From Podarcis bocagei (Eukaryota): a stretch of DNA of 64,000 nt. The notes under the pieces are model-generated. The model was not told the origin of the DNA. It saw nothing but the letters and a program-made list of their open reading frames with translations, and made no database searches. Of the stretch, positions 1 through 64,000 are shown in pieces. A program made the position numbers and the translations under genes. How positions within the stretch are numbered: the first letter of the stretch is position 1; each line of letters begins with the position of its first letter. The DNA lies in the NCBI GenBank assembly GCA_964188305.1, contig OZ076890.1, one strand, 5' to 3'.

Positions 1-164
1 GTGAATGCACCCAAAGTTAAGGACAAATTTTATAGTTTAGCCCATAGTACAGGCAGCTATTATCCTTAACAGAACTTGGGCTTCATTTTTACACAGCCTT
101 GGTATTCATTGAATATTGTCTGTCAGAATTAGATGTGATGGCAATTTTTTTCCTGTGTTCACTA

Positions 165-592
165 CTGTATTTTTCGCCCTATAGGGTGCACTGGCCCATA
201 GGGCGCACCTAGTTTTCGGGGGGGGGGGAATCAAGGGAAAAAATATGACACCCCCCCCCCCCGCAGCTCTGGGAGCAGCGGACAGGCTGCACGCAACCTG
301 TGCGCTACTCCAAGACCTTCTCCCTGCTTTTGCGGGAGGTGGCGGAATTCCCCCACCTCCCGCAAAAGCCCACAGGAGCCGCACGCGACTGCTTTCCCCC
401 ACCGCCAGCCTCAAAGAGCAGACTCTCCTGGCTTCAGCGAAAGCAACGCGAAGCCTCTGGAGCGCAGGCTTCGGAGGCTTCGCGTTGCTATCGCTGAAGC
501 CAAGGAGCCTGCATTCACCCCATAGGATGCACACACATTTCCCCTTCATTTTTGGAGGGGGAAAAGTGTGTCCTATAGGGCGAAAAATACAG
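165..592. mobile_element. Tc1/mariner-superfamily (Tc2/pogo-like) MITE
   Basis: TIRs CTGTATTTTTCGCCCTATAGG ... CCTATAGGGCGAAAAATACAG, flanked by TA on both sides; GC/CpG-rich interior. Confidence 0.85.
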
Positions 593-611
593 TACCTAAT
601 TTGATACAGGT

Positions 612-787
612 TAGTGGCAAAGCTATTGCAGTTCATCCAGGAGGTTCCCAGGTTGAATTCCTGGCATCTCCAGTTAATAGGATCACATGACGTCTGCCCG
701 AGATCCTGGAGAGCTGCTGCCAGTCAGAGTAAGGAATGCTTGGCTCGATGAATATTTTGACTTGCTGTAAAGTAGCTCCCCGTATTC
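612..787 (+). mobile_element. Old tRNA-derived SINE (CCTGGAGAGCTGCTGCCAGTCAG family)
   Basis: Degenerate B box GGTTGAATTCC; body shared with copies at 12430-12605 (-) and 56528-56737 (+). Confidence 0.65.
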
Positions 788-1701
788 AAAGTGTGTGGGT
801 AAGGGAGAGAAATAACTGGCTTAAAGAAGTTGGAGTATAATTCTCACGATCCAGTTTGCATTATTGGGGGGGGGGGGAGAACTACCAGATTACATTTCCC
901 CCAAATGTTTTTCCTTGCTTGCTTTGAAATATTTTTACTTGCTTGCTTTGAATTGATATAGTGCTATCCCAAGTGCTGAAAGTATTTTGCACGTATTCTC
1001 TTCAATCCTGAAAATTAGTGATAGCGGTTTCTCTTATTCCACCCAGAGAGCTCATTGCTGGCTCAGATCTCACTTCAGCCACTTTCTGGCTCTCGACTCA
1101 TTCTCTTTACCACTATGCTACTCTGGGGTCTCATGTAATTTCATGCATCATTATTTTAAAGTACATGCAATTTTGTATGCTATTTGATCAGAAAGTACTG
1201 ATCCGTATAGCAATAGAAAAATCAGGGAATGAGTAAGGTAGTGAACGAAAATCAACACGCTGTCTAAAGATTAAAATCAAACTGTTTTACGTGCAAAAAT
1301 TCACATACAGAGGAACAAAAACGAAATGATTTCTGCAGGCAGTGGTTAAAAAACACAATTATTTACTGTTTTGTAATGTTAAAATATTTCACCCAAAAAG
1401 TTTCAGTCAAGAAATAATGTCAGTTATTGAAAACGTCAATACACAAAGATGCATTTATACAGGTGGAAGTCTTAAGTGTCTTACAAAAAGTTATTTAAAT
1501 GAACAGGTAATACAGTAAGTGCACACTTTATATATGTTTAAAGAGACGGATCTTCATGTTAGTTGTGTATGCTGTTGTTGGACCACATGCAAGGAATTCT
1601 CACAAAGTTCTAATTAAAATAGTCCCAAATCTTTCTTGCCAGGATGTAGAGTATAAGTTTGTACTGGTGGTAAGTAAGTAAGTCAACACAGTGAGGGAGG
1701 G

Positions 1702-4489
1702 TCAGTTATACACATTACTTACTGTAATTTGTGATTGCCGTGAGAGAGGAGTGGCTGTTGGTGTAATAGTGATGCTGCTGGTGATTTTGTTGATAGCTTT
1801 AGTTGGCGTTCCATTGGCTAACGCTGGACTTCTGCTATCCTGCGCTGTGGTGCAAGGGCTAATGTTTTTTGCTGAATTAGGAATAGCTTGAACATAAGGG
1901 CTTCCTAAGTGAATATGTATTTTATTATCTTCAGTAGTTATCACACTAGAACCAGAACTGTTAGATCTTTGAAACTGCCAGGATGACTGCCTTTCAGGAG
2001 ATACTCTAAAGATAGCATGCTTGTCACCAGTTTCCAGAGGCTCTGGTGAAAGTACCTGCTCCGGGGAACTTGAAGAACTTGTAAGAGCCAGAGGGGACAT
2101 TGTCCTGTCAGGAGTTACTGAGCCACATGATTCAGGTGTTTGAGATCTAGCAAAGGCAGACACAGTAAGTGGTGGCACGGCTTGCTCTGGACTTGTATAA
2201 CCATCAGCTACTTTAGATTTTATAGGCGTCAAAGACCCATTTTTAATTATGGTTATTCTTTGCTTTGGTGTGCCACAGTTGGGTATCACAGCTGTGCTTG
2301 TAAAAGAGTGGGAACTCTCTGTAGTAGGGCTTGTTATTTCAAGGGTAGCTGTGTTTTGTCCATGGTCAGGAGTAACTTTTATATGAAGAGGCTGGCCTGG
2401 TGTATGGCTTAGAACCAAATTTCCAGGCTGAATGCAGTTTCCATTCTGCTTGGTGAGAACTTTTCCATTTTGGATGTGGCTTTCTTTGGACTTCATCCAC
2501 GGTATCCAAAGTTTACTATTGTTTACTGCATTTGCAACAGCGGCATTGTACTTGAAGGATATTGTTTGCTCATCATCATTGTTGTCGTCGTCTTCTTCAT
2601 TGTCACTCTCTTCATATAAATGTCCATTTATGACAGCCCGTTCCAAAGGAACTAGACTCTTGTAATCAGGTGGTTCATTGTCTGCTGGTTCTGTTTGAAC
2701 TTCCTTAGAGAGAACTTGCAAGTCGGAAATTCTCCTTCCATTGAGACTTGGTCTGAGGCTCTTACTGAAACGCCGATACCTCTCTAGTTCTTTAGTAAGG
2801 ATTTCCATTTCTCTTCCCAATTCTTTGTTTTTGTTTTCCTGGTGAGTGAGTTTCTTCTGCAGGATTGTATGGTCTTCCCTTAGATGACATATTAAATCTT
2901 CTGTAGCCATGTACTCATGAATTTTCTCCTTCAGTGCATCTACTTCCCTTGAAAGGTGTCCTGATTTGGCTGCTTCTTCCTTGAGTTTCCTGAATAATCT
3001 CTGTTCGTGGTTGCATTCCGTCTTTTCTGCTAACTTATACCGAGCCAATTCTCTTTTCACAACATCAAGTTCCTCTGATAGGAATCTGGCTTTGTCTTGT
3101 TCATTGATATATCTACGTTCTAAAGATTCAAATTCATCCTCTGTTTTCATGAGATCATCTTCTATGGCTTTCATTTCTTTAAGTTTGTGCTTGAGCCTCT
3201 CAATTTCCTGGGCTAGTTCTTTAATCTTGTTGTTTTCTTGCTGCAAAGATGGGCTAGGCTTGGTAGTTTCCTTAAGTTTATTTTTAAGAAACTCCTTTTC
3301 AATGGCTTCTAAGGACTGAAGCTTTTTCCTTAGCAGGTTCATTTTGGAGGAGAGATCACTTCCTTTCTCTTCCTCTGCTTTTAGTTTGTTTTTCAACTCA
3401 TCCCTGTCTCTTGTGAGATGAGACATTTTTTCCTCTGCATCAGTTTTAGATTTTAATGCCTTCTTGCTTTCTTCAATCAGTTTTTCGGTGACTGACATAA
3501 CTTTTTTTTGTTCCAGCTGAAGTTGTGTATTTGCAGTTTGTAGTTTTTCTTCTGTTTGTTTTATTTTCTCATTCATTGTTTTCCTCTCGTCTACAAGCAT
3601 GACCGTTAATGATTTCAGTTTTGTCAAATCTTCCTTAAGTGTGAGCTCTGTTTTTTCCAATTTGCTTTCAATTATTTCAAGCTCTCCTATACGGGCTTTT
3701 AAGCCATCCAGTTCCTGTGACAGCTGCTTTGTTAACATTTTTTCTTTTTCAAGGTTGCATTTCAAAGAGTAACATTCCTGCTTGCTCTTGCTGAAAGCAT
3801 CCTCCAGTTTCTCAAGCTCCATTATTCTCTTGTTGAGTTTATCAACTTCTGCTTTGAAGTTCTTACTCTGGGATGCTTCTTTTTCTAGCTTCTTGTGAAG
3901 CTCCCTGCACTGTTCTTCCATTTTTATGAGTTCTTCGTCCTTCCCTTCCATCTCCAGTACTCTTTTCCTTAGTTCTTCCACTTCAGACATAAGGGTAGAA
4001 TTTCCACATTCCCCTCTGTTCATTTTCTCTCTCAGGTCCTGCAGTTCTTCTTCCGCCTTCCGCAATGACTTATTAGTCTCCTCAAGTTCATCAATTTGCC
4101 GACTGAGGGCTGTTAATTTTAAGCGAAGCTGGCGGTTCTGGCTCTCTTCATTGGTTAGTTTGGCCATGGCGACCTCCTGTTCTTGGCAGGCCTTACAGGA
4201 CTGCGCCTGAAGTTCTGCTTCCAGCCGGAGAGCTTTCTGTTCCTCTTCTTGAGCTTTTGTTTCTGCAGTGGAGAGTTTCTCATGAGCTTGTTCCGCAGTG
4301 ATGGTCAAGTCTTGGATCTTTTGGCTTTGCTGGCTTAGCTGTTCTGTGAGTCTTTGCTGTTCATCCACGACCATTAACGCAAATGTTTTGAGTTTTGTCA
4401 GTTCCTCCTTCAGTTTGTTTATTTTCTTGCTGTTTTCCTTTTCTTTTTTTGCCTGATAGGCTGCGTCTTGGTCAATAAGCTTTTTCAAT
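1702..4489 (-). CDS. FILIP1L: FILIP1L large terminal coding exon (2788 nt; long coiled coil plus Ser/Thr/Pro-rich C-terminus ending QITVSNVYN*)
   Basis: 936-aa ORF. Acceptor ttgcctttcAG|A TTG AAA completes the phase-2 Arg codon. FILIP1L motifs [49 protein letters not shown]. The spliced CDS is 3408 nt and in frame. Confidence 0.97.
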
Positions 4490-5418
4490 CTGAAAGGCAA
4501 AAAAATAATCAAAATTAATTTTGTGATAGTGTTTCCGATACGTACTTAAGAAATGAAGTGCTGTTTTAGAAAATATGAAATCCTTTCTTTTAGAAAACAT
4601 TTGAACAGATAAAATAATATTTCTTGAACAGATATTATACATTTCCCACAGTTGTAATTTTAACTTGTTCAAAGGTATCCACTTCCATACCTCCTTCTCC
4701 TCTTCCTTTGGTGTGGATGCTAATGTGGACTATATATTGCCCTAGGCTAGGAAGGAGGTAGAAGGTAGATTGCACCTTGTAATTTCATGTTATCTTCTGC
4801 CTTGTAATTAACATTTTATGGGCATATTTGTGGTTCTGGCACACTAGATCTAAAACTCACTGCCATGCATCTTTTCATGTTAGCAAAAGGCCAATATCTT
4901 GCCCTGTATATAGACATTTCATGACCCAATATACTTTTTAATAGCATGTTACCTGCCTGTGTCATATTTTAAAAGTCCTATTATGGCTATGCACAGCTAC
5001 ATTAAAAATACACAAATGTTAATTGTACGCAACTCTACTTTTTGGAGAGCTTTAGTATTTTCGTGTTGGAAGCTTTATCTTGATTTTCTTTTTTTCCGTA
5101 GCAGTAAATAAAAATTCGATCCCCCACTCCCATTAATTGCCTAAGGCAATATGTTCAGATACATAAAACACCCCTTAAGGTGGTAATAACTATAATTAGC
5201 TTAGTAATAGACAATTTTATGTGGGGTAGAACATTTTTCAGTGCTTTCTGGTTTTGCGGAGAATATTCCATTTCATAAGTTCATTAGTGAAAATGAATGG
5301 TTACCAATTAAAAATACATTATTAGGCAAGCTTGGCAGTTTCAAAGTTCTTAGCTCTGCTTACTAAACTCAAGTAAAGTAAACATTCTAAATTAGATACC
5401 CTTTAGAACATCGGAATA

Positions 5419-5508
5419 ATAGAATTGTAGCATTGGAAGGGACCACAAGGCTTATCTAGTCCAACTAGACCCACAACCCTGAGATTAAGAGTCTCATGTT
5501 CTACCAAT
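5419..5508 (-). mobile_element. Internally deleted tRNA-Lys-headed, CR1-tailed SINE
   Basis: Reverse complement of GGTAGAACATGAGACTCTTAATCTCAGGG joined to the CR1-like tail. Confidence 0.7.
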
Positions 5509-6107
5509 GGAGTCATTGGTTTTCCAATGCAATTCATCCTATTTGCATAGAAATTTTCCAATTGAAATTATGTCCAGCACTGCAAAATCCACTCACTCCT
5601 CTGTAACATGGGGGTCACTGTTGTCATGGCCTGGGGCTGGGTTTTTCATTAAACACAACTGTTGTAACCTACAATCTCTTCATGTAGAATTCAGTAAACA
5701 AAACAGCAGTGGCTGCAGTTAGAGACATTGTTTAGTTGAAGGCATAACCTTCAGTGCTTTTGTTTATTTTGCTGTGGACTCTTAGTTCTTATTTATTTGT
5801 TTTCATTGATGTTTTGTGTGCTGCCTTGCGGGTCTTCTGGAACTGAAAAGCTGAGTGTTTGTGTGCACATGTACATATATTTAAATATAAAACGTATTGA
5901 GGGACAAGCAGATGGCTTTGACAATATAAATAGTATTTATATTTATGGGGCACCATAAGTAGAATTCTTTATACTCCAGCTTTGTATACAACAGACAACA
6001 TGAAGATAATATAGTGAAATTGGCTTTCAATGAGCCTTTACTGTAAACAGTAAAGGGGGCCAAAAATGCACTGCAAAAAAGAGACTAAAGGGAGTGTTAC
6101 CTTAGAA

Positions 6108-6243
6108 CAGGCATAGGCAAACTCTCCCCTCCAGATGTTTTGGGACTACAACTCCCATCATCCCTGACCACTGGTCTTCTTAGCTAGGGATGATGGGACT
6201 TGTAGTCCCAAACCATCTGGAGGGGCGAATTTGCCTATGCCTG
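6108..6243. mobile_element. hAT-type fold-back MITE (136 bp)
   Basis: TIR CAGGCATAGGCAAA; almost fully palindromic; 8-bp TSD CCTTAGAA/CCTTAGAG. Confidence 0.88.
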
Positions 6244-6848
6244 CCTTAGAGAGAGAGGAATTTGAATCTAATGCAAGAACTGGAGAGGATATGTATGTCT
6301 TACTAAGAAGCATCACTTTTTATTTTCCTTAATGAAACACCATTGCCTCTCTAGTTCCTGCCTCTGAATGTTTGTCATGAAGCTGATGAAAGCTATTGCC
6401 ATAGATACCAAATCATAACAGAAGAGTAACCATCATTTTCATTCTGTTTTTGGGAATCCATGTGGTTAGGCTTACGATAATACTCAGATTTAGTCACTGG
6501 ACTGAATTTTCATCTTATGAAATACTACTTTGTCGTGGAAGTTTTCTTTTTAAATGAACATTGGCTTGACAAAACCCCAAAGACATAACAGTATTCAGTC
6601 ATAGGTCTGGCATGTGACAATTACTCACTAGCTTAATAAGCTAAAGTATTTAACTACTAATCTTCCTTTACATCTCTGCAATTGACTGCAGAATCGTAGT
6701 TTTTTCGAGAGTGGGATTTGAACAGTTCTAGCATTGATTAGGCAATACGGTTCATTTTGCATAGATGATGTATGACTGCTCTTGCACTGAAGTTATGCGT
6801 ACTTAATTGTGCCCATCTTGTATATTTATGCTCTTTTTGAAGTATTAC

Positions 6849-7036
6849 CTTTCAAAGCTGTTGAGAGAGTGCCAGGAAGTAAATGCTCTGATCCAAGTGC
6901 TTATGCCGCATTGAAGTCTATTCCCCTGACTTTGCAGGGAAGTTATGTGATCCAATAAGGTTTCCACAAATAGACTGCCCTTCTGCATCTTCCCAATTGC
7001 ATGCATGAGGTGCTGCAGAGAATGAGTGGTATACAT
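6849..7036 (-). CDS. Candidate alternative first coding exon of FILIP1L (62 aa + phase-2 Arg)
   Basis: ATG-initiated ORF runs into the donor GAAAG|gtaata in phase 2, which is compatible with the 4489 acceptor. No repeat similarity recognised. Confidence 0.4.
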
Positions 7037-7290
7037 ACCCCAGACATGACCAGCATGTTGGAGCTGACAATACTGATTATCATTGCAGCGGGAGGGGTGG
7101 GTTGAATTTTAAAAGAAATTGTTATAGCTTTGATTTCCACTTCCAGTTTTCTCTCCAGTGCATGCACAACAAGTTTCCCCGCTCTTTTGATGAAAAGGAA
7201 AATGCTGAGTTATATATGCTCAAAGTATTTGCCTTTGTACAAAGTAGCTGAGAGCTGCTGCGTTTAAGTCCCTTGAATTTATCGTAGGTA

Positions 7291-7517
7291 CAGTGGTACC
7301 TCGGGTTACAGACGCTTCAGGTTACAGACTCCGCTAACCCAGAAATAGTACCTTGGGTTAAGAACTTTGCTTCAGGATGAGAACAGAAATCATTCTCTGG
7401 TGGCACGCCAGCAGCAGGAGGCCCCATTAGCTAAAGTGGTGCTTCAGGTTAAGAACAGTTTCAGGTTAAGAACGGACCTTCTGAACGAATTAAGTTCATA
7501 GCCCAGAGGTACCACTT
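7291..7517. mobile_element. Tigger/pogo-like MITE (CAGTGGTACCTC TIR family)
   Basis: TA-CAGTGGTACCTC...GAGGTACCACT(T)-TA; near-identical to four other copies in the window. Confidence 0.88.
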
Positions 7518-8069
7518 TACTCCTCCCGCCCCAGAGCATTGTATTATATGAGGCTCTCTCCTGCAGTCGGAAGTCATACTGCAACCCAAGCGTAGGTTTA
7601 CCACCATGAAGAGGACTAAGCATTGCTACTCATCGTGGAAATCTAGAAGGTTGCAAGAGAGCAGCTTTGCTTTGGGTAGTCACAGCAAATCCCTGCAGCT
7701 TTGGCAGTGCAGATGCTTCCCACATAGTTCCCTCGTGGCTAGTAAGGAAAGGATGGGTCCCTGCAGACGATGATGGACCACAACTCCACCATCCTGAATC
7801 ATTGGTCATGCTGGCTGGGCCTCATGGGATTTGAAGCCCAACAAAATCTTGCAACAAAATCACAATGAGAGGAGTGGCCACCTGTAGTAGTTTGCTGTGT
7901 TTCCCAGTGAAAGTGTCTCCTCCAGTGAAAGACGGAGAAGGATCTGAAGCCTGAGATAATTTGAGAAAGGCCTGGGTGTATTATGTTTGTTTCCTTACCA
8001 TACTCTCTTGTTGCTCTGTATACTGAATGGAGTACTATGTGCAGAATGCTGTAAGAGCTATTGTGTCTC

Positions 8070-8465
8070 ACGTTAGTGTTTAAAGTCCTAAATGACCCAG
8101 GTCTCAAATACCTGAAAGATTGTCTCCTTCCCTACCGACACTCTAGGGTGCTAAGATTGGCAGAGGGTGCACTCCTGGTTGCTCCATTGTGCTTCCCACA
8201 GAGGTGTGTCTGGCACCTTCATTCTACAGCTTTTGGTGAATGCTGAAGATGCACCTGTTCACCCTGGCTTTTGATACCTGAGAAGTATATTCTTAGGACC
8301 CACCTTATTCCTGCAATTTGTTTTAAACTGCTTTTAATAGTGTGATAATATTGTGCTTTAATGTTAATGTTGCATTTTAATTAATCTGTCCTGGCACCTT
8401 AGGGTAAAGGACGGGTAACACATTGTAGTGGTAATAGTAGTAGTAGTAGCAATTATAATAATAGT
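8070..8465 (+). mobile_element. Decayed L2 LINE 3' end
   Basis: FKVLNDPGLKYLKDCLLPY resembles the L2 ORF2 C-terminus; followed by a T-rich UTR and (TAG/TAA)n tail. Confidence 0.65.
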
Positions 8466-11038
8466 ATTCAGTTGCTTTATGAAGCATACTCTACATAGCT
8501 GACACTACGGCAAGACGCTCTTATTGCAAACAGATATGCTTGCTCATATTGCTGGTGCAAATACTTAGCATCCGGGTCTAAAATAAATTCCATATATGTT
8601 ACATGGAAGCAACCGACACGGACAAGCAAATTTACTCTAGGACTGAGGTGGAAATCTCAGCACATCCTGCTTGTGTTGAAAAAACAGCTTGACACAGCTG
8701 TGGTTTTAATTTGGTATAAAACCGGGAGTATTCCTGGAAGGCTTTTGTCGTCTTTCTTTTTCCAGAAAAATCCATTCGGGAACAAGAGGGGATATCCTCA
8801 GCATGTTGGAAACATTTTCCTATTTAGTTAAGAAAAAGAGTATGATGGAATTAAAAAGATCTAGTGGGAATAAAAAGTAGCTCCTTTTGTGTCTTAAAAT
8901 ACATCTGTTTTTGAAAAGGGGGGAAGAGCTTATGTAAAATCAATTTATAGTGGAAGCATAGGTGATGCAGTATTATTCAGGAGCCAGCATTAAAAAAAGG
9001 AGGGGGGATGTATTTCCCTTCCAAAATATAATACTTAAACATAACCAAATAATATAAAATCTCTCCATCATAAAAGACTTATCCGGTCATAATTGAGTTA
9101 TCCTTTTAACTTGCATATATATCTATGATATCCCAAATTTAACAAGGAATAATATAAAAAGGTGAGAGGGCCCAAGCAGCTTGAAAACAACTATGTTTGC
9201 AGAACTTCAAAATGTCAGAATTATCCTTGTCCCTGAAGACTTGTACTTTGTTTCCCTATGAGCTCCCCTGTTTCAAGATTACTTGTGGGGATCCTACTGA
9301 AATTTCCATTAAATCAGGGGTAGGCAACCTGTGTCCCTCCAGATGTTGTTGTAATTCAGCTTCCCCCATCCCTAACCATTGTCCATGCTTACTTGGGTTG
9401 AGTCTAACAACTTCTGGAATGGGCCCTTGCTTCAAGTTACAAAGCTGAGAATTGGCTGGTGTAGATGAAACAACAGGATTAGTTGTGGTACCCATCCTGC
9501 GAAGTTTATTGCCAAAGCATTTATTTAGACTTGCAAGGCCTTGAGAGTATTATTGCAATTTGGATAGCTTCTGGTTTTAACGCCTGTCTTATCAATGGCT
9601 CTTCAGATAGGCTTCCTGTTGGTAGACAAGGTAAAATGTGGCATGGCTGTGGATTGTGGACCAAATTGTCTCGAATGGATGCCGACAGGGAAGAAGTTCC
9701 CAAGGGCTGGATAGAGAGACTTGGAGGGACACATTTGGCCTCTGAGCCTGAAGTTCCTCCCCCCTGATTTAGACAGTTGTAGCCAAAGTTTGTCAAGTGC
9801 AGAAATAAAACGAAGAGACAGGCTAAGAGATTGTCACATGTATTCATGTTCCCATAGTTTGTGAATTTTCCAAAAAGCTCAAAAGGGAAGTTGACATGGG
9901 GAATTGACTTTTTAAAATAATCTAATCTGTCTGGAATTGCACACTTATTGAGTTCATTTTGAAATTGCAGCCATATCAAAATGAACCATTTCTTTATTTG
10001 GCCCCCCTTCTCCTCTGCTCCAGTGAAGAAGCTTAAGAGATGGAAAGGTTGACAAATGTAGTTCTCAATCTACAGAGAAATGAAAGGTTGTTATTTCTCT
10101 ACATGTTTCCTTTTATACTGTAGCTGGAAATGTATTTAAAGAAAGAAATTAATATTATGACATGATATAACTGTCATGTGAGAGTCTTAATTTCTTCATT
10201 TACATTCCAGCCGCCTTAGGAACAAAGGGAAGCTGTTCTAAAACTTTAAATGTTTGGGTGACTGGAATATGGAATTTTTCACAATAGTGCACATTCTTGA
10301 TATTTGATATAGGGTTATCATGTTGTTCTGTGTCCCAAGCTGTATTTATTTGTGCAAGCATGAAAAATGAATGTGATTTATTAATAAATAACCAACTTCT
10401 TAAATGGATGAAAGAACTTACTTTGACTTTCAGTTCTTTTTCATAAGAATGCAGCAACCATGAAAGGAAAGTTAGATGTCTCATGTAGCCAAGCATTTGG
10501 ATTTCTTTCTTTTTTAAACTCAAAAATTGAATAAATTCCAGCAAAAGCAGTTATTTGAATTAAGTTTTATAGACATGAATATGAGCTAGACTGATTCAGA
10601 TAAGCATCTCTTTTACTGCTTGTCTTTTAGAGTCTCTTACAACTATGTAAGTTCCTATTCTTATTATGGTTTATTATTACACTTTTTATTTAGGTAAGGA
10701 GAACAGCTTGTAGCAACATCATATTTTATAATATAATGTATTGTTTTATTTTAGTCTTGAAAAATATGTTAGAGTTCATATATCTGAACTTCCCCTGCAG
10801 TTATTCTTTTCTAGGTTTTATGAGTATCTACAACAATTGCCTTAGGCTTAGGACCTTGTATCTTCTGCACCGTAAGTGGGCAACAAGTGGATTTTGAGGT
10901 TACAAGCACAACTACCTCTTCAATTGACACTGCAGTCTTTAAGATTTTGTTTGAAGTTTCAAAAGTCCACATGCACACTCTGGATGTAAATCTAAATTAG
11001 CCTATAAGAGGTTTTTAATTTCAAATCAACTCTTACAG

Positions 11039-11074
11039 TTTGTTTGTTTGTTTGTTTGTTTGTTTGTTTGTTTG
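11039..11074. repeat. (TTTG)n microsatellite
   Basis: Direct reading. Confidence 0.95.
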
Positions 11075-11340
11075 ACCACCTGCTTTGGTGCACAAATAAC
11101 TCAACAGTTCATCCCTGTGCATAATGACTTTGAAGGAAACTCCACTGAGTTCAGTGGTGTTTGGATAGCAGCCTAATATTATAATCCTGCCATCCACTTA
11201 CCTGGGCAGAAGCCGCCTTGAACTCAGTGGAACTTCTGAATCAATATGTAAAGTTTGACTTGCAACTGAATGGTAATGTTAACATATGCTGAACCTGGAA
11301 CTTATGGGCTGTCCCACCATTCATCATTTTAAGTGTTTGC

Positions 11341-11376
<36 letters not shown>

Positions 11377-12429
11377 AAGAGAGAGCAGCAATTGAGAGCC
11401 TCTCTGTAAACTCCAGTAGTCCTGACTTAGTCCACAAAGATCCTTCAGTGAACAGATATAAATTTGCCTTACATGTAAATTTCCAACCTGAATTTGAGGC
11501 TCACTACTGCTTCCAATAACTAGAAAAGCCAATGTGTGGAAGATAATTGGAGGTCTTGAAATTTTTGTGCACATTTCAGTACATCTTAACTCTATAAGAT
11601 TTGCATCTGAGTAAGCCTGTATAGGATTGCTCTACATGTTGCCAACCAGCCTTTGTTGCATCAATCATAGAGGTTTCTGCTTTCATTCCTTAGCCTTAAG
11701 CCTCATTCAGTACATACCTAGGCTGAATTCCGAGGCTAGATTTGTCTGCCTTCTGACCGCTTACCCTCCAGCCTAATGAAATGGCCTTGATCTGGTTTAC
11801 CCTTGCTTGCAGTGAGCATTTATAAGGAGACTGTTTATTTTTAATGATGGAGCTTCAATTATTGAGCAGAAATGCCATCTTATTTGTTCTTCCATTTGTG
11901 GTGCGACAGAGAGAGAGAGAGAGTTAAGCGCCTTCCTTTTCTATCTCATGACTAGATTGATTCTAGGCCAGAAAAGGAGCAAGTGATTTCATTTGTAGCA
12001 GCAGAAACTGGAACTCATTGAGTTTTACATCAGCCAGGAAATTACTGTTGTGCAGATGCAAGGCTAACAGGAGGAAATGGAAAGATTAGACACTAGAGAT
12101 GTGGGATGGTGGTCAGAGCACAGGGCTATGAGGAAAGAACTCCCTGAATTTTAATTTATCTTCTGAATTTGCTTTCCTCTCTTGTTCCTAGATTAAACTT
12201 GCCAGTTTAGCTTTTTAATGTAATCATATAATGAATGGAATGACTGTATTGGGTCCCCCCCCCATGTTTGTTCTTGACCCAAAGTACCAAACATTTCTTT
12301 ATTTTTATGTAGTTTGGTGGGCTGGTCTTAGGTGCCCAAAGCCCCTGGGTCTCTTAGTGAAGAACAAAAGCCTGCTCACCCCCAATGCTGAGTTCCTGCC
12401 AGAAACAAAAGTTGTAGTTTTGGCAGTAA

Positions 12430-12605
12430 GAATAGCTGCCTTATTCTGAGTGAGACCTAGCTGAGTCTTGCCTGCACGTGACTACCAGTGGCTCTCCAGG
12501 GTTTCAGACAGGAGGCATTCCCAACCCAACCTGGAGACATCGGGGATTGAACCTGGGAGTTTCTGCATACAAGGCAGATGCTGTACCACTGAATTATGTC
12601 TCCCC
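12430..12605 (-). mobile_element. Old tRNA-derived SINE, same family
   Basis: Minus strand has A box CAGTGGTACAGC and B box GGTTCAATCCC, followed by the shared body. Confidence 0.7.
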
Positions 12606-14060
12606 CAGAAGAACAGCAACAAGGAGTGGAGAAAACAGAGCTGCTCTCAGGAATGTTGTGGGCTCTTTGGGGCCCTAAGGTAACCCCAAGCTCATGTTGG
12701 CTAGTTATGGTGCCTCAAAAATAATAGAGGTTAAAAAAACATGGATTTCAGTGCTAGGATCCCAAGTGCTAGAGGAGAGAAGATATCGTCTTCCCACAAG
12801 ACGAGAAAGTACTGTCTTGCTCCAGACACCATAAGCTGGTTTTTGCTAAAGCACATTGGGACAGTGGGAAGCTCACTACTTCCTTGCTAGCAGCCATGAT
12901 GTTAGCATAGTGTAGAATCTAAAGATACTTGCTATTCATATGCCATTTGCCCTAAGTGTTCGGAAAACAACAGCCGTCTCACATGAGCCATTTTTTAATT
13001 CCCCCATTTCACAGATGGGGGAAGCTTTAAGAGATAGTGGATTGCCCAAGGTCCTCTCATGAGTTTATATCTGAGGGAAAATTCAAGCTCATGCTCTGTA
13101 AGGTATAAGGTAACAGTTAAGTAAGAAGTACTGGTATATCTTATCACAAAAAGCATGCTGTCTTCCAGTGGCAGTGGCACAGCAGCTTTTTGCATTTCTA
13201 AAGTATATTGAGAGCGCAATTAGTTTGCTTTTGGCTCAAAATCTTAAGGCAATTGAATTTTGGTTGTAAAACATGAAGGCAGTTACTAGTAATAGCAGCG
13301 TTTCTAGGATTCTGGCTATAGGGTGCATTAAGTATGGTTGCAAGCCACATAAATGGAGGGGTTAGGCAAAACCAATGTTTTGTTAATGTTTACCTTTGTC
13401 TCCAAATTTGCATGTTTGTGTATTTAATTAATCTCATCTGGTTTCACTTGCAAATCTCTGGAGTCACGTCTTATCCAAAAGTTGTGTGACATATGACTAT
13501 TGAGTTCCTTGATTTAGCAAGTTTCCTGTTCTTTGGAATGGGCACTGGCATCCTGATCCTAAGTGCACTTGCATGACCTGGAAGTGAGCTTCACTGGTTT
13601 CAGGGAGCATTGCTTCTCAGGAAGTGTGCTTTGGACCATGACTCAGTTTATGGCTGTTCCAAAGAATTGTTTTGAGAAGAGTATCTGTTCCTCTGTGCAT
13701 TACAGCATTCTTTCCTTCAAGTATTACTGTAATTTGCTGGTTTGTGCTGATATCTTAAGGAAACTCAAGAAAAATTATGCAACCATTCTGATACTTTATC
13801 TTTCTTAAATTAGCTAATATTTTGGATGCATTTGGAAATGGCTCTTTGCCACTAACAACTTATTGTTGACTGGTCATAAATGTCATTTTCCCAGAACATT
13901 TCCAGGAACTGGGCGTACTCTGAGACTATTTTTTCCCCTATAGACTGAATGCAAAAGTTAAGTCAAGTATGACCACCTTGGCTCTCAGCCTAAAGGGCAT
14001 GTGATGCAGGTCTAGACACTGAGTTGGCACTGGGAGAGTAGGAGCTCCTCCACCACCTTA

Positions 14061-14273
14061 TAGCTCTGTTGGTAGAGCATGAGACTCTTAATCTCAGGGT
14101 CATGGGTTTGAGCCCCACGTTGGGCAAAAAGATTCCTGCAATGCAAAGGATTGGGCTAGCGAGGGATGATGGGAGTTGTAGTCCAAAAACAGCTGGAGGC
14201 CCAAGGTTGGGGAACACTGGGCTAGAGGACACTCATGGCTTTCTTCCAACTCTATGATTCCAACTCTGTGATT
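14061..14273 (+). mobile_element. tRNA-Lys(CTT)-headed SINE with CR1-like tail, interrupted by half of a hAT MITE (14161-14219)
   Basis: TAGCTC.GTTGGTAGAGCATGAGACTCTTAATCTCAGGGTC.TGGGTT.GAGCCCCACGTTGGGC matches tRNA-Lys-CTT; tail TTCCAACTCTATGATTC. Confidence 0.8.
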
Positions 14274-16233
14274 TTTTCTACTAATACTACTTCCTCTTTC
14301 CTCCCTCCTTCAGCCATTCTGCCCTATCTCATGATGCCTTTCCTTCTGAAATGCCATGTTTAGCTATTCCCCCTCTTATTTTCTGTCGTCAACCATGAAC
14401 ATGTCTTTCTCGCTCCCTGCTTCCTTTCCTATATTATAACTTCCCTTATTCGCACACTGCCCATGCTTAATTTTCTTTGCTTCTTTCTACTCCTCTCGTT
14501 TCCTATTGCACCAGATCCATATTATTTATTACATTAACATTCAGCTGAATTTTCCCTCCCCCTGGGAGCTGGATTGTGATTGGTCCACATTTGTGCCTAA
14601 ATTTCCTGTCGGCTGGTAGGAAGCTGAAGGAAAGCAGCAGCATTCCAGTGCTTGGCTAAATTATGGCAATAGAATGGTCTGACATAGCAGCTTCAGTAAA
14701 TAATCCCTAGAGTGGGATCAACCATTCTAAACAAGCGGAAAGAGGGCTTATCTGTAAAACATAACCTGCATCAAGGGGGAGCCAAAGTTCTGACAAAAGT
14801 ATGGAAGAATGCTGGTGACATGTGAAGGGTGTGATGGGGAGGGCATTAAAAAGGTGCAGTAATTTTTTATATATATTACATGTAGCATATTTTTAAAGAT
14901 GAGCCCAAAGAAGAAGCACAAGCAAGTTGCATGCTTATTTAGAACACATAGATCTGAGCCCAAGTGTTTTCTTCTGTGGGAAGATGCATGTACTTTCTCT
15001 GCACCTCAGCTTGCACATCTGCCAGCAGACTTAATTTCAGGTGTTCATGCGCTAAATCAGTGTGAGAAGAGGAAATGCTGTCTGCTGTTGACTGTGAAGG
15101 AGTACAGTCTATCTCTCCGCCATGCCCTGCTGAGTGCAATAAAGCTTGGTAGTGTTAATGTGATAGGTTATTCCTAGAAATGGACTGTTGGTACTTCTGT
15201 ATCAGATTCTTGGCATCTGCTGTGTGAAAGCTAGACATTTCATTAGGTCCCAGAAGGCTGCAGGCTGCAAAGGATTCTGGATGTATGCTGATAATATTGT
15301 GTGAAATGCTAACAAGAACCCAGCTCCCTTCAGGAGTTGTAACACCTCTCACAAGTTAGTTATGCAGCTTAAATTTGAATGTGAAAACCCGAGACAGTCT
15401 TACAATCAGAATCCCTACCGAAAGAAAGCTTGTAGCACTAAATACGTAGACAGTTTGATACAAATCTCAAAAATCTTCTTAGGTAAGCCTGAAGTATAAC
15501 ATGCAGTACTACATATACAACCCATGGGAATCACAGTGAAAAAAGATGGCCAAGGTTAATCTTATATTTGAAAGAGTTGCAGTTCCCTTGCATAATTAAA
15601 ATATTTGGAGCTAGATAACTAGCAAGAATATTTCAACATCTGGAAGAGGTCAGGAATGATAGCATTGCAATTAATTTATTTGGTTTTGCTACTTAAATAG
15701 CTGCTTATTAATCAGTAATTGTAATTTCTTAGGCGCTGTTTGTATGTGTGCTTGTGGTGTCTTAGTTTTCTAGGTTTGACTGGAGCACTTTAGAAACATT
15801 TCAGTCTCTAGTAGTTATAAACCTTGCTTTTCCTTAACAAGGAGAAGCTCATTGTTGGCTGGATGCAATTGGGAGTGTGGAGTTGTCTCTTGTATTGCTG
15901 AGCAGTACTGTTGAGGAATGGGAGTGGAAGGGGGATGCTTTAACTGACACATGGTTGAACTTGTGCTGTGCTAAGAAATATTGATTTGGAGATGTGAAGA
16001 ATGGTGAAGAGGACAGGATACAAAGATGGGATGAGTTTGGTGTTTTTATTTAACATTGGGTGATGGGTTCTCCCATGACTGCAGTGTAAAGAAATGCTTA
16101 GGTTAGGTTTTAAATCAAGTGGTTTGCCACTGCTGTGTGGTTGAGATCTTGTGGGTCAAGCTTACATATAATTCATTTGAGCTACAGTGTTCCTGGATTC
16201 AAATGCTACCAGTGTGGAATGGGATTCTGAGTA

Positions 16234-16459
16234 CAGTGGTACCTCAGGTTAAATACTTAATTCGTTCCGGATATCCGTTCTTAACCTGAAACTGTTCTTA
16301 ACCTGAAGCACCACTTTAGCTAATGGGGCCTCCTGCTGCTGCCGCACTGCCGGAGCACGATTTCTGTTCTCATCCTGAAGCAAAGTTCTTAACCCGAGGT
16401 ACTATTTCTGGGTTAGCGGAGTCTGTAACCTGAAGCGTATGTAACCCGAGGTACCGCTG
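16234..16459. mobile_element. Tigger/pogo-like MITE, same family, opposite orientation
   Basis: TIRs, TA TSD; interior is the reverse complement of 7291-7517. Confidence 0.88.
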
Positions 16460-18312
16460 TACTCACAAGTGGCAAACATGCCACAAGCAAATGCTTGACT
16501 CCCCTTCAAATGTCATAGTATTTGTGATGGGACATGTGGCGGCCATGCTATCTCCCTTTCATCTGGTATGAAGCATCCTTTGCTTCTCGCAAGAGCAGGG
16601 CTTTTTCTAGTACCTTTTAAAATGGTTATTCAGGTCGCAGTCTGAGAAATGCATGTAGAAAGTTGTATGAAAGAATGCAAAATAGTTTTACCGCATGAGG
16701 TTCTGTGGAGCCTCTGTTAGCAATGATTGTGCATTCTAGCCATTACCCTTATGAAGTCAGTACTACATTAGTCATTCAACTAAGCCTTTAATCCTGCTGA
16801 GGAAAGAAGAACCTAATTTTGATGACTTCATTCTGTTCAATATTACCATAAGGAATATAGGTGTACAAAAAAACATTAATTGGTCCCGAAACAGATTTTA
16901 AATGACATTTTGTCAAGGAGGACTACAGCAGTTCCCTAGTTATGGCATAGGATACAAAAGACAACCTTAGAAAGTGTAAATAGCATTTTCTTTGGATTTT
17001 GAGTGAACAATCTGCATCAAGGGAAGCAGATGATAAAAAGACACTTGAAAAAAAACACCCCAAACAGTACATAATCTTTACCATTTTCATTGTAAGGCAG
17101 CTCCTTTGTGACAGTTGACATTATTAATGGATGTGGTTTGCTAAATGAGGTGTTGTAAATACACTATATACCTTTTTCTATATATTTTTTCTTATCAGTA
17201 CCGCTTAGGATAGATTGCTCTCTTTTAGAGAAGGATTAAAGCCTGAAATTTTAAGAGCTGATGTGAGAATATAAATAAACTTGTTTACACCCACAATATT
17301 ATTGTTACATTAACCTGTTTCCCGCCCCCTCTGCTCCTTTCAGCTGAATGGTTTGTGGATGGAGCAGGACAGTGGATGTTTAGTGATCTGTGGTACTATG
17401 TGGCTGGTCAATTACTCCACACAATTGATGCGAGGGAGAAGGAGGAAACAAGCATGTTGGCTCTGCCCCCTCCATCACCAGTCCTGTCATCCTCTAGGAG
17501 TTGGAGGTCTGAATGTCTGCAGCAGGAAGGCTTCTCTAATGTAGCCTCCCGGCATAATTACAAACCCTGATCCTTCTGGTTTCTAAATCACGTGAGGAGC
17601 CTTCATGGGTACAGCATGCTCCTTGCTGCAGACACTAGCTGTCCTGCATCAGGGTAGCAGAGATGGGCACAGACACATGAAAGATAGGGTGAGGGCACAT
17701 TCTCCCTTATTGCTTTAAAAGGGCACAGAGGAAGGTGGTGTGGCGTTTTGGGGTAGCCATGTGGTTTTATGCTACCTTCTCAACTTGGAAGGCTTTTCTT
17801 TTAACTTATTCTTTATTATTCTGATATTCCAAAAAAATCAGCTGTGACCTCCTTTGACCTTTTTCCAGAAGGAAAAGTTATGTGTACAAGCTCTTCCATT
17901 CCATTCAAGGTTCTAACAGTCAAAGGAGCTAAATAATTGCCATTCCAGTTAATTTTTGAAGGATGTCAACCTCTAACATTTAAAAAACTAGAATTCCAGC
18001 TGATTCCATTAAACTGATAGCTGCTTGTGAAGAACTGGCTGTTAAGAAAAATAAATAAATACATGAAGGCATACTTTATGTTGATTCTTGCAAAACACCT
18101 TAGAATGGCTGCAATTGATCAAGTAGCAACTTTAATAAAATTGCATCTGCATAAGAGGCTGTTCAGTCACCACAGAACACTTTAATTGTTTAATATTAAC
18201 TAATTTTGAAAATTGCATGTTCTGAGAAAAATATCTTTTGAGGATGAAACCAGTTAATGTTATAGTGCTGTTAATAAGTCTATATGGAATTTAGGGTATT
18301 TGGAACAGTATA

Positions 18313-18529
18313 CAGTGGTAGCTCGAGTTACAAACACTTCGGGTTACAGACTCCACTAACCCAGAAGTGGTTAAGAACTTTACCTCAGGATGAGAACAGA
18401 AATCGTGCACTGGTGGCGCGGTGGCAGCAGGAGGCCCCATTAGCTAAAGTAGTACCTCAGCTTAAGAACAGTTTCACGTTAAGAATGGACATCCGGAACG
18501 AATTAAGTTTGTAACCAGAGGTACCACCG
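18313..18529. mobile_element. Tigger/pogo-like MITE, same family, more diverged with an internal deletion
   Basis: TIRs, TA TSD, shared interior. Confidence 0.85.
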
Positions 18530-21035
18530 TATTAGAACGGGGAGTGTTGTAATGGGCCACAAGTTACATTGTCCACAGTGATGTCACTAAATCAACACCA
18601 TTACTATTCAAGGCCCTCAGAGTTTCCCTTTGTTCCATAAACATACTGTTGAATCTATAAACATGACTCCCATCAATCATCAGTAATCCACTGGCATTTG
18701 CAAAGCAAATTCAGATGGCCAGTAAGACATATTAGAATGTCCCTAATAGATACAATGCATTTCTTACAATTAGAAATGTAATTGGGTTTTCACACACATG
18801 GTGGAATGGGCATGATAAACCAAAGTTAAAGGTTTAAGGTCTTATCTGCAAAGAAGTTCAGCATGTGCTTAAATTCCCCACAGGAATCAATCAGGCTTTA
18901 GTTTTTGCCGGTTTCTTTAGTATGTCTTTACACAGTTTGATTACCAAGGATCATGTAAAAACAAAAACGGGGGTGAAAATAATGCAATATTGATGAGTGG
19001 TTTTGAAATTAGAAGTGTGGGTGAAATTCTTAAAAACTAACTTTTATGCTGTCAGGTGAATGAGAGCCATATTTATGTTTGAATAAAGTTTTAATCCATA
19101 TAATTATACAAGAAGTGTAAATGCTTTTGATTAGTTAGTTCATCAGCTTAGATGCAGTTTGTTCTTCTGTCGGTGTTTTTAAGATGAATGTTAAATAGTA
19201 ATTAATGATTTCCCTCCTCTGGTGGTTTCAAAAGCTGATTGGGAGAGCCTTTGCATTGCTGCTTAAAAGCACTACCAAATAAACTTTTATGTTACTTGTT
19301 CATTTTCAGATAACTGATTTAGCTTTTGAACTTTATCTTGTGGTGCCTTGTAATGTACTTTTTGGCACCCTTTGGCTCAAGGTATGCCCTTCTCAATGAA
19401 GTGAAATGTTTCTGTTTACTAAGTAGTGAAATGGCAGATGCATTTGATAAAGCAACAGTTAACCATATAAGACTTGGGGAACTATAACACTTGGGGTTGT
19501 TCTGCAGGTGCAACTAAAAAGTAGAAAGAAGCCTCTCCTAGATATAAGTTGCTCCCTTAAAAAAAAACAACCAAGTTTGTTTGAGTTGATGTCTTTCGCT
19601 TTGTAAATCAATTCAGCAAGCTGCTGTTGAGCCGGTCTGAAAGTACCAAGAGAACTAGGATTTTCTCTTCCTTAATTGAGCAGCTTTGTTCTAAAAGCCT
19701 TAAAAACATTGCTAAATTGCCAGATGTAGGTGAGTTAGTAGTGAGTGAAAGGTTCACCTTGGCAGATTTTAGAATGTTAGCCATTTGGGAAAGTTTCTAT
19801 GAATCAGATGCTTTCCCCCACATTGTGCTTACTGCTTCTACGTTGGTACAGTATTTAAAACAAAACCCAAAGTTCTCAAGCATCAGGTAAGTTATACGTG
19901 TGGTGATGTGCACATGCTATATACATTGCAAGCACCTCTTAAAAAACAAAAACAAATACTGCTAAGCTAGCTGTTTCTTTCCATAATATTTAGTACTTTA
20001 AAAAAAAGTTAATATTGCATGGTTCCAATTGTCCTTCAGAGGCATTGTTTTAGTAGCCTTAAATTAATACACAGGAAGTTCTAATTTCCGCAAATCAACA
20101 TACAATTTTTAAAGATATAGCTGGTGAATACAGAATACACATTACAGAATAGTGCAAGTTTATGTGTACCTTCAAACTCCCCCCCCTAAAAAAACACATT
20201 TGCATTCACATGTTAAATTCAGTTGACTACACTGTTTAATCTTGCCATGAATAAATATTGCTGATATGAAAAATGGTGACATGGTACAGATCACTCTGTT
20301 AGGGTTCAGCCCTGTACTGAGAAATGTTGAGTGACCTTAATGCTTGGTAACCTGGACCAATTAGCACCTTGCAGAAATGTGCTTTTCAGGGAAGAAAAGC
20401 TTCCGTTTCTTAAGCAGCACTATTTCTTTAAACAAAGGTATGAAAAGGATCTTAAAGGTAACTAGTCTGCCTTTCCTCTTTAAACTGAACATATGCAGTC
20501 AAACAAACAAAAAGCAACTCCTGAATATAACTGAAGCATTTGCATTAATAGTTGCATTAAAAAAAAATCTAAGGCAGTATCTCCTTGAGTACATCTTCTA
20601 AAATTGTTCAAAAGTACAATAAACTCTTTTATATACATGTTTCCACATGCCTGTTAGTGTGTCACTTGAATGTATAAAAATAATTGCTAAAACTTTTTAT
20701 CCAGAACATTACAACGTTGCTGGGTCCTTTCCCACAATTTTAAATATAGTTATGACTCTGTCCAGCACACACTTGGAATTGGAGTGTAATTCATAGGTTC
20801 CCCCTTTCTCAGTATTAAAGCCTCATCTTTTGGTTTGGAAATAGCCTCCTATGCTAAAAGGGAGAGCATTAAAAAACAGTTTAGTAGTTGTTTGCTGTAG
20901 CTGATGCTTCAAAAACCTCTGTTATGCAAATTAAATCATGCACGCTGTGGATTTCTTAAAGTGAACCAAGTTAACTTTGAAGCAAAATGTCTATTGGTTG
21001 CTAAAAGAAACTTCATCCCACAACTTCCCTCTTAC

Positions 21036-21212
21036 CTTCAGTGAATGAACTGCAGAGTCCCTGTGTTAGCTATTGCTCCGTGGTGCTGGGATTTTGATTC
21101 TCTTAGGCATCAGGGATGTGAGCATTCCAGCAGTTACACCAAACAATGAGAGAGAGACTCTCTGCATGCCCCAAGCCTATGGAGCATTACGTCATGGCAA
21201 TACCATATAAGG
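21036..21212 (-). promoter_or_regulatory. Candidate internal FILIP1L promoter and non-coding first exon
   Basis: CArG CCATATAAGG 21203-21212, CRE-like TTACGTCA 21187-21194, MCAT CATTCC 21123-21128 and donor GAAG|gtaaga at 21036, all in a repeat-poor region. Confidence 0.55.
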
Positions 21213-22441
21213 AACTCTGTGTTGTGCAGACTCGTTGTGTCTGTAGTGTATTTCAATGATAGCCAGAGCTCAAAGCTTATTAATGTGTTCTGGCTCCAGC
21301 TAACACTTTGGACTGTGTGAAACATTTCGTTTGTCTAATCAGTTTGTGGCCAAAATGAATGTTCGGGAGAGAGAAGTTCAGAGCAGTTCCTTCTCTCTGC
21401 TGATGACAGAGTAATAAACTGGTTGTTGCATTTTAATCTTTTCATCTTGGTTTTCCACAACACAACTGTTCGGGGGAATTGGATCGTAGGTTTCTCCCTC
21501 CTGCTCCTTCTCTTAAAAAAAAGTGTGTGGGGGGGAGAAGCTTAGCTGGAATCCTTTGAGAGAAGTATGAACACCAAGCGTTCTTCTTCTTTTTGTTCTG
21601 TGTTTTATTTCCTGATGATGTAACTAGAAAACAATTCTTCAAGTGATGATGGGAAGGCCAGATGAGAAACTGGGGTGTGTGTTGAGTGTGTGCTCACTAT
21701 TTTCCCCTTTAAGCCCACTTTTACAGCCCTTTCACTTAAATTTGATTAAGATTCTTCACTGGGTATGCTGTACTAAATTGAAAGTTTTTAAAGAGGACAT
21801 TCATTTGATTAATAACTGGGAAAGATAATACAGGGAGGCTGAAAATAGAGAAAGAGTTTTATAATTTAAGGGCATGTAACCTAATTTGCTTCTGTGTTCT
21901 GTGATATGTGAAGGGGGGAGGGACTGCAAGAAAAGGACTACAAAATCTCATTGAAAGGTTATTGGGAATTATCTGATTAAATCCCCTGCATGTTAATGAA
22001 AGAGTCTGAAGCTATATGAATAGCTCTTTAAAACCACTTTGTTGTGTCCCTAATCCATGTAGCAGAGCACATCTGCCTTCATTTATGAATTACTTGAAGT
22101 TCAGACCTTTGCGGTATAAGTCTGTCCATGTTTACTCAGAAGTAAGTTGCTCAAAGTTTGGCGGAATTTACTCCCTAGACACTTTAGGATTTCATCCTTT
22201 AGTTGTTTACTGATGCATACTTTAATTATTCAAATATTATAAAATAGTAGTCTGATATTCAGATGCATAAAATAGCACAAGCTTATGGTTTTCTCAGTTT
22301 GACTTTCTAAAAGAAGTTGAGTGACACCATGAAAATATGAAGAAATTATTTGATAATTTTTTTGAAAAATACAATATTTGTCAGAAGTGTATTTCAATTA
22401 TGTAACTGTCATAACATGGGAAACATCCTTTTACCAGATTA

Positions 22442-22785
22442 AAGGTAAAGGATAAAGGGATCCCTGACCATTAGGTCCAGTCGTGGTCGACTCTGGGGTT
22501 GCGGCGCTCATCTCGCTTTATTGGCCGAGGGAGCCGGTGTACAGCTTCCGGGTCATGTGGCCAGCATGACTAAGCTGCGTCTGGTGAACCAGAGCAGCAC
22601 ACAGAAACGCCGGTTACCTTCCCGCCAGAGTGGTACCTATTTATCTACTTGCACTTTGACTTGCTTTTGAACTGCTAGGTTGGCAGGAACAGGGACTGAG
22701 CAACGGGAGCTCACCCCATTGCGGGGATTCGAACTGCTGACCTTCTGATCGGCAGTGGTTTAACCCACAGCGCCACCCGCGTCCC
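22442..22785 (-). mobile_element. Sauria SINE, full length
   Basis: Head GGGACGCGGGTGGCGCTGTGGGTTAAACC and (ACCTTT)-type tail; 12-bp TSD TTTACCAGATTA (22430-22441, 22786-22797). Confidence 0.9.
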
Positions 22786-23555
22786 TTTACCAGATTAGAT
22801 TACTTGTTTATTTAGTTGAGTACAGTATTGTCTACTCGGGTATGGGGGACCTTTGTCTCTTCTGAGCCACAACTCCCACCATCCCCAGCACACATGGACA
22901 GTGGCCAGTGTTGATGGGAATTGTAGTTCAGCAACATCTAGAGGACCAAAGGTTCCCCACACCTGTGCTACCTGCAAGCCTCTGGAGATAGGCAACAGGT
23001 ATTTCCCATTTGCTTCCTTTAACTAGAGATGTAAGTGGTTGAACCTAATACCTTGTGCATCCAAAGCATGTGCTCTATCACTGAGCTGGGGTCACTGTAT
23101 GCAATTATGCAAAATTAAAAATATCCCTTTGTGTAGGGGTGGATAGAGGACACATCTGCTAGGACTCTGGGTGATTTGTAGGGCTTCTTACTCCCAGTTG
23201 ATCAACAACTAGGTTCCTGAAATGGAGAAAGCCTGAGAGAAAACCAGGAGTGTGTTTGTGTGTGCTCTGCTCTTGAAAGTAAAATTGTCAGGCTGAGCAT
23301 GTATTCAATTCATAATTTTAAGTGTGTCCTTGCTTATTTATTTAAAAGATTTATTGCTTGCACTTCACCATAATGTTCCAGAACACGTTGCAACAATGCA
23401 AAATACAATTTAAAAAAGAGGGTGGTATTCAAATAAGTTTAAGTAGACCTACTGGAATTTATGGCCATAACACAGTCATTAATTTAAGTGGGTCTACTCT
23501 GTGTAAAACTTAGTTGAATATGACACAGATCAAATCATTAGTGTTATAAAACAAG

Positions 23556-23578
23556 TATATATATATATATATATATAT
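23556..23578. repeat. (TA)n microsatellite, left flank of the PLE-like element
   Basis: Pure TA run. Confidence 0.95.
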
Positions 23579-23630
23579 GCAGGTTTTGGTGTCTTCGGGT
23601 GTCTTCCCGTGTAAGAGTTGGGGTGTCTAG

Positions 23631-23668
23631 GCGACGTTTCGACGAGGTCTCACTCGTCATCTTCAGGC
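23631..23668 (-). ncRNA. Minimal type-I hammerhead ribozyme motif (inverted copy 3)
   Basis: Reverse complement of the same motif (gcgacgtttcgacgaggtctcactcgtcatcttcaggc); lies in the FILIP1L sense direction. Confidence 0.75.
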
Positions 23669-23902
23669 TGGTGCTTTCGGCTTCTTGTTACTAGAACAGA
23701 GCAGGATCTCAGTGTTTGAGTTCCTATAAATACTGTTGAGGGGGTGTGGTGTATAGCCTCAAACGTTATGGGCAGAGAGGAAGTTCCCAGGTTAGTGTGC
23801 CTTTTCTTCTTTTGTTCATTAATTACTTGAGGGATATCTTGTTTGAGGAACTCAAACACTGAGATCCTGCTCTGTTCCAGTAACAAGAAGCCGAAAGCAC
23901 CA

Positions 23903-23940
23903 GCCTGAAGATGACGAGTGAGACCTCGTCGAAACGTCGC
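23903..23940 (+). ncRNA. Minimal type-I hammerhead ribozyme motif (copy 1)
   Basis: GC-CTGAAGA-T-GACGAG(tgagac)CTCGTC-GAAA-CG-TC-GC: CUGANGA and GAAA core, 6-bp stem II, palindromic ACGU stem III, GUC cleavage triplet ending at 23938. Confidence 0.75.
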
Positions 23941-24419
23941 CTAGACACCCCAACTCTTACACGGGAAGACACCCGAAGACACCAAAACCTGCATTCCTGT
24001 ACCCGTGAAAATCTACGAAAGCAAATATATATGCAATCCCTACACAGATCTGGCTGGCACAGGGCACAAAACCACAGCTCGCCCCTATACACGAAGCCAA
24101 GCCAGAGCACAACTAAGTGCAGTACAGCCATCTTCTCAGAAAAACTCTTCACAAGCTCAAGAGGTCAAGACACGAAAGCTTTAGCAACTAATCCACACCT
24201 AATGACCCTCCTAAGTGGTACTCAGAATATCACTCAAGAAATCACTCAAGATATCCCTCAAGTAATTAATGAACAAAAGAAGAAAAGGCACACTAACCTG
24301 GGAACTTCCTCTCTGCCCAGAACGTTGGAGGCTATACACCACACCCCCTCAACAGTATTTATAGGAACTCAAACACTGAGATCCTGCTCTGTTCCAGTAA
24401 CAAGAAGCCGAAAGCACCA

Positions 24420-24457
24420 GCCTGAAGATGACGAGTGAGACCTCGTCGAAACGTCGC
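24420..24457 (+). ncRNA. Minimal type-I hammerhead ribozyme motif (copy 2)
   Basis: Identical to copy 1; core starts at 24422, predicted cleavage after 24455. Confidence 0.75.
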
Positions 24458-24507
24458 CTAGACACCCCAACTATTACACGGGAAGACACCCGAAGACACC
24501 AAAACCT

Positions 24508-24511
<4 letters not shown>

Positions 24512-24552
<41 letters not shown>
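24512..24552. repeat. (TA)n microsatellite, right flank of the PLE-like element
   Basis: Pure TA run. Confidence 0.95.
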
Positions 24553-24555
<3 letters not shown>

Positions 24556-24884
24556 TAAAAGGAATATAACAGTATAAATTCAACAAGAGGGCTGAATTCC
24601 ACAAAACAAAACACGCTGAACTGTCAAAGATCAGGGTGAACCACAGCATCATGTTATAAAATAAAAGTAGATACTACAAACCTGAAGCACCTCTGATGAT
24701 ATTATGACCAATTCCGCTTTTCTAAGACACTTCTTCGCATAGTCTGCCAGGATTAGCTACACTCTGAGTAGACCCATTGACTTCAGTGTGGTTAAGCCTA
24801 TTGATTTTAGTGGATCTTGGCTACCACCCTATGTATGCTTGCATAGAAACCAATTTAGCATTGTAAAGAGACAATTCTTTACAA

Positions 24885-25023
24885 ATAGAATCATAGAAGT
24901 ATAGAGTTGGAAGGGACCCTGAGGATCATCTAGTCTAGCCCCCGGCAATGCAGGGATATGCATCTGCCCCATACAGGGATCAAACTGCAACCTCGTCGTT
25001 ATCAGCACCACACTCTAACCAAT
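24885..25023 (-). mobile_element. tRNA-Ile-headed SINE with the same CR1-like tail
   Basis: Minus strand TTGGTTAGAGTGTGGTGCTGATAACGACGAGGTTGCAGTTTGATCCCTGTATGGGGC resembles tRNA-Ile; tail CCCTTCCAACTCTATACTTCTATGATTCTAT. Confidence 0.75.
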
Positions 25024-26504
25024 GGGGGCACAATCCGTCCTTGCTACCAAAAGAATAGGAAGGGAATTGTCCATTGAAGTGATAGGGAAACTGGTTTTCT
25101 TTCAAAGGTGGGGGAAGTAAAGTGCAAAAGGTGGGAGGTGGGGAGAATTAGACTCAGATAATGTGTGAAAAATTATAGATAAAATCAAGGTATTGCACTA
25201 TTGGCTGTAAAGGTGTGTTGGTTATCCCTAATTTCCAATTTGAGCAGAGAATACTGTATGGTATGCACTCAAAATCGCCCTTGTATATACCATAAGCAGC
25301 TGATATACTTGCACTTTCATCTAAATGTTTCCAACTCAAAGGTTACTGTCCAAAGCTGGGTAACAGCAAATATTACATAATGCTTTAGGACAGGAAATGA
25401 AGAGTGTGTTTCATTAATGTTGAGGGAGAGAATAAAGTAGGAGTTTCTGGAGGAAATAACTTGGATTATGTGTTCATGTTGTACATTCTGGCTTGACTTT
25501 AACTGTTACATGTGTATGTATGTGTAAAAAAAATACCCCTGCAATTTTTCATAAAGTGCTTTGAGTTCTAGTCATGGGCTTGGGGTGGGGAGAAGAAGGC
25601 TATGAAAATTTTTTTTGAAATAAAATGTCCAGTTTATTCTTCACTATCCCCTTTTCCTCACGTATATTTGACAAATGCTTGCTCGTTTGTTGTATTTTCA
25701 TCTTTAAATTGAATGTGGGAATATGGCCTCTTTCCATTTTAAAAGCATACTTAAAACATACCAGACTCAAGGATTGGGTTTTTACTGTGACCTAGTAAAA
25801 GGCGACCATATTCTGTCTCCTTGGCTTAAATGTTCTGATTACAGTCTGTGCCATTTTCAGAATGTCACCCTTAGGAAGCAATTGCAAGCTTTGGACATTT
25901 CAAGCTTTGGGGGCTGGGTGAAAGTTCTAATCCGCCTGTTTATAAACTTGAAGATTCAACCAAGTGCCCTAATCCAAGAAAGGACCATATGGCTTCTTTG
26001 TGCCTGTCCCTAGATGTATAAAGAACCAAGCATGTGAACAGGTGCTGTGCATGAAGTTGATCTCCCTGATCCAGTGGCTGCTGCTGCTGCACCCAAAGAG
26101 CTTTGACCAAACAGCATTTATTCCTACCAGTTTTTAGAGATGCTGAATTCATTCCTGCCTGCTCCTTACTCCCCATGAATAGCTGGCTACTATTTTTTTT
26201 AAAGAGGACTTAACATGTACAGCGCCAGCTTCTACTGAATGTGCATTTCGTTTGGGACCAAGATGTTCAAAGTGTCATTTTTGCAGCATATGTGTCAAAA
26301 CTTGCTTCACAGTACGTGACAACAAACTATTTTGTTCATGAATGTTTTAAAGCGGGCATGTCCAAAGTCGCTTTCGGGGGCCTAATCCGGCCTGCCAGCC
26401 GGTTTAATCCAACCCCTGTAGCAATTTATTTCCTGGGGTAAAATCCTAAAAAAGCTTAACAACTTCAATCCTAAAAAAGGTGAACAACTTTGGCCGGCCC
26501 TTTT

Positions 26505-26640
26505 GCTGTATTTTAATATTTTGTTGGAAGCCGCCCAGAGTGGTGGGGGAAACTGAGCCAGATGAGCGGGGTATAAATAATAAGTTGTTGTTGTTGTTGT
26601 TGAGCGGGGTATAAATAATAAGTTGTTGTTGTTGTTGTTA
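26505..26640 (+). mobile_element. L2-type LINE 3' tail with a 38-bp tandem duplication, adjacent to a hAT-like fragment (~26352-26500)
   Basis: GGAAGCCGCCCAGAGTGG...GCGGGGTATAAATAA plus (GTT)n; 26563-26600 is repeated at 26601-26638. Confidence 0.7.
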
Positions 26641-28629
26641 TATTGCTCCCTTGAGCCCAATAGATTTGGTAGGCAAGAGTGGAGGAGTTCTCCCTTCAAC
26701 CCACGATGTGGATCATCAACTTATCCTGAGCAGATATCCCTGCATAGTTACCTGCCTCATCTGCCTTGGAGCCTGATTCTCAGATTACCCCTTCTTTATT
26801 CCTGTAGGGCATTTTCTGACACCGAGTATGTAGTGGTTGAGTCTCAGGGTCCATGGTAGCCACTTATCTATTTCTGTGTATCACTTGGTACAACACTTCT
26901 TTGAGATCCAAGTTTAAAAACAATTACTCCCTCAGTACTCATTTTAGGGAGAAGAACTTTACCATAACCTTTCTGAACCTCCCCAACATACTAGTTGATG
27001 TGATGTAGTGGTTATGAGACTCAGGTTCAAATTGCCACTTGACCATGGAGCTCACTGGCTGACCTGCCTCATATGGCTGCTGGAAGGATAACATGGGAAG
27101 GTTTAAGGGAACCATGCAGGCTGTCCTTGGAAGTGGTCAATCATGCTATACATCACTTGTAGTCTATAGTGCCCTGCACCACATTTTTTTTCTCCCCTTA
27201 CTCACTTTTTTGTTTCAAAGTAGATATTTCATAGGTTATTTTGGAGGAACTGAGTTTTTTTAAATGCTATATTTATCTTTCAAATACTGCTGAAATTAAC
27301 ACACATTTATATGGTGAAAGTACTCGACTCTGCTAGGTGCTGTGTAATTTAGGTATTTTTATGGAGATGCATTCTTTGACTTTTAGTGAGTGCTGAGGGA
27401 CATGTTAACACTTCACCTGCTTTTTGACCATCGCAAAATTAACTGCCACATATGTGGCTTTATGCTATCCCCTACTATAATAAAATGGAGCTGGAATCTT
27501 AAATGCTAGTATCTATTCTACTTTCTGTTTCCTGTTTTTTGGGAGTGAAGCTGAAGAAAATGTGTTTCCCGATTCTGCTGGCTTGGTTTGAACATGGACC
27601 TATGAAGCTGTTCCAATACTGAGCTAAACCAAGACGCTCTGCTGCAAGGATTGGGGACCTGTAGCCTTCCACATGTTACTGCACCACAAATCCCATAATT
27701 TCTTACCATTAGCCAAGCTGTCTGGGGCTGATGGGAGTTGGACTCTATCAACACATGGAAGGCCATAGGTTCCTCATCCCCGGTCTTGGTGACTGGGAGT
27801 GGCTCTCCAGGGTATCTGACAGAGCTCTTTCTGCTACCCGTGTCCTTTAAAAAACATAATAATTCAGAAACTGAACTAAGGCGCATCTGCACACAATCCA
27901 TGTGCCCTGTCACTGGGCCATGGTCCCTCCCTGAGCAGTGATTTTGGTAGATAAAATTCATTTCTTGTTGTAGAAAGAGACCGTTAGTAAGAAGGAGCTG
28001 GGAAAACAGTGGGATCTTACAAATATGCTCTTCTATAAGAGGAGAGGGAATGATTTAGATGCTGACTCTTGCTAAACAATTCCTGTCTCCTTAGTAACTA
28101 ATCATAGTTTTTTGAAATTTGTTGTACTTGTAAATATTATGGCAGGATAGAATACCACAGAATCAGAGAAACAAGAGCTAAAGCCTGATTAGGTCATTGC
28201 GACCCTTGCGTGCCAACACAGAGCTGCTCCCTCCTGACTGTTGAGCCTGGTTTGTTTTGTCTACTCAATGCTTTCAAATAATTTGGGCCTGAACTTTTGA
28301 TTTTTTTGTGCTTTAAAAAACACACAGATTAGCTTTAACAAAGCACGTATAGATCAGTTGATCGATCAGGAATTAAGGAGCATGATGCCTTTAAAGTATA
28401 TTCAAAAATCAGTCTTCTTTTTCTTGCTCAACCCTGATAAGGTGGAAGCACTGTTGGATAGATAGAATCCCTCTCTTCAGACCAGGTAACTATCTGATTT
28501 GGGTGGGCTTTGGATCCCTCTGAGAGACCAGGATCTCAGCTTGTGCGTACTCCTTAATTCAGCCTTTTCACTTGAGGTGACTTCTGTAATGTGGAGTGTT
28601 TTTCTTTAACCAGCATAGGCTGTCATGTC

Positions 28630-29245
28630 TTCTGAGATAGTCTGGCACCAGTTACCCATGCTTGGGTAACATCCCTTTCAGACTACTGTAACGTGTTGTG
28701 ACATGCAGTGCATGAGGCTTACCTTGAAGCTGGTTTGGAAGCTGCAATTAGTTCAAAATAATCAGGCAAGACTTTAACTTGGGTGACTCATTGGGAACAT
28801 ATTTCAGCACATTTGAGAGTTCTACATTGGTTAAGGCCACCTTTCCCCATATCAGTTTGTCCAAATGATCTTCCATTGAGATTTTTCTCACAGTGCTACT
28901 AACCACCTGAGATCAAGCTGGTGTCAATAAAGGAGCCTTTTCATCTGTGGTGCCCCGGTTGTGGAACACTCTCCTCGAGGAAGTGTCTCTGGCGCCCATT
29001 GTATTATCTTTTAGATAAGACATTTAGAAGAAAATTATCTCAGGCATGTTAGTGAGTTGTGCTTTTAAACTGTGGGAATGATGCTTTTCCATTCTGCTCT
29101 TTTATTTGGTTGTCTGTTCAACTGTCTATTAGTTTTAATTGTTCTGTTGTATACCTGCTTTCCCTCCCCCCCCCCAGATTTTAAATTGTATTATAAACCT
29201 CCCTGATATAAATATGTGTCAAGAGCAGTATAAAAATGCCTTAAT
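28630..29245 (+). mobile_element. Decayed L2 LINE 3' fragment
   Basis: Remnants GACTACTGTAAC, GGAAGCTGCAATTAGTTCAAAAT, CTACATTGGTT and GTTGTGGAACACTCTCC are typical of L2 ORF2 ends. Confidence 0.6.
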
Positions 29246-30637
29246 CCCCCCCCCCACACACACACTATGCAGACAGCAGCCTTGGCTGCATAAATCACTC
29301 AGGCTGCCACAGTTCTGAGAAGAATGATGCATGTATCTGCAAGCATGTTCATTGCATTCTTAGCTTACAAATTACATGTTTTAGGTGTAAAGTATTTTAA
29401 GCATACACTTTAAAATGTAAAGTGAGGCCATATGGGCAGTTTAACTTGCTGCTTGCAATTCCTTCACCCTGTTTGCTTCTTATCAAAGAGGCAGTTGGCC
29501 AATGCACATGGCTGTTAACTGAAGGGCTGGTGGTTTGAGCTCACCCATGTGTTAGGCAATGCCTTCCTCATACCTCCCCATAATTTTCATGTGGAGGGAT
29601 TATGACTCAGAGGTACAAATATGCTTTATGTACTGTGGGTCTCAGCCAGATCAAATCTGGCTGAGACCTTAGAACCCAATGTAGAAAATACTGGGCTAGA
29701 TGAAACTGAGACTGACTCCTTATGAGATGGAGGTGCTGTGGTTGGGCGATTCTTGTGTCCAGGAATTAGGTGGGCGACCTGGCAAAGTGGGGAGGAGCCA
29801 GGTGATACATTTTCAGTAGCATGCACCAGTGTCCTATAGTTTAACGTGGTGTGTGAACCAGACTTTTGTGAACTTATTTGCCTTTTTAACAGGCTTGAAA
29901 GCCACATGACTACTGAATTAATTGAATGGCAAGCTAGAAGTCATGAAATAAGCTTTCATATTTGTATTATTTCTTATTTTGTGGTTTAGGTATTCAAGGG
30001 TTCTGTAGTTTTAAGAAGGATAGAAGAGTTAAAGCAAGTTATCTGTGCAAACATAGACTTTGTAGAAAAAAGTTTAATTAGATTATAACAAGTAGTCAAA
30101 TAGAATATGTTGCCTTTTTATAACTAATTGAGGAACACTTTAAGTAGAAGCTTGTGCCAAACCTTCTGATGTCAAACTGAATTTGAGGATGCGTTAATTT
30201 TTGAATCTGATTAGCTCCAGAGAAAAATTGTTTTGACATGACAGGAACAATAGAATACATTTGAAGTGTGTGTGTGTATGTATACGCACACACAAACTTG
30301 TGCAAGGTGGGGAGGGAAATTTAGTTCTGCACAGTGTTTCTGCATTCTTCCCCATAGTGTTCTGTGGGTAGGGAAAGATACACAGTGTTTCAGTTAGGCA
30401 GAATTGCCATATGATCATATGTGCTAAGCTCTTGTTCCTTATGGTGTCAGAGACTCGTGGGGTTTGCTTGATGTGAATCATTTCTTTCCCTTAAAAAGGC
30501 ACTGAGAAATCTGTCGTTGCACATAGACCTTCTGCATGCAGTTGTTACATGCATGATAGTACTTCCAAGGAAATCTCTGCATGGGTATTTGATATCAGTT
30601 AATCAAAGATCTAATGCTGTGTCTTAAAAGTATAGTA

Positions 30638-30977
30638 AAAGGTAAAGGGACCCCTGACGATTAGGTCCAGTCGCGGGCGACTCTGGGGTTGCCCTCACTT
30701 TACTGGCCGAGGGAGCCGGCGTACACCTTCTGGGTCATGTGGTCAGCATGACTAAGCCGCTTCTGGCCAACCAGAGCAGTGCATGGAAACGCCGTTTACC
30801 TTCCCGCTGGAGCGGTACCTATTAATCTAAATCCACTTCGTGCTTTCGAACTGCTAGGTTGGCAGGAGCAGGGACCAAGCAACGGGACCTCACCCTGTTG
30901 CGGGGATTCGAACCGCCGACCTTCCGATCGGCCAGCCCTAGGCTCTGTGGTTTAACCCACAGCGCCACCCGCGTCCC
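30638..30977 (-). mobile_element. Sauria SINE, full length
   Basis: Highly similar to 22442-22785; degenerate 13-bp TSD TAAAAGTATAGTA/TAAAACTATGGTA. Confidence 0.9.
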
Positions 30978-33471
30978 TAAAACTATGGTAGCTTGGGTTA
31001 AATGGAGATTGGTGGGTGCAGAACTAAGTGAAAGGTATGAGCTCAATTGCTCAACATAGAATGGGAAGGAAGAAACGAGTGGGACATCTGCATTATGCAC
31101 CAGGCTAGCAGATGCGTAGATGTACTCAGTATTTGTTCTGGGGTGTGTGCACTAGAAATTACAGGATGCAGTTATAATAACCAAGAAAAATTGAATTGTT
31201 TAGCCTCCAAAAACCAGGCCAATTAATCATATTTTTTTTCAAAAAAAGATCAAATCTTTATAACTTGCATCTTTTACCTGTTGTCTTATTTGTGGAAGTG
31301 AAAGAGCTCAATAACAAATGGAGACCATCAATTACAGCATAGAAAAACCCAAGAACAAAAGAACCAGCTGAACAAAGAGATTAAGTGAGCTGCAGCAGAA
31401 AACTTGTCCTAAGCAATTTGTTAAAAGAGCATAACAAGTTGGAAACCAAATCTAATATGGAATCTATCTTTTTTATTTTCATATTATTATTCTTGCAAGA
31501 ACTCTGGATTTCTGTTCCTGCCAGCCACCAAAAATCTTATTTAGTCACATCTCACTTCTGATTTCTGAGATTTCAGTTGACATTTCCAGTAAGACTTTAG
31601 ATATACGGTATCTTTGTGAACCTGTTGGCTACACACTTGGTTTAAGAATAAAATGAAAGCTGAGATTGTCAGGAATCTGAGTTCTGCAATCAATACCAAA
31701 TTCTGTATTTCTGTATCCTGTTCCATCGCAGTCTACACAATATTGCACTGTAGTAATATAGTTTATGGATGCAACAATCATATTTCTGTACTATTCAGTA
31801 CTATGGACCTAGTATTTTTTCTAATGATAATTAGGATTTTATTACAATCTAATTCTTTACTAAGACAATTACTATTTTTAATATGTCTCCTTCAGAGTTG
31901 TCTCCCAAAACAACTCTTAACTTGTGGTCTAGTCTTACAAGAAGTGCCCTCTATCACATCCAGGGCAAATTCTATTTACCCTCTTTCCAAATACAAATCT
32001 CTGACTAGCCAAACAGTTATATCAGTACCCTAGGGGTACTGAGCAAGTTTATTTCTGTTAAGGAATTTGTGCTGAACCGACACAGTGGTTAATATATCCC
32101 ACATGCACTATTCTGGAAAGCAGATTTCTAAGGAAATAACTCCGCTTAAAGAAATGTTGACCTATCTGTTTGATAGATTGATGACACAGGTATTTGTCTT
32201 GGTCGTGTGGCTCAGTTCTCTATTCTGGAAAAGTACTTTGTTAATATCTTGGGGACATGATCCAGCCAACGATAAGCACTCTGAAGCCTCATTAATTTCT
32301 ATGGGAGGGATTTGTGAAAAAAACTGTCCCAATGACATTAACTTTGGGCTCTTAACTGAATCTTGACTTGGTTTCCTAGGTCAGGGGCAGATGTAACAAA
32401 GGGGTCACTTAACTACATTTAAGGGATCCTGAACTGGATATGGCCTCGTGCTCTCCCTCCCCTCACACCACTGGAGTGCATCCCCCTGTAGGGATGGCTT
32501 ACCAATAGGCACAGAGGTGTGTTACCGAATGTGCAGTCTCATTAAAGAGCAGGTGGGGAACATTTGAGAGCCACATTCCCTTTTAGGCAACCTCTTAAGG
32601 GCCACATACCGAGGGTCAATAGGGCCAGAGGCAAACATGAGTACAGCAATAGATGTACATTTTGCCTTTTGTACAATGGGGTAGTTTCCATGCACTCACC
32701 CATTCCTAGCCTGTGTCCAGACAAGCAAGAGGCATCTTCAGAGCTCAGAGACACATTCCAGCTACTCAAAAACACCCAGGGGTACAAGGCAGGGCCAGAG
32801 CATAGTCTGGGGGGAGTTTCAAGAGGTAGATAATGTAGTCTAGGGGCCTGCATTCAACCCTGGGCCCGAGGTTTCCCACACCTCCATTAAAGGATGGCAC
32901 ATGTTCACGTATTATTACTTGATAGCACCATGGAACTTTATTTGGATTTTTCGTCCTTGGGCACCAAAATGTTTTGAGGTGCCTCTCAGCCTCTTCTCCT
33001 GTTCCTCATCCCTCACCCTCCCTTTAACACTCTTGAGAGGGAGCACACATGCACATTAGAATTAGAGAGGTGAGGGGAACGGATCTTCAGAGCTCAATGT
33101 AAGAGCTCCTCAGCTTTATTAAACACACTGGCCCTTGCCAGAGGATTTCACACGCTTAATTGAAAACTTGTAGCCCTGAATGATGAGGCATGCAGGCCTA
33201 TAAACAGAAACAAAGATTCTTGCCTCACAGCCGTATTCAAATGAAGGGATAAAGGAGAGGCCTCTCACATCAAAGCAGACCCAAGCCTTCCCAAAATGGC
33301 GCCCGGAACACAAAATACTTCAATGGGAGCTCAAATGGATGATATCCCTCTCCCAGGTGGTGAGGTAGCTCAACAACTTTAACCTTTCAAATACAAACTT
33401 ATGGTGGGATAGGATGAATTTCTGGATAGAAAGATAGTGGTCCTGGGCTCATGCATTGAAGGTACAGGTTA

Positions 33472-33523
33472 AGTGGTAATGAAGCATTTGAGCTCACAGT
33501 GGTAATGAAGCATTTGAGCTCAC
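33472..33523. repeat. Perfect 26-bp tandem duplication
   Basis: AGTGGTAATGAAGCATTTGAGCTCAC x2. Confidence 0.95.
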
Positions 33524-34459
33524 AATTTCAAGCAAGGAGACTGTTTAAAACTGAGGAGATGAGAGGGTCAAATAAAATGGAAATAAATACAGCAAGTGGT
33601 TCTCGTGCCTTGGTAAAATGCTAACCGGTTAAGAATTTTCACTTGATACTCTGTGTGTAGTGTTGATGATGTTGTTTCTGCCATTCTACACATACCACAG
33701 GCTGTCAACTGAGTTCAAGGTAAGGTAATACAGGAAAGCATTCTTTGACAAGGGAGGTCAAGATATGTGGTGGTAAGCTTTAAGCAACTGCACCAACAGA
33801 AAACTGCTAAGGATCTGGAAAGCACCTGGTTCCCAGTGACTATGGCTGGAGGCTTCTTACACGAACAGCTTTGCCACTTACTACCAGTATGACATCATGT
33901 CACTTGCTGAGTCATTCCTATGATTTTTCTTACACCCGCAAAATCTCTCAGGCACAGTAATAAATGTAAATGCATTACATCATATAGGGGGGAGAGTGAA
34001 GCCTTATTAACTCAAACTACCCTGAGGGCAGGATACTATTGTTAGTTAACAGTGGAACACCTTCGCAGATTTCGCATTGCAGGTTATAAAATATATTAAC
34101 ATAGTAGTCTGAAAAGTTAAAACTATTTGACTTCAAACAGAATTCTTCAGGAAAAAAAGGTGTATGATAAGCAGATAATGACTTCATTAATAGGTCTCTT
34201 TTTAACTATTTATTTCTGCCAATGAGGTTTGTGTGAGAGAGGGAAATAATATTTAAAATTTTATAACCACCTTTCTGAACCATGCCGTTGAAATTTCACA
34301 CAAAGTATGTAACCGTTGCTGCTAATGAATACAAAGAAGGCAGAGCAATTTCCTTGCAGCCTGTGGTTACATTTACTGGCGAACGATTCACTTAAAAACT
34401 ACTTGAAATAAATTCAATCATGGAATATAAAACTACTCTTACAAAGCTACTTTTAATAG

Positions 34460-34543
34460 TGCAATCCTATACATGTTTATTCAGAAGTAAGTCCCCTTGA
34501 ATACACTGAGACTTACCTTCCGGTAAGTGTATATAGAATTGCA
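34460..34543. repeat. ~85-bp palindromic MITE-like repeat (TGCAATCCTAT...ATAG(G/A)ATTGCA family)
   Basis: Imperfect hairpin; similar copies at ~11110-11265, 22100-22200, 37178-37265 and 56849-56933. Confidence 0.6.
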
Positions 34544-36650
34544 ATGTAAGTGTTTTGCAGTATACTTATAGGAATATTTACTTTAGAGTAAGTCCCAGTC
34601 TGTTCAGGTTACAGTGCAGTCTGGAGAGTTTATCATTTGTTCATTAGTACTGTATGTGGCAAGTCATTGCTAGCCTGGAGATGATAGGTTAGATTGCATC
34701 AGGACTGATGTAGCGCTTTCAGTAGACTGGAAGGGAGAAGGTGTAGGCAGCTCTGACTCCCTATATTATAACTTTGTAAAAACAGTTGCCAACTTTCCAA
34801 CAAGTCTTCTGTGTCCCATACATTTACCCTTTAACAGCAGTTTGATCTGCAGACATTACCAGGCAATCGTGTTCCTTGCCAGGTCTTGAAAATATTTGCT
34901 TGTCTGCTGTTAAATGCACCAGCACATGGGTCGTCCCCCGCCCCCCGATCAGCTGGCAACCCTAGTTATAAATAGGGTGAATGCATTGTTTGCCATGTGG
35001 TCTTTCTAAAGTCACAGTTTACAAAGGAACACTCTTTCCTGCATGCCATATTGAAATTAATCAGGTTTATATGTTGGGAGCACATTGCAGATCATAATAT
35101 TTAAGTATTCAGATACAATTCACGCCCATTTCAGTTAAAATTTGTTGCCTTTAACTTTATGAGACTTAAATGAGATGTGACTGACTAGTTGTCCAACTGA
35201 TCTCAATTAACTTTAAGTGCTCTTATTCTGGATTGGGACTTCTAATTATATTGCACTTACTTCAACTTTTCAACCAAATCATTGTTTTTCAGGGATTACC
35301 TGATGAAATCCTCCATAGGGATTATTTCTGAAACACGATTGAAACCAAGCTGACAATGATTGCAATCCAGTAGGTTCCTTTAGTTGTGCTGGGACATTGC
35401 ACATATGTAGTGGGGCTTTTGCAAGTAGTCTAGCATGTGTATCTCAAAGGTTATATGCAGTGCAATTTGGAAAACCTGTTGTGGGCTGTTCAAGATAGAT
35501 ATATCTGGAAAATGCCACAATATGTCTCCCAAACTGTATGGGACTATAGGAACTTCTCCTGAAGCTATTAGTGATATATTAGCCCTAGGAAAACTTCTTA
35601 AGGTCTAGTGAGCAAAGTTACGTCTCTTTCACTAGCAGATCATCGTTTGAGGTCCCAAGCCCCTGACACTGAAAGGCAACTATTTTTAACTCCTGAGTAT
35701 TACTTAAGTCTTGGTATACTTGTGGTGTTCAGCTCATGACTTTGGAACTCTTAGGCCTGCCAGCCCTGTGACCTCAGTCATACCATTGCCTGTAAATAAT
35801 CTTGTATGTTAATTTTCATTCTGAATGATGCTCTATGTATGGTCTTTCACCACTGCTTGTGTGTTTATGTGGGAAGTGCCTTTCATGTTTTCTGAGGCTG
35901 TCTGTTTGGAAAAATTGTACAGCCTCATTTGATCCTGAATGAACAAGTGCTCTATGAAAGGATGGGTAACTGGACATGGGACTGTAGTAAAGGGTTTTTA
36001 AAGAAAATAATTTTGAATCATCAGTGCTGATGGTGGGATTAAGAGACTTGCAGAAGAATCTTCCGTCTAGAAACTGGATGGGTTTATTTAAGGTGGCTTA
36101 AAAAACCCCACACACAACACTTACAGTTTACCACTGCAGTTCATTTCTGACGTTATATTTTCTGGATTATGAGTCATGGATGTCATTATAGTTAAACATC
36201 CATGTGCAGAATGAATGCACTTCAGAGGGACAGAAGTTAAAGAAAAACAGAAGTGTGAATAACTGCTAATGGCATGCTTCATGGCTCCATTCAGTCTGCC
36301 ATTTCATTTCATCATACATAAGGGGGATAGTTGAGAGATACCTTTCTTGACATTTAAATGGCAACACATGTTTGCAATGGTGAATGGAAACTATAGTTGA
36401 AAAAAGACGGGCATATGGCATTGAGAAGGCAAGGAGAAATTTGTTGCCCTAATATGCACCATGTAATTGGTACACTTAACTTGCTGAAGTGGCTGTTTTA
36501 TTTTATTTTTTAAAAAAACTGTTCTCCATTTGTGTAAGTTTTCCCAGTCCGTATGTGTTTAGTGCCTTCAGGACTTTTGTGCACAGAAATCAGGCTAGCC
36601 TCATGTTGTTCCAAGGGGAAGTTGACAGACAGGAGTGTGTAATAGGAGCA

Positions 36651-36794
36651 NNNNNNNNNNNNNNNNNNNNNNNNNNNNNNNNNNNNNNNNNNNNNNNNNN
36701 NNNNNNNNNNNNNNNNNNNNNNNNNNNNNNNNNNNNNNNNNNNNNNNNNNNNNNNNNNNNNNNNNNNNNNNNNNNNNNNNNNNNNNNNNNNNNN
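36651..36794. other. Assembly gap (144 N)
   Basis: Run of N. Confidence 1.
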
Positions 36795-36980
36795 CATATC
36801 CCGCCTTTCACTCCCTTTAAGGAGTCTCAAAGCGGCTAACATTCTCCTTTCCCTTCCTCCCCCACAACAAACTCTGTGAGGTGAGTGGGGCTGAGAGACT
36901 TCAGAGAAGTGTGACTGGCCCAAGGTCACCCAGCAGCTGCATGTGGAGGAGCGGAGATACGAACCCACTACACCACACTG
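36795..36980 (-). mobile_element. MIR-like/L2-tailed SINE abutting the assembly gap
   Basis: CORE-like GTGACTGGCCCAAGGTCACCCAG and CTGTGAGGTGAGTGGGGCTGAGAG; its simple-repeat tail probably lies in the gap. Confidence 0.65.
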
Positions 36981-38399
36981 GATTGGTGTGGTGAGCTTTA
37001 ACATTTGTTAAATTAGAATTTCAGAAACAGAAAAATAAGATAACATAGGAACATCAGAGATGCATTAAATACACAAACATGTTGTTGCGTTTTACAGTCA
37101 CAGGTATATTAATGTTCAGTGCCCTTGGATATGTTATGATACTATTAATTATGTCTCCCACGCCCAGTTGAGTTTACAGTGCAGTCCTACCACCCTTGAC
37201 TTAGAAGTCATATCCATTCAACTCACGAAGACTTCCTTCAAGCAAACATCAATAGAATTATGTTGTATATGATTTGATACCTGAAAAGTCATCTTACCCC
37301 TTATGTACCTTATGATCACTGTGCTCCGCAAATGAGGGCCTCTTGTAGATAATACCTTTTCAGGACGTCTGTTCTGCCCAGTATAAGAATTGGGTCTTTT
37401 TTTGCTTACTATTTCTTAGAAGTCCTGTACCTCTAACCAGTGTTTGTAACTTTTTGCAAAACTGTTTCATATACTTTGCTAAAACTTCTCTAACTCTGTA
37501 GGTGGTCATTATGTTTTGTTTCTTTTAACTTTGTAGATGGGCAATACTGTTACTTAAGTATACGTAAATAGGACTTGCTGCTAGCCTTCTTTTCCACAGC
37601 AGTAGCATCCCTGTGCTCAGATAAGATAACAACCCCCTCTCAATTTCCTGTGAGAGAAGTCTTAAAACTTTTTTGTAGACTGTGGCTGTTGCTGAATGCA
37701 AGCACCCTGCCTTTTACTTTAAGGTTCTTTCCTAGGAAGCTCACCCCAAAATGTTTAAACACCTGGCTGATTGCTGTATTAATGATTAATTATCACAATC
37801 CATCACTTATATGAAGCAGTGGGGGGGGGGAGTGTAAAAAGGTAGGATATGCACACAGTTGGCAAAGTTCTAGCAACACCTCTGACATCTCATCTGTTTT
37901 GAGGTTAAGGTTGGATTCCAGGAGGGATAAGTCATGGCCACACTTATCAAAGACTTTGGATTCTGGGTTTTAGGTGCTGCCAATTTTTCCCCAGACAGGA
38001 CTGAAAGGTGTCTTACTTGCCTACTGTCTAAGAGATTTTGAAATAGGCTTTCTGAAATTGCAAAGGATGGTGTGTTTGAATCATCTGTGGAAATCTAATA
38101 ATTGTTTATTGATGTTTTTATCAGTGTGGGGGTGGGGGAAAAATAATGCCTGTTATTTGCTACTGTTTTTAGATTATTTTCCCCTGTGTTCAGTGGTTTG
38201 AAAACTATTGCTCAAAGAGAGGATATGGTTATCTGTTGAATGTGCACTGCTGATTTCAGGCTCTACACAGGTACAATGATAACAGTTTAAAGGGGGTTAC
38301 ATGCAGATTCCTTATAGGGCTTTGAACACAGGACAGGAGGAGGCTGGATTTCGCTTATGGGGATAGTACATGGCTAATTCACTGGGCTTGAATGCAACA

Positions 38400-38700
38400 A
38401 ACTGCCTCTGAAGACGGTTTGGAAACGTCATCTGGTGCAGAATTTGGGGGCTAGGTTGCTCACCGGGGCAAGAGGGTTTGAACATACTGCACTGATCCTG
38501 ACACAATTGCACTGGCTGCCAGTTAGTTTCCAGGTCCAAATAAAAGTGCTGGTTTTGATTTACAGAGCTTTAAGTGACTCAGGACTGCAATAATTCAAGG
38601 ACCACCTCTCCCCATATGAACCAACCTGGACCTACAGTCATCATCTGAGGCCCATCTTTGTGTGCCTCCTCCACTAAGCGCTAGGACTTCGGCTGGTTAA
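38400..38700 (+). mobile_element. Decayed L2 LINE fragment
   Basis: TTGCACTGGCTGCCAGTTAGTTTCCAGGTCCAA (LHWLPV motif). Confidence 0.6.
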
Positions 38701-41700
38701 CATTCTGTGGCTTATTGAATATGTTTATGGGAGTGGGGGTATTGGTTTGCTTTTGCGTATTTTTTGTGTATTTGGTGTTCTCATTTTCTTTCCATCCTTT
38801 CTAACGTGATGATTATTTTTAAGGCATTTCATGTTTTTTTAGAATTGTGTTATTTGAATGGACCAAAAGCCATTGTTTCCAGCTCCTTCAAAGGAAAGCC
38901 ATTTACCCACCAGATCAATTCACATTTTCCAGATCAGCATGCCACAGGCGAAGAGAAGGTGGGTCAGATGCTTGAATAATTCAAACTAAGTCATGTGCTT
39001 TGGAAGAAAAAAGAAGCACCTCGTGTTCTCTCACCAGTGTGTCCTAGAGGAAAATACCTTTCTGATGCTAAATGTGGCAGTCAGTTGTAGGCTGAGTATC
39101 CTAAAACCTGCCCACTAAATCTTCCCCCAAAGTAAATTACATTGGGGAGAAGGCCAACTATCGAACATCCTAGTTAGCAATCTTTCTGAAATACCAGCAC
39201 AAGCAAGAGAAGATAATAGTACCATGACAGTGAAGAACAGTATCATAAATCCAGTGGATCACAATTGAAGTATTTTTTAAAATCACTTATAAATTTCATT
39301 AATCTCTCTTTTTGGAACCCTTTGATATATTTTTCATTTGTAGTTGTATAAAAATGTTACGCCTCTAATAGGTTAAAATATGTTTTAGGTTTGTGCTTTG
39401 TGTTCTGCCCAGATGCGGTGGGCCGGGAGCTTAGCATGCGTGAACAACAGGTAGACTATTATCAGACCTGCGGAATAGTTCTCACTTACAAAACATGTAC
39501 AAATTCAGATTTCAATAAGTGAATTTTGCATTAACTTTAAATCCTCATGTTGATGTCAAGCTTACTTTGAGAACAGAATGTTTATTTCCCTTGATTCGGA
39601 ATTTCAATAGTTTTGTATGTGCCAAGTATGAGCAAGCTAAATGTGGTCTCTTTGAAAGGGAAAGTGTATTAAATCTGTCTATAATTGTAATGTAGAACAT
39701 GAATGTACATAATAGAATCCTAAATCTAGAGAGAGAATTTGAGAACCAGAAAACATTTCCTGTGCCATAATGGTTTAAGCAAGCACATTTATTGTAATGC
39801 ACATGTGAGTGCCTGCACATATGTGCTGATGTATAATGTGTTTTTTAAGAAGTTCGTCTCAGACAATAAATACTGAAGCCCCCCAAATTTAGTGACAACC
39901 GATGACTCACTCTGTCTCATGTCAAAACAATGCACTTTAGTAATTTTCTCATCCCTTGAGAGCCTATTAAACACTAAACAAATGCCTTGGAATGTAACTG
40001 ATTGAGTGTTTAAATTATGTGCTTTTGCCTGGCCCTGTGCCAGCTTCTCACTGCAAAGGATTACAGCAAAGCAAGACCCGTGATTTACATTGACAATGAT
40101 AATATGCAGTTTGCTTTGCTGGCATCTTGGCTGTGTGTATTTTGAGACAAAGCGTCCAAACAAAGTTTGCATTCTTAGCCTAAATAATTTGAGATCTAAG
40201 CATTAAGCTCTTTTAATTAGGTGTGCACAATAGATGAGATAGGCTTCTGGTTTTCCTTATTCACGGGGAACAAAAAGTAGGTAATTTTTTTGTTACTCTT
40301 ACAAAGTACTTTGATATAGTACTCAACATCTATATAGTACTTTTGGGTGTTCAAAGCACTCCACGTCCTTATTTTCAGCAGCCCATAAAACAACCCTTCA
40401 AGGTGGGGCAGTATCTATTTTGCCCATACTACACCATCCAAATCCTAACATGTTCCACCTAACAGAATGGGGGCTGAGAGTGAGCGGTCCAGTGAGTTTT
40501 AATATTCAGATAAGATTTGCATGGAAAGTTTGCCTGGCCTTGTGCACTTGAAAGAGAAGAATGCTGAGCGAGGACAAATGTCCTGTCCATTCTACGGGAT
40601 GTGTTAGACAAAGTGCTCAGCATGAGCATGCTGGAAAGAGTATCTGCCATCCCCAGTGGTGGTTTGAACTGCAAAAGTCACTCACAGCTCAACTGCATGC
40701 TCATCAGTCCTCCCATGATGCACCATTTCCCCCTTAAACCTACCTGGATGCTGAAGGCACTGATGGGCCTATGGAGCCTATGGGTACAAGTCTCTTGAAA
40801 GACCTAACCCTTAAGACAACATTTTAGCTGCCATCACATCTGGTGACACCATTTAATGTTTGCCGTTGTATCAGCATTCTGCACCTATGCATTCAGTAGA
40901 AATATTTTTGTGTGAGTTTGAGGTTTTTAAAAGCCATGGAGTAAAGCCAGATAAGCCAGTGGAGAGTTGCTTTTTATTTGAGTGGTGGTAAAAGTGCTCA
41001 GAGAAATTGTTGTCTTGTGCTCAGTACTTCTTGATAGATATTTCAGGCCTACAGATGTTGGTATTTGGCAAAAGCATGGTCATGGTGGGTCTCTTACCAC
41101 TTACTTACAAAACTCATGAAATACGCTTAGCTGTGGCCTTGGTCAAAGCTTTTTCCAGCAGTGTTGAAAGTAGAGACTAATGGTCTGTGGGAAGAGTAGT
41201 TTACTGATTTCATTTATGTTATTTTGTTTTATTGATTCAGTCTTTAATTGTCTTGTGCTTGGGGGTGGGGAGAACACAAAACCCTAATTACAAATTGAGG
41301 TATAAGTCTTCGCTGAAGTTGGTATGAATTCAGAGTTAAGTTTGAAATTATGCTTCCTGGAGTACATAGACAAATCACTGAATTTATTATAGGTGAAGGT
41401 ATTTAAATTGCAACATTAAGTTCATGAAAACTTTTGATTGCATGAAAATTGATGTGAAGGCACTAATGATTCGTTCTTGTGGTTGTGGTCTCTTTCTTAG
41501 TCTCCATATTGAAGAGAGGATTGCTCTACATTCTTACTAGGGAACAGGAAAATTGAATTATTGGTGCATGGCGAATGCTCTTCCAGCCTTTGGCTTTTTT
41601 ATCCTTTGATTTATTTGTACTTTTAAAAGATGTATTGTTTCTGTGCCGTTATTTTAACCTTTCATTATGCACTAGGATCTTTGTGAAAATCTTTGAATCA

Positions 41701-42597
41701 TGTGGATTTTGACAAGAGTATGCTTTCCCAACATCTGTTGAAAGTTATGCTATGAAGTGGTAGACTGTTCTTCAAATGCTAGCATGAAGTCATTAGTCTG
41801 TGTGCATCACTTCCTTGAGCCTATCTTTATGCTGTAGTGGTTAAAGTATTTGGGCTCTCCCACTGGGGTGTTATATAGAGCTAAACTTGTGCTTGTGGAG
41901 GGTCTTGCTCACTCACCTACAAAACACAAGATACCCATGAAAAAGGTCAAATGTACAGAGATCTGGCATCCATTTCACAACTTGGAAGACATAGTCTTCA
42001 GCATATGTAATACATACAACTTGCCAGAAAGCAAAAAGGAAATGATTGCATTTGAGTACAATGCATTCTTCAACAATAGCTCAATGTGTATGAAATTGGA
42101 GTCTGCTGGACATATATGTCAACTAAATAAGTCAACAGTGTTTACGTGCCGTTAGCATTCTATAAAGCCAAGTTAATGTTATATGTAAATATCCTTGGGA
42201 ATCTTAATTTCTTAAAAATGTAAATAGTGGTAGTATGAAGTACTCTGAGTCTGCAAACTATCGAAAGAAATGCTGTATGATACAATATGTGGTTTCTATA
42301 GCATTCCATATGAATGCTAACAGTCTTGATCTTGCATTGAGCATAGAATTAATTTCAGTTTATTTCATTTCAGCATTCTAGGAGAGAATGGATCTTTTAA
42401 ATAGTTTGAAATCAAGAAGGTTCAGTATATAACAGTTTGCATTCAGAATAATTTGCAGATTTTGCTTTATTCAAAAAGCTATGTTGGGAATTTCAAATTA
42501 CATAGCATGGCTTACCTTCCTACCACACTCTGAAGGCACTTCCAGATAGTGAGGGAGGGGGTCGTAAGGTACATTTTCCCCACCTGCCAAAGATGAT

Positions 42598-42598
<1 letters not shown>

Positions 42599-42642
<44 letters not shown>
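42599..42642. repeat. (GT)n microsatellite
   Basis: Direct reading. Confidence 0.95.
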
Positions 42643-42644
<2 letters not shown>

Positions 42645-43038
42645 AGTGTAACTGTCCCAAGGAGCAGTTGCATATGTACTCGAGTTTCTTTGGATTAATC
42701 AGGTAAAAATTATTCCCTCTGATTACAATCCCATGTGGTTGAGTGCCAGTGAGATTTGATCTAAAACTGGGCTGCTGAGAAAATAGAGGGAGATGTCAGT
42801 TTGCTTGAGTGAACTCTGCAGTATACAATATAAAACATTTTCAAAAGACTCCAAAGGGAGAAACTCCATCCTCAAATAGCCAAATGAGGTGAACCTTCAA
42901 TGGCCTCCAGGACCCTAAAAATATTGAGTGTCACTTGGAAAAAACAAATAAAAAACTAGCGGAAGAGTGAGTTGATCCCCTTTCTGCTTATAATGCCTTG
43001 AAGTATGCTATAGCTGACTGGAACCCTGTACAGGAGAT

Positions 43039-43408
43039 CAGGGACGCGGACTTAGAAAAAATATTGGGGGGGCCCGGGAAAGCTCATGAATAATAAATAA
43101 GCTCATGAATATGCAAATAAAGTGGCTCCGGCCCTAAATAGGGCAAGTCACGCCCCCCAAGCCAGCCGATTGGCTGGCTGGGAGGTGTGGCCAGTCGGGA
43201 TTCCCCTGTTCTCGCGGGATTTCCGGCAGTGCCTCCGATTAGGGCGCGCGGCTGGCTGGCGAAGGAGCAGGTGGGGAGGAGGCGGGGGACGGCGGCGGCG
43301 CTCTGCTGGAAGGGCGCCCGCCTGAGATTATTGGGGGGCTGAGCCCCCCCAAAAAAATTTTTTGAGGGGGCTCGAGCCCCCTCAAGCCCCATGGAGTCGG
43401 CGCCTATG
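43039..43408. mobile_element. Non-autonomous hAT element, GC/CpG-rich
   Basis: Perfect 8-bp TSD CAGGAGAT (43031-43038, 43409-43416); imperfect TIRs CAGGGACGCGGACT / AGTCGGCGCCTATG. Confidence 0.85.
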
Positions 43409-45369
43409 CAGGAGATCTCCTGTCATGGGGTAAGGATGTGCTGCAACATTTTATTGCCAGCCCCACTTGTTACTTAAAATTCTGAAACGGAGATTTCCTT
43501 AGCTGAACAGCAGGACAGCATAATTTGCTGCGATTACAGGAATTCAGTTTTATGCATGGTAATATTTTTATGAAACTTTTAAACTTTGCTAGTCTACAAT
43601 GTGCTTTCCTTTTGTTTAGAGGAAGCAAATGTTGAGGAATGACGTCCAAGTGCATAAGCACAGAGACATTTTGGAGGTCCTCAAGGAAAATTTCCTCAAC
43701 CAGGATAGGTTGTGTAGCTCCAAATAAACCAGGATGTGTTGAATTGAGTGTGTACATTAGGGATAGGCAATGTGGTGCCCTCCAATGTGGTTTTTGGACT
43801 ACAGATCCCATCATCCCAACATGCTGGCTGGCACTGATGGAAGTTGTAGTCCAACACTGTCTGGCTACCCCTCGTCTACTTTTTCAGTTGTAGACAAGGG
43901 CATCTGATGACAAATACATGTTTTTGAAAGGACTGGTGTGATTAAGTGCATACACTCTATGAATCATTAATAAAGGCTGGCAATCATTGAGAAAGGAGGA
44001 AAAACATTTTGTGAGGCTGTCACAAACAAATGATATGAAGCTGCCATTGCATTGTGCCGTTGCACAAGTTTTAAGCTGGAAATGTCTATATCAAATATCT
44101 GCCCAACCATGAACTCACTGGTTAACCTTCACTGCTACTCTTAGATAAACGCCATCACCTGTAAATATGGCTGAGGAAATGTAACTGAAATGCTATGAGC
44201 ACTTAAAAACTAAGTATTGGAGTTCTTACATATATAGAAGTGGTGCTGATTCTAATTGAAAGTATGCATGCTGACAATTCTGCAGAGATTTGATGCTGAA
44301 CATGCATTTCTTTTGGCTTAAGAGGCCATGTTTCCTGCAGATGGGCGATAAAGTTTTCAGCCTTTGCTATCGGACTTAGCTAATTATGCTAACAAAATAA
44401 CAGTCAGTAGCTTAAACCAGTGTACCATTATAAGAATGTTTGTGTATGTTACAATTGTGTCCCTTTTTACTAAGAAGTCTCCCAATTTTCTAAGCCCTGA
44501 CCCTGTAACCACTCTCCATGTTTTGCCTTTTGTAGGGAGATCCTAGTGTTACCTTTACAAATGTTATTACCAAATGTAAGTTGCTGTCTCTGTTTCTGAG
44601 CCTGTTTAATTTGTAAGTTTCACTGGGATGAACAGCACTTACTCCCAAGTATGTGTGCGTATGTCTGAGCTGAGAACAAAGTATTACTAGCATTGGCTGA
44701 TGTTCAGTATTCAAGTGAAGTATGCTGGAATTGATAGATTGCCTTAATTAGTCTGTTTTCTTTCAGTATTTTGATGCAGCTGCCACTGAAAATTGACCTC
44801 CCACTTGACCTCAAACAGTTAAACAACAACAACAATAATGAATCAAAAACCCATTAAGCATGATTTTATCATAAATTTGTTTACATCCACTATGCCTTTC
44901 CTGTCCTTGACTGTTCTCCTATTCTAATTCTATTGTATATTCACAAAAATAGTATTCCTGCAAAAAACTGCAGGGTCATTTTTATACCTAAACATTTCAC
45001 AGCCAACATTTTCTAAACCAACTGCAAAACGAATGAGTGTTCATTAAGCAATTAGCATTTCCTTCCTCTAATCCTCCATGAAACCCTCTGAAAGTTTTGC
45101 TGGGAGTTACCAAAAGTTGTGGACCGAGTTGTACAGGGCTGCAGCTGGAGATGAAATTATTTCCCCAAAGCGGGTGGAAGAGTCATGCTCTCATGTGGGG
45201 TGGGATTTTCCTGCTGTGTTTGGGGTGATTCATTTCCTCCCAGCTATAGCACTGTCCCAACTCCTCCCACAAAGATGGTGAGTCTCCTCAACCTCCTGGG
45301 AGGACTTTTAGAGAAGTGGTAAGTATGCAATCTAAGTTAGCGGAAGCACAACAATGATAGTCCTTGTCC

Positions 45370-46010
45370 ATGTTTGGACACCGTCTGTTATTTTGAACCA
45401 AGATGGTAGACACCAACATCAACTTGGTGTGACTTTGCCCATTTTTGGCATAGGTTTGGTTGCCTCTCTTGATGCTGTTGCCAGATTTGGCACAAGGGTT
45501 CTTGAGGTTGGATGGCAGACTTCAACACTGTTTGGACATGAGGTGTTGTTTCAAATCAACAAAGCAGACTGTGCCCACACTTGGGACGAGGGTTCCTGAG
45601 CTAAGGGTCTGTGTTGACATTTGGATGCCAGGCACCATTTTGAATCAAGATGGTGAACCAAAACGTGACATTCGTGTGACTGAACCCATTTTTGGGTATA
45701 CATTTGGCTGCCACATGAGATATTGTCACTAACCCAGCACAAGGGCTCCTGAGCTAGGAGTGGCAGTCTTTATCAGTGTTTGGATGCCTGACATCTTGAT
45801 TCAAGGTGACAATCCAAAACATGACTTTGGCATAACTTCACCTGTTTTTTGGCACGTTTAGTCATCTGTCAATATATTGTCACCAAACTTGGTACAAGCG
45901 TTCCTGAGGTTGTTTTTGTGTGTGTTGAGGTTTGGATGGCAGGTACCATTTTGAATCAATATGGTGGACCAATATTTTACTTCAGTGTGATTTCACCCAA
46001 ATTTTTGTGT
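45370..46010. repeat. Degenerate tandem array of ~150-250-bp units
   Basis: Units begin TTTGGA at 45373, 45620, 45779 and 45931 and share CCATTTTGAATCAAGATGG-like and CACAAGGGTTCCTGAG-like motifs. Confidence 0.75.
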
Positions 46011-47509
46011 GACAGGCCCAAACTCACAAAGTACAGAATCCATTTTAAAATCACAACAGTTTCTGCTTTCTAAAAATTCCCAGGCACTCCCTGCTTCCCT
46101 GCTGTGTGTGTGTGTAACATCAGCTTGTGTACTATCATAATAAAGGAGCCGTGCCTTAACTTGTGTGAGAGCTTTCTCACTCTGGTAGGCAATTGCTAAG
46201 AGATCCTGATGGCGACATCACTTGGCAAATGTTTTGGATATTATTCAAGATGTGACATCATGCTCCTTTAGGGTTTTCCACATAAAATGAGCACTCCAAA
46301 GAAAACACAAATCTAAAATCTATTATTGCATTCTCTAAGGTCTCATTAGCCACCTCCGTTTTTCCTTTCCAGACAGATATTGGTTACAAATAATAATTGT
46401 AAACTGTTTCCAACTATTAAAACAACAACAAATTTTAATTAGATAATCCACTACTTCTAAAAGCTTGTATATTTGCTGTCTTTCTTTGCAGTTTTGTACT
46501 GATTTGTTTGCAGATGATGCAGCATTCTGTTACATTTAATCAAAACCATTCCCCCCCCCCATTCCTAGCCTTTACATTTGATGATTTTTCTGCTGTACTG
46601 TCTTTTCTGTGTAGTGATTTGGAGATCTGTACTTGTATTTGGAAAAGTGCGCTCAAAAACCCAGCTTTGGATTTTGACTCTTCAAGTATCAGCATTGCAT
46701 AAACTTGTGCATGGGCAGAGTGCCTACTATCTTTTTTATAAAAAAAAGCTCCCTCTTTTATTTATGCCCCATGCCCAGCTGTATTTATTTATAATTTTGT
46801 ATTAATTTAGAACATTTCTTCTGCTGTTAACAAGATCAGCAACGAAGTATTTTTGAATTTTAGTCGGTAAATATTTGAGTACTTGGAGAGAGAGCCTGTG
46901 AGCTTTCTATAGCAGACGTTAAAGGAAAAAGGTGTAGCAGGAAGGGTGAATGTTGCAAATGGTGCCAGGATACATGAAACATGAGGTTATGCCGGCAAAG
47001 AGAGGAAGTATTATCTTGTATGCATCATGTGAGGTTAGAATGGGCTTGACGTTCTCACACCCAGACATTTCCATCTGGAAGCTGTTCTGAGCAATGGGAT
47101 ACAGAGACCATGTTCTCATACTTTTGAGAATCAAGTGTAGCTGTCCGGGGAATAGGAAATGCGACCGTAATATTTTCCTCTTCTCTTTGGGGGATTTTTC
47201 TTCTTCTTCTTTTTTTTTTTAGAATTAATTACTGTTGTGAAATGTAGGCCATTTTCAAAAAAATGACAAAAAAGCCATTTTTGTCTCTTCTCATGTGAGT
47301 TGGTGAGGAACCATTGTATCTGAATCCATAAAGAGATTTCCTCAGTATATTTGGTTAGCTTCGTCTCCTGCTGCACATTTTAGGCTGCCTTCGTTTTCCT
47401 TATTGCTTATGTTCTACAGATGAATTTTGCTGCAGTCCTCAAAGCACTGTCAGCTGCTCTGAGCATGCATTGTAAATAATAATAATAATAATAATGCAGC
47501 AATACAGTA

Positions 47510-47724
47510 CAGTGGTACCTCGGGTTACATACGCTTCAGGTTACAGACTCCGCTAACCCAGAAATAGTACCTCGGGTTAAGAACTTTGCTTCAGGATGAG
47601 AACAGAAATCATGCCGTGGCAGCGGGAGGCCCCATTAGCTAAAGTGGTGCTTCAGGTTAAGAACAGTTTCAGGTTAAGTACGGACCTCTGGAACAAATTA
47701 AGTACTTAACCCAAGGTACCACTG
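47510..47724. mobile_element. Tigger/pogo-like MITE, same family
   Basis: TIRs, TA TSD, shared interior. Confidence 0.88.
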
Positions 47725-48674
47725 TATATAGTTGGACTGAATCCACAACATGGTTCCTGCCACAGAATCCTGTTGCAGAGGCAGCTGAGCTGGCCCCTGC
47801 ACCGTGCTATGTAATACAGGCCTAGGTGGGCCTTCACTTTGCTTTTGCAGGGCTCATATAATGTTTTTTTGACCCAGGCTGATGCATGACTGCAACAGTC
47901 CACAAGACCGTCTTTTACTGTCTACTCAGTCTTTGGAATATTTTTGGTCTGGTTTTCACCCTAGATGCTTCCACTGGCCTCAAAAGAAGGATGCAGCCCT
48001 CTATGTATATCACAGATATACTGGTTCCAAATACGCTGCAGTTGATGCTGTGTTCTAACTTCTCCGTTTGGGGTCGTGTTGTGTATTACTGTAAATATAT
48101 GAGTTACTAGGCTTACTAGAATTTGATTCTTAACATATTTAAACTCTTGTACAGTCCTTCTCACTAAGAAACGTTATTGCTGGATTGACATGGGAGGCCA
48201 TTTCGGTGTCATTGAATTCCCTTTCTACTTCTGTAACATCTGTAGGGCAAAAAGCCTCATTGTTGAAGTAAGTGATGTGTTCTCTTCCTATAACAGCTGC
48301 ATGGGTGGGACCTATATCATTCAAATGACCCACAAGACAATGATTCCATGGATGTAACTGGAGAGGCAAAACTTACCAACAACATAAAGGTGATTGCCAC
48401 ATCACTAGCATCATGTGTGAATTGGACTTGAAATATAAGTTTTTGTGACTGGAAGGAGACCTTAAAGACTTGTTCGGGTTATATCAACATTTACTACAAA
48501 TTTATCTCTCTGCCTTTGCACTACCAAAAGAAGAAGAAGAAGATAATTCTCAAGAAAAACCAGAAGAGGCCTTTTCCACAAAGAGGAAGGAAATATGGGA
48601 GATGGGGAAGTACAAGGGGGGGGGGGGAGAGATACATTTCTAGGATGATATTAAAAGGCTAGCAGGCTCTATTA

Positions 48675-48933
48675 CCGTATTTTTCGCTCTATAAGATGCA
48701 CCAGACTATAAGACGCACCTAGTTTTTGTAGGAGGAAAACAAGAAAAAAAATATTCTGAATCCCAGAAGCCAGAACAGCAAGAGGGATCATTGCGCAGCG
48801 AAAGCAGCGATCCCTCTTGCTGTTCTGGCTTCTGGGATAGCTGCGCAGCCTGCATTCGCTCCATAAGACACACACACATTTCCCCTTACTTTTTAGGAGG
48901 GAAAAGGTGAGTCTTATAGAGCAAAAAATACAG
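48675..48933. mobile_element. Tc1/mariner-superfamily MITE related to 165-592
   Basis: TIRs CCGTATTTTTCGCTCTATAAGA ... TCTTATAGAGCAAAAAATACAG, TA TSD, and an internal 29-bp perfect inverted repeat. Confidence 0.85.
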
Positions 48934-49095
48934 TAACTTTACCGCATTATGTCACGAAAGGTCATGCAGTACATACCCCATAACATGTTCTTGATGTGTT
49001 CAAATGTTGGATACAAATCAGGAGTATATTTTTTAAAGGTACTTACAAAGCACTAAGATTTTGAAGTCTACTTGGTAGCTTTAAATATGTCCTAC

Positions 49096-49274
49096 CTTTC
49101 TTGTTCTTGTTCCAGTAAATTGGTAAACTCATCGCTTTTCTCCATGTACTCTGCATGTTTCCTCTTCTCCTCCTCCAGATCGTACAGGGTTTGCCTGTGA
49201 GATTTTTCTACCATTAAGAGCTGTTCCAGCATCCGCCTGTGAGTTTCTTTATGCTTCTCAGCAACTTTGTCAAG
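49096..49274 (-). CDS. FILIP1L: FILIP1L third coding exon (179 nt, [14 protein letters not shown]...LLEQEQE-R)
   Basis: Matches the FILIP1L segment [17 protein letters not shown]. Acceptor ttttcAG, donor GAAAG|gtagga; ends in phase 2. Confidence 0.96.
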
Positions 49275-50959
49275 CTGAAAAGAATAACACAGTACTGTGA
49301 TTTCCTTCATTTCTGTAGGGGTTTTTTTTTGTGGGGGGAGAACAGTCATTTTAATTATTGATTTTGCCAGGAAGTAACATTAGTAATATCTATGGGGGGA
49401 TTAAATTGGTACAGGCCTTATCCTAAAGAATGTATTACTCAGCTTCCATTGTGTTAATTTAGGGATTCTTAAAGGGCAAGAAGATGAGTTGAAGAGCACA
49501 GGCCTTCAGGTTTCTGTCTGGTTCTGATAAATCCCCCTACCAGCAACATACTCAACTCAGGACTATGACCTTCCTCTATTCCCTCATTTGAGAACCCAGT
49601 GAGACTCCCTGTAGGTTGTGCCACCTTACTTTTTAGTTCTTGATCTTACTGATGACACCAGATACTGGTGAGGTGCCTTAGTACTTTCTGATTTGGTTCC
49701 CAGTGTGCTTCTGTACGAACATGATTTATTCAAATGTTTTGTCTTATTTGGAAACTTCCCTTCCCCTTTTGGCTCGGTGCTTAATTGATGGAGTGCTCTT
49801 TGTCTAGCTGTGATGCATATTAACTTTTTGTTCAGTCTAGGAAGGCAAGAGGCCCAGTTCCATGTAATTATTAGTTTCAGCTTCCCTATGAAGTGATGAA
49901 AGTTCTTTGCTGCTTCTGCTGCTGTTATACTAATGAACTGAACAAGAGCCTAATGAAGGGAAATATAAAAACAGAACAGATTTCTCTTATTCTTTAGTAT
50001 TTTGCCAGAGCTGGAAGCCCTTTGACCAAGATAGTCTAGACTTCATACTTTTGTCAGAAGGTCTGTCTCGGTGGGATTTTTCTGATCTGCAACAGATATT
50101 TTGTTGGGTTTTTTTCTCTCTACATACAAAACTACCTTTCTGATAAATTTGTCTGCAATCAGTCATAAATTTGTGAGGCCAGAGTGAATTCTTTTAAAAA
50201 AAATCAGGCCAAAGTAGTTGATTATTTTTTATTTATGTTGGCATTTGTACAGCCCTTCAGTGACGCATGTAATTCATGGCCTTGCATGGTAGTTAAGGGC
50301 TACAGCGCAAGCACAGTACTGTTTTAAACTTGCTATTGGTGGTTCGGTGCCAGAGAGTTAAAGATAGTTCAAGAGTAGCTGTTTCCCAGGAGAAAGAAGG
50401 CAAGGAGAGGATGGTTTTCATAAAACCTAGCTAAATCAATCTTACTTTAGTTGCATGTAACTTGTTGCATTCAACTAGTGACCCCAGGAGGGGATGTGTA
50501 TCCATATTTGCACCAGAAGCTCAGTTTATATCAGTTATATTAGGATTCAGATGAGAGTCATGATATCAAGGAAGATGTATATCTACAGTCATGGGTTCAG
50601 CAGTCTGCTTAAGTGCACAGATCTTCCCTGCTACTTAAGATGAATGTATAATTTTGAAAGTGCTGTGTTGCACATGTTAACTTAAGTTATTCTCATTATC
50701 CAGGTAAATGACGACTAATCTGCTATAACTACTCTAAGCTTGTCATGCATAAGGAATAATATGGCAATATGGAAATAAGAACCTAAATGTTTTTTAACCA
50801 TATCATTCTCCATCTCAGTAAATGTGTTTCTTACTTACTGTATTTAAATATGGCCCTGTTAGTTATCATACCACTCCCAGAACATGAGCCCGATTCTTGG
50901 GGGTTGGGGGTTGATACCATGAACATAGGCAAATATTTAAACCACCCATTAACAGTGCT

Positions 50960-52030
50960 TTTGTCTTGTCTGGATTGAGCTTCACTTTATTGGCCCTCAT
51001 CTAGTCCATTGCCATTTCCAGGCTCTGATTTATTACTCCCACTGCCTCACCTGTGCTAGATGAAAAGGAACGCAGGGTGTCATCTGCATACTGATGACAC
51101 CACACCCAAATCTCAAAATGACCTCACTCCAGTTGCATGTATATGATTAAAGGGGGGGGGGGTAAAATAGAACCCTGCAGAGACTCTGAGGCATAAATGT
51201 CAAGCAGCAGAGCAAAAATACTCAAGCACCATCTTCTAGAATCAGCACCAAGGCATGAGTGGAGCCACTAGGAAGCAATACCCCAACACTGAACTTGCAC
51301 AGCCTCTCCAAAAGGGTTGTATGGTCAAGACTATCAAATCTATTGAGAGGTCCAAAAGAACAATGTTGCACTTTGCCATCTCTCTCGCAGAAAATGTCAT
51401 CTTTCTATGTGTCCAATCTGGTTTCTACACCAAATCCTGCTTTGAAGTTTGACTGAAAAGGATTTAGATAATTAGTTTCATCCAAAATGTGCTTGGAGTT
51501 GGCTGACAATCACCTACATGATCACCTGTCCCAAGGAAATGTTAGCAATGAGCTGACAGTTGTTCAGGTCTTCTGGGTCCACTGCAGTTTTCTTTAGTAA
51601 TGGTCATACCCTTTAATGTGGCTGGGAGCACCTATCCTCTCAAAGAGGCATTTGCCATCTTCTGTACTCAGACCCACTAGCTGTAATAAGTGAAGCATGG
51701 CAAAGGTTGAACATTCAGGCAGTTAGCCAAGTGCCATGCCCATATTCTGAGTCCTTTATGACCGAAATCCAACAAAATGGAGCCAGATATTGTTCTGGAC
51801 ATCCTTTTTATCTGATCAGCATAAACTGCGGTATCCAAATTGTGGTGGATACAAACCATTTTATCTTCAAATGCTTGCTACCGAGGGATCCTTTACATCT
51901 CCTGTCGGACAAAATCGTAGGAGCCCCTAAACCACACAAAAGCTCTGCAGGGTTGGCACTGTGAAGAGCAGTGGTGGTAGGAAAATTGCTTACTTGTCAC
52001 CAAAACTGCCACACAGTGGGCTCAGTAGTG
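50960..52030 (-). mobile_element. Decayed L2/CR1-clade LINE, reverse-transcriptase region
   Basis: Minus strand reads W-C-H-Q-Y-A-D-D-T-L (YADD at 51079-51090); frameshifted remnants surround it; boundaries approximate. Confidence 0.75.
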
Positions 52031-53445
52031 ACAAAACAATTCACTACCGGTAAGATGCTGAGGTTTCCCACAGAAATGAAGCTCCCCCGCCTCCCTCTGG
52101 CGACATAACTTGACTGTATGTCCTTTAGTCTCTTAGGACAGTTTCATGTGACATCATATCCTGTGCACATATATAGTAAATGCGGCAGTGGTTGGTGGGC
52201 CAACACCCACCAGTTGTGGCTTGAGTGAATTGGTCTTTATGAAACGATAGCTTGAGTTGTTGTTGCCAAAGAGAAATGAGCTAAACTGGCAACAAGTGAG
52301 ATGAAGTTCTTAATGATTTCAAAACCAGGTTGTCTGCCTCTCTTAATACTTCATTATAGGAGTGAAGAAAGCTGGACATATTTGTCCTCTTGGAAATGCG
52401 TATGCTTGTCCCAAGTATAGAACTGGAACCAAGACACACATAGGATAAGCTTGGCAATTCTCAACTGGCAAAGATGTCGCATTGTTGGCAGCATCTTAGG
52501 GACTGCTCCTGAGAAACCAGCAATTAGAATAGCAGGGACTGTGAGAGCCAGGCAGTGAGGTACATTGACAGAATTAGTGTGGGGAAGTCACATAGTAATT
52601 TGCTTCTTTCTGACACTCCCGCTGTAACTGGTGCTGGTGGCCTTTTCTCTCTTATTTATTTCATAAATATGTAACATTAGAAACAAATAAATGCACACTT
52701 TATCTTTTCCAAATTCTATTTAAAGTTACAGTGTTCTGCAAAATGTTCTGCATGGTGTTTATCGGTTTCTTCCGTTTCCAGGGCTCCAGTCAGCATGAGG
52801 GATCTGTACCATTTTTTACTATTTTCAGAATGTTTTTCTTTGCCTTTGATATTGCCAAGGAAAGTGGCGCTAGAAACCCATTTGCTGCCATGTAACGTTA
52901 GGAAGAAAACATTTGTATAATGTATGCAAGCTAGAAGTCCAAATTATGTTTTGGAAATTTGTGGAGAGGCAAGACTGTTCCTTCCTTGGATCATTTCCTT
53001 TTGTGCTCAGAACTTCTATGACCTAATACCCTACAGTGTTTTGAAAAGGCATTGACCTCTGCACCTGAACTTCAAGAGATTTGGATCATAACTAGAGGGT
53101 TAAGGCTTCAAGATCTGGAAACACATTCTAACCTTTTTGTGTGACATTGGTTGCGTATGTGAAATGAACTTTATCGTATGTTTCTTTCTGAAGTCTGGAA
53201 AGTGCCCTGTGGAAGAATTCTATTCATGATGTCGTTTATAGTGAGCTGTAATGAGCTGTATACAAGGAGCATGTGTGTTTGAGTGAAGAGGAAAGCGTTT
53301 AGGAATGCAGATAGATATTGGCTCACATTTTATTACTTTTCATCATTTTCATCATCCATAGTTCTTTAGCAAGCTCCAAATGTAGAGTATCTCCCAATGC
53401 TGGATGTTGAAACATCTTTCTAGGGAACTCTACAGTCTAGAGATA

Positions 53446-53671
53446 CAGTGATACCTTGCTTCTTGAACTTAATCCACACTGGGAGTCTGTTTGATTCCCG
53501 AAACTGTTTGAAAACCAAGGTGCGGCTTCCGATTGGCTGCAGGAGCTCCCTGCACTCAATTGGAAGCTGCGTCAGACGTTCGGCTTCCGAAAAACGTTCG
53601 CAAACCGGAGCACTTACTTCCAGGTTTGCAGCGTTTGACAACTATGCCATTTGAGAACCAAGGTATCACTG
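53446..53671. mobile_element. Tigger-like MITE, related subfamily
   Basis: TA-CAGTGATACCTTG...CAAGGTATCACTG-TA. Confidence 0.8.
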
Positions 53672-53858
53672 TACTAAGCCTGCTTGTTAATATTATTGCT
53701 CATCCCAAGAAGTCAGAGGGCTCAGGATGGTTGGTTTAATTCACCTCCTGATTCGTCCCTGGAATCAGCAGGCAAATGATTCAATAAGTTACTGTCCCAA
53801 AATAAGTAGTTTTTGTAGACAGAACAGGAGTGGTACTGGTGATGATGATGCACAGATC

Positions 53859-54100
53859 CAGTGGTACCTCGGGTTAAGTACTTAATTCGTTCTGGAGGTC
53901 CGTTCTTAACCTGAAACTATTTTTAACCTGAAGCACCACTTTAGTTAATGGGGCCTCCCACTGCCGCTGCGCCGCTGGAGCACAATTTCTGTTCTCATCC
54001 TGAAGCAAAGTTCTTAACCCGAGGTACTATTTCTGAGTTAGCGGAGTCTGTAACCTGAAGCGTATGTAACCTGAAGTGTATGTAACCCGAGGTACCACTG
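53859..54100. mobile_element. Tigger/pogo-like MITE, same family, with an extra 16-bp subterminal repeat
   Basis: TIRs; TGTAACCTGAAG(C/T)GTA reiterated. Confidence 0.88.
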
Positions 54101-54922
54101 TACATTCTACAATGGATATCAGTGGGTTGACCAACCTACCAACCTCCTTCCCCTGGAAGCATATCCAATCCAAACAAAACACTAAGAAGAAAAGGTATGT
54201 TACATCAAGGGACGGAGGAAGAGAAACAAAGCTGTGACAGAAGAGGAAGGGTTTTGGTTAAAATGGGTAAAGCAGGTCTTAAAATGAGGGGAGCAGGTCT
54301 TCAGAAGTGTGGCGTAATATATGGATGATTCTTAGCCCATGATACACCAGTGTGGTGCCTTTAAGCACACTTGTGCCCACAGAAGCCTTCCATGGTGCCC
54401 ACAGTTTCACCCCCTGCTGAAATTAGGCTTGAAAGAAGCCTGTATTAGCCAGTTGAGGCCTTTACCTCCCAAGCTCGGGGGGTGATTTCAAGGAGGTTAC
54501 AGCTGGGCTGGGAAGAGTTGCAGTGCATGTGTTCACAAGGGTTCTTCTGCTTCACAAACAGTCCCCAAAGGTCAGTGATAAGAGTCCACAGTTGTTGATT
54601 TAGGAATCTAACTGCGGGCTTTGGGATTCGTTGACTACTTAGACTTTTTACCATTTGACAATTAGGTTTGCCTTCATCTCTCTTGGGAGTTAAAGGATGC
54701 TTTCAAAGCAGAAGTGTGTGTCAGTTTTGTAGTGGAGATTTAAAGGCTGGCATCTTTAAGCTCTGAGCTCACTGTTTGTAGAATTCAACAAAACAATATT
54801 TTGCTTTGCTGGCACTTGCCCTTCACTAGTTAAATCAACGAGACTCGTTCCTTTGATTCACTGGGTTGGAGCGCTAATCCCTGCATTCATACATCCTTCT
54901 TTAAAACATGCATCATACATAC

Positions 54923-55096
54923 CTCTCCCATGGGCTTTTCATAGATATCCTCCTGCCATAGTGTAGCCTTGGCTTGTATAGCATCTCGCTGAAGTGCTTC
55001 AAGGACCTTTTTTGGAGTAACAAAGCCATATTGCGCTTCAAGTAAAGCCAGGTTAATTTTTTCAGCCTTTAAAACTCCTATGACTTCATCCTGCGC
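54923..55096 (-). CDS. FILIP1L: FILIP1L second coding exon (174 nt, [13 protein letters not shown]...IYEKPMGE)
   Basis: Contains [24 protein letters not shown] of the FILIP1/CTTNBP2 CortBP2 domain. Acceptor ttttctcAG, donor GAG|gtatgt; phase 0/0. Confidence 0.96.
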
Positions 55097-56527
55097 CTGA
55101 GAAAACACAGTTACTCCAGTGAGATGAATTCTGGATATCAGCTGTTTGCAACAATGGTATTGAATTAATTCCTATTTTATTTTTTAAGGTCAGCTTTTCA
55201 TGCAAGTTGCCTTTACTGCTGCCAGTCCTTTGTCAATTCATCTGGCATGTGAGTGATTGGAAAAGGAAAACTTTGCCTCTTTAAACAGGAACAGGGAACC
55301 TGTTGCCCTCCAAGTATCATTGGACACTCAACTCTCAACATCTCTGATCATTTGCAGTGCCAAGGGTCACAGGTCCCCATCCTTGTTATAAGACAACAGT
55401 AGTAATTTAAAACAATATTTCATCCCCCCCTTCACCTTTGCCTACCACATTCTTTGTTCTCTTACCTCTGGCTTCTGTTGCCATCCCCTTATCCCAATCA
55501 GTCACTTTCCGTTTTAGTCAATGCCTGTATCTTCCAGATGTTGGCAGTGTGTATGGAAATATGGCAGTTAAAAAAAGGACTGTCAATCAGCAGTAGGAAA
55601 TGTGGTGTCTCCCAGATGTTTCTGGAAACAACTCCCATCTCCCCTGTCCTTTGACCATGCTGGTGGAGACTGGTGAGAGTTATAGCCCAATACATGTGGA
55701 GGGTACCACATTGGCTATTCTTGGTGGAGATAAGAGGGCAGGTGGCAGGCCCCAGCATGCACATGTTAGGGTGGGCTGGCCAAACAGATAACGTAATGCT
55801 TTATGGTCAAACGCGTGCTTTTTCTTACTAGACAAGTTTTGTAAGGAAAAGAACGACTTGAAGGTATTGGCAGCTGTTTTCGGAGTTTCGTGTCACTCAT
55901 TCCTCCTGGGGGAAGCCAAGGAGCAAGGGTACAAAGTCACCCTTTGTTGTTTTAAGTCAAACCAGAAAACCGTCTGCTACTATTGTTACATATACGTGGT
56001 TGTGCACTGAAGCCAGCGAGGTACACATTGCAGAGGATGTGACCTTCCGCAGCATGCATTCCAATAGCATGCAATAATGGCAGCTCTTTAAAACAAGATT
56101 AATTGGCCTAGAAGTTGGCAGGGTGACCCGTGTATGTTTGTGATTACCTATATAATACAATACTCCATACACGTGGCCAAGATTTCTTCAAAAATAATTA
56201 ATGGTATTAAGGATGTTGGATTTCAGGTGTCATGGCTTAGATCCCTCAAAGCCCTTAGAAGAAGCAGGCGCTTTAAATTGGCTGATGTAAGATGCTAATA
56301 ATAATAAAAAGGGCCTTTTACAGTCATAGCCGGTGGAGACTCTGCTTCTGTATCTTTAGCTGCTTTGACAACACGCAAGCGGAGAGATGGAGTTTATCAT
56401 TTATTTTGAAAAGAGATAAATGAATAGCCCAGGTGAAGCCAAGCTCCTGAAATCCCCTTTGGCTGTAATGAAATAAATGGCACATAAAAGTGCTTCGCTT
56501 GAGCTGGACGGCACTCTTAAAGTGGAA

Positions 56528-56737
56528 GGAGCCATAGCTCAGTGGTAGAGTGCCATATGGGAAATCCTAAATTTTAATCCCAGTATTTCCAGAGTAAAAA
56601 CACAAAAACCCAGGAATCAGGTAATGGAGACCTTGAAATCAATCCGAGTAGACAATACATGCTGCCAGTCAGAGTGTACAATACTGGCTGGATGAACAAA
56701 TAGCATGACGTGGTATAAATCTGCTTCCCATGTTCCT
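56528..56737 (+). mobile_element. Old tRNA-derived SINE, same family
   Basis: GGAGCCATAGCTCAGTGGTAGAG head; GCTGCCAGTCAG body; ATGTTCCT tail. Confidence 0.7.
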
Positions 56738-57113
56738 GTGAAGTTGGATGTATAAGTACCTTTATTTCCTAAAAAACCCAACGTGTTTGATTGCCTTCCC
56801 CCCTTTCCATCTCAACAGGTAGCATTTCACACGGTTCTTTCTTTTAGACTGCAGCCCTATAAACACTTACGTGGGAGCAATTCCTATTGAAGTCAGTGAG
56901 ACTTAATTATGAATAGATATGCAGAGGATTGCTCTGTAAATCACTATGCTACATTATCACTGACTTTTTTTAAAAAAACACACAGTCTGATGTCTTATTT
57001 GTCACATGTAAATTAATATATTCATGTTGTTTTTACATCAGTGATAGCAACAGAGCTCTCAAAATGGGAAGCAAGAGCTGTGTATTTATAATAAAACGAA
57101 AAAATATACTCAC

Positions 57114-57380
57114 TTGTAATTCTCCCTCAAGCACGCTCAGAAGAAATAAAAGATCGTCGCGAGAAAGATCTCCCCTTTTGGAATAGTTTCTTTGTTTCTT
57201 GTCTGAATCAGGGCTTCTCAGGATAGTGTCTGTTGTCGCTGCAAAGTCCTTTTCTGTTTTTCTCCTCTTCATTTTTACCTTCTCGGTGCCAGGGGTGTCT
57301 TCTGTATAAGTGTCACTTGGCATTTTTTGAGAATGTTTTGACTTGGAAGAATGTTCTGTGCTGTTACTTCTGGAACGCAT
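57114..57380 (-). CDS. FILIP1L: FILIP1L first coding exon (89 aa, MRSRSNSTEH...DLSRDDLLFLLSVLEGELQ); exon starts at 57390 with 10 nt of 5'UTR
   Basis: Translation matches the recalled FILIP1L N-terminus (MRSR...DLSRDDLLFLLS.LEGELQ, start of the CortBP2 domain). Acceptor ccttcaccAG precedes 57390; donor CAA|gtgagt follows 57114; phase 0. Confidence 0.95.
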
Positions 57381-57904
57381 TTCCAAATACCTGGTGAAGG
57401 AAGATCAAAAACCAATGGTAAAAACCTAAAGTAACACAAAATATAATAGTGTTGTGGATAACGGAATTGTCTTTGGGTCTGGTACATTCTAGGCAAGGTC
57501 TCTTAACCAAGACACATTTTCAGTCAGGCAAGTAAACAGACCATGAACTTTATCCAGGATACCTTGTAAAAGTAGATGGGATGGTAAGATGGAACTCTCA
57601 CATTTTCTGTGACGGCTTTTGCAGCCAGTCCTGTTAAATAAAACTGCATCAGAACTGTGAAGATGAGAATTCAATTCGATCTTGAATCTTATCAAAGATT
57701 CTAGCAATTTACTTATATTATGAAGTTGTTATGTTATTACAAAATAAAGTAGTGAAGTACTACACCTGTTTGCATATAGACTGCTTCCAGATGACCTGCA
57801 TATTGAGGGTACATCCTTATTTGTGTGCAAAAAGTTTGCCAAAAGTCTAGGGAACGTTGGTTGCTTATTTGCACATCCAGCCAGATTTGTGGGGAGGTAG
57901 TACA

Positions 57905-58051
57905 CAGTGCTATTTTTCCAGAAAAAGAGGTGCCAGAACTCACCATGAAACACCTCCCTTGTTCTCTTAGAATGGCAATGGCGCCCAACTAAGAGGTGCC
58001 GGAAACTGAGTTCCAGCGAGTTCCGACTTAAAAAAAAAAAAAAAAGCCCTG
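57905..58051. mobile_element. Non-autonomous hAT-like element
   Basis: Termini CAGTGCTATTTTT ... AAAAAAGCCCTG; degenerate 8-bp TSD GTAGTACA/GTTATACA; internal AAGAGGTGCC(A/G)GAA repeated. Confidence 0.65.
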
Positions 58052-60714
58052 GTTATACATTGTTTCAAGAATTTTTTATTCTATATTTCCCATCATTTTT
58101 TAACCATAAAAGTGTGTGTGTGTTTGAGTGTTTGAAATGAATTTGTTGTACAAGAACACTAAATCCATTTGGATTGAATCCAAACCACAAAATATCAATA
58201 ACTTAGAAGCGCTCATAAATATCTGAAGAACAGAGAATTTTATACCCAGTGCATGTGATGTGCATGTCCCCTCAGTACAGTCGGAATTGTCTGTTGAGTT
58301 GCCATGTAGATCTGTTTGTGGGATTGTGCCTGGGCAGGTGAAGAAATATCCTTGGGATGGACCTGGGGATATACCTGCAATGCTGGTGTTACATTACAGG
58401 AACCTAACCTAGGAAGCTGCTTTCTACCAAGCCAGACCATCTAGCTCCAACACCAGCTCTCTGGTCTTTCAGAAGCTGTTTTCCCTAACCCTACCTAGAA
58501 ACGGCAGAGATTGAATGTGACGGCAACAAGAACATTGTATTACACCTGAAAATGGTTGGTTAAATTGGTGTGGAGCAACATGCTCATTCACCGAGTATAT
58601 AGCAACTTCTTTTAAAAGAATTGTGAGAAGAAAAGCATTTTTAAAACAACAACTGGGTGAAGTGGAAACTGATGGTATATTTTAGAAGGAGTGTATTGAA
58701 TATTCCCAGCAATAGTCACTTATGGACTGTTTTAGAAAGCTAGGATGATGAGCATTGCAGCTATTTCTTAGTACCCTAACCAGAAAACATGGATGGAACG
58801 TGGATTTGGAAAAAGTGTTTTCCTCCATACACAGACAGCTGGATAAAGTGGTTAGAAGGAACCTGAATTAAATACCATGCTGTTATGTTATTCCATCACA
58901 GTGGCAGGTGGTTTGTAATACAGAGGTGTCCCTAATATAACTGTCTGACATGCCAGATGAATAGTTACACACATAATATATTATATTTCAGAGCGAGTGA
59001 ATACATTTTCTGTGTGTGTTTAAAAAAATAAATATAGTTGCCCTTTATGAGTTGTATCTGTGAAGCAGCACATGATAAAATCTTCTGGAACTTTACTTAT
59101 ATATTCTGTCAATCTGGCAACAGTTTGTTTTTGACTTCTTCAAAATTGTATACTGTTTATTATATTCTGTGAAGTTATAACTTTTAACTTTATAAATATT
59201 CTTTAAATATAATAACTTTCTGTGCCTGTTTGGCAGAAATCAGGTACATTTTTTCAAAATAACTGCATTTTTCAAAATAACAGTTCCTGTGGCATTTATA
59301 ATTGCTCACTGTTGAATCAATTTGATCAAATTCAGCATATTGATAAATTTATATTTATGTATTTTGTCATATTTTTAAAATATATGTATATATTTTTAAA
59401 AGGACACTTAAAAAAAAAGTTTTTATTAGTGATTCTGGAAGATTTAAGGCCCTGAATGGGGGATGCCCCATTCTGTAATGGGTCTTTCAGCATAAGTAAT
59501 TGATTTATGAATCAACACAATCACTCTTTGAAGCATATATTCCATTTCCCTATGGTATGCAACTTTGATTACTGACTCCTCGCTTCAAAATGTTCTGACT
59601 CACAAATAAATTAAGTCTCCTTTTCAGTACCTAAACTTTAAATGCATCCTGTCATATTGGAAAGTTCATCATCCTTTTCAAAAGAAATTCCCTGGTGCTT
59701 CTGCCATGATTCCATGTGTAGATGTGGTTTCTGGTACTTCAGGACTTAATTTGAAAGAATGGTTAATACACATGACTCTGGTTTTTAGGATGCTCTGGGT
59801 GTGGTAACTTCACATATGATAGCATTAAATGGACATAGAGATGATAAAGGCCTGTTTTATATCAAGACTTATCCCGGCTTTCATTGGTCTTCGTGATTCC
59901 TCTCATTGCATTGCTTTTCTCTTTGGCATTATTAATGCTTTGAAGACATGAATGAAAGCTGTGGTGGACATGTTGAAACTCCTCCAAAGGGATGTTTTAT
60001 ATTACACCGAACTTGGATGACTAATGCATCAGGCAGCTGGTTTTGTGGCCTGTTTCGGTTTAGCAGAGGGTGTAAAGTGGTAAGAAACACTGGTGCTTCT
60101 ATGAAGCAAATAATTGATTCTTTAGAACCTTGGCATTTTATTTTCCTTTTTTTTTCCTTTTAGCAGACCTCTATTTCTTGGGATTCCTTTGTAGTTCAAT
60201 ATTTTTGATTATTTAGGGGAAGTGCCTTTCAAAACATGCTTCGCATGTTTCTGATTTTATCCTAGCTGCTGACTTAAGTAGTTTGCACCAGGGCTTGATG
60301 GAAAAAATTCACCACCTCCTTAACTAATTAGATCTAGATTGGATTAACACAACTTTTCCTTCCAGGTGACTCTTTGTAATCTCCGTGCATAGTTTGATGA
60401 ACTGTAGTGTAGTCTGAACTTGGATATATTTGTTTCCTTAAGCTGGTTGTGTTTGGGTTGGCCCATGCTCAGAAGGCTTCTTTTCACCCATTTGCAGTGA
60501 CCTTGTGCATACTCAGCTATCTCCTTTATTCCCTTGCCTGTTCTCCCCAGTCCCAATTTCCATACTCTCTCTCTCAATGCTACCCTCCTCCCAGTCCAGG
60601 CTTGGAGCTATCCCCTCCTGAATGCAGCACAGTGTGATAACGGTTGTGGGCATTGCTGTGTCTGTGCAACAAGGAAAGGTTCTATTTGCTATGGACATTC
60701 ACCAACTCCTAGAG

Positions 60715-60850
60715 CAGTGGTTCTCAACCTTGGGTCCTAAGATGTTTTTGGCCTACAACTCCCATGATCCCTAGCTCACAGGACCAGTGGTCAGGGATGA
60801 TGGGTGTTGTAGGCCAAAAACATCTGGGGACCCAAGGTTGAGAAAGGCTG
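60715..60850. mobile_element. hAT-type fold-back MITE (136 bp)
   Basis: Palindromic, same core as 6108-6243; perfect 8-bp TSD TCCTAGAG. Degenerate relatives lie near 7760, 9316, 22860, 27640, 43770, 55270, 55590 and 63340. Confidence 0.88.
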
Positions 60851-62145
60851 TCCTAGAGGTCCCTTCAGCCCCGCCATAAAATATTTGAGGGGCCACCCCA
60901 AAAAAGTTGGTGGGCATTGCCATTCAAAGGTGTGTGCGTGCCATGTCATGTGATCAGTTATGCAGGGTGGGGCTTACCTGTCCCCCCCCCCATATTTTAT
61001 TCAAGTTGGCATATCTCCCTGGGGGAAATTACTCTTCTCTGGGGAGACAAACTGCCGGCCATTACAAGAACCGTATGAGAGAGGTGTGGCATTCATTCAT
61101 AGAGATCACAGCACATGAGGGTAGAGGGAGATTTTTCCTCTTTCCCTTCCCAGTCCAGCTGTATTTATCTCTAGGTGCATTGATCTGCTCCTAGAGATTT
61201 ATTTCTCTTTTTTAAAAAAAGAGGAAGCTATGTAGTCTTGCAACTGCAGTGCTTTAAAACATTGGTTTGTACAGTCAATGTGCACTGCAGGTTGTAGTTG
61301 CCCATCAAGAAAAGAATCAAATCTATTCTTTGCATTCCCTTCTCCCTACCCACCCACAAACTTTTTCATCTTGGAAGTGCTAGGGGTGTACATGTTGAAG
61401 CTTTGTCCTAAGAAGAAATTGTAGAATGGGCAGTAGCATAGTGAAAACAATGTCCTCATTATCGTTCCCAGTTTACTCCTGAAAACTTCTGAAGCAATCT
61501 GACAGAGACAGCTTTACTTAAACCTTTTTCTGTCTGGGAATATTCACTTCAACTTAGCCAGTTTTCACACACATAAAAAAAGAAAAGAAGCCACAGCCCT
61601 TTGATCTTCCTGTTCTCAGGCTACTCAAACGTGCTTAGTAATGTCTGATAAATCGGCATGCTTGATCCTTTCATGAATTCATGTTGGTGGAAGACCTAGG
61701 AATTTACAACCATCATCAGCGTTCTCCTGTTAGCTATAAGCATAGAATATTTTTGTGGCGGTAAAAAAAGAATAAGGAAGTATAAAAAATGTTTTTAATT
61801 TGAGAAGCAATGAAAGGCACAACTTTATATTTAAATATGCCTTTTACATTGGTAAAATCATGCAAGATATAAATCAAGAAAGGGATAAGTTGTCCCAGAT
61901 GGACAGGGTATAAATATTGTTGTGTTGTTGTTGTAGTAGTAGTAGTAGTTGTTGTTTGTCAATAGTGGTTGATCTTTCAAATGTATAGTTTTGGGAGCTG
62001 GCTCTCATTCTTTTTTATATAGATTCAATAATGGACCTGAAGAAGGTAATATTTAGTTACCTAGCTAATTTTCTTTGCATACTTATCCATCACATACATG
62101 CAAGAAAGAAAAGGCATGGTGATGGTGGAAGTTGTGGTCTCAATA

Positions 62146-62392
62146 CAGTGGTACCTCTGGATACGAACAGGATCCGTTCCGGAGCCCCGTTCACATCCTG
62201 AAGTAAATGCAACCTGTGCGTCTGTGCGTGTGCGGGTCGCCACTTCCGTGCATGTGCATGACGTCATTTTGAGAATCTGTGCATGCGCGAGCGGCGAAAC
62301 CCGGAAGTAACACATTCCGTTACTTTCGGGTCGCCGCGGAGCGCAACCCGAAAGCACTCAACCTGAAGCAACTTTAACCTGAGGTATGACTG
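62146..62392. mobile_element. Tigger-like MITE, related CpG-rich subfamily
   Basis: TA-CAGTGGTACCTC...GAGGTATGACTG-TA. Confidence 0.8.
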
Positions 62393-64000
62393 TATTCTTG
62401 AAGCTAAACTGGTCTGGGTCTGTTTGGTGCTGAGATGGAGGATCACCTGGGAACCCCATTTGTGCTGCTTTGGGTTCCATCGTAGAAGAAAGGCACAATA
62501 TAAATGTAGTAAATAGACAGCCTGACCAGTCCCAGAAATATATTCATTTATTTGTTTCATAAAATTTATATACCACTTGATTATAAAAAACAACAACTTC
62601 AAAGTGGTTATGAACTTTCCTTTTGCCAGCAGATGTCAAACTGTTTAAGTCATTTAAGTCCATGATGGAAAAATACATCTTTTGATTCACAAATGATGAA
62701 TCATTTGTGTCTGGAAAGGCAGCGTATAAATTAATAAACTGAACTTTAAAAATGGGTTCTTAAATTAATTGCATCTTTTGCAGAAGTCCGAGTGTCTTGA
62801 GCTTCCAATTCCCCACAATTAGCATACTGTTTGAAGTGAGATTTGTGGATCTTATTGCAGGTTGCATTGATCACCCACATATTGTGTGAATTATGGGAAC
62901 TGGAAGCATCAGGCACATGTGCTAATGTAAGCCAAGCAGCTAACGTAACATATGAGCTAGCTCTTTGGTGTAATTGCTTCTGGCCTGCATGCTCTTGAGT
63001 CTACTGCTGTGCCTAGTCCTGGTTAGCTTATGCATCTAGGTAGTAACCCTCTGACCTGTAATGTTCAAAGACTCAATATGCTGTTTCTACCCATGAAAGT
63101 ATGTTATTTTTCTGGTTTGTCAACATTAAAAGTGCTATCTGTTGGCTTTAACATGCAAGCTGACATCAGTGCTAGCAGATTTCGTTCCCGTTCTTCACAT
63201 GCATAAGGGGATGTTTGTCTTTCTCAGTTAGGAATAGAGCGGACGTTGTCCTTTCTTTACTTCTCTTATTTAGCGCATGTAACTTTTCAAACTATTGCTC
63301 ACTTTTTCAGATTGCATTGAAAGTGTTTCTAAAAAATAGGGGTGTGGAACCTGTGGCCCCCCCCCCAGATGTCATTGGACTACAGCTCCCATTATTCCTG
63401 ACCTTTCGTCATGTTGGCTGTGGATGGGAGTTGTAATCCAGAAATCTGGTTTGAAAAGCAGCAATTCTTTTCTTCCCTAACATGGAGTCAGTGGGGTTGT
63501 AAGCAAACTAAGTTGAAGTTAAATCCCATTGACTTCAATAGGAACTAGTTCCAACTCACATTGTCTAGATACAACCAAATAACTATGGAAATGGTGTTTC
63601 AACAAGGATGCCAACTCAACACACCTTTCAGTCAATTTGCTTCCTTAATTACGAGGACAGATTTTAGAGTAATCTTATCTCACATGGTTCTGTGGAGTGA
63701 AACTGATCAATAGGATTTGCTTGAAGCCTTCTAGTTAACATGCTGCTACTAATAAGATTCAGGTAGTAGGGCAAGAAGGGAAGTGATCAATTTAAGTTGT
63801 TTTGGTTGTATAAGGCTATAAGCAACCAAGTCTGTCTACATATTGGCATCCAGGAGGTAACTATTGAATAGGTGACAAGTTTTAAAATACATTCCAGAGC
63901 AAAGGTTGCATTATTTTGAAAGTCATAACCTTTCAACCTTACACTGGTTTAACATTTAGATGTTTCTATTTTGATGCTCAAGAAACCTGCAGATAACTCA

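Follow-up and report, generated by a model that had tools for sequence, protein, structure and literature searches.

A 931-bp insertion (positions 23579-24509) sits within a (TA)n microsatellite that continues on both sides of it, in the stretch of DNA analysed here (the window, i.e., 64,000 nucleotides of Podarcis bocagei contig OZ076890.1, assembly GCA_964188305.1). We consider it roughly 80% probable that this block is a compound insertion scar composed of three 5'-truncated, 3'-terminal fragments of an autonomous Penelope/Poseidon-type Penelope-like element (PLE) in a lacertid (TA)n tract. The original prediction had read the same letters as a retrozyme-like element with a 517-nt monomer; this apparent monomer presents itself instead as the 478-nt fragment A joined to the tail of a shorter fragment B. 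The features on which our reading is built are given below, where "unit" denotes the apparent 517-nt repeat, L001 a contig with the 5' part of an autonomous PLE and L002 a PLE locus of Podarcis muralis.

23556-23578, no strand: left portion of the target (TA)n microsatellite (repeat analysis and sequence reading)
23579-23841, minus strand: fragment C, an inverted, 5'-truncated PLE 3' end (98.5% identical to unit 255-517 and 95.3% to L002; tblastn match to aa 694-758)
23633-23666, minus strand: minimal hammerhead of fragment C (exact motif match)
23842-23846, no strand: head-to-head junction of C and B with a few filler letters
23847-23992, plus strand: fragment B, a 5'-truncated PLE 3' end with part of the pLTR, a hammerhead and nt 1-82 of the ORF, which reach RT start site 1
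23905-23938, plus strand: minimal hammerhead of fragment B, predicted cut after 23938; the ATG of the PLE ORF lies at 23911, at the start of stem II
23911-24438, plus strand: fortuitous 175-aa patchwork ORF that opens at one hammerhead's ATG and closes at the TGA in the following hammerhead's loop II
23993-24028, plus strand: "tail" belonging to fragment B, covering ORF nt 83-118 of the PLE as far as RT start site 2 (L001 201-236, the L002 minus copy, loose ends of reads, PMC11167929 and PMC8557442)
24029-24031, no strand: TA-like letters separating B from A, either filler or what remains of the microsatellite (sequence and comparison with L002)
24032-24509, plus strand: fragment A, a 478-nt, 5'-truncated PLE 3' end (95.6-95.8% identical to L002, blastn 95.4%; tblastn matches in two frames)
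24422-24455, plus strand: minimal hammerhead of fragment A, predicted cut after 24455
24510-24553, no strand: GC, then the right portion of the target (TA)n (sequence reading)

Each fragment carries one exact copy of a 34-nt hammerhead motif, for which zero occurrences are expected from 100 shuffles. The claim of three identical motifs, two of them on the plus strand 517 nt apart and one on the minus strand, was correct: repeat analysis places the two plus-strand copies in a direct repeat of 99% identity with 517-nt spacing (23846-23992 = 24363-24509), and the third lies in an inverted arm in which 23579-23841 is the reverse complement of 24247-24509 at 98.5%. Fragment C, whose 3' end adjoins the left (TA)n, carries the last ~65 ORF codons, and fragment A carries ORF aa 624-758 with a frameshift near 24154; in both, the hammerhead comes next and a further 54 nt lead to RT start site 1. 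At the frameshift, most public reads have a single A inserted behind 24152 compared with fragment A. The filler at 23842-23846 mirrors the first letters of fragment B (a small snap-back), while the TA-like run at the joint of B and A spans 24025-24031, with a filler of 3-8 nt whose exact limits are ambiguous. Every fragment stops at one of two internal sites, 54 nt and ~90 nt downstream of where the hammerhead would cut, and these RT start sites are located 82 nt and ~113-118 nt into the ORF, i.e., ~31-40 nt apart. The hallmarks described for PLE insertions by Craig et al. (PMC8557442), namely 5' truncation, partial tandem copies, an inverted copy next to the element and a tail of 30-40 bp, are all seen in this block, as is a (TA)n/AT-rich target. 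Since the three fragments together show ~5 substitutions among 683 nt, the insertion looks young, though not brand-new, in line with the original view of a young, PLE-derived and non-autonomous sequence. A variant at 24473 is common to B and C and absent from A.

The element from which these fragments derive can be followed at other loci. L002 contains a head-to-head PLE pair, each arm of which shares 95-96% identity with fragment A. This locus provides an autonomous RT+GIY-YIG partner of the kind for which the original prediction had proposed a search: upstream of the fragment-A equivalent, the locus continues as an unbroken 758-aa open reading frame with no stop codon, matching RVT_1 (E 4e-16) and, below the Pfam cut-off, GIY-YIG (E 1e-3). 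Nothing resembling 23993-24031 is present in L002 upstream of the position equivalent to 24032. Its minus copy ends with a 31-nt tail and then (TA)n, and its plus copy ends at the equivalent of 24509, again followed by (TA)n. The locus as a whole (L002:2384-7055, P. muralis OZ076968.1) consists of head-to-head ~2.3-kb, 5'-truncated PLE copies in one (TA)n tract with the tail on one arm only, and an annotated gene model, P0003, spans 10 kb there but is not recovered when the retrieved locus is translated.

The 5' part of the autonomous element was reached via the protein P0002 and is found on L001, where positions 29-236 align at ~82% to unit 346-517 and then 1-36, with 44 nt around the hammerhead identical. 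The window's 23993-24028 matches L001 201-236 at 92% and continues the PLE N-terminal coding sequence (ORF nt 83-118) past the end equivalent to 24509. The RT part of L001 led in turn, through a P. muralis protein of 85% identity, to L002. Very probably, the parent is a Penelope/Poseidon-type element of ~3 kb whose single RT+GIY-YIG ORF begins within its own hammerhead and terminates within the following one. On a metagenome contig (L005), a full-length PLE has hammerheads at 109-158 and 3020-3069 with a U3-A8 core variant and the AUG at the same position, and it ends in (TA)n ~90 nt into the next ORF. The L001 RT protein is 85% identical to P0003 (P. muralis) and 83% to P0004 (Vipera latastei), with the next matches at <=59%; such closeness between lizard and snake RTs is unusual and may reflect horizontal transfer. 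The Vipera hammerheads differ through compensatory changes.

Where other copies of the family end was read from sequencing data placed on 23400-24700, comprising raw RNA reads from two runs, a DNA contig set and a further contig set whose kind is uncertain, mostly labelled as other species. Summed word depth in the DNA set is 0.3-1.5 million on the element as opposed to ~60 in the unique flanks; the PLE family is very abundant, though this depth figure is not a copy number. In every run, loose ends consisting of (TA)n appear directly behind 23994 and behind 24032, and these positions are two alternative 3' ends, ~31-40 nt apart, as in the signature of a PLE "tail", which Frangieh et al. (PMC11167929) attribute to a pair of neighbouring internal RT start sites. 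The letters found in loose ends before 24032 agree with those of L002 upstream of the fragment (34-35 reads in each RNA run, 9 DNA contigs), and broken reads at this position number 54 and 99, compared with a mean depth of ~43 and ~62 in that bin. Most reads therefore appear to break at 24032 instead of crossing the joint; Logan contigs of a high-copy repeat are too short for counting bridging copies. In L002 and in the reads alike, PLE ORF sequence lies to the left of 24032 and (TA)n to the right of the tail, which speaks against a 517-nt retrozyme unit.

RNA depth is 10-60 on the element in both orientations, with none in the unique flanks, and ~81% of the placed reads continue into unlike sequence, so that they must stem from other copies in other contexts. 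Both raw RNA runs contain T>C differences at 23926, 23942, 23957, 23958, 24335 and 24443 (11-32 of 27-51 reads), which occur only in reads with the first mate on the plus strand and are almost absent in the other orientation. These clusters could be due to A-to-I editing of antisense PLE RNA in inverted-repeat duplexes or to a transcribed subfamily. Another high-copy, expressed repeat with variants of its own lies at 23444-23531, directly to the left of the (TA)n tract (DNA word depth 12,000-43,000, RNA depth 5-56).

A mechanism for such a scar can be modelled on PAc, a Poseidon-type PLE of Anolis carolinensis, in which both DNA strands are cleaved and extended at AT-rich targets, the ORF starts at stem II and two adjacent internal RT start sites are found at ORF nt 111-118 (Frangieh et al. 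2024, PMC11167929). By analogy with this biochemistry, the GIY-YIG nuclease of the lacertid element would have cut both strands of AT-rich DNA, and each DNA end would have primed cDNA synthesis at the internal site of the element's RNA, giving the head-to-head pair of C and B. Fragment A could then have arisen by a template switch to the start site of a further RNA during the same event or by a second insertion into leftover (TA)n. Either one event or two may have taken place, with a filler of 3-8 nt that is perhaps partly template-derived. The variant at 24473 shared by B and C would mildly favour separate templates.

The likeness to PAc extends to copy 3' ends at two internal sites in an AC-rich ORF region with a 30-40-nt tail between them, as well as to AT-rich targets and the use of both DNA strands that explains head-to-head copies. 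In both elements, the AUG lies where stem II begins and the cut ~26-27 nt downstream of it. The lacertid start sites differ from the PAc main site in position (ORF nt 82 and ~113-118 versus 111-118), the lacertid protein is only ~45% identical to that of PAc, and the window copy consists of truncated fragments instead of a full element. Unlike the Anolis carolinensis locus included in our comparison (L003), whose ORF stops ~120 nt before the next hammerhead, the lacertid ORF runs into that hammerhead and leaves no 3' UTR.

Because the hammerheads are located just upstream of the start site, they would be passengers of each fragment, and because the fragments end 54 or ~90 nt downstream of the cut, it was not the ribozyme that set the ends of the RNA being copied. 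In A and B, the cDNA ran across hammerhead sites that were intact. Most likely, the 517-nt spacing is simply the sum of 478 nt, filler and tail and hence an insertion accident, not a unit selected for RNA processing. The fragments lack RT/EN domains as well as ORF nt 119-172, which are needed in the PAc template (PMC11167929), and were therefore most likely dead on arrival and immobile, bearing in mind that these template requirements stem from a PLE with a protein only ~45% identical. For a transcript of the whole block, whichever strand it comes from, complete pairing of the outer hammerhead within a ~263-bp duplex is predicted. The host gene appears to be FILIP1L on the minus strand, with a 936-aa open frame containing a CortBP2 domain (1702-4512, minus strand) that fits its large coding exon, so that a host transcript would carry only one hammerhead, buried in a hairpin.

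Among the alternatives, we regard as unlikely that the block was formerly a partial tandem of an inverted copy, a pLTR and a full-length PLE which later lost ~1.8-2.4 kb of its ORF by an internal genomic deletion. Such an order of inverted, partial and longer copies is the canonical PLE layout (PMC8557442), and both sides of the joint are collinear with the PLE. However, a random breakpoint is not expected to fall exactly at the tail end, i.e., RT start site 2, and it is this coincidence that makes the deletion less likely. In addition, A differs from B and C at 24473, and the TA-like letters at the joint suit target DNA better than a deletion scar.

Quite improbable, too, is a genuine family of non-autonomous, retrozyme-like elements. 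Here a 517-nt unit, derived from the PLE by deletion but retaining its hammerhead and RT start site, would give multimeric transcripts that paired hammerheads cut into circularising monomers, and the autonomous PLE would mobilise them in trans. Retrozymes of the non-LTR type in animals (Cervera & de la Peña 2020, PMC7229834; Li, Clavereau & Pollet 2026, bioRxiv 10.64898/2026.07.22.740005) are reported to stem from PLE pLTRs and to be present in reptiles (bioRxiv 10.64898/2026.07.22.740005), and like them the block combines same-strand type-I hammerheads in direct repeats, here 517 nt apart, with PLE-derived sequence devoid of RT coding capacity. The unit would moreover keep RT start site 1 and the tail, the PLE family is expressed, and the cDNA of A and B passed two hammerhead sites uncut, as a multimer or circle would allow. 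However, non-LTR retrozymes are tandem arrays of one short hammerhead unit that many copies of a family share, whereas a mere 1.28 "units" are present here, without a fixed-unit array, and what looks like a unit arises where two truncated PLE fragments meet. On its left, the supposed deletion breaks exactly at the RT start site or tail end, where other copies meet (TA)n, and the joint itself contains TA-like filler. Most reads appear to break at 24032, and the data examined show no sign of an amplified joint. Furthermore, the unit would be devoid of ORF nt 119-172, the template segment required by PAc (PMC11167929).

The RNA data point the same way in that RNA ends do not pile up at 23938/23939 or 24455/24456 in either run, the only listed site consisting of five ends at 24458. 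Neither circular nor cleaved RNA was seen, though ordinary RNA-seq under another species label could miss circles. PAc is similar in that no RNA-seq reads end at its hammerhead cut site (PMC11167929). The burial of the outer hammerhead predicted above also disfavours a processed unit. No protein spanning the 24028/24032 joint was found in libraries of 1.8 and 5.8 billion sequences, an observation of little weight because these libraries consist of called genes and short contigs in which a non-coding repeat is seldom called. By evidence of this kind, an amplified 517-nt family is excluded only indirectly.

Still further down in probability, and a long shot in our view, the block could represent a retrozyme caught at birth, with truncation and re-initiation at an internal site having made, in one step, a 517-nt unit between same-strand hammerheads with the RT start site retained. 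If this were true, a transcript from 23847 or downstream could be cut by the hammerhead pair, circularised and copied in trans by the autonomous PLE, and the block would show the origin of animal retrozymes from PLEs.

A compound scar of PLE fragments would also account for the coding content of the block. The original prediction had seen no RT or GIY-YIG sequence, and neither an RT nor a GIY-YIG/EN domain was found in the window by Pfam search or comparison with the PLE. PLE coding sequence as such is nevertheless present: fragment A encodes the last ~135 codons of the PLE ORF, and each plus-strand hammerhead carries its first 27-39 codons. In the 175-aa ORF, aa 1-39 are the PLE N-terminus, aa 42-83 are read out of frame and aa 84-175 are the PLE C-terminus, to which these last 92 residues are 93% identical; a 1-nt deletion in fragment A, near 24152-24157, puts the middle of the ORF out of the PLE frame. 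A stop-free run of this length occurs in 0.3% of shuffles. We nevertheless rejected this ORF as a gene, since it belongs to no Pfam family and is explained by two PLE coding pieces plus an out-of-frame A/C-rich stretch. A HMMER search with it found two relatives, P0002 (PLE N-terminus, aa 1-39, 69%) and P0001. The latter is a P. muralis protein annotated as "Translin associated factor X" (TSNAX; UniRef A0A670HLY4_PODMU) in which the last 96 residues are PLE C-terminus (95-97% identical to ORF aa 80-175), and this PLE-derived end reflects either exonisation of a PLE fragment or an artefact of the gene model.

As RNA, the hammerhead motif reads GC / CUGAAGA / U / GACGAG-UGAGAC-CUCGUC / GAAA / CG / UC / GC. 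It consists of CUGAAGA, an unpaired U, a 6-bp stem II (GACGAG/CUCGUC), GAAA, a palindromic ACGU without loop III and the GUC triplet, with a stem I of only 2 bp (GC/GC), just as it had been parsed originally. PLE minimal hammerheads have been described as having CUGANGA/GAAA cores, a long helix II, a short helix I and palindromic positions 15.2-16.2 without loop III (Cervera & de la Peña 2014, PMC4209133). In all three window copies, we found their conserved core (C3-U4-G5-A6-N7-G8-A9, G12-A13-A14, then A15.1 and U16.1-H17) together with the unpaired nucleotide between A9 and 10.1. Further likenesses to these metazoan ribozymes are the G10.1-C11.1 pair, the location in a pLTR, and the combination of long helix II, short helix I and palindromic 15.2-16.2 without loop III that implies dimeric action, as helix III can form only between two copies. 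With 2 bp, helix I of the window motif resembles the D. virilis variant and is shorter than the 4-5 bp of Schistosoma families (PMC4209133).

To compare the motif across PLEs, we used hammerheads from loci obtained through protein searches: L001 (the autonomous PLE contig), L002 (P. muralis), L003 (Anolis carolinensis), L004 (Vipera latastei) and L005 (the metagenomic contig). The 34-nt core is identical in the three window copies, L001 and L002 amid flanks that are ~82% identical. For covariation, six sequences were aligned (window, L001, Anolis, two Vipera and one metagenomic). Under canonical pairing, 93% of cells are paired, with 8 of 10 pairs changed on both sides, and neither shuffles nor slid registers come near its score in this alignment. 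Helix II is 97% paired across the six hammerheads and occurs in four different sequences, and four of its six pairs change on both sides. The original assignment to minimal type-I PLE hammerheads is thereby supported, and the PAc-like layout also points to it. In helix I, pairs one and two form in all six sequences and show double changes; the third forms in three of them. C3-G8 becomes U3-A8 in L005. The G-C pair at 10.1-11.1, the unpaired U and the palindromic ACGU at 15.2-16.2 are invariant in all six, none of which has a helix III or loop 3, and an AUG is formed in every one by A9, the unpaired U and G10.1. Judged from sequence comparison, the motif is a real member of the PLE minimal hammerhead class.

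The check with Infernal-type models envisaged originally did not succeed, as no Rfam hammerhead family matched at the gathering threshold in the whole window or at E<=10 in 23500-24600, and only tRNA-like matches and TA-repeat noise came up; this fits a motif without stem III. Two tRNA-model matches elsewhere in the window, 12532-12603 (minus strand, 43.6 bits) and 14061-14118 (plus strand, 34.7 bits, partial), are probably heads of tRNA-derived SINEs and not tRNA genes. A match to a generic hammerhead pattern at 35300-35345 was discarded because it has no stem II and the count of such matches is within chance expectation. ViennaRNA folding of monomer and dimer recovered only stem II and predicted a dimer without the ACGU/ACGU helix. 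Thermodynamic folding is uninformative for a protein-assisted minimal ribozyme; the PAc hammerhead cleaves in vitro only with its own protein present (PMC11167929).

That the motifs are chance look-alikes without ribozyme ancestry, as the missing Rfam match, the 2-bp stem I and the recovery of stem II alone by folding might suggest, is hardly credible given a core identical in three copies, L001 and L002 across ~82% flanks, covariation of stems I and II and C3-G8 among Anolis, Vipera and metagenomic PLEs, and a position and AUG layout that match the experimentally cleaving PAc hammerhead (PMC11167929).

The block belongs with Penelope/Poseidon-type PLEs and their minimal hammerheads and is as such ordinary and already known, since PLE minimal hammerheads, tails, inverted and partial-tandem scars and (TA)n targeting have all been published. 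It does counsel caution, because a same-strand hammerhead pair at regular-looking spacing is insufficient for calling a retrozyme, and before any hammerhead period is interpreted, it needs comparing with the autonomous element and with other copies. For the biology of the family, the pile-up of lacertid copy ends at two internal sites ~31-40 nt apart, downstream of the hammerhead, adds small but independent genomic support to the in vitro result from Anolis.
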